Below, piece by piece: positions 1 to 64,000 of a DNA stretch of 64,000 nucleotides. The position numbers were made by a program, and so were the translations under genes. How positions within the stretch are numbered: position 1 is the first letter of the stretch; each line of letters begins with the position of its first letter. The notes under the pieces are model-generated. The model did not search any database. It was not told the origin of the DNA and worked only from the letters and a program-made list of their open reading frames with translations. The DNA comes from Botryllus schlosseri (lineage: Eukaryota): the NCBI GenBank assembly GCA_051294905.1, contig CM119380.1, positions 20,956,001 through 21,020,000 of the forward strand, given 5' to 3'.

Positions 1-1628
1 ATGGGCGAAGGGCGACAATGTGGCGTGAACGGAACCACGCCAACCCGCTAACTGTAATATATTCACCGATACTATCGTGAAATTATACCGGTAACTCCGC
101 ATCCACTGCGCGCGAAGCGCGACGAAAATTCTATGCTTTTCTCAACTTTTATGAAAACTAACTGTTGATACTCCGTGAAAACAGCCCCGAAATTCCTCGG
201 GCTATTTTCCTAATTGGAGCATTGAACTACTTCTACTTGACAAACTGAAAATAGCGAAAAGTAAGTAGATGACAAAATATTATGAAGTAAAAGTAGAAGT
301 AGTGAAAATCAGACCTACTTGAGTAAGTACCAGAAGTAGAGGAAAACTACTTGAGTACTTCAAAAAAGTAGAAGTACTTCGTTACTGACCACCTCTGTTC
401 GCTACCTGTTCATTTTCTGATAATTCTACAGGCTATTTATCACCTAGTTTGCAATGCCTATGCCTTGTTTTAAAACTTTACTTCAATTTTTGTTACTGTT
501 CGTAGCCCGATGGGGGAGTTGATTGAAGTTTCGCCCTTTCCTCTATTTTCATTGTATTGCAATTCTTATAGCATTTTGAATCGATAAAAATGTACTAAAA
601 TGACGACCATGTTGAAGCAACAGGCAGGAATATGTGGCAATGTGCGAAACGAAATGGTGGTTATAGATATTCGACCTGCGCGATTAATCGCACGTCATGT
701 GCCAACCACTCGTCCAACGTACCTGTTAGGAAGCGGATGCTTTATTAACGCAATGTCATTAACGCGGCGTTACCTCCGCGGAGTAATTTGCGCTTCATTT
801 TCGCCAAGGAATGTTGTGAGCACCGAGCAGACATATCTCACGCATGAATAACGACGAATTAGCTTCCACCCTGTTGAAGCAACACAGCCAGTATTGGAAG
901 TATATACAATCCAATACTGTCTTTGCTGCTGCGCCAGGGCATGCATTGCAGACCGCGAGAACTACAGGCTATCAGTGCTGATTCCGTTGCCATGCCTACT
1001 TCTGGATTAGCCGAAAGTCCATTACACAATAAAGCAACACACAATAACCATCATGGAATGAACAGATGATAGTTTTTTGTGCTGCTATACAGTATAATGT
1101 AAAATTTCCTTCAACACACACACCTTCTTACAGTAGCATATCCGATGACCTCAATAACAAACTCCACTACAAAGCAGTCACAGTAGAGCAGCTTTCAATG
1201 TGAGATAGCAAAAAGAACCAGAAGGACATATGCAACACAGAGTACTCAAGGAATTAGACATATTGTATGAAACCAAGTCACCAGGACAATTTCCAGTCAC
1301 TCCGCTTCTCACCAAATACAGAGGCACCTCTTGAGAGCCTTGATTCTCAATATGATAAAAACACAAGAACCGACCATTGCGAAATAATGATTAGAACTAT
1401 ATCTTTGTACGAGGAGTATGTTGAATCTTGCGTCCAATAAATATTTTGATATATTCCCAGATATGACACAATGGTCACAACTTTGAAGTCTCAATTGATG
1501 ATTGTATTCAACCGTGTGCGAAATTTTTTGAAATCTCAAAATTATATCATGGAGCCCTATTAACATTACACTAATTCTTTCGCAATTTATGTATCCTCAT
1601 AGTTTAAACAATGTCTTCAGTAAGAGCC

Positions 1629-1838
1629 TCATTCATCTTCCTCCTCTTGAATTTCACGCAGCAGAAGTTCCTTTTCGAAATATTGAAAGCTTCTTCCTTG
1701 ATTCAAGACATTCCTGAAGTAGTGAGTGGTTGTCTTGTTGAAGATTGGTTCAAACACCGCCGCACCAGCCAAAATGAATAGGGCATATCTGACATTCGTC
1801 TTCATAAAAGTATTATAAACAAATGATGTGAGTCCCAT
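1629..1838 (-). CDS. UQCR10: Cytochrome b-c1 complex subunit 9 (QCR9/UQCR10), single coding exon, 69 aa
   Basis: ORF MGLTSFVYNTFMKTNVRYALFILAGAAVFEPIFNKTT...NQGRSFQYF fits the QCR9 pattern (short basic N-terminus, one TM helix, FE..F, N.GK/R) and size. Confidence 0.85.
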   Translation of the reverse strand: MGLTSFVYNTFMKTNVRYALFILAGAAVFEPIFNKTTTHYFRNVLNQGRSFQYFEKELLLREIQEEEDE

Positions 1839-4074
1839 ATTTATGATATGTTTGTGAGGCAGACACCAAAACTCTACAGAACAGCTCTGTAAATTGTAAA
1901 ATAAAAAATTTGTTTGTTTCTCCGCAATATATGTAGGCGCATCACTGGCGCAAGCAAATACGTTTTTTACGAGTTTTCATAGGTTTAACAATTTGGTGAT
2001 ATACGTTATGTGTGAAGAATCCTAACTGTTGTTGTTGAATACACTACCTGTACTGCTACAGATTTGAGGGATGGTGGGAATTATGTGTACAATTGCAGAT
2101 ACTAATTTCTGTTTATAGAACAAAGTCACTGATAGGCCAAATTAGTTTAGTACAGAACATTCATATAATAAAAACTTATCGAGTCAAAAAGGCTTCAAAC
2201 TATATGGGGCAAAAAATACAGGTGTACAAATAAGTAGTAATATGCTAAAGAATTTATGACAGTAAAATTAGTCGAAACCGTTCGAACTGATTTTCATGTC
2301 ATACCTATCCATGATGTACGATTGTGTCAGTTGAGAATAGTAAATTACACATATGTTATTATGTAGTACACACTTGACCAAGTATCTGAATAATTACAGA
2401 TTAAACGACTGTCCATCAGAGGATAGAATTATAGATGTAGGAGGTGACTGTGTTTCATGGCCAGAACAACTAGGCACATATTTTGTTGCAAATTGCATTT
2501 GAAGAAATACTATTATCTAGCAAAAGAACATCTCAGATTGTTAGTTTGTGACATTCCCCCTTAAAAATTCAGCAATAATGCAGAACTATTGAAGGAAGTA
2601 TATCTCATTCAACGAATTCTGTATAACAATGCTAGAGAGTTTATCAACTGAGTCCCCCTGCAGTACAGGCTCATAGTTCTATTGTAGAGCTCTACTCTGT
2701 CAGGGTTGGATAGAAATGGTATATTAAGGCAAAAGCTGTCCAGAATAGTTTATCACTAGCAATATTCCAGTAAGGCAGAAGTATCACCCTCACTGTGCAA
2801 CATGCAATGGATAGGCCTACTCATAACTCAAGGTCACACATAGGGCATTTTGAACTGACTATCACAAGCATGACCATAAACAATAACAAATGATTAACGC
2901 GTGACCTACTCTGTCTAAAATTCATCAGGCACAAATTGCTACAGTTTTCTATGATGTTGCAGCAACTAGCAACGACTCCTTCAAGAACTCGAGGATACAG
3001 AACCATATATCTCGTTGAGCCATCACCACCAATCCTCTCTCGTCGACGTGACGCGACGAGTGTGCCGTGATAACATATGTCAGCGATCAGACTACGTTCA
3101 AACAAGAAGTCATTTGCTCCAGTCTACAATGTCACCTTAATGTCCTAAATGATAACGACTGAAATACACCGACCATCATCACCTGACGCCCTCAAATCTC
3201 GACACCAACTATATACGACTGAAAGCTGAAAGGCGGTGAATTCGTCAAGGACGCAGGTAACAAAGAATATTACTTGATATGAATGTACATTGCGACATTA
3301 CACCTTGAAACTTGATCCATGCTGAACAATTGAAACACAATTCATTCCACATACGTCCGATGACAAGCATATCTCATCATACACTTATATATGTAGAAGA
3401 AAACCGGCTTCCTGCGGTCAATTTCTGATAGATAATGAGCCATAATTATCATTGAAGCATGCATATTATTTAGACGCCCAAGTTCATTCGTTTTGGCGAT
3501 AGCAACGCTGCGCTAATAATTTTGGAAACAAGGTAATGTGTGAGCTGTAGGGCATCGCTTCGTGGTATGAGTTTTAGCCGATCATTTGTTTCTAAAGTAA
3601 AAAGAAAAACACTCGAACAATGGGTAAAGCGATTGTGTTGCTAGGAATGCCTTTGTGTGGGATAGATTTGGAGTCGTTGTCAGGAATGACTGGCAAAGGG
3701 TGAGCTTGGGCACGCAAAATCGATACGTACTCCTAATAACGCGCTGTTACAAAGCATTTAAGAAGATATGCACTGTACTATCAACATAGCCGGCATAATT
3801 TGATCAAGGTAAACGGATCATAGGACAAACTGTCCAATATATCTATCGTAATTAATTCTGCTCAACTAACCCACAATCGTTTTTGTATTTTTGTAGAACT
3901 ATCCTAAAATAACAAGCCACTTATATTTTAGTTCGATCAAATTGAATTGTTTGATTCAAATAGGCCTGCATCATTATATCCCTCTATAAGGGGCCATTAT
4001 AATTGCTCTGAAGACCATTAATGTTTCAGTTTCTCATAATGCGATAGAGATATAATACGTATGGTTTATATAAT

Positions 4075-5556
4075 TATCGAATGTGACTATGGAACGGAAA
4101 CTCCCGTTTCCCATTGTTAAGTCACGCTCGACTGAATCTAGCGACTTTGGTCAATCGCAGCACAACAATCGAACAATTTGCCTTAAGTTAAATGGCATAT
4201 CACACTTATAGATACTCGACTTTGATAACGAAATTACTAGACTAATCAGTCAGTGGTAATCTTGAAACTTGCTACAGTGTTAGATGACATCATCAACATA
4301 TACAATTAGGAAGCTAGTCGCTCATCTGGGTATGAAACGCAATCAAAATCCACATTGACCGATAGCGACTTTTGCGAATAATCCGTTACGCGCTAGGCTG
4401 CGCGCACCTATATACCCGACTTCGATAACGAAATTATCACCCTACTAATCAGTTTGTGGTAATCTTAAAATTTGCTACAGTGTTAGATGACATCATCAAT
4501 ATATACAATTTGAAAGCTAGTCGCTCATCTGGGTATGCAGCACAATTAAAATCCACATAGACCGATACCGGCTTTTGCGAAAAATACGTTACGCGCTAGG
4601 CTGCGCGGTGCGCGCACCTATGTCCTATATACTCGCGTCAAATCTATCATGCGATAGCGCACTTTGCGCGAACCTACAAATACACGCTACTTCAAATGGG
4701 CATTTCGGCGTCGGCCTGTATTTATCACCCTATGGGGGGCCCAAGACCAACGTTTTGGTGGGACTGACGAAGTGCTGTTACGGTCCTGCATCCAGCCTAT
4801 AGGCCTACCTGCGGAACAGATTTTACGCAAAAGCCTGCGTTGCTCTATAGATTTTGAAGGTGTTTCCATAGCGGGAGAGACGACGAGATTTCGTATCTAT
4901 TTTTCGGATTATGCGTTATAACTCTGTGCGAAATTTGAAGGCTCTTCCTTCCTACACAGTTGGATTAGTAATTTCGTTACCGAAGTCGAGTATGTATTGT
5001 ATTAGGTGCGCAGTGCGCAAAGCCTAGCCAATAACGGATTTTTCGCAAAAGCCGGTTTCGGACTATGTTGAATTGTTGATTTTGATTGTGTTGAATACCG
5101 AGATAAGCGACTAGCTTTCGAAGTGTATATCTTGATGATGTCGTCTAACACTGCAGCAAGTTTCACGATTGTCACTATAACTGGTTAGGGTGGTAATTTA
5201 GTCATCGAAGTCGAGTGTATAGGTGCGCGCAGCCTAGCTAATAACCGATTTTTCGCAAAAGCCGCTATCGGTCTATGTTGATTTTGATTGTGTTGCATAT
5301 CCAGATGAGCGACTAGCTTCCTAATTGTATATGTTGATGATGTCATCTAACACTGTAGCAAGTTTCAAGATTACCACTAACTGATTAGTCTAGTAATTTC
5401 GTTATCAATCTTGAGTATCTATAGGTGTGATATGCCATTTAAACTAAGGCAAATTGTTCGATTGTTGCGCTGCGATTGACCAAAGTCGCTAGATTCAGTC
5501 AAGCGTGACCTAACAATGGGAAAACGGGAGTTTCCGTTCCATAGTCACATTCGATA
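4075..5556. mobile_element. Foldback-type non-autonomous DNA element, ~1.48 kb, with ~0.55-0.6 kb TIRs containing internal ~200-bp tandem units
   Basis: 4075-~4630 (TATCGAATGTGACTATGGAACGGAAACTCCCG...) is the inverse of ~4965-5556. Each arm has two full ~200-bp units plus part of a third. ATATAAT at 4068-4074 and 5557-5563 flanks the element. Confidence 0.9.
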
Positions 5557-6056
5557 ATATAATGTATTTTATATCCATCCAGTCCAGCACGATTAATCGA
5601 TTACCCATTAGTACGGTCTATCAAGCGGGGTAGTGGAGTAGGTTGTGGTAAAAATCGGCAGCTCATGAATCATAATGACAAATATCGGTGTAAGATGATC
5701 AGAGTAGTCGAGGCATCATGAATACTAAATCCAGGGGCATCCAGTTTAAACATCCCGACCAAACACACGTTGAAGGGTCATCATTCATCATTCAATCTAT
5801 CATGTTCCTATAGTGTCACCCAACGGATAATTCACTTATCATCGAATTGAACATATTCGTGCTGCGAGACCCTCTTACATTCGCACTATGATCGATAATT
5901 GAACAGTGATGCTGCGGCTTAAAAAATGCTTGCTTGATTATAGGCTACGTCTTATCGTCATATCAGCACTGTTCCCTACTTCGCCCAGACATTGCTTTCA
6001 TCCATTCGGTTCTATCAAACTATTTTAACATGCGTTACTATCAGATCGTGTGTAGC

Positions 6057-7099
6057 AGGGGTGGCCAACCTGCGGCCGTAGAAGGTAATTTGTGCGGCCG
6101 TCTCGTCTACTACACGTAATTCTACTAGTATGTTATGGCGGCCGTCGGCATGCGAATTGAGTTTAGAAATTGACTCCCGAATTTTTGATGCATTTTAATT
6201 AATTTTGATTGTTTTTTCGCGCTTTGCGCGAAACAATGCGACTTCCAATTTAATATAGGCAGGCCTATAAGTAGCGCTTGTTGAAATTTAAGCCCCACAG
6301 AACAGATGCGAACAGCAGAGGAGAATGATGCGCCACATATAAAAATACCAACTTGGACAATCCTGATGGGAGGTCAAGAAATAACAGCATGGAATAAAGT
6401 GACTAATAACAATAGCCTCACCCTGAAATACATAATGATTTATAACTTGCCCTAAATTTTCAAAAACACTCCCTCCATCAACTCTACCCGTGAATCTGAA
6501 AAATTTAACGCGCGAAATAATATGACCATTCGCTGTTTCGTTGCGTATGGTAAAACCGATATGAAAAAGTAGATTAGTCCGGAGTTCGCCGCAAATGGAC
6601 AGTTTAACATGGACAGCCTTACGGCGTCCTGTTAGTTCTACCGCAATGCCCTGGAATACGACCGGAGGCTACATATGTAATCGAAATGCGGCTGGACCTG
6701 ATGTGTGAAACAGTATCCCGCCGCGGCCAACCGACAGTCGACGAGCATGTCCAGTGTCCACATTCAAGTTGAAATACAAGCAATTACTACTAAATGAATA
6801 CTAGTCCATCCTCAAGATTACCGGACCACGACTGAACTATCGATCTCGCCTTCCATGACATGCCACCCCATTTCTTTGTTGCTTGCTTTTTTCTATACTA
6901 TCTTCTTTACTTTTCTTTCCGTGTGCGTGCATCCTCTTTACATCGCCCAGGCCTAGGTGGGTGTCTGATTCCATTGACTACTCCAAGTCGCTTCGACATC
7001 TTCCTATATTTTCATTGTATCGCATTTTGTGGTGTATTGAACTGTTAAATTGCTAATATACCAATGATGATAATGAATAGAAATAGGTTGGCCACCCCT
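6057..7099. mobile_element. Non-autonomous hAT element with a nested retroelement 3' end
   Basis: TIR AGGGGTGGCCAACC at 6057 and inverted, ending 7099. Flanks TGTGTAGC/TGTGTAGA (7/8 match). Confidence 0.75.
6690..7080 (+). mobile_element. Non-LTR retroelement 3' end or SINE with AATAAA-like signal and microsatellite tail
   Basis: Same block recurs inverted at ~19441-19690, 60305-60720 and 61420-61740, with fragments at ~520-600 and 45735-45790. The longer copies end in GCTAAT(A)AAC plus a simple-repeat tail (ATG)n, (AACTG)n or (AACCG)n. Confidence 0.65.
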
Positions 7100-7490
7100 T
7101 GTGTAGAGACAGCGTGCTTGTCTGGTCAGGTCAGTTCACTTCCAAGGTCGTATCGGTAATTCCTAATCGATACCGAATACTGTTCAGCTTATTCTTACTG
7201 CATCATCATTGTTTCCGTCTGTCCCGTATTCAAGTTCGGTGAAAATAAAGACTCTGTCATCATGATGTTGATGTATAATTTACTTCCCATTGGGCCACAT
7301 GCCTGGACTAGACGTGGACAATCATCGTATCAACGACGCAAACCAATATGATTCTCCGCGAGCTGCGTCGGAGTCGAAATTTGATCAAGCGACAAAATAT
7401 CTTTCAAGTCCTGGTGGCAAAGTGAACAACAAAACAACACTGTGTTTTACAAACACGAGAGCGCATGTAAACGAGCGAAAACTCAGGGCA

Positions 7491-10400
7491 TCAGTCGTAG
7501 AACAGTTCTGCCTCCTCCAACGTTGACATGAGCGTAATTCCACGGGTTTCTGGTAGATATCTGCATATGATCGCACCCAATAGAGACAGCACTCCGCATA
7601 ACGTCTAAAAGAGGGTGTATATCATAAACCTCTGAAAGAAAAGACTATAGCTTTAACATTCCACTTACGCCAATGATCCAAGGAATAGAACTTTGGAGAT
7701 CCAAAGCGTACGGTGCCACAACAGTAGCTAGAGACCCAAACGTTGAAGCAGTGCCGACGGCTGTCCCTCTTCAAGACGAAGTATATGTAAATATAGGCGT
7801 GCAGATGACACGCACCGACAATACATCGGAACTCGAAACTTACCTTATCACAGTCGGGTAGACTTCCGCAGTGTACACATAAAGTATGTCGAAAGAAACT
7901 GATACTCCAAGCTTGCCAAGCTGTGCGAATGCGTTTTCCAGGAAACCCAGGACTGTGAAGGAATATAGCGGTGGATGGGGCGACATTATGGCGCGGCACG
8001 TCAGTAAGAAAACAATGTCTTACCTGAATTCCGACATAGCCACTTCGATAAAGATGATGCGAAAAACATCCCTCCCGCGATTGCAAGTGCAGCACTCATC
8101 AACGTACGACGCCCGAACTTTTGCAGACCGAATATCGCGATCGGCACGGATATGATCTCCAAAAGACCACCGATAGCATTGTTCAGATATATATTCCCTG
8201 TTTATACCATAGATTAATCCGACGACCAGATATTTCCAATTCGGACCGATACGATCAGTTCAGCGATTTACATCAGTGGTTCCCAAAGTGGGCGCCAGCA
8301 CCCCCTTAGGGCGTTCGAGGAACGATTAAGCAGCATAGAAGACAAATAACTGATCTAGCTTAAAAATTCGAGGTGGTCAGTAAGGAAGTACTTTTACTTT
8401 TTCGGAGTAGTCAAGTAGGTTTTGCATAATTGTACTACTCGCTAAAGTGCTTATGTTCTTAGATTACTTTATCACTACTACTTGGCAGCTTCTTAGGTAA
8501 AACTACTCCATTACTTACTTTCCGCACATTGAATTCTGTAAAGTAGAAAGTAGTTTTGGAACATGTTTGCTTCAATTTCATGAGTGAAATTGTCATGATA
8601 GCTAGGGAAGAGCTCCTGTATAACGGTTACTGTTCGAAAATTGGGCCAATTTGTTGCATCATCGGTCATTTTGCATAGTCTGTAGTCATAGTCGAAGATG
8701 TAGGCTACTCTTGAAATTAAAAAGTGGCCATCTCCGATGGTAACGAAATGCAATCACTCGACCAAATCTACTCTTAAGACTACTTGAGTACTTTTTACAT
8801 CTTCATTTTCTACTTGTACTAGTTTTCATATGTCGTTGAAGTTGCTTCTTGAATTGAATAGACATTTACGGCGTTAAGCGTATATCTACTTGGGTAGCAA
8901 CGAAAACTACTTTAGCCATCACTGATAAGTATGCAGCGGTTGGTTCGGGTACTTCAACAATAGAATGCATGCCAGCACAGGGAGGAGAAAATGTCCCAAC
9001 ATCCCTAGTTGGGTTGCTTGACAGAGCATTATTTTATATTTGATAAACAAGTCATCTCAGTGAACCCACCTATGCTACGTCATAGTTCATCTCGACTTGA
9101 CACTTGCTATAATACGTTGCATTAGTTAGGGATACGATTGCCAATAATGACCATATACCAGCCTCCGGTATAGCCAGTAATGATAGAATACGCTCGTTCC
9201 CCCCATTTTTGACATCCAAATCGTATCGATATTGCGTCACAATGACTCGGTGACGTCACGTCAATTTTGAAAATACTTTTTGTACTCAAATTTCCATCAC
9301 GGTAAGTGGTAACGTCTATATCACTGCTGGTTTCTTACCTGAAAATCTCCCCGCGTTCAGCGTAACCGCATAAAATGCCATCTTGCTTATGAACCAGAGC
9401 ACGAGAATTTTGAAGCTAAGGACACGCATTTTTGGCTGTCTGAACAACACTGTTGGTGGATGGTAAGTTCTTGCATGTTCATTTCTCTAAAAAGATTGAA
9501 GTTACTATTCAGATGGATAGGGTTTCTCAGCCGAGATAGCTGTATCCACAGAAATGGGCGAATAACTGCGTAAGTCGTACTTTGCGTCACCGCTAAAAGA
9601 TTATTCATGACGTCATGATAAATTTGGCGAATCCATGAAAATAACAATTACTATTATTGAACTAGGGCAGTGCTTTTCAACCTGTGGAACGCAGGTTCGC
9701 ACTTGTGCGAATGAAAAAAATTGCAGTGCGAACGACGGAGGTGGTGCGAATGGTGCGAATGAAAAATCCGGATGAGAGCGAATGAAAATCGTGAATAATT
9801 GTTAATTTTCTGACGTGGAATAATTCAAATAAACGTAATAGGAAATTCAAGGGCAGTGTGACTGTTGTAGTTGAGACGCAATTGTAAAAATACTTACGAC
9901 GCACCGCACTATAATCGTAGCTCTCGCACAGGACTATTGAATTAATATTCTCGCACTATAATCATTACGTAACCATGCAGAAGCCTGGTTTGGAAGCTGG
10001 TGTAGTGGCAGACATACAGTATATCAGCCCGTCTGAGCCTGCATCAGGCTGGAAAAATGACGTCAAATTGAGTTTCTGCTTTTTTTTCGCTAAACAATCA
10101 TCACATTTTCGTAATAACTGTTCGATTAGCGCGAGGCACGAGAATAGTTGTATATACCATCATTACAGACTCACATCTGCAAGTTTCTGTAACGTAAATT
10201 TTTACCCATTCACGGTTTATAAAAGTATGGACCGCAAAGGGTATAATTTTGGGTCGACACGGTGCCAGAATTTTACATATCCAAGGTCACTTGTGTTGGG
10301 TACTGTAGCCAATAAGCGAGACACGAAGAAAATATGGCTTTATCATGAGAATCAATGATACTATTTGTCCAACTGGTTTTTCTAGAAAACATGTTCGAAG

Positions 10401-12502
10401 ACCGTTGGGATAACCTAGTGTAGAAGTGAGGAACGACGAGCGAGTTTAGGCCTATGAGACTCATCCATGTCGAGGCCAACCACTTCTGCGTCGGGGCTCA
10501 TGAAGACGTTAAGTTTTGGCCAACAAACCGCTGATAAAATGCGGTCCCAAAACATAAGCGGTGACAAAACCCTGGCCCAAAATGACCGATGCTGGATGAC
10601 CAAACCTTTCGATGTGGATAGATGCTCCGTTGTCTGCACGGAATAGTCTCGTTCTTGCAATCTTAGTAGACAGCATAGTTACAGTGGAAGGCCTACAAAC
10701 TGGTTGAAATTGAAACGAGCGAAAAAGTTGCCTTTTTAATGAGACACTTGATAGCTTAAAATTAAGCTACATAGTAGCCAATTTGTTGTTCATCTGAACA
10801 AAAAGTTGTTAAGTATCTTCATCTATGACAATTTTCGGTTGGTTTGTGCGAATGAAATTGATTTTACAAAAAAGTGCGAATGGAGCTCAAAAAGGTTGAA
10901 AAGCACTGAACTAGGGGATGCCTCCCTTCACCCAGGTACCGCGATTCTCCATTGTCGCAGTCAAATCAGGTGAACATAGTGCTACTTTCAAGCGAAAGCA
11001 TTCAGCAAAATAGGCAAGTATACAATAGCTGCGAGATAGCAAAATTTTGGTATCACGTGCTAGAGCGGGTTTATCTATTCCATAAATACCTCAGATCTGG
11101 CCTTGTCCCATATCTCCACATTTAAATGAATGTTGTTTTTCTTTGCTATCTTCGTGGCGGCTGCTGTCCCTTGTATGATTTTTCCCTTCGTGAACAGCCA
11201 GCTGAGAACGAAAGAAAGTTTTCAGAAAACTGTGTCGATAACTTATAAATGCGAGCAGTTGAGTTTGCAATAACTATACCTTGGGGACTCCGGCATTAAA
11301 GCACAGAAGGCTAACGCTGGGACGGACAATAATCCAAGGGTCACGAGGAGATGACGCCAATTCTGTAGCATATAAGCTATGAATGACAGTAGAATGCAGC
11401 CAAACGCAAACGCTCCGTGGATTCCAATACCAAATATAGTTCTCCACTTCGCGCCAGTTATTTCCACGACTATGAAAAGAGAATGTCGATTGTTGGATTC
11501 ATCGTGCATGTACCCTTTTTAACTAACGCAAACCGTATATAAATGAGGCCGCGAATCCAGCTACGATTAGCAAACCGGCCATGAATCTAGTCGCACCAAA
11601 CAAGTATACATTCTGAGCAGAAGACGACCCCAGGCATGCAGCTATGACTCCGACTTGGGTCACGGCTACAGCGTTTCTTCTACCTATCCTAAAACATTTC
11701 GAGGATTTTCATTTGCGTACGAGGACAGTCTACCAACTCCTTTTCTAAATCAATACTCACAAATCAGAGAGGTTACCGATCGCTAAAATACCAATCACGG
11801 TCCCCAAGAAATACACTGCTGACAACGTAGCACGCAGAGACTCGCGTTCGCAAACAAGATCGAACTTGCAATCATGCCGAAGCAAGTTAACCACGTTTCA
11901 GCAAAGCGATAGAAAGGAACAGTAAACGATTACAAGAACGATGTGGGCTTTGCAATGAGCATAGTCTTACCTCCATTGTGGCAGTAGTGAACTGATCAGG
12001 TACATTGAATACATGCGAGACACAGTACTCAACGTTTTTCAAATGTGCATTAGTCTGATTAAAGTGACACATTCCGTCGCAAAATACACACGAATAGTTG
12101 CGATTAGTATAGCGTTGGCACCCGTTGAATCCCTGTCAGAATATTCACCGGTTAAAATCCAATATGTATTTGTTGGTGAATATCTGATCTATTACACACA
12201 TGTTTGGTTTTAGGCGCACTTTCTTGCAGGACTCTCTCAAACGAAACGTTGCTGCAAGGTAGGTTATCGTCCACTTCGTCAACCCAGCACCTGTATTCCG
12301 GCACTTCGAAGAGAAAAACTGACAAAAACTGATGCAATCCATTCAGCATGGGAACGTAGCACGCCATCGCCACTAATATGCCCAAGTACCAGGTCATGTG
12401 ACCGATATGGTCTTGAATAATTTCGTAATTGACGGACATGTTATTGTTTTCGTCCGCCTTCTTTTTCGCCAGCAATGGGTCCGTTTCGGCAGTGATGGCC
12501 AT
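7491..12502 (-). CDS. SLC22-family organic cation/anion MFS transporter, 11 exons, 556 aa
   Basis: Exons 12502-12200, 12132-11971, 11864-11761, 11688-11534, 11469-11280, 11201-11090, 9486-9339, 8197-8024, 7952-7844, 7768-7669, 7604-7491. All GT-AG and phase-consistent, 1671 nt. Motifs EFDLVC, LSDLIGRR, PESP, GNIYLN, FGRR, YTAEVYPTVIRG, LPETRG. Confidence 0.92.
8369..8924. mobile_element. hAT-like MITE family (termini CAGAGGTGGTCA / CAGTGATGGCTA, rich in AGTAG/CTACT motifs)
   Basis: Left end (C)GAGGTGGTCAGTA at 8369, right end TAGCCATCACTG at 8924. Related ends or fragments at ~190-397, 21912-22100, 32220-32480, 35285-35793, 39345-39500, 41175-41326, 56050-56173, 56820-56935. No clean TSD. 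Confidence 0.7.
9668..10908. mobile_element. Non-autonomous hAT element in SLC22 intron 6
   Basis: TIR CAGTGCTTTTCAACCT. Perfect 8-bp TSD AACTAGGG (9660-9667, 10909-10916). GTGCGAA subterminal repeats. Confidence 0.92.
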
Positions 12503-12899
12503 GTCATACGGGAATGCAGTTCGGCCGCAAATACCGTAGGCCGAAATCAAAACTTATATAAACAAAAATGTATAACTGAAATAGATGCTGACTTATTAGT
12601 GGACAACTCAATAGCTGAAAAGCACGCGCCAAGGCAGCAGCGCAGGCGCAAGATCACGGCAATCATAAGGTCGGATTCGTACCACCAAACTGATCACAAA
12701 CGATTGTGTGATTGCCTGCATCCGTGACTGGTGATGCATTTACCGCTGCTGACATATGGGCTTTGCTCCACTGATTCCAATCAGGATTATTATTATAGTT
12801 ATAGGGCCAACCACTCACTGAGATCACTGTGATTGTCGCTATCACGGTAATTCGAGCACTGGAATAGGCATACACAACTATACATATGATATGTAGTAT

Positions 12900-13106
12900 T
12901 AGGGTTGCCATATTTACCACTTTTTCAAAATTTTAAAACTTGCAAAACCGGAAGGAATCCTGATCAAATGGAAAATTTTTCCCACTTCCTGGTCGGTTGA
13001 CCAAAAAAATGTCAACATTCCGGCCAGTCGAATTTGGCCGTATATTTGACCAAAATTATCAGAAAAGAGCACAAAATCTCAAAAAAGAGGACGTACGGTA
13101 ACCCTA
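12900..13106. mobile_element. hAT MITE (TAGGGTTRCC family) between the divergent SLC22 and RPL26 starts
   Basis: TIR TAGGGTTGCCATA / TACGGTAACCCTA. TSD TGTAGTAT/TGTAATAT (7/8). Confidence 0.8.
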
Positions 13107-13916
13107 TGTAATATATGAGTGAATTTAATATTTTGAAATTCAAATATTATTGTTAAGATTCATATTTAAGAACAAATCTAAATCCAGAATTAATTTCGTA
13201 AGCTGTCAAAAGTAGGGTACATATCCAGCGAGGAAGATTGTACAGTAGAAACTCCAAGTCCAAAAAGTCAGAATTCAAACACTGCTTCGGAAAAATCGGT
13301 TATATCCGATTCCGATTATAATCCTGTCGAAATCTTCAGATACGTTATTTTCAACCTAGTCCAAACTCATCTATTCATCTCTGATCATCTCTGATCGCCG
13401 ATGTTTACCCCTGGGCAACATACAAACTGAAAGCCAAACCATAATTATACGAAATCCTCGATTGAACGAGAATTTAAAAGAATTTTTCAAGTAGGCCTAC
13501 ATGACAAAATATACTTCTTAAAAGTATTGATTGCCCGTTACCACACTTTCATAAGATATCAAGTGTAAGGTTTGACTTATATTTGGGTAAAAGCTAATTG
13601 CAGGAACCCTTTGCAAGCTTTTATAATATCTTCTGTAACTGATCATTCAATGTACGTACATGTTGCTTATTTAGGGGCTCCTTTATTGATATCTGTCTTT
13701 TCGAGTAAATTTGCATTCTTTAATTTTATCGCAATCGTGTGTAGTTTTGAAATGACGAAATTTTTTATAGACTCAACTGAATCAAAGTTATTCGCAATAG
13801 CCGACAGTTTATGGTCATCTATGGTTCATGTTGTGATGTGTTCAGTTGTTCACGTTAAGCGCATTGGCGCCACATGTGGTTGGACTCACCGAAGCGTCAA
13901 GTTGAATAGATTGTGG

Positions 13917-13942
13917 CTTCCTTTTTGACAGGGCTTCGCAAG
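13917..13942 (+). promoter_or_regulatory. Probable 5'TOP non-coding first exon of RPL26
   Basis: CTTCCTTTTT pyrimidine start, donor AG|GTTGGT at 13943, and acceptor TGTAG directly before the ATG at 14098. This is the standard ribosomal-protein gene layout. Confidence 0.6.
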
Positions 13943-14097
13943 GTTGGTCTCCAAACTTTTAAATCTTCGTTAATCCTCACTGTCTTGCTTGTTTCGAGGG
14001 ATATTGTAATTTGGTTCGCCAATAAATTGTGTTTACAAAACCTGATTTCTAACCGTCACGTTTCCTCAGTATCTCATCAGAATCTTCTCTGTTGTAG

Positions 14098-16643
14098 ATG
14101 AAGTTCAATACCTTGAAGACCTCTTCCCGCAGGAAGAATAGGAAGGCTTACTTCACCGCACCGTCGCACGTGCGCAGGAAGTTTATGAGCTCACCCCTGT
14201 CCAAGGAACTGCGAGCCAAGTACAATGTTCGAAGCATGCCCATTCGTAAAGACGATGAAGTCCAGGTGAAAATTGAATTAACTGATCTCGATAACATCAC
14301 TGAAAATTGATTCGCTCAACGTATTTATTTTGTTTGTTCTTGTTTATGGCATTTGGTATTTGATGTCCTTCAGTTGAAAATTGATGTTTGTATATGCTTT
14401 TCTGTTGATATCATATGAACACTCGGCTTGATTTCGGTAGGGACCAAAATGGATGGTATCAGAGCCCAATGTGGAATCGGTGTCTCGTGCACACCAAAGA
14501 TTCTTCTGACTACACACAGGTGTGACGCTGAGAACCGTCTTGGCACACCAAATATATTACGCTAAACGTATCGGGATTCCAACCCGGATCAGAGCTATAT
14601 ACAAATTTCGATGCTTTGTGGGTCAAAAACAACCGCTATTTTCAATCTGGTCTGGGTATTTCACGTATTTAGGATATCAAAGTTAAATATGCAGATGGCC
14701 GTATTGATTAAAGGTAGGAGTTACGTAATTTTGCAAGCCTTTGAGCCAGACTGGAATTAGTGGTTGTTTTCTGCCATAAGTTGCGTGTGACAGAAAGGTT
14801 TCTTTCATAGAATAATTAGGGAATTGAATGGAAAGTTGCGCGTGACGTTTACCACCAATTCCACTCTGGCCTTCGAGTAGCCACTCAATACTATACTTGA
14901 CGGTAATCTTGAAGCTGATGACCAGAGCGCAAAATTTGATTAAACCGGTCTCAATTCAAAACTATCTTGCACTGATTCCGAAAATATGTATATTAAAATC
15001 TGATCCGTGCACTGAAACCCAAAAAAACTGTTTGGGAAGCCCGTAATCGGCATTGTTTCCAACAATGGTAGCGCCGGTAGACAATGACCTAACAATGTCT
15101 GATACTGTTTGTGATGCCATTGGGCGTCTCAGCGAAGTCCAGCCTTGATTCTCAGAGTATATCGTGTCATATCAATTACCGTAATGCGAATAAGTCGTAA
15201 TGCGAGTAGTTGACGTATTTTGCGTCCTCACACGTTTACAAATTTGAATGAATGCAGATTATGGCACAGAAGCCTACGGATATCATCATAGAATTTACTA
15301 TCAACGCTTGTATTTTTGCACGCAACAGGCCAATGTACGAAACCGTTTGTTCCATTCGGCTCTTAGCGGTTCATGAATTTCATTGTAATATATTTTCGCA
15401 CGAGTCATAAAATTGTAGAAACTGACGAAGCGTACAATTAATTTGAATTGTGCCAGCTGGTTTTTTACCTGAGTGTGAGCATAGCGACCGACCGAGTTGA
15501 ATTCAACGAACAGGTGTCACTTGGAAACGATGTGACACTAATTCTAGTGATGCGAATGTTATTCCTGATAGGACGCTGAACGTCAATATTTCTGCTGGAG
15601 TGCAACTACCGGCATTGTGTCAATTAACAATGACTCTACCTACACGAGTTGACCGGCTTGAAATTTCCGTTTTTGATAGCAGGCTATACGATTGATTTTT
15701 ACTGGTGTCCAATATTCGTGCCTGAATCCATTACAGATCGTCCGAGGTCATTTCAAAGGCCAACAAGTAGGCAAGATCATCCAAGTCTACAGGAAGAAGT
15801 ATGTTGTACACATCGAGAGGATTCAACGCGAAAAAGCTAACGGTGCAACTGTCCACGTCGGCATCCATCCCAGCAAGGTAATAATATTTAAAAACTTGTT
15901 CCATTTGCATTGTTATTGACAGGCCATAACGGCCGCATTAAAACCGGACTTGTACAAGCTGCTGGATTTTCATATGTGCAAATAGAACTACTCTTGAAAA
16001 CTTGACACTAGAACTAACTACATTTCGTTTTATCAGAATGGGAGGAGTTTCGATCCTCCAACCCCCCTAGAATGACGCTTTCTTATGACAAAGATTGCGT
16101 AGCATGAAATATGTGATAACATCTGTCATCCAGAAGCACCTTAAGCTCCAACCAAACATATACAAGCAGTAGAAATTGTTGATTGCTGCTCTTTCTGGGG
16201 ATTTGCGTTAACGGTTATGGCACATTACTAAATCATTGTGCTAAGGTAGTGTGTGATCGAGAGCATTATGGTGACAAGGATGATAAAGTTTTGACGTAAT
16301 TTTTTGAATGATGACGTGCCGTCGTGAATATTCGTAGTGGCATAGTAAAATGGAGTAGTGTCATAGTGCCAATGTTGAAACTCGTGATTGACATTCTGTA
16401 TGGGTATAAGCGGATTTTTGACGGCTGGTTGATTTTGATTATGGACTCCCTAGTAGGCCTATTTCAAAATCTGTTGTGGGGAGAATTCTCATGTTACTGC
16501 GCTTGTTTTCACAGGTTGTTATCATGAAGTTGAAACTCGATAAAGACCGTAAGCGTATTTTGGAAAGGAAAGCCAGTTCGCGGTTGGCCGGTACCGACAA
16601 GGGCAAGCACACAGAAGAGTCCATTCAGGATATGGAAACCTGA
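14098..16643 (+). CDS. RPL26: 60S ribosomal protein L26 (uL24), 3 coding exons, 145 aa
   Basis: Exons 14098-14265, 15737-15877, 16515-16643. MKFN...[31 protein letters not shown]...[28 protein letters not shown]. Confidence 0.98.
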
Positions 16644-17602
16644 TTTTGACTGTTCTGTTCAATAGAATGGATTATGATGGTCCTGTGTCGAATATCGGTG
16701 TTGGTGGGCGTAACGTGGGTGATTTCGAGATTCGTGTTAGGCATCTGATTTTGTGTCGTCGACATAGTGGGCGAGCCAGTTCAGCCAGTTGCAGATTTTG
16801 TCGGGGTGATAGGGCGCGAGTTTGAAACTATTAAGCAGTGGTTCTCAAAGTCACTGTGAGTATAATTGTGATGGGTTGGGCATGATTTGGGTACTTGATC
16901 TCACAAGGTTTAGCGGTTAGAATTTATTAGCTACGTATTTCCAATTTTTGTGGTTTCAGGAGCTTTGTGATAAATGTAATACAAACCCTACAATGCCATG
17001 ATGGTAAGAAGACTCTTGATGGTCGCTGTTTTTATTACAGTGTTTGGAGTCAATATTTGATGCCCGAACCCTATTTATACTTGGAGGAGGCTTAATTTGT
17101 GTTTGGGCAAATTTTGGAAAGCAATTGTAATTGATGGGGTATGTTGCACGGTCATGAGATCAATCACTACACACTTTTGACATCGTACCCACTGCTTCAG
17201 TGCTTAATTTTACCTCAAAAATCAGTAATTTGCTTTGTAACTTTAATATTTAAAATGAAGTTCTATATGGAAGGGAGATAAAACATATGTTGCTTCTGCA
17301 TCTTTTAAGCCCAAAACTAGCATTCTAGTGTAAGCGGTTATCTAGATTAGCTATTTTCGGCTCGTTCGGTGAAATTGCACCACTAGAGGGTGTACAAACC
17401 CAATATTATTATAGAATTTATTTATTTGCTCTTTGGCACCACATGTGAAAAGCAAGGGCATGGATTTTGAGGTAACGTTCTGGGATGATTTGAATGGTCC
17501 GGCCAGCGACGCAAGTTGAGTTTGGCAGCCCTGGTGTAATACAAAGGTCAGCACATTTCCATGATCATGCTATACTGGTATGTCGCCTGTTGACTATAGT
17601 AC

Positions 17603-18000
17603 TAGGCTTACCATATTTTGGAAATCTAAAAAGAGGACACTTTTTCAGACTTGCAAAACCGGGGAAGAATTCTCAAAAACCGGTTAATTTTTCCCACTTT
17701 GTGATCGGTTGACAGGTCATCTTTTCCGCTCAGAGCTCAAAATACCGATTTTCTTTCCACATTGCCAGGCGGATGACTAAAAAAAAAGGGTCATCTTTTC
17801 GCTCAGAGCTAAAATCACCGTTTTTCACTCCGAAATACCCTCCGGAGCTTCACTTCTGTGCTAAGTTGCGGCATATCACTCGCATTTTGCTGTAAATCTG
17901 ACCTAAATTTTGCAAAAAAGAGGAAAAAATCTCAAAAAAGAGGACAAAAGGGCGTCCTCCGAGGACAAATCCTCTTAAAAGAGGACGTATGGTAAGCCTA
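17603..18000. mobile_element. hAT MITE (TAGGCTTACCATA variant of the TAGGGTTACC family)
   Basis: TIR TAGGCTTACCATA. TSD TATAGTAC/TATTGTAC (7/8). AAGAGGAC subterminal repeats are shared with 12900-13106, 40540-40886 and end fragments at 18678, 19331 and 20396. Confidence 0.85.
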
Positions 18001-19129
18001 TATTGTACCCAAGGTAATGACCTCAGATAACTACTCACAGTAAATCGCGCAAAGCGCGACGAAATTTTATTGCCGCACGAAATTCAACAAATTTTGCATA
18101 CATATTCAGAGATAGCTTTCGTACCGTCGCGACCCATACTTTAAGAACCCCTGTTGTGTAGGGTAGCCTACCCGTAAATATAGTGTTAAACAAAGTGTAC
18201 GCAATGGATAGATAAGCCACAGAACGAACCATTCATTTACAGTTTACACCAAGTTCACACATTTCGTTGTGATGGATCAGCTTTAAGCTACTCCAATTCT
18301 TTTCTTGGGAGTGTTTTGGGACAGGATAGCATACCCGTAAATGTTAGATGTGACGCATCGCTGTTCATACAGCGATAGAAAAAGACCCGATGAAAGAGCG
18401 CACCTATGAGGAATGGAGACTAACATCGAAAAAGGAACTGTGACATCGGGCACTAGGCCGAGGTGGATGCCGGTTTAACAGACCGCAACTGGTCATTCGG
18501 CATCCTCCCATCTGTTCATTACGTTGCATTGTGTCTTATCGCATTATGCATTGTGTGTGCTTTGTTCAGATTAAAATATAATCTGACGGTTATTGATTAT
18601 TTCCTTCACGATACTATAGTAGCCTAGCTATAGACCCGTCCCGTAACCTGCTTATCATTGCACAATGCACATAAGCTAGGGTTACCATATTATGAAATCC
18701 GGAAACGAGGACACTTTTTAAAAATCATGAAAGTTAGTTCTAGGAAATTGAAAACAGCAGATTTTGAATTTTTTACTGGAAATCTTGTGTTAACTAAAAA
18801 ATAAATAAAAAAGGTCAGGTTGACTCCCGAATGACCCGCTCGAGCGTCCTCATTACCTATCTCGCGTCATTTATGCTGATTTTCAGTTGACCCTGTCCAT
18901 TAGCTGTGAACGATGACGAATTGCCAAAAAGGAGGACATTTTCAATTTCCTGAAATAATAGGACAAATCTTCCTAATGGAGGACTTATGATAACCCTAAC
19001 ATAGCACAACACTAAAGAATATAAGTAAGTAATATATATAGAAAGAGATATGATATTCTTTTTCGCCTGCACCATCGAGATGCTTTGACGACGGAGATGC
19101 GATACGGCCGTAAGGTCATCTAGTCTGCA

Positions 19130-19279
19130 CCCCCGTTTTTTCTCCTCCATGCTATCCGTGGATGCTGAGCGCCTGGCAGGATAGCTTCGGATACCAGTTT
19201 TCGAGTCTTTAGTCTGACCCGGCCGGGGATCGAACCCACTACCTACCGACCGAGAACCCGGACGCATGACCACTACTAA
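19130..19279 (-). mobile_element. tRNA-derived SINE, family 1 (Meta-domain-like), 5'-truncated
   Basis: B box GGTTCGATCCC followed by GGTCAGACTAAAGACTCGAAAACTGGTATCCG...CCTGCCAGGCGCTCAGCA. Second copy at 52345-52511. Confidence 0.8.
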
Positions 19280-20562
19280 TATAAGCTGATGATACTGATT
19301 CTGGTAAAACTAATCCGAGATTTACAATAGTAGGGTTACCATACGTCCTCCTTAAGGAAGATTTGTCCTCCTCTTTCAGGTTTTTGGAAATGTCCTCCGA
19401 GGACGCCTAAATGCCCTTCTTTTTAAAATGTTGTCTAAATCATCATCATCATTGGTTTATTAGCAATTTTATCAGTTCAATACACCACAAAAATGCGATA
19501 CAATGAATAGACAGGAAGATGTCGAAGCGACTTGGATTAGTCTATGGAATCAGACACCCACCTTGGCCTAGGCGATGTAAAGAGGAGGTATGCACAGTGC
19601 ACACTGAATGAAAGTAAAGAAGACATTATAGAAAAAGAAAGCGACAAGAATAGGGCGGCAGGTCATGGGAAGCGAATAAATAAATAAGCACTGAAGCAAC
19701 GCTCCGGCACCTATTTCGGGAGCTGAGCCGAAAAGTTGACCTGTTTTTAGTCAGCCAACTGATAATGTGAAAGAAAAACTGTATTTTAGGCGCTGAGCGT
19801 GAAAGTTGACCCTTTTTTTAGTAAACCGACCACGGAGTGGGAAAAACTAGTATGGTGGTTTAAGCCCTATCAATGCATTTAGTTCAAAGCTTAAATTTTC
19901 TTTTCGCCCGTCACATACGTTAAAATCGCTTTTGCATAAAAATTTAGGGTCAGGAGAGAGTTGGGATGAGGTTAAAAGACCGTTAGCATAGTCCAGTATA
20001 GTCCAACTACAGCTTGTCATCGGTAACTGTGGAGGTTGCCTAAAGTGCGGGCTCGCAGATAAACAGACTTGTAGAAAGTCTGAACCACATCATAATATCC
20101 GTATAATGCGAAGGGCGTAGAGTCGTCGGTATTATTCAATGACTAGTCATTGGTTACAGCGTCAATTTTAAGGATTTGGTTGTGCACGAGATAAAAACTC
20201 CTGCAAATAGTCTGTTACTAGACCTATACTGAAACAGCATGGTGACCACTTTTTAAAAACTGAGTCGAGGCGCGATAGGGGGAAGTATTGGAGATTGTCG
20301 TACCCAATGATCATTGCCTTGTAAAGGATTAAGGTGTACTATATATTACTTATAGATACCGTGCGTGATCAAAGGGCTGAAGTATGTTCAACAGTAGGGT
20401 TACGATATTTTCGGAGTCGGGAAAGGAGGACACTTTCTTCAAATCATAAAAGTTACATTATCAGAATTGATAACAGTTGCTTTTAAGATTTATATACCAA
20501 ATCTTGTTATGTTCCAAACTTGGACAACTAGATAATTTTAGTTTTCTAATTTCACTAAATTA

Positions 20563-21690
20563 CAGTGAAATGGCCGTAATCTAATTCTAATCAAATTTGT
20601 GAAATGTTTCTATGCTCTAATTCTAATCTTATTTGTGAAATGTTCATATGCTATAATTTTAATCTAAATTGATAAATATTTCTACACTCTAATAATTCTA
20701 TTCTGATTTATTGTTTTCCGGAAAATGCATCTTCGTCCGCGGCACTTTGCAGCGAGTTAACCTGAATATCCCTCTCGTGCAGGGAAATCCAGTTTCAAGC
20801 CGCCATCGCATTACTTACTTACACCGTACAATCATACTAGTTATTGTGACGAATAGTATCCATTTCAGCAGCTTGTAGTCTGCGAACAACCTCCTAGTTT
20901 CGATCACTAACAGAACAGCAGCAAAGAAAAAAAGATCGTTAGCACAGGCTTGTTCACTTTCAAGCCTTCACATCAAGAAAAAAGAGAATGATTTCTTCAG
21001 ATCTAATCAAAGAAAATATATTAGACGATGAAGTGGAAAGTTATTTCGCCGCACAGCGTGAGAGCATGGACTGTGATGTTTTGAGTTACTGAAAAAGAGA
21101 AAATCGTTTCCTCAGCTCAAGGCTTTCAGTCATGCAGGAGAGATGTATAATGCAGGGTTCTCCAACTCAAAACGTGTCGCGGGTCACTTTTCAAATTTCG
21201 TAGAGGCCGCGGTCCGCAAGAATGCAATATCGAGAGAAAATAGGCCACACAATTGAGCGAGCAATCACGTTTCAAAAACTCTAAACAAGTACAATGCCCT
21301 GCTCACTGGCATGAGCGATGCGCATGGTTTTTGGTTACCACAAAAGATGTAATATATTATTAAAGAAGTACAAATACGAGAAATTTCGTGATCATAAACT
21401 GGCCACGTGTTGGTGACCCCTAGTATAGTGCAAAACGAACCAAGCTTGGCGTACAGACGTTAACCATTCTCATGCTTGTCGGAATGCACTGTGTTTTATA
21501 TGAACCGAACTTGATTTTTGCTTTATTTCTTTCTCACTCACAATTGCCGTCAATTTCCAAGTTTTTGTGAATTCGGTAATTCTAATTCTACTCAAATTTG
21601 ACGAAAAAAAACGGAGTAGCTCTAATTTTAATTCCAATCTAATTTGGAAACAACTGTGTAGCTTAAATTCTAATTCTAATCTAGGGAGGA
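20563..21690 (+). mobile_element. Degraded hAT element with a transposase C-terminal dimerization-domain remnant
   Basis: 21028-21125 translates as DDEVESYFAAQRESMDCDVLSY*KRENRF(P)QLKA with one stop and a frameshift. After the nested MITE it reads KRTKLGVQTLTILML. TAATTCTAATC repeats at both ends. Confidence 0.6.
21153..21422. mobile_element. hAT MITE nested in the degraded hAT transposase remnant
   Basis: Ends CAGGGTTCTCCAAC / GTTGGTGACCCCTA. TSD GTATAATG/GTATAGTG (7/8). Confidence 0.75.
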
Positions 21691-23124
21691 ACGAACTTCC
21701 AAAATGGAGAGCATTTAGGCATCCTCGGTGTCCCCGGCCTATTATCGGTTCACTGATAATGTCGAATCGATATCACGCTTTGAAAGAAATATCGGCTTTT
21801 ACAGGGAAAAATATCGGCAATTTTCGTGACATTACGGCACCGTTGTATTGAGTCAGGGAACTATATAATCTGCGACTGCTAGAATATTGATCTATTTGTT
21901 ATTGTTACACGTAGAGGTGGTCAACATTAGTCATCGTTGGTACTCAAGTAGAAGTAAAGTAAAGTCGTACATTTCTACTCAAGTCGGATACATGTAAAAG
22001 TCGCAATTTCAAAGTAAGAAAATAAGTAAAGATTCTAGGCCTAGTTTTGCCAAAAAAATGAAAAATATCAAGCATAAGTAGTCTAGAATCATATAACCAC
22101 TAGTGTAGTATTTGACTACTGTGTCCACCCCTGTAGCTAAATCTATATCCAGGCGGGTGTCTGATCTCAAGACTACTCCTATATTTCGGCATCTTCCTAT
22201 CATTCATTGTATTGCAGTCTTGTGATGTTTTGAGTGATGAAATTTTATGAATAAACTTGAACTATATGATAATATTCATCATACTGTGTATGGCTATGAA
22301 TTGACCCAATGAAATTCGTTTCCAAACCTATACACATAATAGGCTAATAGGAGAATTAAGCTTACTGAATTTTCTAACTCCTATTTATGAAGTCACATTT
22401 CAATGATATGGTTCGTTCGTGCAGGAAATAGCACTGGTTCTAAAATTTATTTTTGGCTGATTCATTTCACATAAAAAAAAACAGTAGGCCTATGCCTATA
22501 TCGGAATCCTCTATTTATTGGGGATATTTCCATGATAGATCTTCGAAAGATTTATGTCGGGCATTAGATTGGCGGTATTATATTAAGAATTCCTATTTTG
22601 CATCTGGGCTCATTTATCGCTCAATTTAATTGCTCGAATTCGGCAGTCTGATATTGCAAAATGAATGACTGGCCTCCCGGCTTCGCGCAGCCTTCCGCGA
22701 GTGTGTGTGTACTTGCGCGCAACGCTCATGCTTCTCCAGCGGACGTCAGTCACTGCGATATTATGCTTGTGATGCTGTCGAACGTATCATTCATGAAGTG
22801 CTCAGCGTAGGTTATGTTGTGCATTATAGTTCAGCCTTTCAGATAAACATATGCTCTGCTACGCTTTCATATGCCTTTATCTTCAAATAATTACAGGGTC
22901 TTTGTTATATTGATAGTAAATGCATCTGTATGCCGGCGACCAATGCTTGAGAATTGATTCAGCTGATCTGGCCTCACGGCAGTTCACTTGGTAACAACTC
23001 ACAGGAAGTTTGGCGTTGCTCGTTACTCAGGGTGTCAGGTAGATCGCATATATAGATGGAATAAAGTGACTGGACGTGCTTGCGCAATTAGTGTAATCAT
23101 TTGGAGCCATCTGCTAATCATTGT

Positions 23125-26100
23125 ATGAGTAACTTCGACCCGGAAAGTATGGCGAGCATGCTGAGATGCGTTACCGTTGGAGACGGTGCTGTTGGTAAAA
23201 CCAGTATGCTTCTTAGCTACAGCCAGGGCGGCTTTCCCGAAGAATATGTTCCAACAATTCTGGACCAGTACGTCGGTAAGATACAATGTTTTTTACTCCC
23301 GCCGCATGATTTAAACCCGCCCTATCACGAACTATAAATCAACGTTCTGGTGTAACGTTCGGCGTATGCAGCTGCGACGCGTAGTTCGGTTATTAATTGC
23401 GTTGTCTTTCAAAAAGCCTAGAAAGAAGGTGGGACATGCTGTAAGTCGGCAGATCACGAATCCTAATGAGAATAGCGGCCTGGTGTAAAATGACCTTAAA
23501 TGTGACACACCATGAATACCAAACAGCTACAAGATATATCATTATAACTACACTATATCATATATCGTTTGAGAATAATCTCTCAGCTATCCGAGTGATA
23601 ACATCATCTGGATTTCACAGATTAATCTTCATGTCCCTAATTCCTTTGCGATTAGTAATCACAAGCTGCCCAAATAAGTACATGACTACGCATTTCGTGT
23701 ATTTTTGTGTGCTGACGGACAGCGCGCAATGTAGTTGCTCTGAAATGTCATTCATAACATGTCTTCTCATCGATATTGCGTAGGCATTGAGTAGTTGAAT
23801 CCGAGTGTCATGCATTACGCTGGCGCATTGACTCGTGGATAGGCTACTGCAGCGATACCAGGGATATCCCTGAGCAATACGATGTAAAATCAATACAATG
23901 CCCTTTAATACAATTGCATCGCATACTTTTTACATCATCGTCCGTAAATGGTAGATTTGCGAGATACGCTTTACCTATTCCTGTTTACATCATATTCGAT
24001 TGCCGGCAGCGACGTATGTATGCATGCATAATGCATACTTACTTAGTCGATCAAAGTATACCTTTTTCGGATATGTTACCGTAAGATACATTCATACTTA
24101 TCAATCAATGATTAGTATACCTGTTGCCATCCGTGTCCTATATTTTGATGGATCGATGGACATCGTAACGCTGACGCGGTAATTATTCATGGTATAATCA
24201 CTGTAGGTAGACATAGACATTAGACATGTATGAATTGGAGATTCCGGACATTGCTCAGTCAATTGTGTAACAGAGGTTGGGAACCTTTTTCGCCCAAAGA
24301 CCCATATTGTCCCTATTTTTTCCATTTTAACTCGCAAAGAGCCATACATGCCAATCAACTGTTACGTCACAATTGAAAATTCGTGAATTTCTCCGTAGCT
24401 GTAATTCGAACTCACTGCATGGGATTCCTCGTGTGCGCCACATTTTCTCTGTAAAAACTCGTAGTAATCATGCTGGTTGCCTTATTTGAGCATATGAAGC
24501 TTGAGTTTCGGAGACTTAGGTTCGTCGTGATGTGAGAACTAGGGATGGTGTGAACGCGAGGTTCACGTTCGCGTTCTGTGTGTGAACCTTGGAAATTTAG
24601 AGGTTCACGTTCACAAACGATCCTTGATAGGTTCTGCACTGTGAACCTTTTTCATTTATTACAATTTTTACTTCATTATAACATCTTTGGTTGAAATTTA
24701 TTGCATTATAACTACGGGCCACTATAGGTATGGCGCTGGTAGCATAAAAAATCAACACTAAACGAGCACGCACCCTGACAATTTCAAATTTTTAACCTGC
24801 TTTGTTACAATATTTAGTAACTCTCTGCTACGAGCTTGACCCGCAATCACAAAATATCAAGACCGAAAAGCGATTGATGCTTATTCAACCAATTTATGAA
24901 ATTGATATCGGTGTCAGATGTAATAAATCTAGCAAGAGTACGGGGTTCATCTCGATTTCATATGTTTATTGTATCATTAAAACCAAATACGTGCGATTGA
25001 AGTGCTGGCCACTGCTGTGTAACTTGTTAATGGGGTAAAACCCGTTTACACTCTGCTTAATATCAACGTGGGAATACTCAAACGCCGAATACATTGTCCG
25101 GTTTGGCCTAGACCAGGGGTTCTCAGCCCTTTCTTGGCCGTGGCCCATTTTCCGGTTTGAAAATGTGCTGTGGCCCACCTCTTATCCTAGAGTCATAATC
25201 CTGTTCAATGCGTGGTTATCGACGGTGCCGATATGCCTATTTCTCTAAAATATGCTCATTTTTCTCTTAATTTACTGATGATATTTAAATGTAGACCTTT
25301 AGGCCCATGAAATCGCGCCAAGCGCGACGAAAATTTTTATGTAAAATAAATATCCTCCAACATACGACCAACGAAATAATCTTGGGTCCCTTCGAGCTCC
25401 CGCAATTGGGGGTTTGGGTGCAGTAGTTACGGCCCTGGTTGATCATAGGCTAAAACTCTGTGTGTATATTATTATCGTCCGCTGCTCCATTCGCGTCGCA
25501 AAACACAATGATCAAATCCACGCATCCGCTTTGTTATTGGGATTTTAGTTCCATTATTGTGGGGAATAATATAATCATTCTGGGTCAGCTTCAAAGAATT
25601 CATTGGTGAATGGGGTACTACAGAGAAGTGGAGAAATATTTATTTAATAGGCCTGCTGTACAATGCACATTGTATGTCTTGTACCAAACCAACTGCAGCT
25701 GCGATGTCAAAATATTCAATCCAATGATACAATCAATTCATGTGACTCTTACATTATGTACAAAGATTTCCAGGGCGGACATGTTAAACCGAATCCAAAG
25801 ATTAATGCGCTCCACTAAATCCTCAATCCATTACGATTTGTTGCGGTGGTGCAGATACCTCCACCAGAAGTTGCTAATAATTTGCAATTATGGCTATTTT
25901 TATCTTACAATAATACGGCTTGCCTAAGTACAGTAAATATATACCTCAATTACACTTCATTCCGAGTTTATTGCACACTACTTTCAACGGCATACGACAT
26001 ATGGCCCTGCCGGAATACTTGGTTACTTCAGAATCACCTTCTAGCTATTATATAGGCCTACTCGAAATTACTTTAGTTGCTATTAGCCGCATAGGTTGTC

Positions 26101-29100
26101 ATAGCCAATGGAAAAAGCCGCCGTTTCTCCCTCCCGTTTTCGACTTGAGCATGCCAACACGATATGCGCCACTACGTCTTATCAGAGTCGGATGAAAAGC
26201 TTTACGTAGCCTACGTATAATAATTAGATAATATGAATATACTTTTAGCGATTAATATAACAAATATAACTAAACTTATACCTTAATTGTAAAATTTTCT
26301 AAATAGCTTTGTGGCCCACCTCATATGCTCCTGTGGCCCACCAGTGGGCCATGGCCCACCCTTTGAGAACCCCTGGCCTAGACGGTTAAGGCGTATGATT
26401 ATATTCCCATGCAAGTCCTCGTCGAATTGTTGACAAAGTGACGGAAGATATTGATTTTATGGGATAATTATATCATTTGATTGCCTCGCAGTTGATACAT
26501 TTGGCGACGTTTAAAAAGTCAGTATGTGAGAGTATGTGGCTCGACTCGGCGCTTGGTATCTTGTACATTAATATATATCCCTTCACTGAAATGTAGGGTC
26601 GGAATTAGCAATATGACGTCACGTGACGTCATGAGGTTCACGCCATCCCTAGTGAGAACCCATATGAATGCCATGATCAGTGATCAGATCACATGCGTAG
26701 GTGGTGGAGCCGAGCATGGTTACGTCAGCAGTATATACCCACTCTAGGGTGTGATACATCAGATACGTGGGGTCAGGGTAGAAAAACGAGCCAGTGCCTC
26801 ATCTGTCGTCGGGAGTGAATAAAATTTGTGCAACCTTCAATTGCTATCGGTATTTTGTAACGATGTTCATGAATAACTAGATTTTGAACATTTTTCTCCC
26901 AAATTAAGACAATTTCCGTATTTATTGTTCGAAAATAAAGCGCGAAACGAGAGGTATTAAGGCACAGACGGGCCAAGTCTCATCATTGATAGCGTAATTC
27001 GTCGCAAATATCTTCGTATTTATTATTACTGATATTAATCGAATGCAGCTGTCGCACTGATTCTGAAAATATGAATACTGATGGACTTCTCAAATTCTTA
27101 AAGTATTCGGTGGTAACATGTAATGGTGCGCTGCAAGCCTACTCTTTATCCTCGGTACTTACAAAGCTACTTACTAATCAAGGACGTGGATATAGCTATG
27201 GCGTTGTTCGTAATTCGAGTTGGTAATTATGCATGCCACTTCCACCCACGACAGTTCTTTTCTCACCTTAGATTAGAAAGACAACGTGTAATTAAAAACT
27301 ACATTTTTATACAGGCATCACCATATATGCTATTCTCTTTGATCAATCAATGTATCGTACAACCCAAGATTTTGAGTCGACTACATCGAATTCACGGGTG
27401 ATATTGGTCGCCGGCGCAACAGCAATTTAAATTTGAGGATTGTGAAAAGGAGGTTCCTAGTCCCTAACCCCGAATACGGCATTGTCTTTACCTATCGAAG
27501 ACATGTTTAATTGTTTATACTGCCACGAGAATAGTTATTCTGGCCGTGGTGAAAATTTAGTAGTTCATACAATGTTGATCAATTCAATATAAAATTAACA
27601 ATTTGGCATCTTGCACCCAAATGAGCCATATATGCAGGCCGTGTTATTTTTGGCATATGCCAAAACTGCCCAAAATAACTTATTTTTGGCATTTTCGATT
27701 TTTATTTTTGGCAGTTTTGGCATCGTCCTCTAAATAGATAGTTTCAGCCTCGAATTAGTCACAAAAACGCTTTATTTGGGCTAGTTTGTCAAAAGACACC
27801 ACAAAATGTGCAGCATCCACGTATAATCAGTGCCAACAAACAATAAGAAGAAGAAAAAACCTAACGACTTCATAGGTTAATAATAGCAAACGAAACCACA
27901 AAATGTGCAGTATCCATCGGAATCGGTGCCAATAAGCAAAAAAAAAAGAAAAGCCTAACAAACACGCTCAATAGCTGATTGTTACAGCTGTTGAATAGAC
28001 TTAAATCGTTTGCACTGTAACAGTGCTTCCAAACTCAGGTCAGCTAAGTTTCTCCTATATTCATTTCTCGCCCAGCGAATCAGGGAAATATCGGCTTCAA
28101 CAGTAGCCGTTGAGGGAAAGAATGTTGCCAGTCATCCACAAAAGGTGTTCAGAGCTGCAAGATCTTTGGAGGGCCGAACAGGCTTCCATGCATTATGAAA
28201 AGAGATCACTTCGCCAGTGCCATCGATCTCATCGCGGAAAGAATTTTCTTCCTGATCCTTTTCCAGGAGTTTTCAGTGTTGTCTCTCAACACATTTTATT
28301 TAGTAGCCCGACTATCATTTCTCCTTCAGTCTACCGATATATTTTCGGAATACTTTCGTCACTTCAGGTGGCTTTAATATTACCAACTCGCATGGAAGAG
28401 TCCTGGGAAGGTTAGCTTGTTTAAGAACATTGACGCAACAAGACTGTCTGGCAAAACGAGACTATGCAGCTCAGAAATAGCCAGAGAGTTTGTTGCGTCA
28501 CAATGCTTAACTCGATCACAATGCAAAAATCGTGGTTGAATTTGGGGGTTCCAGTTCCATGAGCAGAATATAATTTATATATTAATGATCAGTACTGCGG
28601 CAGCTTCTCATTGATACCCGTTTTACCAAATTTAGCGCTCGACAAGCCGGTCAAAAATGGTCGTAAAATTGCTTTTGGACAATGGAATGGAATGGAAAGT
28701 ATGACGTAAACCAAATACAGTCAGCCGTTCAATCTCGCTGTGCCCACACCATTTAGGACACCATGCTTTCACCCCTAATGGGTGGGCTGGACCCAGATTA
28801 GGAAACCTGCCTTTCACAAACGCTCTTCTCGCTTGTAACGCGGTCCTGTTAACACAATACCACGAATGAAATACACTATTTGGCAGTCCGTGTTATTTTT
28901 GGCATATGCCAAAAATTGCTTATTTTTGGCATTTTAAAATTTTTATTTTTGGCAGTTTTGGCATCTGGCTCCTGAAATGCCAAAAATAACACGGCCTGCA
29001 TATATGGCTCGCGAGCCATAGGTTCCCGACCCCCGATGTATAGGATATCTCGTGTGTAGCTCGGGCTCACATCTTGCTTGGAAAGTTTACTTGTTCCGAG

Positions 29101-32100
29101 GTTCATCATCACCATCAGCATATATATTCTACATTTGCAGCAAATGTAACAGTCAACGGCACACCATACATCCTCGAACTAGTGGACACCGCCGGCCAAG
29201 AGGATTACGACCGGCTGAGACCACTTTCCTATAATAAAGCGGACATATTTCTCGTTTGCTTTTCCGTAGTGGTTCCTTCTTCATATAATAACGTGAAGGA
29301 AACGTGGATACCCGAACTACACAACACAAAGTCGAACGTACCTTTTCTCCTGGTAGGTTTTTGGCGCATTGATCGTTACCTGAATTATGTTGAACGAATC
29401 ACATGGTGTTGTGTTGGCAAATGTCCTAATTGCGGTACTTCGCGGATTGCGGATATTTTCACGTGATTCATTATATTTGTATCTCATTAACTGGGTGGGC
29501 GGCCTTATTCATGCTTATGTCTATGTATTCCCTTATGCTTATGACCCCATCAGTATATGTCATTATCATACGTTATATATAACCAAATAATATTCAGTGA
29601 CTCGGGTACGTGCGAAGTTACGGATTGGTTGGTGACATCACAATCCTAAGAATATGAATCGAATCACAAATCGCATATAGTCAACTTCCGCGCAACTGTT
29701 GCGGTGTCTGTGTATTGCTTCGTCATTCAACGCTAGAAATATCCGCATTGGTTGTGTCGGGGAAACGATTGCTCGAACGGTATGAGTTATTTTTATTTAT
29801 GAAATCGAAGCACTGCCAGGGTTGATCTGCTGTTGCTGACGCGATTCATGTGCCGACCTAATTCATATACCACATGCAAATGAAAAGAAGGCAACGCCTG
29901 TAGCCTTTTCTATATGAATTCGAGGTTTTCCGAAACGGTATTATATCCCGATTGTAACCGTATTCCACATTTTCGTGATGTTAGGCCATGCGGGCATAGG
30001 AACCGGCACAACGCTTCAACGCATTTGGCGTCCCACAGCAACTTACGATCAGATGAAGCTATTCGACTATTGTTGATGTTCGGCTTCCAAACTGTTGCTC
30101 CTAATCGAATGGCATTTCCATGAAGTTGTGATCAAAGCACGGTATTGCCACAAAGTGACATGAAATAGGTATAGTCGAATTCTCAAAATAAATACCAAAT
30201 TCCAGTGATGTGGTATAGCTAGAACATTAGATTATTGTCTTGAGATTACATAAATCATATATTTGAAATTTCCCAACCATCCATACCGTTAGGGCGTTAT
30301 GATGGATAGGAATGCTCAAATAATCGACTGGAAACGTAGCCTAGAACCCGATTCGGAATCGAATCACTCGGGTATATCTATTTGCCCATGCGGTCCTACT
30401 TATAATCGATATTGCTACGCCCGCTTTTTGCTATCCTGGTATTAATCATCGTTTCCCGCTGTATCTAGCACGGACGCGTTGGTGCAACGTAGCGGATAAT
30501 ATTACCCATAGGTAGTTAAAAATGTTTATGCAATGATCATAGGTGTTGTGAGATTAGTCATAGGCTACTACGAAATCTAATGCATCCTATCATAATCAAA
30601 CTATCACAAGAGCAAAAAGTAAATAGTTTAGCCTAAAAACTGTTCAAGCAGCCTAAGATAACCACTTATAGAGTTTGAGTAGTACAGGACACAGGTAGGC
30701 AAAACCTATGTGAATGAGTGCTCCAAAAAGTACCGAATAATTCGTTACTGCCCACCTGTACACTTCACTAGATCACTACATACCTACAATACATGCTTCG
30801 CTACTGATATTGTAAATCTTTCTTATTTATATACCACTCCATGTCATGGGTGTAGGCAAGATTGAAATTCGCGAATGCGGCAAAAAATTCCAACAACGGC
30901 GTGAGATGCCACGTATCGATTGTGACGTTGCGAACGCACAATGCGCAAGTCCGGACTTCCAGAGCCGATAGCGAATCTTTCCCATTGCGGCTACGGGCTA
31001 CACCAACGAACCCACCGCAGAATTCAGCGGTGATATTACGGCCCCCCGCATATCCACAACGTAACTAGAATAGGACGTACATCAAATTCGCATGAGGCGA
31101 CCTCGCATTGTTTACAGACGTGGTAACATATTCGGAAATAAACTGCGGTTGCGATATGCCAGTTGCGGGCGCATTTCGATGGGCCGCTGCGACTGCTCCT
31201 CGCGTGCAGCAAATATTCCGATATAACTCGGCGTGTTGCTATTTTAAGAAAGTGAAATCGAAATATCGGTGTTACGCTAAACGACACATGGCCGGCGACA
31301 AGTCACTAGAAACCAAACATACTATTCTCACTGAAACGCAGAAGTGGTCAGTAATGAAGTACTTCTTCCGAATATTCAAGAAAATTTTACATATTTGTAT
31401 TACTCACCAGGTCGATATAATTTCAGACTGCTTCCACTTCTACTTGACATGTTTTTCGGCCAAACTAATTACGTTTTACAGTTAGTATTTCAAGAGCTTC
31501 CTGGAGGTACAAAACTTGAACATACAAGTGAATAGTATATTCAATATTCATATTGATAAACCCGAATATTTTCAGTGTCATCGTCAGCCGAAAATATTCG
31601 GGTTTATTTGAATATGAATATTAAATATACCACGTATTCAATTGCACTTCAAATTTCGTGAAGTAGAAAGTAGTTTAGGGATGTACTCTCATAACTTTGA
31701 AATTATCAGGAAAACTAGGCGAAAGAGCCCCCTGCTAGAAGTACGCTACCACTAGGGTTGCATTTAAAACAAACGGTGTTTTAAAACACTTTGTTTAAAA
31801 CATTTTTTAAACAGTGTGTTAAAAGAAGGTCTTTCAAAAAAATTGTTTTATCAAGTTGTAAAATTATGCCATAATTGTGTAAATGCTTTACAAAAATACG
31901 TTGTATGAGCCTACGGAGAATTAACACCCGACATAGCCGACGTATATCGATATGGGATGGTTGGAATCCTCAAAATAGTCGGTTCAATAGCATAGTACAT
32001 ATATTTCTTCGAAGGAGCTATTTTTACCCTATATTTTCAATTGTCAATGTCAATCCACTATGGCGTCACAATTGAAAATTCGTGACGTCAAGGCTTTAAA

Positions 32101-32799
32101 AACACATAGAAAACATGTTTTAAATCAGGGCTTTGTTTTAAACGTGTTTGTTTTACATTGAATTTTGTTTTAAATGCAACCCTAGCTACCGCCGACTAGC
32201 CAACCAAATCATCTTTTTGAAACTACTTGAGTAGTTTTCATATCTTCGTTTTGTACTTCTACTCAAGTCAGTTTGATTTTGTCTTTGAAATCGCTACGTC
32301 TCTTGTAACGGAGCAGAAACGTTCGACGATACTTCTACTTCTACCGGATATACTGATCTTCATATTCTACTTCCGGATAAGTAGTTTTGAAATGTTTCGA
32401 ATATTCTACTTCCACTTGCACCTTGGCAGAAATTTACCGCGTTACTTCTTCTTGAGTCGCACTGCCGACTACTCAGACCACATCTGCTGAAAAGCAGCTG
32501 CGATGCGCAGAATCCATTTCGCCCATGAATAAATCATGCATATGTATCAGGTCGGGACGCAAATCGATTTACGCGACGATCCGAAGGTGCTGCAGGACCT
32601 GCACTCCAAAAAGCAAAAGCCCATCACGAAAGAGGCCGGGCAGAAGATAGCCAAAAAGCTGGGCGCGGCTGGCTATCAGGAGTGCTCCGCGCTCACAATG
32701 CTTGGCATCAAGGAGGTATTCGACGAGAGTATTTACGTCATTCTGAATCCGGACGAAAAGAAGTTAACCGCCACGAAACACTGCTGTTCGATATCGTAG
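23125..32799 (+). CDS. Rho-family GTPase, Cdc42 subfamily (RhoJ/RhoQ-like), 3 exons, 203 aa
   Basis: Exons 23125-23275, 29141-29352, 32551-32799, phase-consistent. [39 protein letters not shown]. The C-terminal CCSIS resembles the RhoJ/RhoQ CC-aaX end. Confidence 0.92.
24540..26651. mobile_element. hAT element (TAGGGATGG family) carrying a nested hAT insertion
   Basis: TIR TAGGGATGGYGTGAAC. Perfect TSD GTGAGAAC (24532-24539, 26652-26659). GTGAACGCGAA subterminal repeats. Confidence 0.93.
25114..26375. mobile_element. Non-autonomous hAT element nested in 24540-26651
   Basis: TIR CAGGGGTTCTCA. Perfect TSD GCCTAGAC (25106-25113, 26376-26383). GTGGCCCA subterminal repeats. Confidence 0.93.
27635..28998 (-). 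mobile_element. hAT-like element (CAGGCCGTG family) with a transposase C-terminal pseudogene fragment
   Basis: TIR CAGGCCGTGTTATTTTTGGCA. Perfect TSD CATATATG (27627-27634, 28999-29006). The minus-strand remnant is at 28371-27982. Confidence 0.92.
27982..28371 (-). pseudogene. hAT-type transposase C-terminus, 130 in-frame codons with 5 internal stops
   Basis: ...[97 protein letters not shown]. The P-x-T-x-x-V-E-x-x-x-S...R..L...SLE pattern is that of the hAT dimerization domain. Confidence 0.8.
31536..31629. repeat. ~94-bp imperfect palindrome (mini-MITE-like)
   Basis: TATATTCAATATTCATATTGATAAACCCGAATATTTTC ... GAAAATATTCGGGTTTATTTGAATATGAATATTAAATATA. A right-arm copy lies at ~57761-57800. 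Confidence 0.7.
31753..32184. mobile_element. hAT MITE (TAGGGTTGCATTTAAAACA TIR)
   Basis: 19-bp TIR. TSD GCTACCAC/GCTACCGC (7/8). TTTTAAAAC repeats. Confidence 0.88.
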
Positions 32800-35136
32800 T
32801 GTATTTATTCGCCGGAGACGGCACTCGGAATAATTGAACTCCCGTGTGATGGAAAACGACGCAGAGCTGCTGTTCGGGAATTTCAGTCCGAATCATCTTA
32901 CTAAGCGACATCGAGTATAACAGCAATCGGCAAAGATGCGGGCGTATTGATCACAGTAAAGTCATTCCGACATGATGTCCGGCGTTTAGAGCATAGCTCG
33001 CGGTCGGACAGCTTCCGGTCTGTGGGCGTGTATGAACTATCTGAAACTGTACTGATTGAATAAATACGAAACGTAGGCGGCATACTTTACATTTTGCAAT
33101 TCGCGTCATGTTAGAGAATTCGGCCAAGTATGTTTACACGCGTTACAACTGTACTTGGTAGTGGTCTAGTTGATCTGTCGTTACTAGAACAAATCGACTC
33201 GAATCGTTATGCCCAATGCCCATCCCTACTAACTAACTTAGTACTCGTGCGGGCATTGTATGAATATATTTTGGTCAATGTGATCATTATCCAGTATTAC
33301 ATCACGAGTAACCGAGCCGCATTACTTATTACAGCACAGTAGTCGAGTTCTCTGACATCACGCCAAAATGCCTACCTTAATTTCCTCTTTAGATCCGCTC
33401 GCGATGATCACCATTGCGGACGTAAGTGGAGATAGGGGCGAGGCTTACTCGACTGCGTGTCAGATTGTCAGTATCATGCCTTCGCCAGCTGGTAAAACAC
33501 TGTAAACTCCCCAATCACGTTCATAGCTGCAAGTGATCAATATGCACCCATAACCTGAAATCGAGCGTTGTTGGCAAGCTCATCTTCGACTGGACAAATC
33601 TCGATGTCGTGATACATAGACCCAAATCACGATTGAAGAATTTACCGCGCTGAGCAACTCCATTGTCATTACTATATTCTTGTCAGCGATTTGGTTTATC
33701 GCAGTTTGATGCTGTCTGCGTATCGGACGCGTGCTTTTTTGTATTTTTGACATTTATTTATTTAATCGTCACAGGTCGTCTGTGCTATATTGCATTATCA
33801 CACATACCGTTTTATAGTTTGCCTCGTTACAAATCGATCGACCTCTATCGAAATATTTAACATACGTAAATGATAAAAGTGGTAACGTACGGTAATTGAA
33901 AAACCAATTGCATCGGATGATAAATCCACCTCTCATCCTAGGTGGGAAATTTCGACGCAACGATCTGTATGGCTATGAAATATGACCAATGCGCGTGACT
34001 ATCCGCTTGCAAATTTCTGGCGGGTTCAGGCCTGTTTCGACGTATCATCGAAATCGTCAATGACTGGCGTACTTGATCTCCTCTCACGTATTTTATCAGT
34101 ATTCGTGACGTCGTTTGATTGCCGAAAATTTCTTGCCGATCCTATTTTCCAGTAGATGTTGATGTCGGTGTTAGCTAGATAGCTATCCGTCAGAACAGAC
34201 TATTTTCTACAGCTGTTTACCGCAAAGGCAAATAGGAACTTCGCCTATATCCGATGGTCACAGGCCCAGTGTAAATTCCTTTCCATTTTACCTTCACCGA
34301 TTGAGTGTTTTGCATGATAACACACCACACTTACGCTACGTACTATATACACATTTGATCTCTCGCGGTTATTGGTAAGTTCACTGTCTAGGCTTACAAG
34401 CAGAAAGCCGCGTATCGGCAGGGGGCGTCAATGGAAACCCAGTGTTTTTACTTCCTTGTAGGCTACGCCGATTGTGTTGCCGTAACATGAAATTCAGTCT
34501 ATGCTTCGAAAATGGCGTTTTATTGTTTCGATTTATTACCAGCTCAGCAGCGAAAAGATAGATTGCTAGCTAACAGTGAGTACAATATTGCCACCGACTC
34601 GAAATATATCTATGTGCTTTACAGTATACAATCTATATTCCATATATATATGCATCCAAAACAAAAAAACTAAGGCTTCGAACAATAACAATCTTTGACC
34701 GATTGTGCGGTAATAAGTTACGCGACTGCGCAAGTGAAAAGACAATCTTTTATATCTTGTATAAAGCTATGTTTTCGTGACCAAGAAAGGCCCAGTATCA
34801 CGTGCCAGAAGACACGACTTCAGGTGGCGTGCATCTATTTCACGGATCCTTCCGTATAAGTCGATCAAGATGGCTGAACCGAAATAGCTACTGGACACGA
34901 ATGGTTTTGATATCAAGTCGAAATACGCGTAGATACGTGATGTGGCGTGTGACGTGGTCCGCCGAAAGATGAGTCATGAAGTCGTTGGTAAACACAGCTA
35001 CACGAGGGATTGTATTGGATACCGCGGTTTCAAAATAAATAATAGTTAACGGCGAGTGCACGGCCGGCATTGGTCCCACGCGTCCTACCGGCAACCGTGG
35101 CCGCCGGCGGAAATTACCGATGGCGGGTGTCGTAAA

Positions 35137-38100
35137 TTAGTATTCGAAGTTAGTCGGCACGTTGGCGACATTGCGTAAATGCTTCGGTTGCAGCATGGCT
35201 CCGTTGTTGGCGATGTGGTGGTCTTGCTGTTCGCGCTTCAGGAATCTTGCCGCGATTCTAAATTTCGAAAGCATGATTTTTTTATGAAGCTACTCGAGTA
35301 GAAGTAATGCCGTAAATTTCGACTCAATTATAAGTAGAAGTAGCAATTTTGGACACTTGTCAAAATACGTCAAGTGGAAGTAGAAATGAAAGGTTCGAAT
35401 CCGTAAAGTACAAAAGGACTACAAATAGTAGATTAGATCCAGCGGTTTAGCAGAATTGCTAGATGTATCTTCGCGACTGATGGAAAAGGACTGACATTGC
35501 AGGTGGATTTTTCAAAAATAGAGTCCGTCGCCGTGGTACATGGGCAATTACTCCTTTACACGCGACTCTTATGACAAGCTCACTCATATAAGAGCTTTGC
35601 AAACTTATCCCAAAACGACTGACTACTTTTTAAAATCTAAATTGTAAAAATTAAGGTATTTTGCCTAACCCGAAATAGGCCTACTATTCAAGTGGAAATG
35701 GAATAAGCTTGGAAATAACCACTTCAGTAAATAGCTCAAGGTAGCAAAACATACTTGACCACATAAAAAGTACTTCGTTACTGACCACCTCTGGCCGTAA
35801 CGTAGTACGACATTGGCGAGATAGCGTAGTGGTATAATCGACAGCTACAACACCAATGGGTTTTGGGTTCGACTCCAGAATTCCTACCCAAGTGTTGGAG
35901 GTTTATCTAGGCTCCTTCTCGCCATCTTATCCGCGTAAGTGGTGTCTTAGAAAAGGCCTAGAAGTGGTCCGTGCTACAAGTCGGCAGTTACGGAATCCAA
36001 AAATAAGGAATATCGACATGGTGTAAATGACCATTGTAGTCGAAAAACACCGTGAATACCATAAACAACAGCAACAGCACGACATTAATATTCCGCCGTT
36101 TACGTTATGTTAATCGCCGAAGACGCTCATTGTTCATTCGCTCAGTGTGACGTCCAAGTCGCGGTAAGATATTGTCACTTATTGTTGCGATCACCTACAT
36201 TCCATATCATAGATTCGGTACAACCATTACATAATCGTGACGTTGACGTGACCAAATTTGCGGGTGACACATTAATCTCTGGTAATTAACGCGTACGGTA
36301 TTGCTCACCGTTCATTTAATGAATAGACGACGTAGCCTTGCCCCGAAAAGACGCAAAATACTTGAATGTAGGCGAGACATCGTGACGATGGGCAAGATAT
36401 TACCATTACAAACGGATATTAGTTCGATCACTCGTTATATGTTACGATTCGTTGCATGCTATAGATAGCAGAGCGACCGTCACGTATAAGCAAGACACGG
36501 ATTCTCACTCGCCTCAGAATAAGGCGGAGCATGGACTGCAGCCGGATTGGATATCCGGCCGTACTTTTTCATTTTTGACCGAAGCCGGAACAGTAATTTT
36601 ACCGATACGGCCGAAGCCGGACCAGAGAAATGAAAAACAGGATCGAAGTCGTACCAGAGAATGTGTCGATCCGCTCTGCACTACTAGGAAGTGCAGTTTT
36701 TCTCTATTGCACTTATGCGCTGTGGTCGAAATCGGCGAAACACGCAATTTGTGTTTACAGTTTACATTGTACAATAAATACTGTACAAGTGTATAATGTA
36801 CAATTGTACATACTGCTGAACGAGCCTGCCGCCTTCTTCCTGTTCCTTCAATCTGTAAAGTTCTTGCTGTCTCGGATCCACGTATTCCATCAGATCCAGG
36901 GCCTCTTTTACGCGTCGCAAAATTTCGAAATTCTCTCGTCCGCGTATCTAAAAACGAAGTCGCCTCGATAACGCATGGAAATCCGAGAATATACATTTAA
37001 ACAGCTCGCAAGATGAAATGTTAGCAGTTCGGTTCTAAGTTATTAAAATTCGGGCCGCGACCCTTCGAACGTGAATGTGACAGGGTTGCCAGATTAACCC
37101 TTTTGTGGCCACATCCCAAAATTTGGCTCTTTTTAGAGGCAGTTGGCCCCCAAAATTAATTTGGCCCCTTGACCCTTTATTTTCAATATTTGGCTCTTAT
37201 TCGAGGCAATTGAGACATACCATCGAACTGGCTATTCGAATAAATGTATCTCGCAAATTGAGCCGACAATGTTTATGCCAATGTCAAAGATTCGAGTGGA
37301 AACACTGTAGCAGATGAAGATTTGGAATTGTTTTAGTAGAATGTAGAGGTAGAATATGTTTGAATGGTAAATACAGATTTGTGAACAGTTGAACGAAAAA
37401 GCATCGAACATGGCTGGAAGCTAAGTAGCAGAAAAGGTCTGAAGAAGACTACCCTTATAGTACTTATTGATTGATTGAAATTTCAAAGAAAAAAACTTCA
37501 ACATAACCGGATAGTTTTTTGATGAAAAACCTAAAAATTAAGTATATATGTTGGATAAGTTTCAAATGTAAAGAATCTATTCTCTCAATTTTTATTTAAA
37601 ATTCATAAAATTTAATCACTTTCATATAATAACACTAAAAGTTATACATTTTACGATTTTATATTCTAGTGGAAAAGGCTTGAAACAATACGGTAGCATT
37701 TATTGTAGTTGGATCCAGTGTAGTTGTAGGTAGTGAATTTGGTGTCCTACAAATAGTATCAACAATATAAAACTGGAATTCCAGGTGATTGACAAAGGTA
37801 TATGGGTAATTTTGCAACGTTATTGAGCAATTCGGCCTTTTTTGGCCCCTTTTTTCGGCGCAGTTTGGCCCATTTTTCTCAAAAGATGTCTGGCAACCCT
37901 GGAATGTGAGATTTTGCTATTTAGACCTAACAAGCAATAACCGGCGGGGATAATACACAGGACCAAAGCTGCAGCATCAATGGGTTGCTGGTTCAAGTCC
38001 AACCGAGGTCAAGTCCCGAATTCCTACCTAAGTGTTGGAGGTTTATCTCGGCTCCTCGCCATCACATCCGTGTAAGCGGTGTCGTACAAAAGCCTATATG

Positions 38101-41100
38101 TGGGTGCATGTTTTCAAATTATTGTCAGTAATTTGAATTGAAAACACCCCAATTTTGTATGCCACTATTTCGACATTGCCTGCTGCTTCGTGGAATTCGT
38201 GTGTCAGCTGTCAAGGGTTGAGCGCAATGTTGATCACTGATGGCACAGCGTCTAGCGCCTCGCTATGCTCTTGTGAATGCGCTCTAAATCCCCACGAAGG
38301 GGCGAGTCTAAAAGGTTACCTCCACCCCGTAAAACACTACATACCTTTAAAATGTACTCGTCATCATCTCGATCCAACGCGACGCGCTTTCTTTTGCCAA
38401 GAAGGGTGTGTGCTTCGCCTGTAACGCGAGATGCGGATGAAAGCGATGATGGCAACCTATATACCATATGCGGGTGGGCAGTAACGAAGTACTTTTACAT
38501 ATTCGTAGTACTGAAGTACATTTCGTCTTGGTTATGTTTTTGTGACCACTTACATTTCTTACCTTATACTTTTTAGATAGAAATAATTAGTTTTTAGATT
38601 TGGGATTTTGTCGAAGTAGAATGTCGTTTTGGGATATGTTTCCATCACCTTAACTGTGAAATTATTATAACGACCGGACGAAATGGCCCCTGTGTCACGG
38701 TAACTGATATTTCCGAAAATTACACCAATTCGTATTGCGATTAGTCATTTTGCGGTAGCCTCGAATAGGCATCTTGGAATTTTGATAATAGCCACATTCT
38801 ACTTGTAATCGAGCATAATTTTACTGCTGCTTGAGTGGCAATGACTACTTTGACCACCTCATCATCACCACTCAATACCGACGCGGAACAGTAATTCAGC
38901 ATTTTAAAGCAATGTTGTTAAACATTTGAGAGATCAAGCTACTGAGAAAATGGATTGGATCAACCATACCGGTTTCAACTGAGGGTGGCTAGTTAGCTTA
39001 CTAGACTTATCTACACGATTGCACGCGACTACTTACTGACATCCAATCATAGTCTTATTTTTGCTTACCATCGTGCACATCGGCGATTTCCAAGATACCT
39101 TCTTCTCTAAAGTGATTCGGATTGTCTCTCCTCATCGTTCTCTTTTCCTCTTGTGCCCTGTCCCGACCGGGGCAGGAACATATTCTAATCTCCACCGCTC
39201 GCCGACCAAGTACTTGGCCGCTGAAATTGGTACGGTAAGCATTTAGCGGCCTTTCTACTGATAATTTATACCAATTCGAAGAAAATCGTAAGGCTATGTT
39301 AATTGATGCGTGCTGGTTAAAGTAGCCCACGCTGGTACCGAAAGCGTATATAACTAGAAGTAACGTCGTAAATTCATACTAGGTATTAACTAGTAAAAGT
39401 TACGATATCCAAGACACTTCGAAACTACTTCCAGTTGAAGTAGAAAATACAGATATGGAAAGTGCACAAGTAAGTAGTTTCAAAGAGTAGCTTGGGTGAA
39501 AATGTCTCATATTTTAGCAGTTAATTGGAGGTGAGTGCTTTTGACATTACATGGACACGAACAACGTCTTGGTAACTAACTATATGACGTTATCGTTGCA
39601 TGGCTTTGTCAGAACAAAAGCCTTCCCAGTCATTATTATTATTTGCATCGTGGCGCTTATGACCGATTAGGTCTTTTACACCACGTATACGTGATGATTA
39701 GAATACGCAGGATTTCACAGGTACGTATTACACGTTAAAACAAATTCCACAACCGGGGTTACCAATGGGGGAAATGTGAGAAAATTTTCAAGTAAAAATA
39801 CGATACTATAATATTTGCACGATTCCACTATAGAAATCGGCGGTGAAAATCAAATAGAGAACAATACACTATAAAATGCGATGCTGTTTCTGGGGTGCCG
39901 CATGATCCCGATCGGGGTCTCCGAGCATTTGATACGGCATAAATGTGAGTTCAGGAGACAATGACCCGTCATCTGACGGAATAATATACGGTCGTATACC
40001 CGTAGTCATGTGTTTATCGTGATGTCAATCGAATCACGCCAGGGGTTTCGAAGGAGCCTCATTATTGTACCAAACCAAACACCGCAGATATCAAATCCAA
40101 GTTGCTGTATATGCAATACCTATAGATTTAAACTCACTCGACGTTTTCGAAAGTAAACACCAGCATGAGTGGCCGCCTGTTAATCCCGCCAACGCAACTG
40201 GACAAACACATGAATTTGAATAACACCGTCGAGTAGTCTGTACCGACCTGCATCGACAATTTCCAGACTTATGAATCAGAGCGATTAGTCTCAAACCCGG
40301 TCCATACGCTTTACCTGGGGGTCTTCATACAGTATTGATACACTCTCGCGTCCGTCCGCTCCGAAGTTGTACTGCACAGTGTGTCGGTTGCTAGGCATCT
40401 CAACGCGAACCAAATGGTTCACCGGGATGTGGGACGGAGTCGCTAAAGATGAAGGGGAAACTTACGGAGGTAGAAACTACGCTGAAAATTTGAGCTCAAT
40501 TACAAGCGGAATTAGCAATTTCCAAGACATATCAAACTATAGGGTTACCATACGTCCTGTCTTAAGAGGATTTGTCCTCTTTTTTTCACATTTTTGAAAG
40601 TGTCCTCGGAGGACGCCCGAATGTCCTCATTTTGCGAATTTGTCCTCTTTTTTGAAAATTTTGGTTAAACGTATGTTAAAATTCAACTGAGATATAGGAA
40701 ATCAGTACTCAAATAACCGTTCGGCGGTCTTTCGGGAATTGAGTCGAAAAGTTGACCCTTTGTTTAGTCAACCAACTACATACTCGCAATAAATTTACCA
40801 ATGTTTCCGAATTTTACTCCGGTATTGTAAGTCTGGTAATTTTTAAAAAGTGTCCCTTTTCAGATTCCTAAAATATGGAAACCCTATCAAACTATTTCTA
40901 GTAGATATAGAAAATCAAAGGCATGCAAAGCACTAACGTAAGTAGTTTCAAGAACTAGATTTGGTCGCGGGGTCGCAAGATGTATCTTCGCCAGCTATAC
41001 AACGCGAAATGACCATAACAACGCTACACGGTTCCACACACGTAGAATATCTAGAAAATATATTCATATTCAGTTTCGTCATACAGCGGCTATTTAACCC

Positions 41101-44100
41101 GGGTCCTACGACTTTCTACTGAAAAGAGTGCTGCAAACTCATCCTACAACGACTTTATACTTTTTAAATTCTAAATTATGAAAAGTTAGTAGTTTTACCT
41201 AAAATCTGTTCAAGTAGAAATGGAAGTATTCTACAAACATAACCACTTGAGTAAGTATGGTGCAAGTACGCAAACATTACCTGAGTACTCCGCGTATGTA
41301 GAACTACTTCGCTACTGACCACCTCTTGAAACTGAAAACGTTTGTCTCTATTGAATAACCACGATGATGGACTTGAATTCAAATATGTTAAATGGATTTC
41401 GATGTAGGCCTACAAAGTTTGCCAAACTTTATTTGGACGCAGACATGTATTGTCAATTCGGCTAGAATTTTCATGCGGCTCTAAAGAAGATATGGTTTAG
41501 CAACGGCGCTATGTCTGTGCAACGTAGCTAAACAGATGAAGTCGCAATGTCCGAGTCGAAAATTAAGGGGTTAAAGGCTCTTTTCGTCTCACCCAGGCTG
41601 TACCCTTGTATATATGAACACCGAACAGTGAGCAGTCGGCATGACGATGCAAAATATATTTGGTATTTGGATTGGAACGTAGAAAAGCTCGAACAGGAAA
41701 CAATATTTGGATTTAAAATATTTAATCCGCTCATCTCCGCTGCATACCAAGATTTAAATCCCGGCATTCGACAAAAGAAGACGGATCTCAAGATATTTGA
41801 AGAGAAGAATCAACAAATGGAGAGCACGGCGCGTTGTTATATTTGTACAGCTCGTATTTTATAATGAAATCCTTTCCAGTCGTTGTTGGTCTCGTTAATT
41901 CTTTTGACAAAGTACCTTTCAACGGTTTTGGCCTCGTTCGTTAAAATGCTGTATATCTTAAAGACTATTTAAGTTTCTTGGTGAATTGTTATTGAATAGT
42001 TATTTTATATATCTGAAAATGATTTGAGCGTGCTGCTCACAACCTGGCTCATATCTAATGATATTTTATGACGCGTGCCAACAAAAGAGAAAAGTTTATT
42101 GCAGTTGGAAAATCAATAACAGAAGTCGTATGCGTTATGAAGAATTCATTAATGATTTGTTGGTTCGACTAGTACGGAGTACAGACTTGATGTATGAATG
42201 AAACAGTCGGTAACGAGGATTAATGCTATCCTATAGAAGGCATTAATTTTTTCACAGACGACTACGAACATACATATGGTTACTACGAAGACTGAAGCGT
42301 TCCACCTGTGCCTCTCACACTTCCAGAAATATCAACATTACCGGGAAATTGTGATCGTAATTCGTGAGCCTCACGACGCAATCATTAAATCCGCCCTACA
42401 ACGCGGTTATATATCACTTTGGTTCAGGGATGATTTTAGAATCTAAAATCTAACCTAACAATAGCCGTGAGAAACAAAACAAAAAAGGTCCCAAATTGTA
42501 GCAGAATTATCGATTGCACTCCGCATCGAATATATGAGTATTGACAAATTCATCACCGGCTGAGGTACTGGTTGATGTCATCATCAGTGTACTAACGGCG
42601 TCGCCAGGATGCGCACGGCCCCCACAGAATTTTCGACCTGGGCATCATAAGCTTTACTAATCATCGCAGCGGATCCGTGACATCACGTCAGAGTCAGGAT
42701 TTCACCTACGCCAAATTTTGGACTCTGCTGGTGCATACTGCATAGTTACTTCGGCCCGGTTACACGTGAATTGTCATTACAATGCTTTCCCATTTCGTAA
42801 TAAAATCCCAGGCTCTATACCACTCTCTGTGACAGTCTCGGCATCAAACCCTTTACTTACAGTTGTCTGTTATTTTGTGATTCGGGCATCTCGTTACGAT
42901 ATCCTTCATATGCTGCGGCCTTTTAAATACTGGCGTCGCCTTGATAATGCACCCTTGCGGAGGAGGTAGATTGCACTTGAATTGTATCGGACAAGTAACA
43001 TTCATTTTCACGAAAAGCTTGTTCAGCATTGACGAAAACTGAAAGAGCAAGGCACAGTTGTCGCGTTTGCGCCAGTTAAAATCACATCAGCAGTTAACTG
43101 CAATACCGTATATTGCGCATTTTTCGGAGCTGACATTGTCTTTTCTCCAAAGTATATTTCGAATCCGCATTCTCCAGGATAATCGCTGCAATGATGCGTA
43201 AACAGTAAATAACAATGTTGCAGGAGCGTCGCAAAATAACCAAGAGTCAACAGTACAGAGTAATATAGATTGGTGATATCATATAAGCTTGTGACAGACT
43301 TAAAGTTTGGCTTACTTGAGTGGAATAAGGAACTTTTCTGTGGGAACATGGTACTCGAAGGACGGTCCTGGTGCGTACGGACTGTGCGTTGTAACGGCTG
43401 GATCTCCGGTATTCGGACTACTTGTGTGAACGTAAACATTTTGAGTTGAATGGCCGTTTCTGTCCTGCGCGTCAACACCAGATGACTGTGTCGCGTACGC
43501 GGGTATGGTGACCAAACTTCCACCATCGCTTGAGAATACGTTCTAAAAAGGGTTGGATTACGAATTCAATAAATAGAATTAAAATAGCTCCTCCNNNNNN
43601 NNNNNNNNNNNNNNNNNNNNNNNNNNNNNNNNNNNNNNNNNNNNNNNNNNNNNNNNNNNNNNNNNNNNNNNNNNNNNNNNNNNNNNNNNNNNNNNNNNNN
43701 NNNNNNNNNNNNNNNNNNNNNNNNNNNNNNNNNNNNNNNNNNNNNNNNNNNNNNNNNNNNNNNNNNNNNNNNNNNNNNNNNNNNNNNNNNNNNNNNNNNN
43801 NNNNNNNNNNNNNNNNNNNNNNNNNNNNNNNNNNNNNNNNNNNNNNNNNNNNNNNNNNNNNNNNNNNNNNNNNNNNNNNNNNNNNNNNNNNNNNNNNNNN
43901 NNNNNNNNNNNNNNNNNNNNNNNNNNNNNNNNNNNNNNNNNNNNNNNNNNNNNNNNNNNNNNNNNNNNNNNNNNNNNNNNNNNNNNNNNNNNNNNNNNNN
44001 NNNNNNNNNNNNNNNNNNNNNNNNNNNNNNNNNNNNNNNNNNNNNNNNNNNNNNNNNNNNNNNNNNNNNNNNNNNNNNNNNNNNNNNNNNNNNNNNNNNN

Positions 44101-44717
44101 NNNNNNNNNNNNNNNNNNNNNNNNNNNNNNNNNNNNNNNNNNNNNNNNNNNNNNNNNNNNNNNNNNNNNNNNNNNNNNNNNNNNNNNNNNNNNNNNNNNN
44201 NNNNNNNNNNNNNNNNNNNNNNNNNNNNNNNNNNNNNNNNNNNNCAAACAGGAAAACTTTTTCATGTGCAATTAGATAGATTACAAATTTGAAATTGGGA
44301 AACGACTGTAACATCAATGTGACGACAGTAACATCAATGTGACGTCACTGATCGATCGTGACGTATTGAAAAATCGAAAATTTAGGCAGGTCAAAGATGC
44401 CTTTCGCCCTACTCGGCTACGCACCTAATTGTATAGGAATACGAAGTTCAGAAAAGACTCACAAATACACCGTTGTAGCTCAATTTAACTAGACTGTATC
44501 CTAACCATACCATGGTGGTAGGTTACGTACGTCCTATATCCGCATTCCATTTCTCTAACCACGTCTAGGTTTTGGAAGAGCCTACGGTAAGAATTCAATT
44601 CTGGCTAAACCATCCCTTCAAACTCTGACAAAAACTACGCAATACAAATTTAGGCTGGCATCCCAAAGAATATATCTTTCTTACCGTCATGTCGGGGCGA
44701 ATTACCAGTTCAGACAT
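35137..44717 (-). CDS. p53/p63/p73-family transcription factor (DNA-binding and tetramerization domains, no SAM domain found), ~411 aa as modelled
   Basis: Exons 43542-43316, 43185-43107, 43038-42861, 40442-40315, 40247-40138, 39220-39069, 38418-38345 and 36947-36814; the boundaries of the first of these and the 39069 donor are best guesses. Probable terminal exon 35257-35137; tentative first exon 44717-44685. Motifs [60 protein letters not shown] 650-N gap lies in the first modelled intron. Confidence 0.93.
35815..35990 (+). mobile_element. tRNA-derived SINE, family 2
   Basis: A box TAGCGTAGTGG (35823-35833), B box GGTTCGACTCC (35866-35876). The body (GTGTTGGAGGTTTATCT, GCGGTGTCGTAC-AAAAGCC) recurs at ~37960-38100 (+) and partly at ~52512-52635 (-). 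Confidence 0.72.
37081..37901. mobile_element. Non-autonomous hAT element in a p53-family intron
   Basis: TIR CAGGGTTGCCAGA. Perfect TSD GAATGTGA (37073-37080, 37902-37909). Confidence 0.92.
40540..40886. mobile_element. hAT MITE (TAGGGTTACC family) in a p53-family intron
   Basis: TIR TAGGGTTACCATA / TATGGAAACCCTA. Perfect TSD TCAAACTA (40532-40539, 40887-40894). Confidence 0.9.
43595..44244. other. Assembly gap (650 N)
   Basis: Run of N; it may hide p53-family exons. Confidence 1.
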
Positions 44718-44754
44718 GCTCGCCAACTTAAAGGGACTAACGTTAGACTTGCCC
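44712..44754. promoter_or_regulatory. Pair of perfect p53-family half-sites
   Basis: AGACATGCTC (44712-44721) and AGACTTGCCC (44745-44754) both match RRRCWWGYYY, with a 23-bp spacer. They sit at the tentative first exon of the p53-family gene. Confidence 0.5.
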
Positions 44755-46423
44755 CTAGTCAAAACTTCTCCGACCGTACGCCTTCTTCAATTCGTTACTG
44801 AACAAACACCACGATCCATAAAAAGTTGGCAGAACGTTAAATAGATGTGACCGTTGGCTAAGCCAACAATTAGGGCAAAATCTAACAAATATTAAACGGT
44901 ATGGTCAATACACAGTTGAATCCTCGACAACGCTGTCATAACACAGTGCCTCGACCTATGAAAAGGCCCGTTTGTTAGGAGAGAAAAAACCGTTTCTTGA
45001 GATCGCAATAAAAGAGACGTCAATGAATGTTTCAACGGCAGTACTCTCGGCACACAATGGAGTTATTGACTCTCCGATTCGAAGTTTCGCCGGAGAGAGT
45101 ATACACCAGGATTTACGACTAATCCAAATTACACATTTTATCGAGGCAAGCACGGGTTCTTCATCGTAAAGCCTATTTTTATAGTACGAAAAATAGCCCA
45201 AATTACCAATCATTCTCATCCGACCCTATACATGCGATATTTGTATGCTATTGTAATGTATGTGTGATGAAGCAATGAAACCTCGCTATAACCGCAACAT
45301 CGATGACCCACTGTCCGCAATATTTAATAAGCACGTTTCAACAGCATTGTCGTGGTGTATTAGAATATTCCGTAGATGAGACTCAATTACGTATACTCAT
45401 ACTGTCCATCCCTTGAAATGTTGTTACTATTCAAAAACTAGTTGTTTGTATGTTTCGTTGCGACCCACTAGAGCTGGAATTCTCTCGCCTGTTGTCTCAA
45501 ATCAATTGCCGTTTGTTATTCTTGGTCTACCATCGCGAACAGCCGGTCCGTAGGGATGCTACGCAGGAACGTATTTATTCATTTTAAAACTCACTTCGAC
45601 GCCCCACATTTTACGTGAATACATTGAGATAAGATCTGCTCATTTTGGACTGCAACGAACTCTGGCGCAAATGAGTTCACCGTATGGCTTGACTCCAGTC
45701 CATACTGATGGGCATGGCGGCCGACTGTGCCTCGGTTCGGTTCGTTTTATTAGCAATTTTTATCAGTTCAATACACCACAAAATTGCGATGCCAGGGTCC
45801 GGAATGAAAATATAACGGGTCGTCAAGAAGTTGATCAAATAAAAGAAGTTGCAGATACATTTTGTGACGCATAACGAATCAAAAGAATGTTATGATGTTT
45901 GGGTAACGCAATCTGAGGTGGTGCGTTCATACTGTATCAACAATATGGATCACGATTACTTCGGAAACGCGCGATATTACAGAAAAATCTAGAAGTAGGC
46001 GATAGCGGTTACGAATATATTGACAAAGTAATCACGGTCGTTGATGTTTAGATTTATTTCATTTCCTTGAAATTGAGCATAACGCATATTTGAAGGCAAT
46101 ATATTGTTCCACTTTGCGCAATCGCCGTTGGTGAGGCTGCATCACAAGACTAAAGATTTTGAAAATTGTGATGTTATGTAATTGCGTGCTACAACAAAAG
46201 ATATCCAATGCGCAACTTTATCGTTGATGATTTGTTTCCCCAACTAATACCGATTTCGTTCTTGCTAAGTATGCCAACGTGATACATAAGCGAGGGACTG
46301 CAGTAGATTCAAATGTTTAGTAAATAATGATGAAATACCAATTGATTCCTTCAAATAGGACCATCAAAGAATACGTTAAATGAACACGAAATTCTTCTAT
46401 AACGTATCATGCTTCTCGTAAGG

Positions 46424-47296
46424 CAGTGGTTCTCAACCCTTTTGTCTTCGCGGACCCCTTTTGAACCGTTACGGACCACCGCGGACCCCCAAAGTTTTAG
46501 TTCAAATTTAGCTCAATTATCGTGAAACCCTCATCTGTCTTGTGCAAATATTAACTGTAGGCTACGGATTACCAGCAACAAATTGCATTTTCCTTAAGAT
46601 AACACCATACTATGTATAATGTATATAGAATTTGAGTGGACTTTTGTTATTTCAAAGCGAATTCTGTAGATGCATTTCTTGAAATATAGGTGATCGTGCC
46701 TTGAAAATCTGCTCCTTCGAGTTGATCTGAACTAGTGTCGAAACTCCATTCTCACAAAGATAGATGGTGGGGAATGTAATAATAACGCGAAATGCTTCCG
46801 ATCACACCTTTGGGTATGATCACAACATATATGTCACCAAAATTGAGAAATAGATTTCAATTAACTTATTATACGTCCCTCGTCCAGTCTAGTCATTTCT
46901 ATCTGGCAGCCCATCTTGAAGTTATTATGGAATAATGGTTATGTATAATGTACATATATTACAGGAGAAAATGGAATTTTGCAAACATATCGAAGTCACC
47001 GCGATTGTCTGATTGATCCTACATTCCAATTTTTTTCCACAAACCTTAACAACACACCTCTCAACAGTAGCATGTAGGTATCTGTAGGCTATTGGCAATT
47101 TGGTAATTTAAATGAGTTTGCACAGTAGGATGCTTCATCTCAGAAGGCCATTCTGTTGATGTGACTCCTGGAGATTTAGCACTTACGAAGCGAAACTGCC
47201 TCGTGATCTCCGTAATTTCAAGAAATACAAATTCAACCATTTTGCAAATTTAGATGTTTCGCGGACCCCCCGCGGACACCCGGTTGAGAACCACTG
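46424..47296. mobile_element. Non-autonomous hAT element
   Basis: TIR CAGTGGTTCTCAACC. Perfect TSD TCGTAAGG (46416-46423, 47297-47304). GCGGACCCC subterminal repeats. Confidence 0.93.
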
Positions 47297-47577
47297 TCGT
47301 AAGGCAACACACGTTTCGTATACCCGAAATCTACACGATACAGATATTGCGAGCAGCGGTTACGAATAACCATACAGAGCAGCTGTGTAGTTTACATATA
47401 CGACTAATACTAGCGACCGTTGAGTTGTAATGATTTGATATTTTATTTGGAAAGTAAATGGTGTGAACCTCCGAAAGGTTCAGGTTCGTGTGAACGCGAA
47501 CCTTTTTGAAAGGTTCTGTGTGAACGCGAATACGTGAACCTATGACGTCACGTGACGTCATATTGCATAGTTACGAC

Positions 47578-48780
47578 TAGGGTTGGATTATCCGGATAAC
47601 GGTTAACCGGTTAACCAGTTAACCACAGGTGTTTTTAGTATCCGATATCCGGATATAAATCTGCCGGTTAACCGGATAAAATAGTATCGTTAATAATGTG
47701 TTTTAAACTTTTAGGAAGCTTCAATAAGTCGTATTATCAGTGTTTCGCGCGGCCAATTAGCGAGAAGCGTGTCGACAATTAGCGGGGTACGTCAATGCAC
47801 TGTGTAACGCGACGCAATCTCCCGCTGAGAAGATCGCCAAATTAGGTCATTGATTGCCGCGAACTCGGCTATCGTTGTTGGCCTGGTTTTTCGAGTCTTC
47901 AACAAGCCTATAGTTCCGCTGGCAGAATCACATCTGCAATATGGTCTGTGGACATTACACCATCACTGGCCTACATAATCGCATCTGCATTGGCTTGGTG
48001 CTCACGATATTTCGCTGGCCTGCGTAATCGCATCTGCAATAGGCATGGTGCGAACGATATAATCGCTGGCGTAACCATAGTCTCGGGGCTGGCATGCGTT
48101 GGCTCCTATCTCTTGGTGGCTTGGAGACAATATGCCGCTGAGAATATTATGATCAGCGATTGTGATTAATGAGTTACATTGCGAAACTGAATGACATCGA
48201 ATGTTCGCATTCCGGAAACATGTTCGTGCGTGCAAGCGTAATTGATTTCCGCTGATACTAAATTCGAAAAAAAATCGAAACCACCTCCTTTTATTTAAAA
48301 CACCCCTCTTATTTTTCGGCTGGCTACGGGCCTGATCATGTGAATTTCTCATGGAGGAATTAGAGCGAGCTATCATGTCGGCCTCAATTCCGGTATCAGC
48401 TACTCGTCCTTGCAGTACTGGACACCTAAACAGAAGAATGGGCAAAAAGGAAGCGCTGCCTACTATATTCAGCCTTGCTTAGCCTACTATAATTCAGCCC
48501 ATTTTGTGGAAGCAGAAAGAGCATTTAATACGTGTGGACTCTTTGTTACAAAACTCCGGTCCCGGCTGCAGGATGCCACTATTGATGCGGTGTGCTTTAT
48601 AAGGAGGGAGCTGCAATTACACTGTGTAATGATTTTGCGATCCACTTTTCATGCAGACCTCGTGACATCGATTATCTCACTTAGGATTCACTATCCGGTT
48701 AACCGGTTAGCTAAATTCCAAATATACGGATATATCCGTTATCCGGATAGTGAAAATTATTGATATCCGAACTAACCCTA
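47578..48780 (+). mobile_element. hAT element (TAGGGTT TIR, ATCCGG/TTAACCGG repeats) with a transposase dimerization-domain remnant
   Basis: Perfect TSD GTTACGAC (47570-47577, 48781-48788). ~48505-48610 encodes VEAERAFNTCGLFVTKLRSRLQDATIDAVCFIR, a typical hAT C-terminal motif. Confidence 0.92.
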
Positions 48781-48853
48781 GTTACGACCCTAGATTTAAG
48801 TGAAGTGATATAGTAATGTACTGTCCACGATACCTAGCGACGATACAGGCCAC

Positions 48854-50142
48854 TAGGGATGGCGTGAACCTCTGAAAGGTTCAGGTTCGTGTGAACTCGA
48901 ACCTTTTTGAAAGGGTCTGTGTGAACGCGAACGTGAACCTCATGACGTCACGTGACGTCACATTGCCAATTCCAATCCTATCTTTCAATGAAGTGATAGC
49001 CTAATTAGCCTGTATCAATGTGACACAGTGTGTACCCTGTACGGTGTACAGGGTAAGGGTACACCGTACACGATAACTAGCGACGACTCGGCCACATAAT
49101 AGCACCATAGTGTCCTATATGGTGTCGACACAGCCAAATCTCACGCCTCAGTGAAATTGTATCACGTCACAATTTCCATTTGGCTACAGGCAATTTGACG
49201 GTCATTTTTGACCGGCTTGACGAGCATTAAATTTGGTAAAACGGGTATCAATCGAAAGCTGACTCTGCACTGATTACGAAAATATAAATTTTATTCCGCT
49301 CGTGTCCCTGGAACTCCCACAATCAGCCTCGAATTTTTCATTGTTATGGAGATTGACATTGTGACGCAACAATGGTTTCTGGCTCTTTTTCTCTTGAGCT
49401 ACTCTCTCGATTCGCCAGACAGCATTGTTACGTCCTCAGCTACTCTCTCGTTTAGCCAGACAGCATTGAGGACTTACCAGGTAATACAAGCTTACGCCTT
49501 TACGGTCTAGGTCAGACCAGACATTGTATTCAGCATCTGAATATTACTACATTGATATTGAGCAGAGTGTAAAACGGGTTTTTATACTTGTTGCCGATAT
49601 AACCCCATTAACAAGTTATACAGTAGTAGCCAACACCTCTATCGCATGGATTTGGTTTTAATGATACAGTAAAAATATGAAGTAAAGATTGACCCCGTAC
49701 GCGTGCTAGATTTTTTGCATCATAAAACGATACCAATCTCATCGATGGGTTGAATAAGTATCATTCGCTGACTACGCATTTCACTCGTGATGTTGTGTGA
49801 TTGCAGGTCAAGCTCACAGCAGACAGTCACTAAATATTCACAAACGGTAAGCTGGATATTTCGAGCAAACTTTTGTAACAAAGCAAGAAAAACTTTTGAG
49901 ATTGTCAAGGTAATTGCTCGTTTAGTGTTGATTTTTTATGCTGCAAGTGCCATGCATAGAGTGGCCCGCAGTTTAAATGCAATAAATTTGAACAAAAGAT
50001 GTTATAATGAAGTAAAAATTGTAATATATGAAAAGGTTCACAGTACAGAACCTACCAAGGTTCTGTTGTGAACGCGAACCTCTAAATTTCCGAGGTTCAC
50101 ACACAGAACGCGAACGTGAACCTCACGCTCACACCATCCCTA
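48854..50142. mobile_element. TAGGGATGG-family hAT copy inserted into its own family; chimeric interior
   Basis: Both TIRs intact. TSD CAGGCCAC/CAGGCCGC (7/8). Confidence 0.9.
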
Positions 50143-51292
50143 CAGGCCGCATTATGCCACAATGCTGAAGTACATGATGACTTTCTAAACGTCTCCAAAT
50201 GTATCAATTGGGTCAATCAAAGGATATAATAATCCCATAAAATCAATATCTTCCGTCGGTTTGCCAACAGTTTCGACAAGGACTTGCCATGGGCCTGTAA
50301 GCCAGACCGAAAAATGTATTCGGCGTCTGACTATCACTACATTGATATTGAGCAGAGTGCAAACGGGTTTCTTGCTACCGATATTACCCCGTTAGCAATT
50401 ATACAGTATCCAACACCACAATCGCACGGATTTGGTTTTTACGATACATTAAACATACCAAATCAAGATGGGTCCCGTACGCTTGCTGGATTGTTTACAG
50501 CGATATATTCTTTATATCAATTTCATTGATTGATTGAACAAGCATCATTCGCTGGCTACCTACATTCCTACATGTAGCGTATTTCGCTCTTGCTAGTCAA
50601 GCTCCCAGCGGAGAGTCCCTAAATATTCATAAAAACGGAAAGCTGGATATTTCGAGAAGACTTTTGTAACAAAGCAAGTAAACTTTTTGAGATTGACATG
50701 GTGCATGAATGATGCGAGTTCAGTGTTGATGTTTATGCTGCTAGCGCCATGTATAGAGAGGTTTGAAGTTGAAATGCAAAGAATTTCAACTAAAAATGTT
50801 ATAATGATGTGGAAAATTGTAATCTATGAAAAAGGTTCGCAGTGCAGAACCCACCAAGGTTTGTTTGTGAATGTGAACCTCGAAATATCTGAGGTTCATA
50901 CGCAGAACGCGTACGTGCACCTCACGTTCACACCATCCCTACATTTTAAGCATAATCAAACATCAGTTTGAATAATAACGATCTAGTGTCGATATGTTGC
51001 ATGGCTGAGCACTGAGCAGTGAGCATGATTCCATACTCGGCTACACTGTATGGCGTAAAGACTGTAAACTGTACTCTGTAAAATTAGCTATACATATGAG
51101 TGGGAAATGTGTGCATTTATCAGATTTACATCATAGCGTCGGATGTAAATCAGACCAACGCCGTTCTTTCGTAACAAAGTTTGCTTGTTCACGCTCATTC
51201 CAATGTTGTAAAGTAGTGCAATAACTGTTGATCCTTATGGCGATGTATCCAAACATTATAGCGTATGGTGCGAATCAGGTTGAGGTTGTTTA

Positions 51293-52289
51293 TAGGGATG
51301 GTGTGAACCTCTGAAAGGTTCTGGTTCGTGTGAACGCGAACCTTTTTGAAAGGTTCTGTGTGAACGCGAACGTGAACCTCATGACGTCACGTGACGTCAT
51401 ATTGCTAATTCTAAACCTATCTTTCAATGAAGTGATAGCCTATATTAATGTACACGATACCGAGGGATGACTCGAGCCACATAATGCCACAGTGCTGAAG
51501 TATATATTGGCGTTTTAAACGTCGCTAAATGTATCAACCGCGGTAATCAAAGGATATAATGATCCCATAAAATCAATACATTCCGTCGCTTTGCCAACAA
51601 TTTCGACGAGGATTAACCTGGGAATATATGCTTACGCCTCAATGGTCTTAGCCAGACCAGACAATGTATTATCGGCCTCTGAGTATTGCTACATCATTGC
51701 TATTGAACAGAGTGTAAAACGGGTTTCTATACTCGCTACCAATACCGCAAACAACAACAAGTTATAGAACAGTAGCCAACACCTTAATCGCACGGATTTG
51801 GTTTAAATGAAACAGTGAAGATATGAAGTCAAGATTGGCCCCGTACGTCTGTTACATTTTTTACATCAGAAAACGATATCAATGTCATTGATTGTTTAAT
51901 AAGCATCATTCGCTGATTACGTATTTCGCTCGTGATGTTGTGTGATTGCGGGTCAAGCTCACAGCAGAGAGTCACTAAATATTCACAAACGGAAAGCTGG
52001 ATATTTCGAGCAAATTTTTGTAACAAAGCAAGTAAAACTTTTAAGATTGTTACGGTGCATGCTCGTTTAGTGTTGATTTGTTATGCTGCCAGCGCCATGC
52101 ATAGCTTGGCCCACCGTTGAAATGCAATAAATATGAATCAAAGATCTTATAATGAAATGAAATTTACAATTGACCAAAAAAGGTTCACAGTGCAGAACCT
52201 ACCAAGGTTCTGTTGTGAACGCGAACCTCTAAATTTCCGAGGTTCACACACAGAACGCGAACGTGAACCTCACGTTCACACCATCCCTA
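51293..52289. mobile_element. TAGGGATGG-family hAT element, uninterrupted 997-bp copy
   Basis: TIR TAGGGATGGTGTGAAC. Perfect TSD GTTGTTTA (51285-51292, 52290-52297). Confidence 0.94.
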
Positions 52290-52344
52290 GTTGTTTATTG
52301 TACGTATTTTGACGTTTATCGTCTATTCATGGTCAGTTGGTCAT

Positions 52345-52511
52345 TTGTGCCGTTTTTTTTTCTCCTCCATGCTATCCGTGATTGCTGAGCGCCTAGCAGG
52401 ATAGCTGCGGATACCATTTTTCGAGTCTTTGGTATGACCCGGCCGGGGATCGAACCCACGACCTACCGCTCGAGAAGCCGGACGCATAACCATTACACTA
52501 TCTCGCTCGGC
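52345..52511 (-). mobile_element. tRNA-derived SINE, family 1 (Meta-domain-like), full head
   Basis: GCCGAGCGAGATAGTGTAATGG (A box) ... GGGTTCGATCCCCGGCCGGGTCATACCAAAGACTCGAAAAATGGTATCC...CCTGCTAGGCGCTCAGCA. It directly abuts a family-2 SINE. Confidence 0.85.
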
Positions 52512-53094
52512 ATGGCTTTTCGTACGACACCGCATACGCAGTTGGGTCAGCGATGTGGAGCCCAGAGAAACATGGCAGAGCCGAGACTCGAACCAACAAC
52601 CATTGGTGTCGTGACGGCGCACTGCGCCAGTCGCCTCCCCTGCAAATCAGGTAAACGACACTATATAGTATAGGCCCACTGCATACTAGACAGTCTTCAT
52701 CTAAAAAAAAAAAATGAAAAATCTGAAAAAGCGTCGTCGTTTTGCAGAAATGTGGGTTAGAATTGGGATATCATTGAAAGATTTAGGGGTCCGTAATCTC
52801 GAAAATTTTCTGTTAGGGGACCGTAATTTAAAATTTGGCAACCACTGTCGTATAAAAAGGTGACCTCATCCTATCCTGTCTATTGCACGGCGAAGGCTCT
52901 GCTGTCAGTGATTGGTGATTGCTACACATTTCTTGGTGCTATAAATCAGAGCGAGAAGCCAGATTGCAACATAAACAGTATTTTTACAGTTACATGGAAC
53001 AAAACCGATAAAATTTTCCCGTTTTCATTGCACACCGATTTGAAAATTCCTGTAAAAATTCTCCTGCTCCGTACAACAATTGTCGTTCCCATCT

Positions 53095-54268
53095 TCAATT
53101 ATATAGCATATGCGTTGCCTTCGTGATTGTGATATTCTCTTTCGGCGACATATCATCCGCAACTTTCGACTGCTGGATTTTATTGATGACGTCCATACCT
53201 TAACAAGTGATGGTGTGGCAGTAAGTTAGAAAAGTGTAGGGCTGTGCAATCAGAGCATCATCATCAGAGCACATACCATCCATAACGTATCCGAAGGCGA
53301 CGTTAACCTTATCGTAACTTGGTACTTCGTGAGTCGTTACGTAAAATATTGAAGTCTTGTTGCTCTTTCGGTTGTTTTCCAAGCTCAGCATTCCGAGAAA
53401 TCCCGGTCCTGTATGCCGAACCGACAGGTTTTCCTTCTCGAAAGGCTGACCCAACGCACTCTTCCCGCCGCTACCGTCTCCCTCGGTAATATCGCCACCC
53501 TGTTGAATGTTTAGCAGTAATCGCATATCAGTAAAGAAGCGAAAAATGGTGGGTTTTGTTATAGTGAGGTTATTTTACACTAATACAAAACAGAGTCATC
53601 CAAGAATAACCTCGCAAATTAATGCCCGCATTCGTTTAGATTTGCACGTTTGCAGGTGACATAGACCTGTCGCAACAAAGTACAGCCGCACAATCAGAAT
53701 AAGACGAACCCACCATAATTGCGTGCATCGGAAGAATCATGTGGATCCTTGATCCTTTGTATCCAAAGCCTTTCTCATGAGTTGACAGCATAATGAAATT
53801 TTTCGTCGTTAGAGGGCACGTCGATCCAAATAGTCCGAATTCAACGGCACCCAAGTCTTTTCCATTTTGAGTGAACTTGAACCTGATCTATTGTTTATAA
53901 AATAGATTAGTAGGTGCACTAAATGAAACTGGGACCCATCAACTGACCACATCTGTAATCGGCGGAAGATCTTTGAACGGGTCCGTACTCTCTACCGCAA
54001 AATATAGCGTTGACAGCATTAACGACACCACCAGAACCACCGCTAATAAGATCGAATGTTTTTCCAATTCTCCAGCTATATCTGCTTTCAGGTCATCCCA
54101 GTACCTTTGCGAAGCGGACTTTGTGACTTTTGGCTCCCTATTGGTTATTACTCGTTTCGAGGCATTCCCTTTTTTATTCGATTTTTGTTTCTTTGCCGAC
54201 TTTCTTGCCTTCAGGTGCTCATTTTTACGACTCTCCTGGCGGTGACTTGCAGAGTCTTTTCCTTCCAT
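53095..54268 (-). CDS. Membrane-anchored cyclophilin-B-like protein with a degenerate PPIase site, 4 exons, 273 aa
   Basis: Exons 54268-53948, 53887-53714, 53499-53277, 53198-53095, GT-AG and in phase. Lys/Arg-rich N-terminus, TM segment ILLAVVLVVSLMLSTLYFAV, then FGLFG..CP.T..NF, EKGFGYKGS, GGD...GDGSGGKS, F..EN...HTGPG, V.FGYVMDGMDVI. Confidence 0.88.
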
Positions 54269-55259
54269 CGTGCTCCTCCACCGCGAAATCGCCCATCCAC
54301 TGTGGCGTTTCAAATCAACTAGCTGCACAGCTGGCACTACATACCTTACCAACGTCAACAAATCCTTACCAGCATCGCCACGTAAAACAACAGCCCAGTA
54401 CACGTCGGCAGCATTCTACTCGTGCGAGTGCATTGCGGCACTTGGTAATACATGTATATGATGGCTATTGCACTACCAAACTATATGTTGATATTGCTGT
54501 GATACTTATCAGTTATAGAACGCTAAGAAAGCTGTAGTATAATATTGGTTGTTCATTACCAGTCCGTAGATGCCACAAATTGATGTCTGTACCAAGTAGG
54601 CATACCGTTGGGAATATGCATATTTCTCATGAAAATCGAATGTAACGTTCGACAGCTTTCCCCTGTTGCCCGACTAACGTTCAGTCAGCACATACTTATT
54701 ACAGAATCTAGGATCACGCATGATGCTGCAGCTTGCTCATGCAGCTTTGTATACTCAACCGCCTGCAAGTTGCGGCCTAACAGGACAACCCTAACCTATT
54801 CTCTGCATCATAAATACCACACCCGCCAACTGCAGTTCCACTAAACATCCACATATGACGCAAGTGCTACCAATGACGAGCTCCGACGCAAAATAAATAG
54901 TAAATATATATTTGGGAGCCAAACACGCAGCTCCAAACTGCATCGTCATATATCAGCCATCGGATATAAAGTAATCTCATCAAGAATTGCTACATCGCAA
55001 ACTACAAAGTCATGAGACACTGCATTTTTAAAAACATAAACAACCTCAAATGTCCAGGGTAAGCGGCAGAGATGATCTGGTAAAACAAGGAAATCAGATA
55101 CCGGAAGAGCGCACAGATAGTGTGTATGTCAGATGGTAGTTCAAAATGAAAAAATAAAAAAAGACAAGCTAATGACATAGCAATAGTCTCAGCTCGCCCG
55201 TATAGCCTAGGGTTCATTTCATAAGATACGAGAACCTCACGAGATAAACTCGTATTTCA

Positions 55260-58200
55260 TCAAGACAGCTTTCCCATTGAGAATTTCTTGTACATCTCAG
55301 TGGCGGAGAATATAAAAGAGTCCACGATGCCGGCGACAGTAAACGTACCCCCGATGATCGCACATACCTGAAACAGTACGCAAACGATATTGGCGAAAGA
55401 TACTGTCGATTAACTTGACTACCACAGGCGCGTTGTGGGCAAGCATTTCAATTATTCTTATTTCAAACGAGCTGACGTCTTGGAACATCATAAGGTAGCG
55501 AAGTTGTGACACTATTAAAAACCACGCCTGTGGCAACAAGGCCGATGAATATCGATATCGCATTTCTGTACAGTACTTGTACAATGTACCGTACATTGTT
55601 AATGGAGCAAGCAAATAATCAGCAAGCAATACAATGCCATACGCGCAGCAGAGTGACAATCATGATACGTGCTTGGCGAGTAATTCAAAGCAAAATAATC
55701 ACACAAAGCCTGCCGGTGTTTTACAGCAAACTACTGCTTTTTTAGACTATTTCGTCTTTCTCTTCGTTTTTAAGCACCACTACTTACTTTATTCGCTTTT
55801 CATTTTGAAAAATAGGAAGTAGTTATGTGATAAGCTTCCATTGCATTTATGAGTGTCGAGGGAACAGCGCGAAATGGCCACTGTAACTGAATATACTTCT
55901 TAAAATCGCGCCTATGAGTACATTGAGTAGTGTCATTCGTCATTTTGTGCAGTATGAAAAGATATATCCTGCAATTTCTAAAGCAGCTACCACTGATTAA
56001 CTGCTAAAAGTCTACGACACAATATCAAATCTACGTTATTCAACTAAACACTTCAATCTACTTCCTCTTGAAGAAGTTTTGACATCTCTTGGAAATTCCA
56101 ACTTCTACTTGGTGAGCATAAATTCACATTACTTCTACTTCAGTAACAGTACCGGCTACCTTTGACTACCTCTGCATACTTATTTCATTGATCTATTTCT
56201 TGCACAATCACAGAAATGAATCCATCTCTTTTTCTCTCCAACTTAGAATCGGAACGACAACAGCTTTCTGCCTATCTAGACACTAAATATGCCAAACACC
56301 AGTTCTTACCATCGTTATAAAATGATAGAAGGGTTGGCGTCGCTCTTTATAGCTTACAGTGATCGGCATGAGCTCGTACTTGAACCATATCGCGGGCATC
56401 ATCCTATGTCCGTGACCGTAAGCCATATAATTCTAGGAAGAAAAATATCACCTTTTAGTATCAGCTCAACATCAAATTGGAGACGACCAACACTCTTCTT
56501 TGCAACTGAATCAGAGGCAAGCACGAGAAATCCCTACCTTGTACGCAGACGTGTACTGGTAAGCGTACTGCATGCGGCCTCCCAAGTTTTCGTAGACGGT
56601 TGGCACGATTTTCATGATGTAGTCATGAGATGACAAGGCTGCAATGAACGGCGATAGTGAAAAATTTCATGACTTAACAGCTCAAAATCGACAGCCAATC
56701 TATTTTCTGTGACCGTTTATGATCGATGGTGGACCACTGGTCGGTCACACCCAGATTTGTGGAACGCAAACAAAAAATCCGAATAAAGTCGATCCGATGA
56801 AAATCTAGAACAGGGGCAAAAAAATGGAAGTTAAAGTAGTATACATGCCAAACTACTTGAGTAAGTGGATAAAACCTACTCGAACACTACAGAACAGTGA
56901 AAAGCTAAGGATACTGATGACTTTTACTCTTTAGGGATGCGATAAAGATGTGTAGCGCTTGATACGGTGGCGATGAGAACCACGGGATTAGAATATTCCA
57001 GCCAGTAACGGCCTCACAAATATTCTGTGGGGAAAAAATCAACCTATAATTGAATAATACATTCATATTGAGACTCCAATTTTGGTGATACAGCTATCAA
57101 TGTACAAAGTTATTTTGAATGCTATACTAGTTGCTGACGAATGTCAGTCAAAATACTCAAGTTTATTTTAAAATGAATACATTATTTAATTGCGCAGTGA
57201 AGTTCTGTACCTTCAAGGGTATCTTCTAGCTACGCATTTTACTTTACTTTAGTTTTTCCAACTACCACCGTCAAGTCAAGAATATTGTGTCCGTTCAATT
57301 GAATGCACTAGAGTGAAAATTTTGGGCGGATAAGCGTAAGATCAAATATTACTCGTTTAACGAAAAGTAAATGAATGCATGATCGGTGAAAATAGACTCT
57401 ATAATCAGGTTAAATCTCATTTTGAACTTGCCGTGCTGGTTCAAGTTGTTCTTCCCATTTAACGAGGTAAACGCGCGCGATTTGCTGCTGACGGTCTGTA
57501 ACACAACGTACTATTGTCACACATCAATTCCTTAAATCTAACGACACATATGTGACTGAGAATCATGGACGAGGCGATAGGCAGATATATACGAGGGTGG
57601 TTAATTACAAGAGTACCGTAGGTTATTTGACATGCAGGTGTCGAAATTTCGAAAATTCGAAATTTCATGCTGGTGACGTCATATTTTGTGATACGATTGT
57701 TGATATACAATGTTCTTTCCAATTCTCTACTAGTTGCTGACGATTACCCCTGACGAGTGTCAGCCGAAAATATTCGGGTTCATTTCAATATGAATATACT
57801 ATTTAATGATCATATTCTGCAAACAAAGAGCAGGTATATTGGGTGACAGCTCGACCGAGTGACTGGTCAGTAACAAACTAAAAACCCTAACCTAACCCCC
57901 ATCAGTTCAATGGTAACATGAATTTATGAACACAATGCAAGTACAACAGACACTGAGTTGACCCAATATTACTTAAATCAGTGGTTCCCAACCTTTTTTC
58001 GGTGTCAGGGCCAAATTTCGAATTTCAGAGTACGGTCGGGGTCGCACGAATACCAGGGCAATGAAACGGACCCAAAATAGGCATCCAAATATGAAAATAT
58101 GCATTGTTCCGATCAATCGCTTGACGCCATTGGCCATTGTTGTGATAATTGTAATTGTGTTGCTGCGCTCCAATTGTTCAGAACAATCGACCTTTGGTGG

Positions 58201-61199
58201 CTATTTCGGAGTAGTTTTATTGCCTATCAAATTATTGGGACGCTTCGGTCCTGAGCCTTAGGACAACCAATTATGCTGCCTTCAGGGCGGTTTAGTAAGT
58301 CACCTTTGATCGCCTATAGACGCACGAAGCGCGAATATTTTCTACAATTCCTGATTGAATCGGTCAATATGATCGGGAGTTGCATTTATATTGCCATGAA
58401 TTTTCATCCACTATCTGCTCACGTTATCAGTTTTACAGGTAGAGCCGAGGGAGGTGTGTTTGAAAAGTTAGGGCTCCTCAATAATAATTAAACATCTTTG
58501 GGCGTATACTGGTTGCCAGGAACGAAACAGCACTTCGTCACCCCCCCCCCCCCAAAAAAAATGAACTTTGGTCTTGGGCTCCCATAGGGTGATAAACCTA
58601 CTCCTGTCACCTTGTTCGCTTTTGCCACGAAACTAGTTGTACTGCTTAGTGAGCCAGCTAGAAGCGCGAACATTTTCGATTATTCATGATAAAATAGGTC
58701 AATATGATGGGGAATCGCATATATATTCCTATCAATTTGTTGTCCTGTCTGCTCACATTGGGGGTTTGGCGTGTCGCAGTTATGGTCCTGTCTTTACCTA
58801 TATCTATACTATAGCTACTGCTCGTTCAACTGGAAAGTTATGGCACATTGCATTGAAACAACAGTGACGTAACGATAACAGTCTACTCATGACTTTCCTG
58901 CAATATTAATTAAAATCTCAAGACTCCAAGCCAAGCAAGGGTACTTCATAAATATAAATTTTGTTTTTGTCATAACTCGATTTCTTAATATTTTTGGAAG
59001 CCGCAAGAAGGCTACCTGGGGGCCGCGGTTGGGAATCACCGATTTAGATAAATATTTCGGATGTGGAAGACAGATCACTCACCTCAATTTTCTCCCCGAA
59101 TCTTAAAGTTCGAATTTCATGCGTCATATCGGGATTTTGCGGTTGACTGGCCGCGCTGTGGGTCGAAACATGGAAATTCCCGGGAACCTAAAATGGATGC
59201 GACAGTACATGGAAAACCTTTTAATATAAGCCATAACTATTACATTTGCAATCTAAAACTAGTGGTCTGAAAGTACTCGGCCTGTGAAATGATAGGGACG
59301 AAGCCCTTCATAATGCATCTCCGTGACTAACAAAAAATGGCCGATATTAGTGCATTAATATTGATACGAATCTATCCACAACTTGATTATACGTTCGATG
59401 GGTGCGAAACAATATAAAAACTGCAAGTAAAAGGAGATACACTGTCGCTGAAAATCATCAAGTTTCTCTAGATGTCCATAGATCAGAGCAGTTAGAAGTA
59501 CTTGTATAGGTATACGAACCTTATTGAGTTTGAATGAAGACGTGAATAAGCAGCCTTCGCCCCCATTCACAGGTATTTTATCTGTGTTTTCGACAAAACC
59601 AACCTCGTGCCTGCCCATTTCATCTTGGATGTCAACGCCAACATCTAAATCGCAAAACAAATGAACATTATCAAGCAGATTGAAGCTTACTAATAAATTC
59701 AACTCACATTCGCAACGTAATTTGGGCAGAAATATTTCCAAGAATACGGGGATGGTGTCGCCAGACTCAGGATCGTCGACATACAATTCATTGGACCTTT
59801 TAATAAAGAAAAATAATCAAAGAGAGGTAGGTGACACCAAGCAGTCTGGTGAAATGTGACATTATCATGGAATAGACGAGGTACAAGATTGAAAATCATA
59901 CTTACACTTCAACATCTAGGAAGCTAGCGAGTTCTGATATAAATAAGAAGAACATGAACATACATCCGATGACAGATACTGAAATGTAAAAGATGTGCTT
60001 TTAAATTTATGGACAGAATGCCACATGGCGAGATAGGCATTACTTATGGCTCCTGCGGTCGTAGGTTGTGTTAAATCTTTCGGAACTTTCCTATAGATAT
60101 CCAATCTGAAATTAAAAACATTGGTTTTGAGTTTCAAGCGATGCATAAGATCATAACATGGAAACCATATGTCAGCGGCTTACAACAGGTGAGCATAGCT
60201 CACAAAAGCATCCAAGGTGGACTTCATCTCTTTGAAAATTTGTGAAGTTTGTGAAAAGTATAAGTTTGATTTATTTCAATACGAGTTTATTCTTTTGTTC
60301 CAGCATCCATTCAGTTCAGTTCCGTTTATTAGCAATTTTTATCGAGTTTGATACTCCACAAAAATGCGATACAATGAAAAAGATAGGAAGGTGTTGAAAG
60401 GACTCTCGAGTAGTCTTTGGTATCAGACACCCACCTTCGCCTACGGCGATGTAAAGAGGAGGCATGCACACTGAATGAAAAGTAAAGAAGATAATATAAT
60501 AACAACTAACAAGTGACAAAAAATGGGGTGGCGTGTCACGGCCACGGCCCACGGGAGGCGAGATCGATAGGTCAGGTCATGGTCCGGTAATCTTGAGAGC
60601 GGACAAGTATTTTAGTAGAAATTGCTTGTATTATGACTTGAATGTGGACATGCTCGTAAACTGTCGGATGGCCTTCGGGATACTGTTATACACGTCAGGT
60701 TCGGCATATTTATATTTATATTACAAAATTTACTTCACCTCACTGCAAGTTTTTTGACGACCGCTTAATCAGGAGCAAACGTGGGTAACCGAATTTTCAA
60801 ATACCGTGTCACTGCGACATTAATCATGACAAGCAAACAGACCCGGGAATCGGGAATCACAAAATTTATTGCGCGATGAGTTAAGGTTTGTGGTACAGCA
60901 TGCACTGTGTGTGTACTCTGTACAGATTTGAAATGGGCTAATGAATGGTTTATTCGCATAAGGGGCGATACACAATGCTTATAAATTCACCAGTAATAAA
61001 GTGTGGTCTATTATCGCACACCGCAGTTGTGTATCAATAAGTCGGGGTGATCCTATTTACTTAGCAGCTACGATACCGCCGAACTGCATGACGCGTGGCG
61101 CAGTGACACGTATACCACTTGCCAGTAGCTATCCTATCAACTTAAAGATGACTTCGGTTCAAGAAGACTGATTACCCACCTGCGAAAGTCAAACGGCAT
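55260..61199 (-). CDS. ERGIC1: ER-Golgi intermediate compartment protein 1 (ERGIC-32), 10 exons, 289 aa
   Basis: Exons 61199-61180, 60105-60044, 59978-59906, 59796-59708, 59644-59520, 59187-59083, 57495-57432, 56638-56538, 56432-56310, 55367-55260. MPFDFRRLDIYRKVPKDLTQPT, DIQDEMGRHEVG, VPGNFHVSTHS, CAIIGGTFTVAGI. Confidence 0.96.
57979..59041. mobile_element. Older non-autonomous hAT element in ERGIC1 intron 6
   Basis: Ends CAGTGGTTCCCAACC / GGTTGGGAATCACCG. Flanks ACTTAAAT/ATTTAGAT (6/8). Confidence 0.7.
60305..60720 (-). mobile_element. Microsatellite-tailed retroelement family copy in ERGIC1 intron 1
   Basis: Inverse match to ~6690-7080, with an (AACTG)n-type tail at 60305-60325. Confidence 0.7.
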
Positions 61200-63176
61200 A
61201 ATGATCCGTCGCAACAGGTCGCAGCCAAACAGCACTCAGACACCGGTAGACCACGAATATATCAATATCAAAATAGTAACCACTAATCAGCTACAACACG
61301 GACCGCTTGTTTTTCTTTCTGGTTTTATATTTGGGTATTACCGCTACTTGTTACGCACCAATGATTGTTAGTAAACGTGGCCAACTGGCCAACGAGACTG
61401 ACGAATCCGGAGATGATTTGCATTCAGTTCAGTTTAAAAAATTCATCTTATCAATACCCAACAACATTGCGATGCAATGAAAAGATAGGAAGGTGTCCAA
61501 ACGACTTGAAGTAGTCTTTGGAATCAGACACCAGGCCGCGGCGATGCAAAGAAGAGGCGATGTACATTACATCCTTGCGCAATGCGCATTGTATAGATAG
61601 TATTAGAATAGAGACAAAAATGAGATGGCATGTGAAGAAATGCAGGGTCTATAGGGATATGACGTTGTATATTGTTGTCCTTGATGCTGACGATATATCA
61701 GATCGTGGTCCGGTAATCTCGAGCGCTGACTAGTATTTTTCCTGTCAAAATCTGTGTGCATTACTATGCAAATACAACCAGGTTTCTACAAATAATATTA
61801 TTTGGTTCCCTTTGCCAATGATGTATATATATCATTGCCTTTGCTATCACGTCTATTGTCCTACTAAAAAAATCCAACCTCTCAGCTATAGACCAATCTA
61901 ATCTAATCTAATCTATAACAGACCTGGGCAAAGTGCTACCCGCGAAGACATTCTGTGCGGCCTGCGAAAGTTTTCTTGGAATTCATAACAATAAACCGGC
62001 TTTTCGAATGTTGATGCGTGGACTAAAACCATATAGGCTGTATCAATTAAGCAGGATATTCGTTTACTTTGAAGTATGTTTATTGCAATGATATATATAC
62101 GAAATTGCTGCCCTAATCATTGAGTGTCAACCTTGAGACTTGGCACAGCGTTCGATACTAAAATCAAGACATACCATGTAAAAGTTCATGACGGATCTAG
62201 CTAAGGAGCATCGTTAAAATCAATGGAGACCAATACCGGCTTTGCGTGAAATATGTTTGCGATACATGACCGATCAGCACACACTCGACTTTGGAAACGG
62301 AATTACTACCCTAAACTTTGAGTAGAAACCCTGAAACTTAGGACAGTGTTAAATACCACCATCACGACATGACATACCAAGTTTCAAGAATTATCATGGT
62401 GTGAAACACCATCAAAATCGACCTGTACCAGCAACGGTCGACTCAACGCATATCACGGTATCCGAGTTCAGATATAGATACGATTGTTACATCACACCTT
62501 AGGGGCGAGCAAGCATATTTGCCCCGGTTGCTCGGCCATTTTACGAATAGGAGAGAGTAAAGCAACGTTTCCTAATTGTGCGCAGCTTTGAGAGAATAGA
62601 TAGTGAAAGCTTGTTATGAGCGCTACCGGGGCAAGCCCCGGCTAGGCATTCACAAAGCGAAAACACAGAAGAGAATTCGATTTTCGCGGAGACTTCGCTA
62701 TGTATGGGCATTTGCAAGCGAAAGCACAAGAAGAACGCGGGTTTCGCTGTGATCTCGATATATATTGAGCGCTGTGCGTCTATAAATGGTTAAATTGTTA
62801 TTGAACAGAATTTTAGGTGGGGCAATGCCCCAGTTGCCCTATAGGACGAGCCGCCACTGTATATACCATATATATACCATATATATCATTGGTTTATTGA
62901 TATCTCACGATTATGCTGCCTACTTATCTACCTCTCATTCGTAATCCATATTCAAAATAAAGGCTATGTGGGAAAGTATAAGTACCAATAAAATTCATAA
63001 GAAATCACTCTTTCCATGCAGTTTAGCTCAAACCTTATTTGTTGCCATTGTCACATTATGCGGTATGTGTTTCAAGTTGTTACCTAGGCGTTTCCAAATC
63101 CCTAATTCGTAAAACAAGTCAATCAGTGCTCGCGATTACTAGGCCTATATGACTCATGATATCTATCACCCATAAA

Positions 63177-64000
63177 CAGGCCGTGTTATTTTGGCATTTC
63201 AGGAGCCAGATGCCAAAACTGCCAAAAATAAAAATTTGAAAATTCCAAAAATAAGCAATTTTTGGCATATGCTAAAAATAACCCGGCCTGTCAAATAGTG
63301 TATCCCTTCATGGTGTTGTGTTAACAGGACCGCGTTACAAGCGAGAAGAGCGTTTGTGATAGGCAGGTTTCTTAATCTTGGTCCAGCCCACCCATTAAGG
63401 GTGAAAGCATGGTGTCCTAAATGGTGTGGGCACAGCGAGATTCAACGGCTGACTGCATTTGGTTTACGTCATACTTTCCATTTGTCCAAAGGCAATTTGA
63501 CGACCATTTTTCACCGGCTTGTCGAGCGCTAAATTTGATAAAACGGGTATCAATGAGAAGCTGCCGCAGTACTGATTATTAAAATATAAATTATATTCTA
63601 CTCACGGAACTGGAACCCCCAAAATCAACCACGATTTTTGCATTGTGATCGAGTTGAACATTGTGACGCAACAAACTGTCTGGCTATTTCTGAGCTGCAT
63701 AGTCTCGTGTTTGCCACACAGTCTTGTTGCGTCAATGTTCTTAAGCTAACCTTCCCATCAGGACTCTTCCCTGATAGTTGGTAATATTAAAGCCACCTGA
63801 AGTGACAAAAGTCCTCCGAATATATATCGGTAGACTGAAGGAGAAATGATAGTCGGGCTACTAAATAGAATGTGTTGAGAGACAACTGACAACACAGGAA
63901 ACTCCTGAAAAAGGATCGGGAAGAAAATTCTTTCCGCGATGAGATCGATGGCACTGTCGAAGTGATCTCTTTTCGTGATGCAATGGTAGCCGGTTCGGCC
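63177..64000 (+). mobile_element. Second CAGGCCGTG-family element, truncated by the window end
   Basis: Closely matches the reverse complement of 28998 down to ~28170, including the start of the transposase remnant from ~63795. Confidence 0.92.

Follow-up and report, generated by a model that had tools for sequence, protein, structure and literature searches.

Gene organization and predicted product

The window, meaning the whole stretch of 64,000 nucleotides of Botryllus schlosseri DNA that was analysed, carries a p53-family gene on its minus strand. The gene model was guided by P0001, a 419-aa protein whose transcript contig (L001, 1413 nt) comes from another species, and comprises ten exons, spanning 44883 to 35137, with introns that are all of the GT..AG type. 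The predicted whole protein is 411 aa. The features of the gene are given below; the upstream ORF, the start codon and the coding stretch within exon 1 had their limits read from the sequence.

44685-44883, minus strand: exon 1, with transcript contigs colinear with the genome
44883-44718, minus strand: 5'UTR of exon 1, about 166 nt
44787-44819, minus strand: upstream ORF in the 5'UTR, in frame, 10 codons plus TGA
44745-44754, minus strand: half-site 1, GGGCAAGTCT, CAAG core, in the 5'UTR, perfect RRRCWWGYYY
44712-44721, minus strand: half-site 2, GAGCATGTCT, CATG core, containing the start codon, perfect RRRCWWGYYY
44717-44715, minus strand: start codon ATG, inside half-site 2
44717-44685, minus strand: coding part of exon 1, 11 codons, followed by the donor ACG/GTAAGA
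43543-44684, minus strand: intron 1, 1142 nt, GT..AG, from the sequence and the transcript joint, containing the N gap
43595-44244: N gap within intron 1, the sole run of N in the window
43316-43542, minus strand: exon 2, linker before the DNA-binding domain (NVFSS...IPLN), from contig pieces of three runs
43185-43107, minus strand: exon 3, protein-guided model
43038-42861, minus strand: exon 4, protein-guided model, Pfam P53 DNA-binding domain
40442-40315, minus strand: exon 5, protein-guided model
40247-40138, minus strand: exon 6, protein-guided model
39220-39069, minus strand: exon 7, protein-guided model
38418-38345, minus strand: exon 8, protein-guided model
36947-36814, minus strand: exon 9, protein-guided model
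35257-35137, minus strand: exon 10, protein-guided model

Exon 2 also aligns to P0001 and to P0151, a protein of Styela clava. Exons 3-10 (35137-43185, minus strand) encode the DNA-binding domain, a basic linker, the tetramerisation domain and a short tail. Exon 4 alone matches Pfam PF00870 (E = 6.8e-17), and the best PDB matches are the DNA-binding domains of p63 and p73 with E-values of about 1e-61. In the comparison of P0001 with the p63 DNA-binding domain (E = 3.7e-61), the Zn ligands line up, as do the K/S/R contact motifs, and the window protein is identical to P0001 at these Zn-ligand and DNA-contact motifs. The DNA-binding domain of the product is intact and p63/p73-like. Both PF00870 and PF07710 are found on P0001, PF07710 is also listed for P0151 among precomputed domains, and the stretch homologous to this tetramerisation domain is encoded by exons 8-9 of the window. 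With both the DNA-binding and the tetramerisation domain present, the gene product is assigned to the p53/p63/p73 family on domain content.

Exon 1 and its splice junction

Contigs from three RNA-type runs (X3, X25 and X13, belonging to three studies) were placed on positions 43250-49249. One raw-read RNA run (X23) was placed on the same region, where its depth of 1-2 reads adds nothing. The original prediction proposed that the ATG within half-site 2 opens 11 codons that end at a phase-0 donor after 44685 and continue at the exon beginning at 43542. The 11 codons and the phase of the donor are borne out by the sequence, by L001 and by the transcripts, and the 43542/44685 joint is found in contigs of all three runs. 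It skips 1142 nt bounded by CT..AC on the plus strand, which corresponds to GT..AG on the minus strand. This confirms the exon that had been proposed.

No other joint into 43542 was found in the contigs of X3, X25 and X13 over 43250-49249, so the acceptor is not fed by an upstream exon in these assemblies. Together with the direct joint, this means that the N gap, which the original prediction suspected of hiding exons, lies in intron 1 and conceals no exon of the main mRNA. Exons encoding a TA motif further upstream are likewise ruled out for the main mRNA, as there are no alternative joints and a tblastn search of the window gave no hit to TA-like coding sequence, in line with the earlier failure to find a convincing transactivation exon. 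Because contigs lose rare variants and X23 reaches only 1-2 reads, a minor TA-containing isoform or one starting further upstream may also exist.

The 5' extent of exon 1 is given by an X25 contig covering 44685-44883 and an X3 contig covering 44685-44882, while X13 reaches 44802. The contigs are colinear with the genome up to 44882/44883 and carry no non-genomic (spliced-leader) letters at these ends; transcription therefore probably starts near 44883, and trans-splicing of a spliced leader at the 5' end is unlikely. The reading frame upstream of the start codon is shut by the in-frame TGA at 44789-44787, within the colinear exon. This TGA terminates the upstream ORF, which is not conserved in the relative: L001 has just an ATG-AAC-TGA mini-ORF at its place.

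Exon 1 is single-copy in the genome, and the composite pattern of the half-site pair has one occurrence genome-wide, the same number as its reversed control. A repeat or transposon was therefore rejected as the source of either the exon or the pair.

Some low-depth unspliced contigs also fall within or near intron 1, namely one of X25 at 44355-44660 and one of X3 at 44523-44714, the latter crossing the donor. The unspliced contigs in 44355-44714 show about 2.6% differences from the reference, compared with 0.5% in exon 1, and may represent pre-mRNA, intron retention or DNA carry-over.

A separate gene without the activation motif

P0001 was found by a profile-free search with one exon of the DNA-binding domain, over which it is 92% identical to the window protein. 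The window protein shares 85% amino acid identity with P0001 and about 73% with P0151. L001 (...ATG TCT GAA...) carries the same 11 codons joined to AVFSS... at the same junction, and its 5'UTR contains an in-frame stop. P0151 is 425 aa long, bears the automatic NCBI name 'cellular tumor antigen p53-like' and starts MSQLVIQNDMT/NVFS, so the exon has already been captured by automatic annotation in a relative; 3 of its 11 N-terminal residues differ, with M1 and M10 both kept. The maximum-likelihood tree groups the window protein with P0001 and P0151 at 100% support, and Styela is the closest named relative found. The tree gives no resolved placement of this short clade among the other tunicate clades and did not settle whether it is orthologous to Ciona p53/p73-a. 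Searches for further orthologs with the N-terminal fragment gave no match, nor did a degenerate back-translated exon 1 pattern searched against metagenome contigs. The TA-less gene is conserved in at least three styelid-type species.

The genome contains four p53-family loci: the window gene on contig C10, a multi-exon gene on C12 and two copies on C6. The multi-exon gene (G000:C12:13813078-13823087; L010-L012) has an exon encoding the TA motif ...DNSQCFSDFFLSS... (...QCFSDFFLS...), belongs to the TA-bearing stolidobranch clade and is closest to stolidobranch proteins of 470-490 aa. The three short proteins begin, in the alignment, about 100 residues past the FSD(L/F/I)(F/W) motif of the TA-bearing tunicate paralogs, and the N-terminal alignment shows the short clade to be without the FSD[LFI][FW] region. 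A stretch at the start of exon 2 (VFSSDGGSL, with F...L spacing i+7) would be a speculative candidate for a remnant TA motif, but the central aromatic residue is missing and MAFFT does not place the stretch against the TA motif.

The two copies on C6 (G000:C6:18597971-18598516 and 18605700-18606251; L002 and L003) are tandem and intronless with intact ORFs, listed as 387 and 422 aa. They are very divergent (tree branch length 2.6), have an acidic N-terminus (...SDSQESI...) and look like retrogene-derived paralogs.

No first exon other than exon 1 was detected for this p53-family gene, and its protein is without the activation domain. As there is no TA match in the window and no alternative 5' exon, and the TA-bearing paralog is located on C12, this DeltaN-like family member has become fixed as a gene of its own and is not an isoform from an internal promoter. 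The classification of exon 1 as a DeltaN-type exon in the original prediction holds in its architecture, that is, a short private exon without a TA motif whose product starts about 100 residues past that motif in the alignment. It does not hold in the sense of an alternative internal promoter of a TA-containing gene, given that exon 1 is the sole 5' exon detected and the TA gene lies on C12. Exon 1 is thus very probably the single constitutive first exon of a stolidobranch (Styela-like) p53/p63/p73-family gene with a TA-less product. Judged from protein alignment, the acceptor at 43542 would be equivalent to that of vertebrate exon 4.

Comparison with known systems

In vertebrates, DeltaNp63 and DeltaNp73 are exon 3' isoforms that arise from the internal P2 promoter and carry a private exon of 13-14 aa. 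The styelid gene resembles them in having a short private coding exon, of 11 aa here, joined to a linker exon before the DNA-binding domain, and in giving a product without the FxxxW activation/MDM2 motif that keeps the DNA-binding and oligomerisation domains. Unlike in the vertebrate genes, the promoter and first exon are the only ones detected for the styelid gene, there are no TA exons in the locus, and the TA form comes from a different gene on another contig (C12). The short styelid protein also has no SAM domain, which distinguishes it from the vertebrate DeltaNp63/DeltaNp73 system compared.

Most likely, the short protein would occupy family binding sites, or mix into oligomers, without a classical activation motif, like DeltaNp63 and DeltaNp73; such a DeltaN-like function is suggested by its domain content. 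A point against this reading is that the short private N-terminus of DeltaNp63 can itself activate transcription.

The DeltaNp73 P2 promoter, the intron-4 promoter of zebrafish Delta113p53 and human Delta133p53, and MDM2 P2 have their own p53 response elements, which are canonical full sites and experimentally bound. The gene in the window is similar to these p53-inducible antagonist isoforms in that consensus decamers adjoin the start of a truncated family member, an arrangement on which the proposed negative feedback is based, but the candidate decamers here are 21-23 bp apart and lie in a transcribed exon.

Among tunicates, Ciona has the paralogs p53/p73-a and p53/p73-b with p63/p73-like DNA-binding and tetramerisation domains (PMC9091270). 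Both have an N-terminal FSD(I/F)W motif, which the short styelid paralog is without. No published description of a TA-less styelid p53-family gene was found, the literature retrieved covering the two Ciona paralogs; a Styela clava survey counts P53-domain genes only, and no paper was found on the missing TA domain of P0151.

Conservation of exon 1

The nucleotide comparison was made between the window and L001, a single species pair. Across the gene, 43 of 139 4-fold synonymous sites are identical (31%), which is essentially saturated. In the 5'UTR, the window and L001 are identical at 64 of 95 positions, where shuffled sequences give 49.5 +/- 2.7 and a maximum of 60 in 2000 trials. The longest run of identity in the 5'UTR consists of exactly the ten bases of half-site 1, which is identical in L001 (positions 61-70) and flanked on both sides by differing bases. 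The sole exon 1 polymorphism across the three runs, at 44755, lies just outside this half-site.

Conservation is highest around the start codon. Positions -1 to +33 form a perfect run of 34 nt that covers the whole coding part of exon 1 and is the longest in the mRNA; the next-longest runs are two of 20 nt in the DNA-binding domain. The block from -7 to +33 (44685-44724, minus strand) matches at 39 of 40 positions. All 4-fold sites of exon 1 (6/6) and all its other synonymous sites are unchanged, for which the chance is estimated at about 1e-4 to 1e-3. Half-site 2 sits in this conserved start-codon block and reads GAACATGTCT in L001, with one difference (G to A) that still fits the consensus. 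Both half-sites are thus retained in the one relative with nucleotide data, although the retention of half-site 2 is confounded by the start codon.

As synonymous sites are saturated elsewhere in the gene and frozen in exon 1, this exon appears to be under nucleotide-level constraint beyond its peptide, with the 5'UTR and start region conserved in this species pair well beyond neutral expectation. S. clava differs at 3 of the 11 residues, so the extreme conservation of exon 1 does not hold throughout the clade.

Position and frequency of the half-sites

The two perfect RRRCWWGYYY decamers described in the original prediction, with 0 mismatches each, are present on the minus strand at 44754-44745 and 44721-44712. 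They are separated by 23 bp in the window and by 21 bp in L001. As already noted in the prediction, this exceeds the canonical spacer of 0-13 bp, and the pair therefore fails the definition of a canonical p53 response element (el-Deiry consensus). The decamers are not upstream promoter elements, since both are transcribed: one is found in the 5'UTR, about 130 nt past the 5' end of the transcript, and the other over the start codon, about 163 nt past that end.

The window contains 15 half-sites where 13.6 +/- 3.5 are expected, so there is no enrichment, and the resulting density of one per about 4.2 kb agrees with the predicted chance frequency of about one every 4 kb. Among Markov-shuffled sequences of 63 kb, 9% contain a pair of perfect half-sites spaced by no more than 25 bp. 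The chance of two sites in one pre-chosen region of 200-1000 bp is estimated at about 0.001-0.02, which is nominally unusual, although the location was picked post hoc. With a canonical full site defined by 2 or fewer mismatches and a spacer of 13 bp or less, three are present in the window, at 14214, 48216 and 62607, and none in or near the gene. The nearest of canonical type, at 48216-48239, consists of AAACATGTTC and GTGCAAGCGT separated by 4 bp and has 2 mismatches. No comparable half-site pairs were found at the loci of the paralogs.

Possible meaning of the constraint

The analysis has two main outcomes: in styelid-type sea squirts a TA-bearing p53-family gene is accompanied by one dedicated to the TA-less form, and the first exon of the TA-less gene is synonymously frozen. 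On this basis exon 1 would act as a conserved regulatory block, for which several explanations can be considered. One tentative possibility is that the constraint is imposed at the RNA level, on translation initiation or on mRNA handling near the start codon, with the fit to the p53 consensus being incidental. Candidates are the 5'UTR, a small hairpin that may enclose the AUG, a further AUG in frame at codon 10, and the 5' splice site. The AUG stands at the centre of the conserved block from -7 to +33, which extends to the donor, far past the decamer; the 5'UTR is conserved as a whole, and S. clava has kept M1 as well as M10. In the RNAalifold consensus fold, made from two sequences, a GGCGA/UCGCC stem encloses the AUG, and the single G-to-A difference preserves a pair of this stem (G-U to A-U). 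However, single-sequence folds are no stabler than shuffles (z = -0.28, -1.84, +0.82 and 0.0), the minimum-energy structures differ between the window and the species of L001, and there is no match to an Rfam family; a stable conserved RNA structure was rejected on these three grounds. The lack of conservation of the upstream ORF also speaks against an RNA-level role.

It is also possible, if doubtful, that the half-sites have no special function, and that the pattern reflects a selected 11-residue peptide, the start context, the needs of splicing and the sampling of a single species pair, the consensus matches having arisen by chance. This would agree with half-sites at chance density and with a close pair somewhere in 9% of shuffled windows. 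A run of 10 identical positions in 95 columns at 67% identity is not rare either (estimated at about 0.4-0.5), and the original prediction looked specifically near this gene. Chance fits less well with the identity of all 4-fold and other synonymous sites in exon 1, set against 31% gene-wide, and with the exact coincidence of the UTR run with a pre-specified decamer.

The decamers may instead be candidate p53-family sites that place the short gene under the control of the TA paralog or of the short protein itself, giving a TA-to-DeltaN feedback of the DeltaNp73 type spread over two genes; this is rather unlikely. Both decamers fit the consensus perfectly and are kept in a species pair with saturated synonymous sites. 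Half-site 1 forms an exact 10-nt island whose edges are those of the decamer (estimated chance about 0.006-0.02 for a pre-specified 10-mer at 60-67% UTR identity). The centre-to-centre distances of 33 and 31 bp, about three helical turns, would place the two on the same side of the helix. The contact residues of the DNA-binding domain are conserved, a TA-bearing partner gene is present in the genome, and family proteins could possibly bind the two separated half-sites with one dimer each. Against such sites, the spacer is 23 or 21 bp where 0-13 bp is defining, and spacers of even a few base pairs reportedly lower transactivation sharply. The spacing is not exactly conserved, and the start codon and the 34-nt block fully explain the conservation of half-site 2, a half-site being only 10 nt. 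In addition, half-sites are not enriched in the window, the nearest canonical full site lies outside the gene at 48216-48239, and the loci of the paralogs are without similar pairs. The retention of both half-sites may therefore be taken as some support for the autoregulatory loop of the original prediction, but does not set the loop apart from other constraints on exon 1. A wider and quite improbable scenario is that styelids have split the TA/DeltaN antagonism onto two genes, with the decamers in the frozen exon 1 serving as docking sites for the TA paralog or the short protein, and with the feedback through widely spaced half-sites being of either independent or ancestral chordate origin.

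In vertebrates, one gene gives rise to mutually antagonistic TA and DeltaN products, and DeltaN promoters are often targets of the family. A separate, expressed and conserved TA-less gene is a simpler system, in which the TA and TA-less activities can be removed separately by knockout to study the role of a DeltaN-type protein in a chordate outside the vertebrates. The freeze of exon 1 marks a compact candidate regulatory element of about 40 nt plus the 10-nt island. If this were a family binding site, the feedback logic would extend beyond vertebrates, and there would be a natural case of a site that works with a 21-23 bp spacer; if it acted in RNA, a p53-family mRNA would be shown to carry a new element of translational control.

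Upstream region

About 3.3 kb separate the transcript start from the canonical-type site upstream at 48216-48239, and transcript contigs cover the surroundings of this site as well. Several short segments between 45746 and 49250, in the intergenic region upstream of the gene, have loose ends on both sides and a very high summed contig depth, reaching about 10,000-14,000 (45746-45790, 46250-46650, 47450-47650 and 48850-49250). These high-depth segments are shared with abundant transcripts or repeats elsewhere.

What the first reader, a model, noticed from the sequence alone, without database searches (positions are those of the whole stretch)
53095..54268. Membrane-tethered pseudo-cyclophilin with its whole catalytic pocket replaced
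Seen: an intact four-exon ORF with ~70 aa of Lys/Arg-rich N-terminus, one TM helix and a CypB-like domain. By manual alignment to CypA numbering: R55M, F60H, M61A, Q63M, A101L, N102S, Q111I, F113Y, W121S, L122Y and H126N, while structural Gly/Phe motifs remain. Known: R55 is catalytic, and these residues form the proline and cyclosporin pocket. Inference: a type II membrane pseudo-enzyme with a luminal or extracellular domain acting as scaffold, client-specific chaperone (compare Drosophila NinaA, a TM cyclophilin) or receptor. It lies ~1 kb downstream of ERGIC1 on the same strand. No described family fits this to my knowledge.
Basis: partly seen in the sequence, partly recalled or inferred. 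Interest (0 to 1): 0.8.

Follow-up and report, generated by a model that had tools for sequence, protein, structure and literature searches.

The report
Membrane-anchored dead cyclophilin of sea squirts
This is a real, spliced and expressed gene for a cyclophilin B-like protein that has lost its catalytic arginine and most of its proline pocket. It carries a long basic tail and a membrane helix, is conserved across sea squirts, has never been described, and its job is unknown.

Summary
On the minus strand (54268 to 53095), four GT-AG exons encode a 273-aa protein. It has a 71-aa Lys/Arg-rich tail, a 21-residue hydrophobic helix and a cyclophilin domain. In that domain Arg55 is Met, and Phe60, Met61, Gln63, Gln111, Phe113, Trp121, Leu122 and His126 are all replaced. 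A 3-residue insertion remodels the 101-103 wall.

An RNA contig joins all three introns exactly. A poly(A) site lies near 52964, and one RNA run covers the 3' end about 1000-fold.

It is not a decaying copy. Orthologues with the same architecture, the same intron positions and no Arg55 exist in Styela, two Ciona species, Clavelina and two metagenomic ascidian contigs. Styela shares the ERGIC1-gene-p53 order. The genome keeps a normal cyclophilin B elsewhere. The family evolves about twice as fast as its neighbours, but far below saturation.

Best reading: an ascidian-wide, non-catalytic cyclophilin B-like paralogue. It is probably a type II membrane protein whose dead domain sits in the secretory lumen and acts as a binding module. 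Topology (anchor versus cleaved signal peptide) and function are inferred, not shown.

Databases auto-name the orthologues 'isomerase 5/6-like'. I found no paper on them. New variant of a known kind; moderate interest.

The parts
53948..54268 (-). Exon 1 (coding part): start codon at 54268-54266, basic tail, hydrophobic helix and short acidic linker ending ...PPITDV
   Evidence: The donor at 53948|53947 is confirmed by an RNA contig joint (53887 to 53948, skipping 60 nt). No in-frame ATG lies upstream before the TAG at 54418-54416.
54056..54268 (-). Lys/Arg-rich N-terminal tail (residues 1-71), predicted cytosolic
   Evidence: 28% K+R, net +10, pI 10.2. Every orthologue has a basic tail of 60-167 aa, although its sequence is not conserved.
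53993..54055 (-). Hydrophobic helix (residues 72-92): predicted signal anchor, or alternatively a signal-peptide core
   Evidence: The best 19-mer has a mean hydropathy of 2.57. It aligns with the signal-peptide core of canonical CypB. The AlphaFold model of the Styela orthologue shows one long helix here.
53888..53947 (-). Intron 1 (60 nt, GT..AG)
53714..53887 (-). Exon 2 (174 nt): first third of the cyclophilin domain. It holds the family-invariant Cys131 (53818-53816), M157 = CypA R55 (53740-53738), H162 = F60, A163 = M61 and M165 = Q63.
   Evidence: Pfam PF00160, E = 1.3e-5. Residue map. Exon 2 is 174 nt in every orthologue examined.
53500..53713 (-). Intron 2 (214 nt)
   Evidence: RNA contig joint in X1. 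Seven listed variants fall here, a density of about 3% against about 0.9% in the exons.
53277..53499 (-). Exon 3 (223 nt): from GGD to the end of the barrel. It holds the 3-residue loop insertion (around residues 203-210), I216 = Q111, Y218 = F113, S226 = W121, Y227 = L122 and N231 = H126.
   Evidence: Pfam PF00160, E = 4.3e-8. PDB alignment maps query 1-72 onto CypA 64-132. Residue map.
53199..53276 (-). Intron 3 (78 nt, phase 1)
   Evidence: 466+536 raw RNA reads in X24 and one X1 contig cross it.
53095..53198 (-). Exon 4 (coding part): last strand and helix of the domain, with stop TGA at 53097-53095. It has no C-terminal extension and no ER-retrieval tail.
52965..53094 (-). 3' UTR, with the poly(A) addition site at about 52964
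   Evidence: 131 X24 reads carry a loose T-run before 52964. Depth drops there.
54269..54465 (-). 5' UTR. It is certain up to 54295 and possibly extends to about 54465. A gap in RNA depth between 54466 and 54900 separates this gene from the ERGIC1 transcript.
   Evidence: An X1 contig reaches 54295. Low X24 depth continues to about 54465. Depth is zero between 54553 and 54813.
55263..60110 (-). Upstream neighbour ERGIC1 (exons matched; last coding exon 55376-55263)
   Evidence: tblastn with pieces of the Styela ERGIC1 locus gives 73% aa identity over 294 codons.
35182..43569 (-). Downstream neighbour: a p53/p63/p73-family gene (exons matched)
   Evidence: tblastn with pieces of the Styela p53 locus gives 76% aa identity over 353 codons. 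The same order ERGIC1 > cyclophilin-like > p53 is found in Styela clava.

Best explanation
The gene encodes a member of an undescribed family found so far only in ascidians. The family is a paralogue of the secretory-pathway cyclophilins (CypB/CypC type) that no longer works as a prolyl isomerase.

Shown:
- The gene is intact, correctly spliced, polyadenylated and, in at least one sample, strongly expressed.
- It is present at one place in each genome or contig examined, and is conserved in all three ascidian orders with identical intron positions.
- In every member the catalytic Arg55 is a hydrophobic residue (M, L, V or A), Gln63 is M, A or I, and Trp121 and His126 are gone.
- Every member has a long basic N-terminal tail and a hydrophobic helix of about 21 residues.
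- The genome keeps a normal CypB elsewhere.

Inferred:
- The helix acts as an uncleaved signal anchor. This would give a type II protein with the basic tail in the cytosol and the dead cyclophilin domain, with its N-glycosylation sequons, in the ER or secretory lumen or on the cell surface.
- The domain works as a non-catalytic binding module. Its still hydrophobic and aromatic groove (M55, H60, M63, Y113, F/Y122) would hold a peptide segment of a client or partner without isomerising it.
- The basic tail supplies localisation or a cytosolic contact.
For: Gene model and expression. Run X1 holds an RNA contig with all three exact joints. Run X24 has about 1000 junction reads, a poly(A) site and about 1000x depth, against 20-35x for the ERGIC1 3' end in the same run.

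Fold. Pfam PF00160 hits three exons. The AlphaFold model of the Styela orthologue has mean pLDDT 88.6. Its best PDB matches are CypB and CypC, with TM-score 0.86-0.89 normalised by target length.

Loss of catalysis. Numbering is anchored on CypA chains. Position 55 reads M/M/M/L/M/V/A across seven members, against R in all four canonical CypB sequences aligned and in 188 of the blastp alignments to the 244 proteins fetched by then, the others being mostly fragments or gaps at that position. Arg55 is the invariant catalytic residue, and Phe60, Met61, Gln63, Ala101, Phe113, Trp121, Leu122 and His126 define the site (PMC2911226).

Conservation. Members are Styela XP_039257675, Ciona intestinalis XP_009861216, C. 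savignyi H2Z2F5, Clavelina CAK8678666, and contigs L007 and L008-L011. The family is monophyletic with 100/97 support. Exon 2 is 174 nt and exon 3 is 223 or 226 nt in all. Synteny with Styela is ERGIC1 > gene > p53. A second shared context, DuoxA | gene > ELO, holds in Ciona and Clavelina, and an ELO-like gene also lies downstream in L007.

Constraint. Between species the domain has pN 0.32-0.41 while pS is 0.77-0.86, which is saturated. Of the variants listed in the CDS, 5 are synonymous and 2 are not, and intron variant density is about 4 times higher.

Paralogy. A canonical multi-exon CypB with R55, F60, Q63, W121 and H126 sits on another chromosome (C9:16.40 Mb).

Topology. The tails are 60-167 aa, 28-35% K+R, net +10 to +33. 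The helix scores 2.05-2.57. The flank after the helix is acidic. The helix is not followed by the Pro and small-x-small cleavage motif that canonical CypB has. The domain carries 1-3 N-x-S/T sequons.
Against: - Topology was not tested. The helix is homologous to the signal peptide of canonical CypB, which is conventionally cleaved, so the mature protein could be soluble.
- The former pocket has no newly fixed signature. Its columns are no more conserved than the rest of the domain: mean pairwise identity 0.51 against 0.58, permutation p = 0.26. Positions 55, 60, 63, 121 and 126 differ among members. A specific new ligand site is therefore not supported.
- The domain evolves about 2.3 times faster at non-synonymous sites than ERGIC1 and p53 between the same two species: pN 0.37 against 0.15-0.16. 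This could mean partly relaxed constraint.
- The tree does not place the family firmly inside the CypB/C clade. The stem branch is long.
- There is no protein-level, tissue or partner evidence.
- The window protein itself could not be folded or searched whole, because a spliced product has no reference here. Exon pieces and orthologues stood in for it.
Confidence: 0.6

Rival explanations
1. A soluble, secreted or ER-luminal pseudo-cyclophilin. The hydrophobic helix is an unusually N-extended signal peptide that signal peptidase removes. The basic tail then never forms part of the mature protein. It would be a leader peptide, possibly with a role of its own.
For: The helix aligns column for column with the signal-peptide core of canonical ascidian and vertebrate CypB, whose hydrophobic cores are also long at 17-20 residues. 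Some members have small residues after the helix that could serve as a cleavage site, for example A-V-E-S in the window and S-V-D-A in Clavelina.
Against: A basic tail of 60-167 aa is kept in every member despite fast sequence turnover. That is hard to explain if it is discarded. The Pro-x-x-x-D-A cleavage region of canonical CypB is missing, and no small-x-small motif is conserved across members. Long, highly charged N-regions and hydrophobic spans of about 21 residues favour uncleaved signal anchors. That last point is general knowledge and was not tested here.
Confidence: 0.22
2. It is still an enzyme. It would isomerise prolyl bonds, or catalyse some other reaction, through substitute residues such as His54 and His60, or only on special substrates.
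For: The groove stays hydrophobic and aromatic. Gly72, Phe112, Gln111 (in 6 of 7 members) and the GGD motif are kept, and His occupies position 60 in 5 of 7 members. A single residue change was enough to activate human PPIL2 (PMC2911226).
Against: Arg55 is replaced in all seven members by an uncharged, mostly hydrophobic residue. Gln63, Trp121 and His126 are lost together with it. Human cyclophilins with far milder changes (PPIL2, PPIL6, SDCCAG-10) showed no activity and no cyclosporin binding, and PPIL4, which lacks Arg55, is not expected to be active on standard substrates (it was not assayed). The candidate substitute residues His54 and His60 are not invariant.
Confidence: 0.08
3. A decaying or neutrally drifting duplicate of cyclophilin B, open by chance, or an annotation artefact.
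For: It diverges quickly: only 37-39% full-length identity to any orthologue, and 48% in the domain against Styela, where canonical CypB is 79%. The window species has additionally lost Gln111, and Lys97 of the calnexin-binding face.
Against: The reading frame is intact with identical intron positions in seven or more lineages spanning the three ascidian orders. Synteny is conserved. Spliced, polyadenylated and abundant RNA is present. pN is 0.32-0.41 while synonymous sites are saturated. Several residues are invariant in the family but absent from canonical CypB: Cys at the V29 position, Ser-Ala-Leu at 77-79, and Tyr113.
Confidence: 0.03
4. The mode of action may be more specific. The basic tail would dock the protein to ribosomes or RNA at the ER (as described for ERj1 and p180), or act as a nuclear-localisation-like signal that sorts it to the inner nuclear membrane (as for yeast Heh1/Heh2). 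The dead cyclophilin domain would then sit at the translocon exit or in the perinuclear lumen.
For: The only support is composition. All tails are 28-35% K+R, hold several K-K/R-x-K/R motifs, vary in length but never in charge, and are predicted helical next to the membrane in the Styela model. The comparisons with ERj1, p180 and Heh1/2 come from memory and not from a test.
Against: The tail has no sequence similarity to any known ribosome-binding or sorting domain; Pfam gives nothing significant on exon 1. Any Lys-rich segment will contain NLS-like motifs. No localisation data exist.
Confidence: 0.12

Closest known systems
Cyclophilin B / cyclophilin C (PPIB, PPIC; ER and secretory-pathway cyclophilins)
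   Same: They are the best sequence and structure matches. After the family itself, the top hits are CypB/CypC from animals and fungi. The best PDB folds are 3ICI, 1CYN, 2RMC and 2ESL. The N-terminal hydrophobic helix is followed by the P-x-V/I-T-D-(K)-V lead-in to strand 1, as in CypB.
   Different: The family lacks Arg55, Phe60, Gln63, Trp121, Leu122 and His126. It has a 3-4 residue insertion in the 101-105 loop and a 60-167 aa basic extension before the helix. It has no C-terminal tail. The residues CypB uses to bind the calnexin/calreticulin P-domain (Lys9, Thr36, Lys97, Lys183; PMC7687155) are not kept in the window protein: P, T, S and absent. A separate, normal CypB exists in the same genome.
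Drosophila NinaA (membrane-anchored cyclophilin, rhodopsin chaperone)
   Same: Both are cyclophilin domains tethered to secretory-pathway membranes and facing the lumen. This makes NinaA a model for a client-specific, stoichiometric, chaperone-like role (from general knowledge).
   Different: NinaA has a cleaved signal peptide and a C-terminal anchor, and it keeps the catalytic arginine (from memory, not tested here). Here the hydrophobic helix is N-terminal. No NinaA-like sequence ranked among the close relatives. The resemblance is analogy, not orthology.
Catalytically inactive human cyclophilins (PPIL2, PPIL6, CWC27/SDCCAG-10, PPIL4)
   Same: They are cyclophilin folds whose active-site substitutions abolish isomerase activity and cyclosporin binding. 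They are thought to act as binding modules (PMC2911226). PDB 9fqr lists PPIL6 as 'probable inactive'.
   Different: Those proteins are nuclear, spliceosomal or ciliary soluble proteins of other cyclophilin subfamilies, and most still keep Arg55. This family derives from the secretory type, loses Arg55 and most of the pocket together, and adds a membrane helix and a basic tail.
Second divergent CypB-like gene of the same genome (locus L016, G000:C2:22949574-22950104)
   Same: It is also CypB-like, also lacks Arg55 (Ser there), and has an N-terminal hydrophobic leader.
   Different: It is intronless, has a short signal peptide without a basic tail, and has GGD changed to GGA. It does not group with the family in the tree, where it is a very long branch.

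Membership tests
Cyclophilin-type fold (Pfam PF00160, cyclophilin-like domain) | Significant match to the family profile over the whole domain | tested here: met
   Exon 2 matches profile positions 4-48 (25.9 bits). Exon 3 matches 53-128 (34 bits). Both are above the 21.7-bit cut-off. Exon 4 matches 131-158 (14.6 bits, below the cut-off on its own).
Cyclophilin-type fold (Pfam PF00160, cyclophilin-like domain) | Eight-stranded barrel with two helices | tested here: met
   Tested on the Styela orthologue, not on the window protein. The AlphaFold model has pLDDT 88.6 and matches CypB/CypC chains with a target-normalised TM-score of 0.86-0.89.
Active cyclophilin peptidyl-prolyl isomerase | Invariant catalytic Arg55 | tested here: not met
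   Met157 in the window protein. Across seven family members the position reads M/M/M/L/M/V/A.
Active cyclophilin peptidyl-prolyl isomerase | Conserved pocket residues Phe60, Met61, Gln63, Ala101, Phe113, Trp121, Leu122 and His126 (PMC2911226) | tested here: not met
   The window protein has H, A, M, (L or E), Y, S, Y and N. None is retained, and the family as a whole keeps none except a partial Met61.
Active cyclophilin peptidyl-prolyl isomerase | Measurable PPIase activity and cyclosporin A binding | not testable with these tools
   This needs purified protein. Trp or His at position 121 is required for cyclosporin binding, and the window protein has Ser.
Cyclophilin B orthologue (PPIB) | It is the genome's CypB: one-to-one orthology with catalytic residues kept | tested here: not met
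   A separate multi-exon gene at G000:C9:16.40 Mb is 79% identical to Styela CypB and keeps all pocket residues. The finding is therefore a paralogue.
Cyclophilin B orthologue (PPIB) | Basic P-domain-binding face (Lys9, Thr36, Lys97, Lys183; Lys97 essential) | tested here: not met
   The window protein has Pro, Thr, Ser and no tail. Styela has Gly at position 97. The Ciona/Clavelina branch keeps Lys97 only.
Cyclophilin B orthologue (PPIB) | Placement inside the CypB/CypC clade in a tree | tested here: inconclusive
   The family is monophyletic (100/97). However, its long stem (1.14 changes per site) is drawn towards other long branches, and its position relative to CypB and CypA types is not resolved.
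NinaA-type membrane cyclophilin | Cleaved signal peptide plus C-terminal transmembrane anchor | tested here: not met
   The only hydrophobic helix is N-terminal (residues 72-92). The protein ends 6-8 residues after the last strand.
Ascidian tail-anchor-dead-cyclophilin family (proposed here) | Basic N-tail, one helix of about 21 residues, a cyclophilin domain without Arg55, invariant Cys (V29 position), Ser-Ala-Leu at 77-79, Tyr113, and a loop insertion after 100 | tested here: met
   All features are present in the window protein and in Styela, Clavelina, Ciona intestinalis and L009. L007 and the C. savignyi fragment show them as far as their sequence goes.
Ascidian tail-anchor-dead-cyclophilin family (proposed here) | Shared gene structure and synteny | tested here: met
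   Exon 2 is 174 nt and exon 3 is 223 or 226 nt, with the same intron phases, in the window, Styela, Clavelina, L009 and L007. The order ERGIC1 > gene > p53 is shared with Styela.
Type II (N-in) single-pass membrane protein | Uncleaved signal anchor, with the N-terminus cytosolic and the C-domain luminal | not testable with these tools
   The charge bias (tail net +10 to +33, acidic flank after the helix), helix length and luminal sequons fit this topology. Cleavage cannot be excluded.

The most novel reading that the evidence does not exclude
A chordate-lineage invention: sea squirts turned the signal peptide of cyclophilin B into a signal anchor with a long basic cytosolic tail, and turned the enzyme into a fast-evolving, non-catalytic luminal or extracellular recognition module. 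This type II receptor or adaptor would link a luminal or extracellular ligand to a cytosolic partner such as ribosomes, RNA, chromatin or acidic lipids. It might act in a tunicate-specific process such as tunic formation, gamete or self/non-self recognition, or dedicated folding of one abundant client.
Probability: 0.15. Interest if true: 0.7.

Novelty: new variant of a known kind. Interest (0 to 1): 0.45.

Why it matters
Dead enzymes that are kept for hundreds of millions of years usually mark a second, non-catalytic job for a fold. Cyclophilin pseudo-enzymes are known in the nucleus and spliceosome. A secretory-pathway, membrane-tethered one with a complete loss of the catalytic set has not been described.

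This family is conserved across ascidians, including the experimental model Ciona (XP_009861216), so its role can be tested directly by electroporation and CRISPR. It also gives a natural experiment on how a cleaved signal peptide may become a signal anchor.

There is also a practical point. Genome pipelines currently name these proteins 'peptidyl-prolyl cis-trans isomerase 5/6-like', which almost certainly mislabels them as enzymes.

Tried and rejected
1. A search of the 5.8-billion-protein set with exon 1 (tail plus helix) found nothing. The genome's own proteins appear to be absent from that collection, and the tail is too divergent.

2. The whole spliced protein could not be given to the search, folding or atlas tools, because it has no single reference and I did not type it. 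I used exon references, orthologue ids and local scripts instead. The fold result therefore refers to the Styela orthologue.

3. An alignment that included the exon 1 and exon 4 pieces misaligned (A1). I discarded it in favour of A2.

4. Candidates outside tunicates were rejected. High-scoring hits from crinoids, a sea anemone and a chytrid (P0251, P0253-P0255) are tandem two-domain cyclophilins with Arg55 intact. A Diplonema protein with Lys55 (P0055) has a different architecture, and it is the nearest row to the family in the tree with only weak support (91/67), most likely long-branch attraction.

5. The idea of an adaptor for the calnexin cycle was rejected for this species. The essential Lys97 is Ser in the window, inside an N-L-S sequon, and Gly in Styela.

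6. Quantitative dN/dS between species failed because synonymous sites are saturated, with pS 0.77-0.87 even in the neighbouring genes. Only 'pN well below pS' can be stated.

7. Polymorphism among the metagenomic contigs L008-L011 was uninformative, with 0 differences in the CDS and 4 in 1544 intron bases.

8. An operon or read-through with ERGIC1 was rejected. RNA depth falls to zero between the two genes.

9. Exon 4 of the L007 orthologue was not found. The Ciona intestinalis gene model could not be rebuilt exactly from locus L023.

10. Seven literature searches, including accession numbers, found no paper on this family.

11. ARAGORN found no tRNA in the SINE-like stretch at 52434-52673.
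Full report
WHAT IS THERE. The finding lies on the minus strand. Reading the reverse complement of 53000-54420 and joining four exons (54268-53948, 53887-53714, 53499-53277, 53198-53095) gives an open frame of 822 nt, or 273 aa, with GT-AG at all three introns. Pfam's cyclophilin model PF00160 hits exons 2, 3 and 4 separately and colinearly, at profile positions 4-48, 53-128 and 131-158. Exon 1 encodes a 71-residue tail (28% Lys+Arg, net +10, pI 10.2), a 21-residue hydrophobic helix (residues 72-92; best 19-mer mean hydropathy 2.57) and a short acidic linker. The locus is single-copy in the 495-Mb genome, and the best paralogue is only 44% identical over exon 3.

THE GENE MODEL IS CONFIRMED BY RNA. 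I laid four public runs on 52900-55500.
- Run X1 holds a 726-nt contig that joins 53198|53277, 53499|53714 and 53887|53948. These are exactly the three predicted introns, and they settle the choice of the GTCAGT donor and the 273-aa form.
- Run X24 (raw RNA reads) has 466+536 reads across the last intron.
- X24 also shows a poly(A) addition site at about 52964 and a depth of 700-1000x over the 3' exons. The 3' end of the neighbouring ERGIC1 reaches only 20-35x in the same run.
- Run X12 covers exons and introns evenly, so it is genomic DNA.
- RNA depth falls to zero between 54553 and 54813, so the gene is not a read-through of ERGIC1.
- No in-frame ATG lies upstream before a TAG at 54418-54416.

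THE POCKET SUBSTITUTIONS ARE REAL. HMMER against all PDB chains aligns exon 3 residues 1-72 with human CypA residues 64-132 (1AK4, 165 aa). That fixes the numbering. The window protein has the following changes:

| CypA position | Window residue |
|---|---|
| R55 | M157 |
| F60 | H |
| M61 | A |
| Q63 | M |
| Q111 | I |
| F113 | Y |
| W121 | S |
| L122 | Y |
| H126 | N |

A 3-residue insertion sits in the 101-105 loop. HMMER and MAFFT instead give E-N-N at 101-103. Either way the wall is rebuilt. Arg55 is the invariant catalytic residue, and the other positions define the proline and cyclosporin surface (PMC2911226).

IT IS A CONSERVED FAMILY, NOT A DECAYING COPY. An exhaustive HMMER pass of exon 3 over 1.84 billion representatives gave nothing above 57% identity. 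Local BLAST of the full protein against the hits then picked out two proteins that align beyond the domain or share the substitutions:
- Styela clava XP_039257675 (259 aa; 38-39% identity over 251-258 aa, including the tail and helix);
- Ciona savignyi H2Z2F5 (a fragment).

A profile search added two more:
- Ciona intestinalis XP_009861216 / XP_078487348 (301 aa);
- Clavelina lepadiformis CAK8678666 / XP_076824915 (268 aa in one gene model, 296 aa in the other).

Short ORF fragments led to genomic contigs from an ENA assembly (L007) and from JGI metagenomes (L008-L011). From these I rebuilt two further orthologues.

All members share the following features.
- A basic tail of 60-167 aa (28-35% K+R, net +10 to +33), a helix of about 21 residues, and a cyclophilin domain.
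- Position 55 reads M, M, M, L, M, V or A, and is never Arg or Lys.
- Position 63 is M, A or I.
- Position 60 is H (5 of 7), Q or R.
- Trp121 and His126 are never kept.
- Some residues are invariant in the family but absent from canonical CypB: a Cys at the V29 position (C131 here), Ser-Ala-Leu at 77-79, and Tyr113.
- Exon 2 is 174 nt and exon 3 is 223 nt (226 in Styela), with identical phases, wherever I could determine them.
- In a maximum-likelihood tree the family is one clade (100/97) on a long stem.

Synteny also supports orthology.
- In Styela the order is ERGIC1 > gene > p53 on one strand.
- In the window, ERGIC1 exons lie at 60110-55263, the gene at 54268-53095 and p53-family exons at 43569-35182, all on the minus strand.
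- Ciona and Clavelina share a different context, DuoxA | gene > ELO > ELO, and L007 also has an ELO-like gene downstream.
- The window species therefore groups with Styela and is probably a stolidobranch ascidian.

CONSTRAINT. Between species, synonymous sites are saturated everywhere (pS 0.77-0.87), including in ERGIC1 and p53, so a numerical dN/dS is not available. Non-synonymous differences in the domain are 0.32-0.41 per site, well below saturation. Against Styela the domain has pN 0.37, compared with 0.15-0.16 in the two flanking genes. Amino-acid identity is 48% in the domain and 38% full length, against 73-76% for the neighbours and 79% for canonical CypB. The family therefore evolves about twice as fast as its neighbours but is clearly constrained. 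Within the species, the variants listed in the CDS are 5 synonymous and 2 non-synonymous (V243I, and N43K in the tail). Intron 2 carries about four times the variant density of the exons. That list was truncated by the tool, so this is only suggestive. The former active-site columns are no more and no less conserved than the rest of the domain (0.51 against 0.58 mean pairwise identity, p = 0.26), whereas in canonical CypB they are almost invariant (0.96). The special constraint on the site is gone, and no equally sharp new signature has replaced it.

RELATION TO CYCLOPHILIN B. After the family itself, the best sequence hits are CypB/CypC of animals and fungi. The AlphaFold model of the Styela orthologue (pLDDT 88.6) matches CypB and CypC structures best. 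The helix plus the P-x-(V/I)-T-D-(K)-V lead-in aligns with the signal peptide and first strand of canonical CypB. The tree cannot place the long stem reliably. I therefore call the family CypB-like by similarity, not by resolved phylogeny. The genome keeps an ordinary multi-exon CypB with every catalytic residue at C9:16.40 Mb, so the finding is an extra paralogue.

HOW IT PROBABLY WORKS. The shown facts are loss of the catalytic set, retention of the fold, a conserved tail and helix, and expression. The rest is inference.
- The strongly positive N-side, the acidic flank after the helix, the helix length, the loss of the Pro-x-x-x-D-A cleavage region of CypB, and one to three N-x-S/T sequons in the domain (N189, N212 and N261 here) all fit an uncleaved signal anchor. 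That would put the tail in the cytosol and the domain in the lumen or outside the cell. I put this at about 65%.
- The groove is still lined by hydrophobic and aromatic residues (M55, H60, M63, Y113, F/Y122). The most economical function is therefore non-catalytic binding of a peptide segment of a client or partner, as proposed for the inactive human cyclophilins.
- One concrete version, recruitment to the calnexin/calreticulin P-domain as in CypB, fails for this species. The essential Lys97 is Ser here and Gly in Styela, and Lys9 and the C-terminal Lys183 are missing.
- The main rival, at about 22%, is that the helix is still cleaved and the mature protein is soluble. A recent paper argues that even human CypB may be held at the ER membrane by its N-terminal helix (PMC13084196). 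This shows that the point is not trivial to call from sequence.
- Ideas about what the basic tail contacts (ribosome, RNA, chromatin, lipids) rest on composition alone.

NOVELTY AND SCORE. Catalytically dead cyclophilin domains are a known kind (PPIL2, PPIL6, CWC27 and PPIL4), and a membrane-tethered luminal cyclophilin is known (NinaA; from general knowledge). What I found described nowhere is this combination:
- derived from the secretory type;
- all catalytic and cyclosporin-contact residues lost together;
- an N-terminal anchor with a long basic tail;
- conserved across the ascidians sampled (the three orders represented by Styela, Ciona and Clavelina), and not detected outside tunicates.

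The orthologues are in the databases only under automatic enzyme names. I rate it a new variant of a known kind, with interest 0.45. It is solid, testable in Ciona and a useful annotation correction, but it does not overturn anything, and its function is still open.

LIMITS. The spliced window protein could not be submitted whole to the search and folding tools. The fold evidence comes from an orthologue. Tissue and sample identities of the RNA runs are coded. Taxon sampling is limited to what the collections hold.

Noticed in passing
G000:C2:22949574-22950104 (locus L016:1399-2085), not in the window: A second divergent CypB-like gene in the same genome. It is one intronless open frame of about 220 aa with a short hydrophobic leader. 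Arg55 is replaced by Ser, His54 by Thr, GGD by GGA, and Trp121/His126 are changed. It sits on a very long branch and does not group with the family studied here. It could be another dead cyclophilin or a retrogene.
   Followed up: partly
window 35182-43569 (-) and 55263-60110 (-): The p53/p63/p73-family gene and ERGIC1 flank the finding in the same order and orientation as in Styela clava. Their amino-acid identity to Styela is 76% and 73%, although synonymous sites are saturated (pS 0.84-0.87).
   Followed up: yes
loci L022, L023 and L007: In Clavelina and Ciona intestinalis the orthologue lies between DuoxA (opposite strand) and two ELO fatty-acid elongase genes, instead of between ERGIC1 and p53. 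Contig L007 also has an ELO-like gene downstream. This is one relocation that separates the two ascidian groups.
   Followed up: partly
window 55880-56185: A dispersed repeat of about 300 bp inside the last ERGIC1 intron region. It has 40 or more copies on many chromosomes at 67-92% identity.
   Followed up: no
window 52434-52673: A stretch whose translation (…GIEPTT…) looks like a tRNA-derived SINE, just downstream of the gene's poly(A) site. ARAGORN finds no tRNA there.
   Followed up: partly
window 54270-54272: A 3-nt deletion polymorphism directly 5' of the start codon, seen in 4 of 7 reads in run X24. It lies outside the reading frame.
   Followed up: no
window 53439-53444 (reads of run X24): Hundreds of reads end here with loose letters that look like the reverse complement of a SMART-type template-switch oligo (recognised from memory, not checked). 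This would be a library artefact, not a transcript end. It explains the abrupt fall in depth 5' of exon 3 in that run.
   Followed up: yes
window 53776 to 54215 (-): Five X24 reads join these two points, skipping 438 nt with AT..AG ends. This would delete part of exons 1 and 2. The support is too weak to call an isoform.
   Followed up: no
G000:C11:7341385-7344115, C3:34594548-34595039, C2:8822746-8823231: Several intronless CypA-like genes with intact catalytic residues, two of them in tandem on C11.
   Followed up: no
locus L007:8078-8689: The orthologue on this contig has an N-terminal tail of about 167 residues that is almost a Lys/Glu/Thr/Asn low-complexity repeat (net +33). This shows that the tail's length is free while its charge is kept.
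   Followed up: partly
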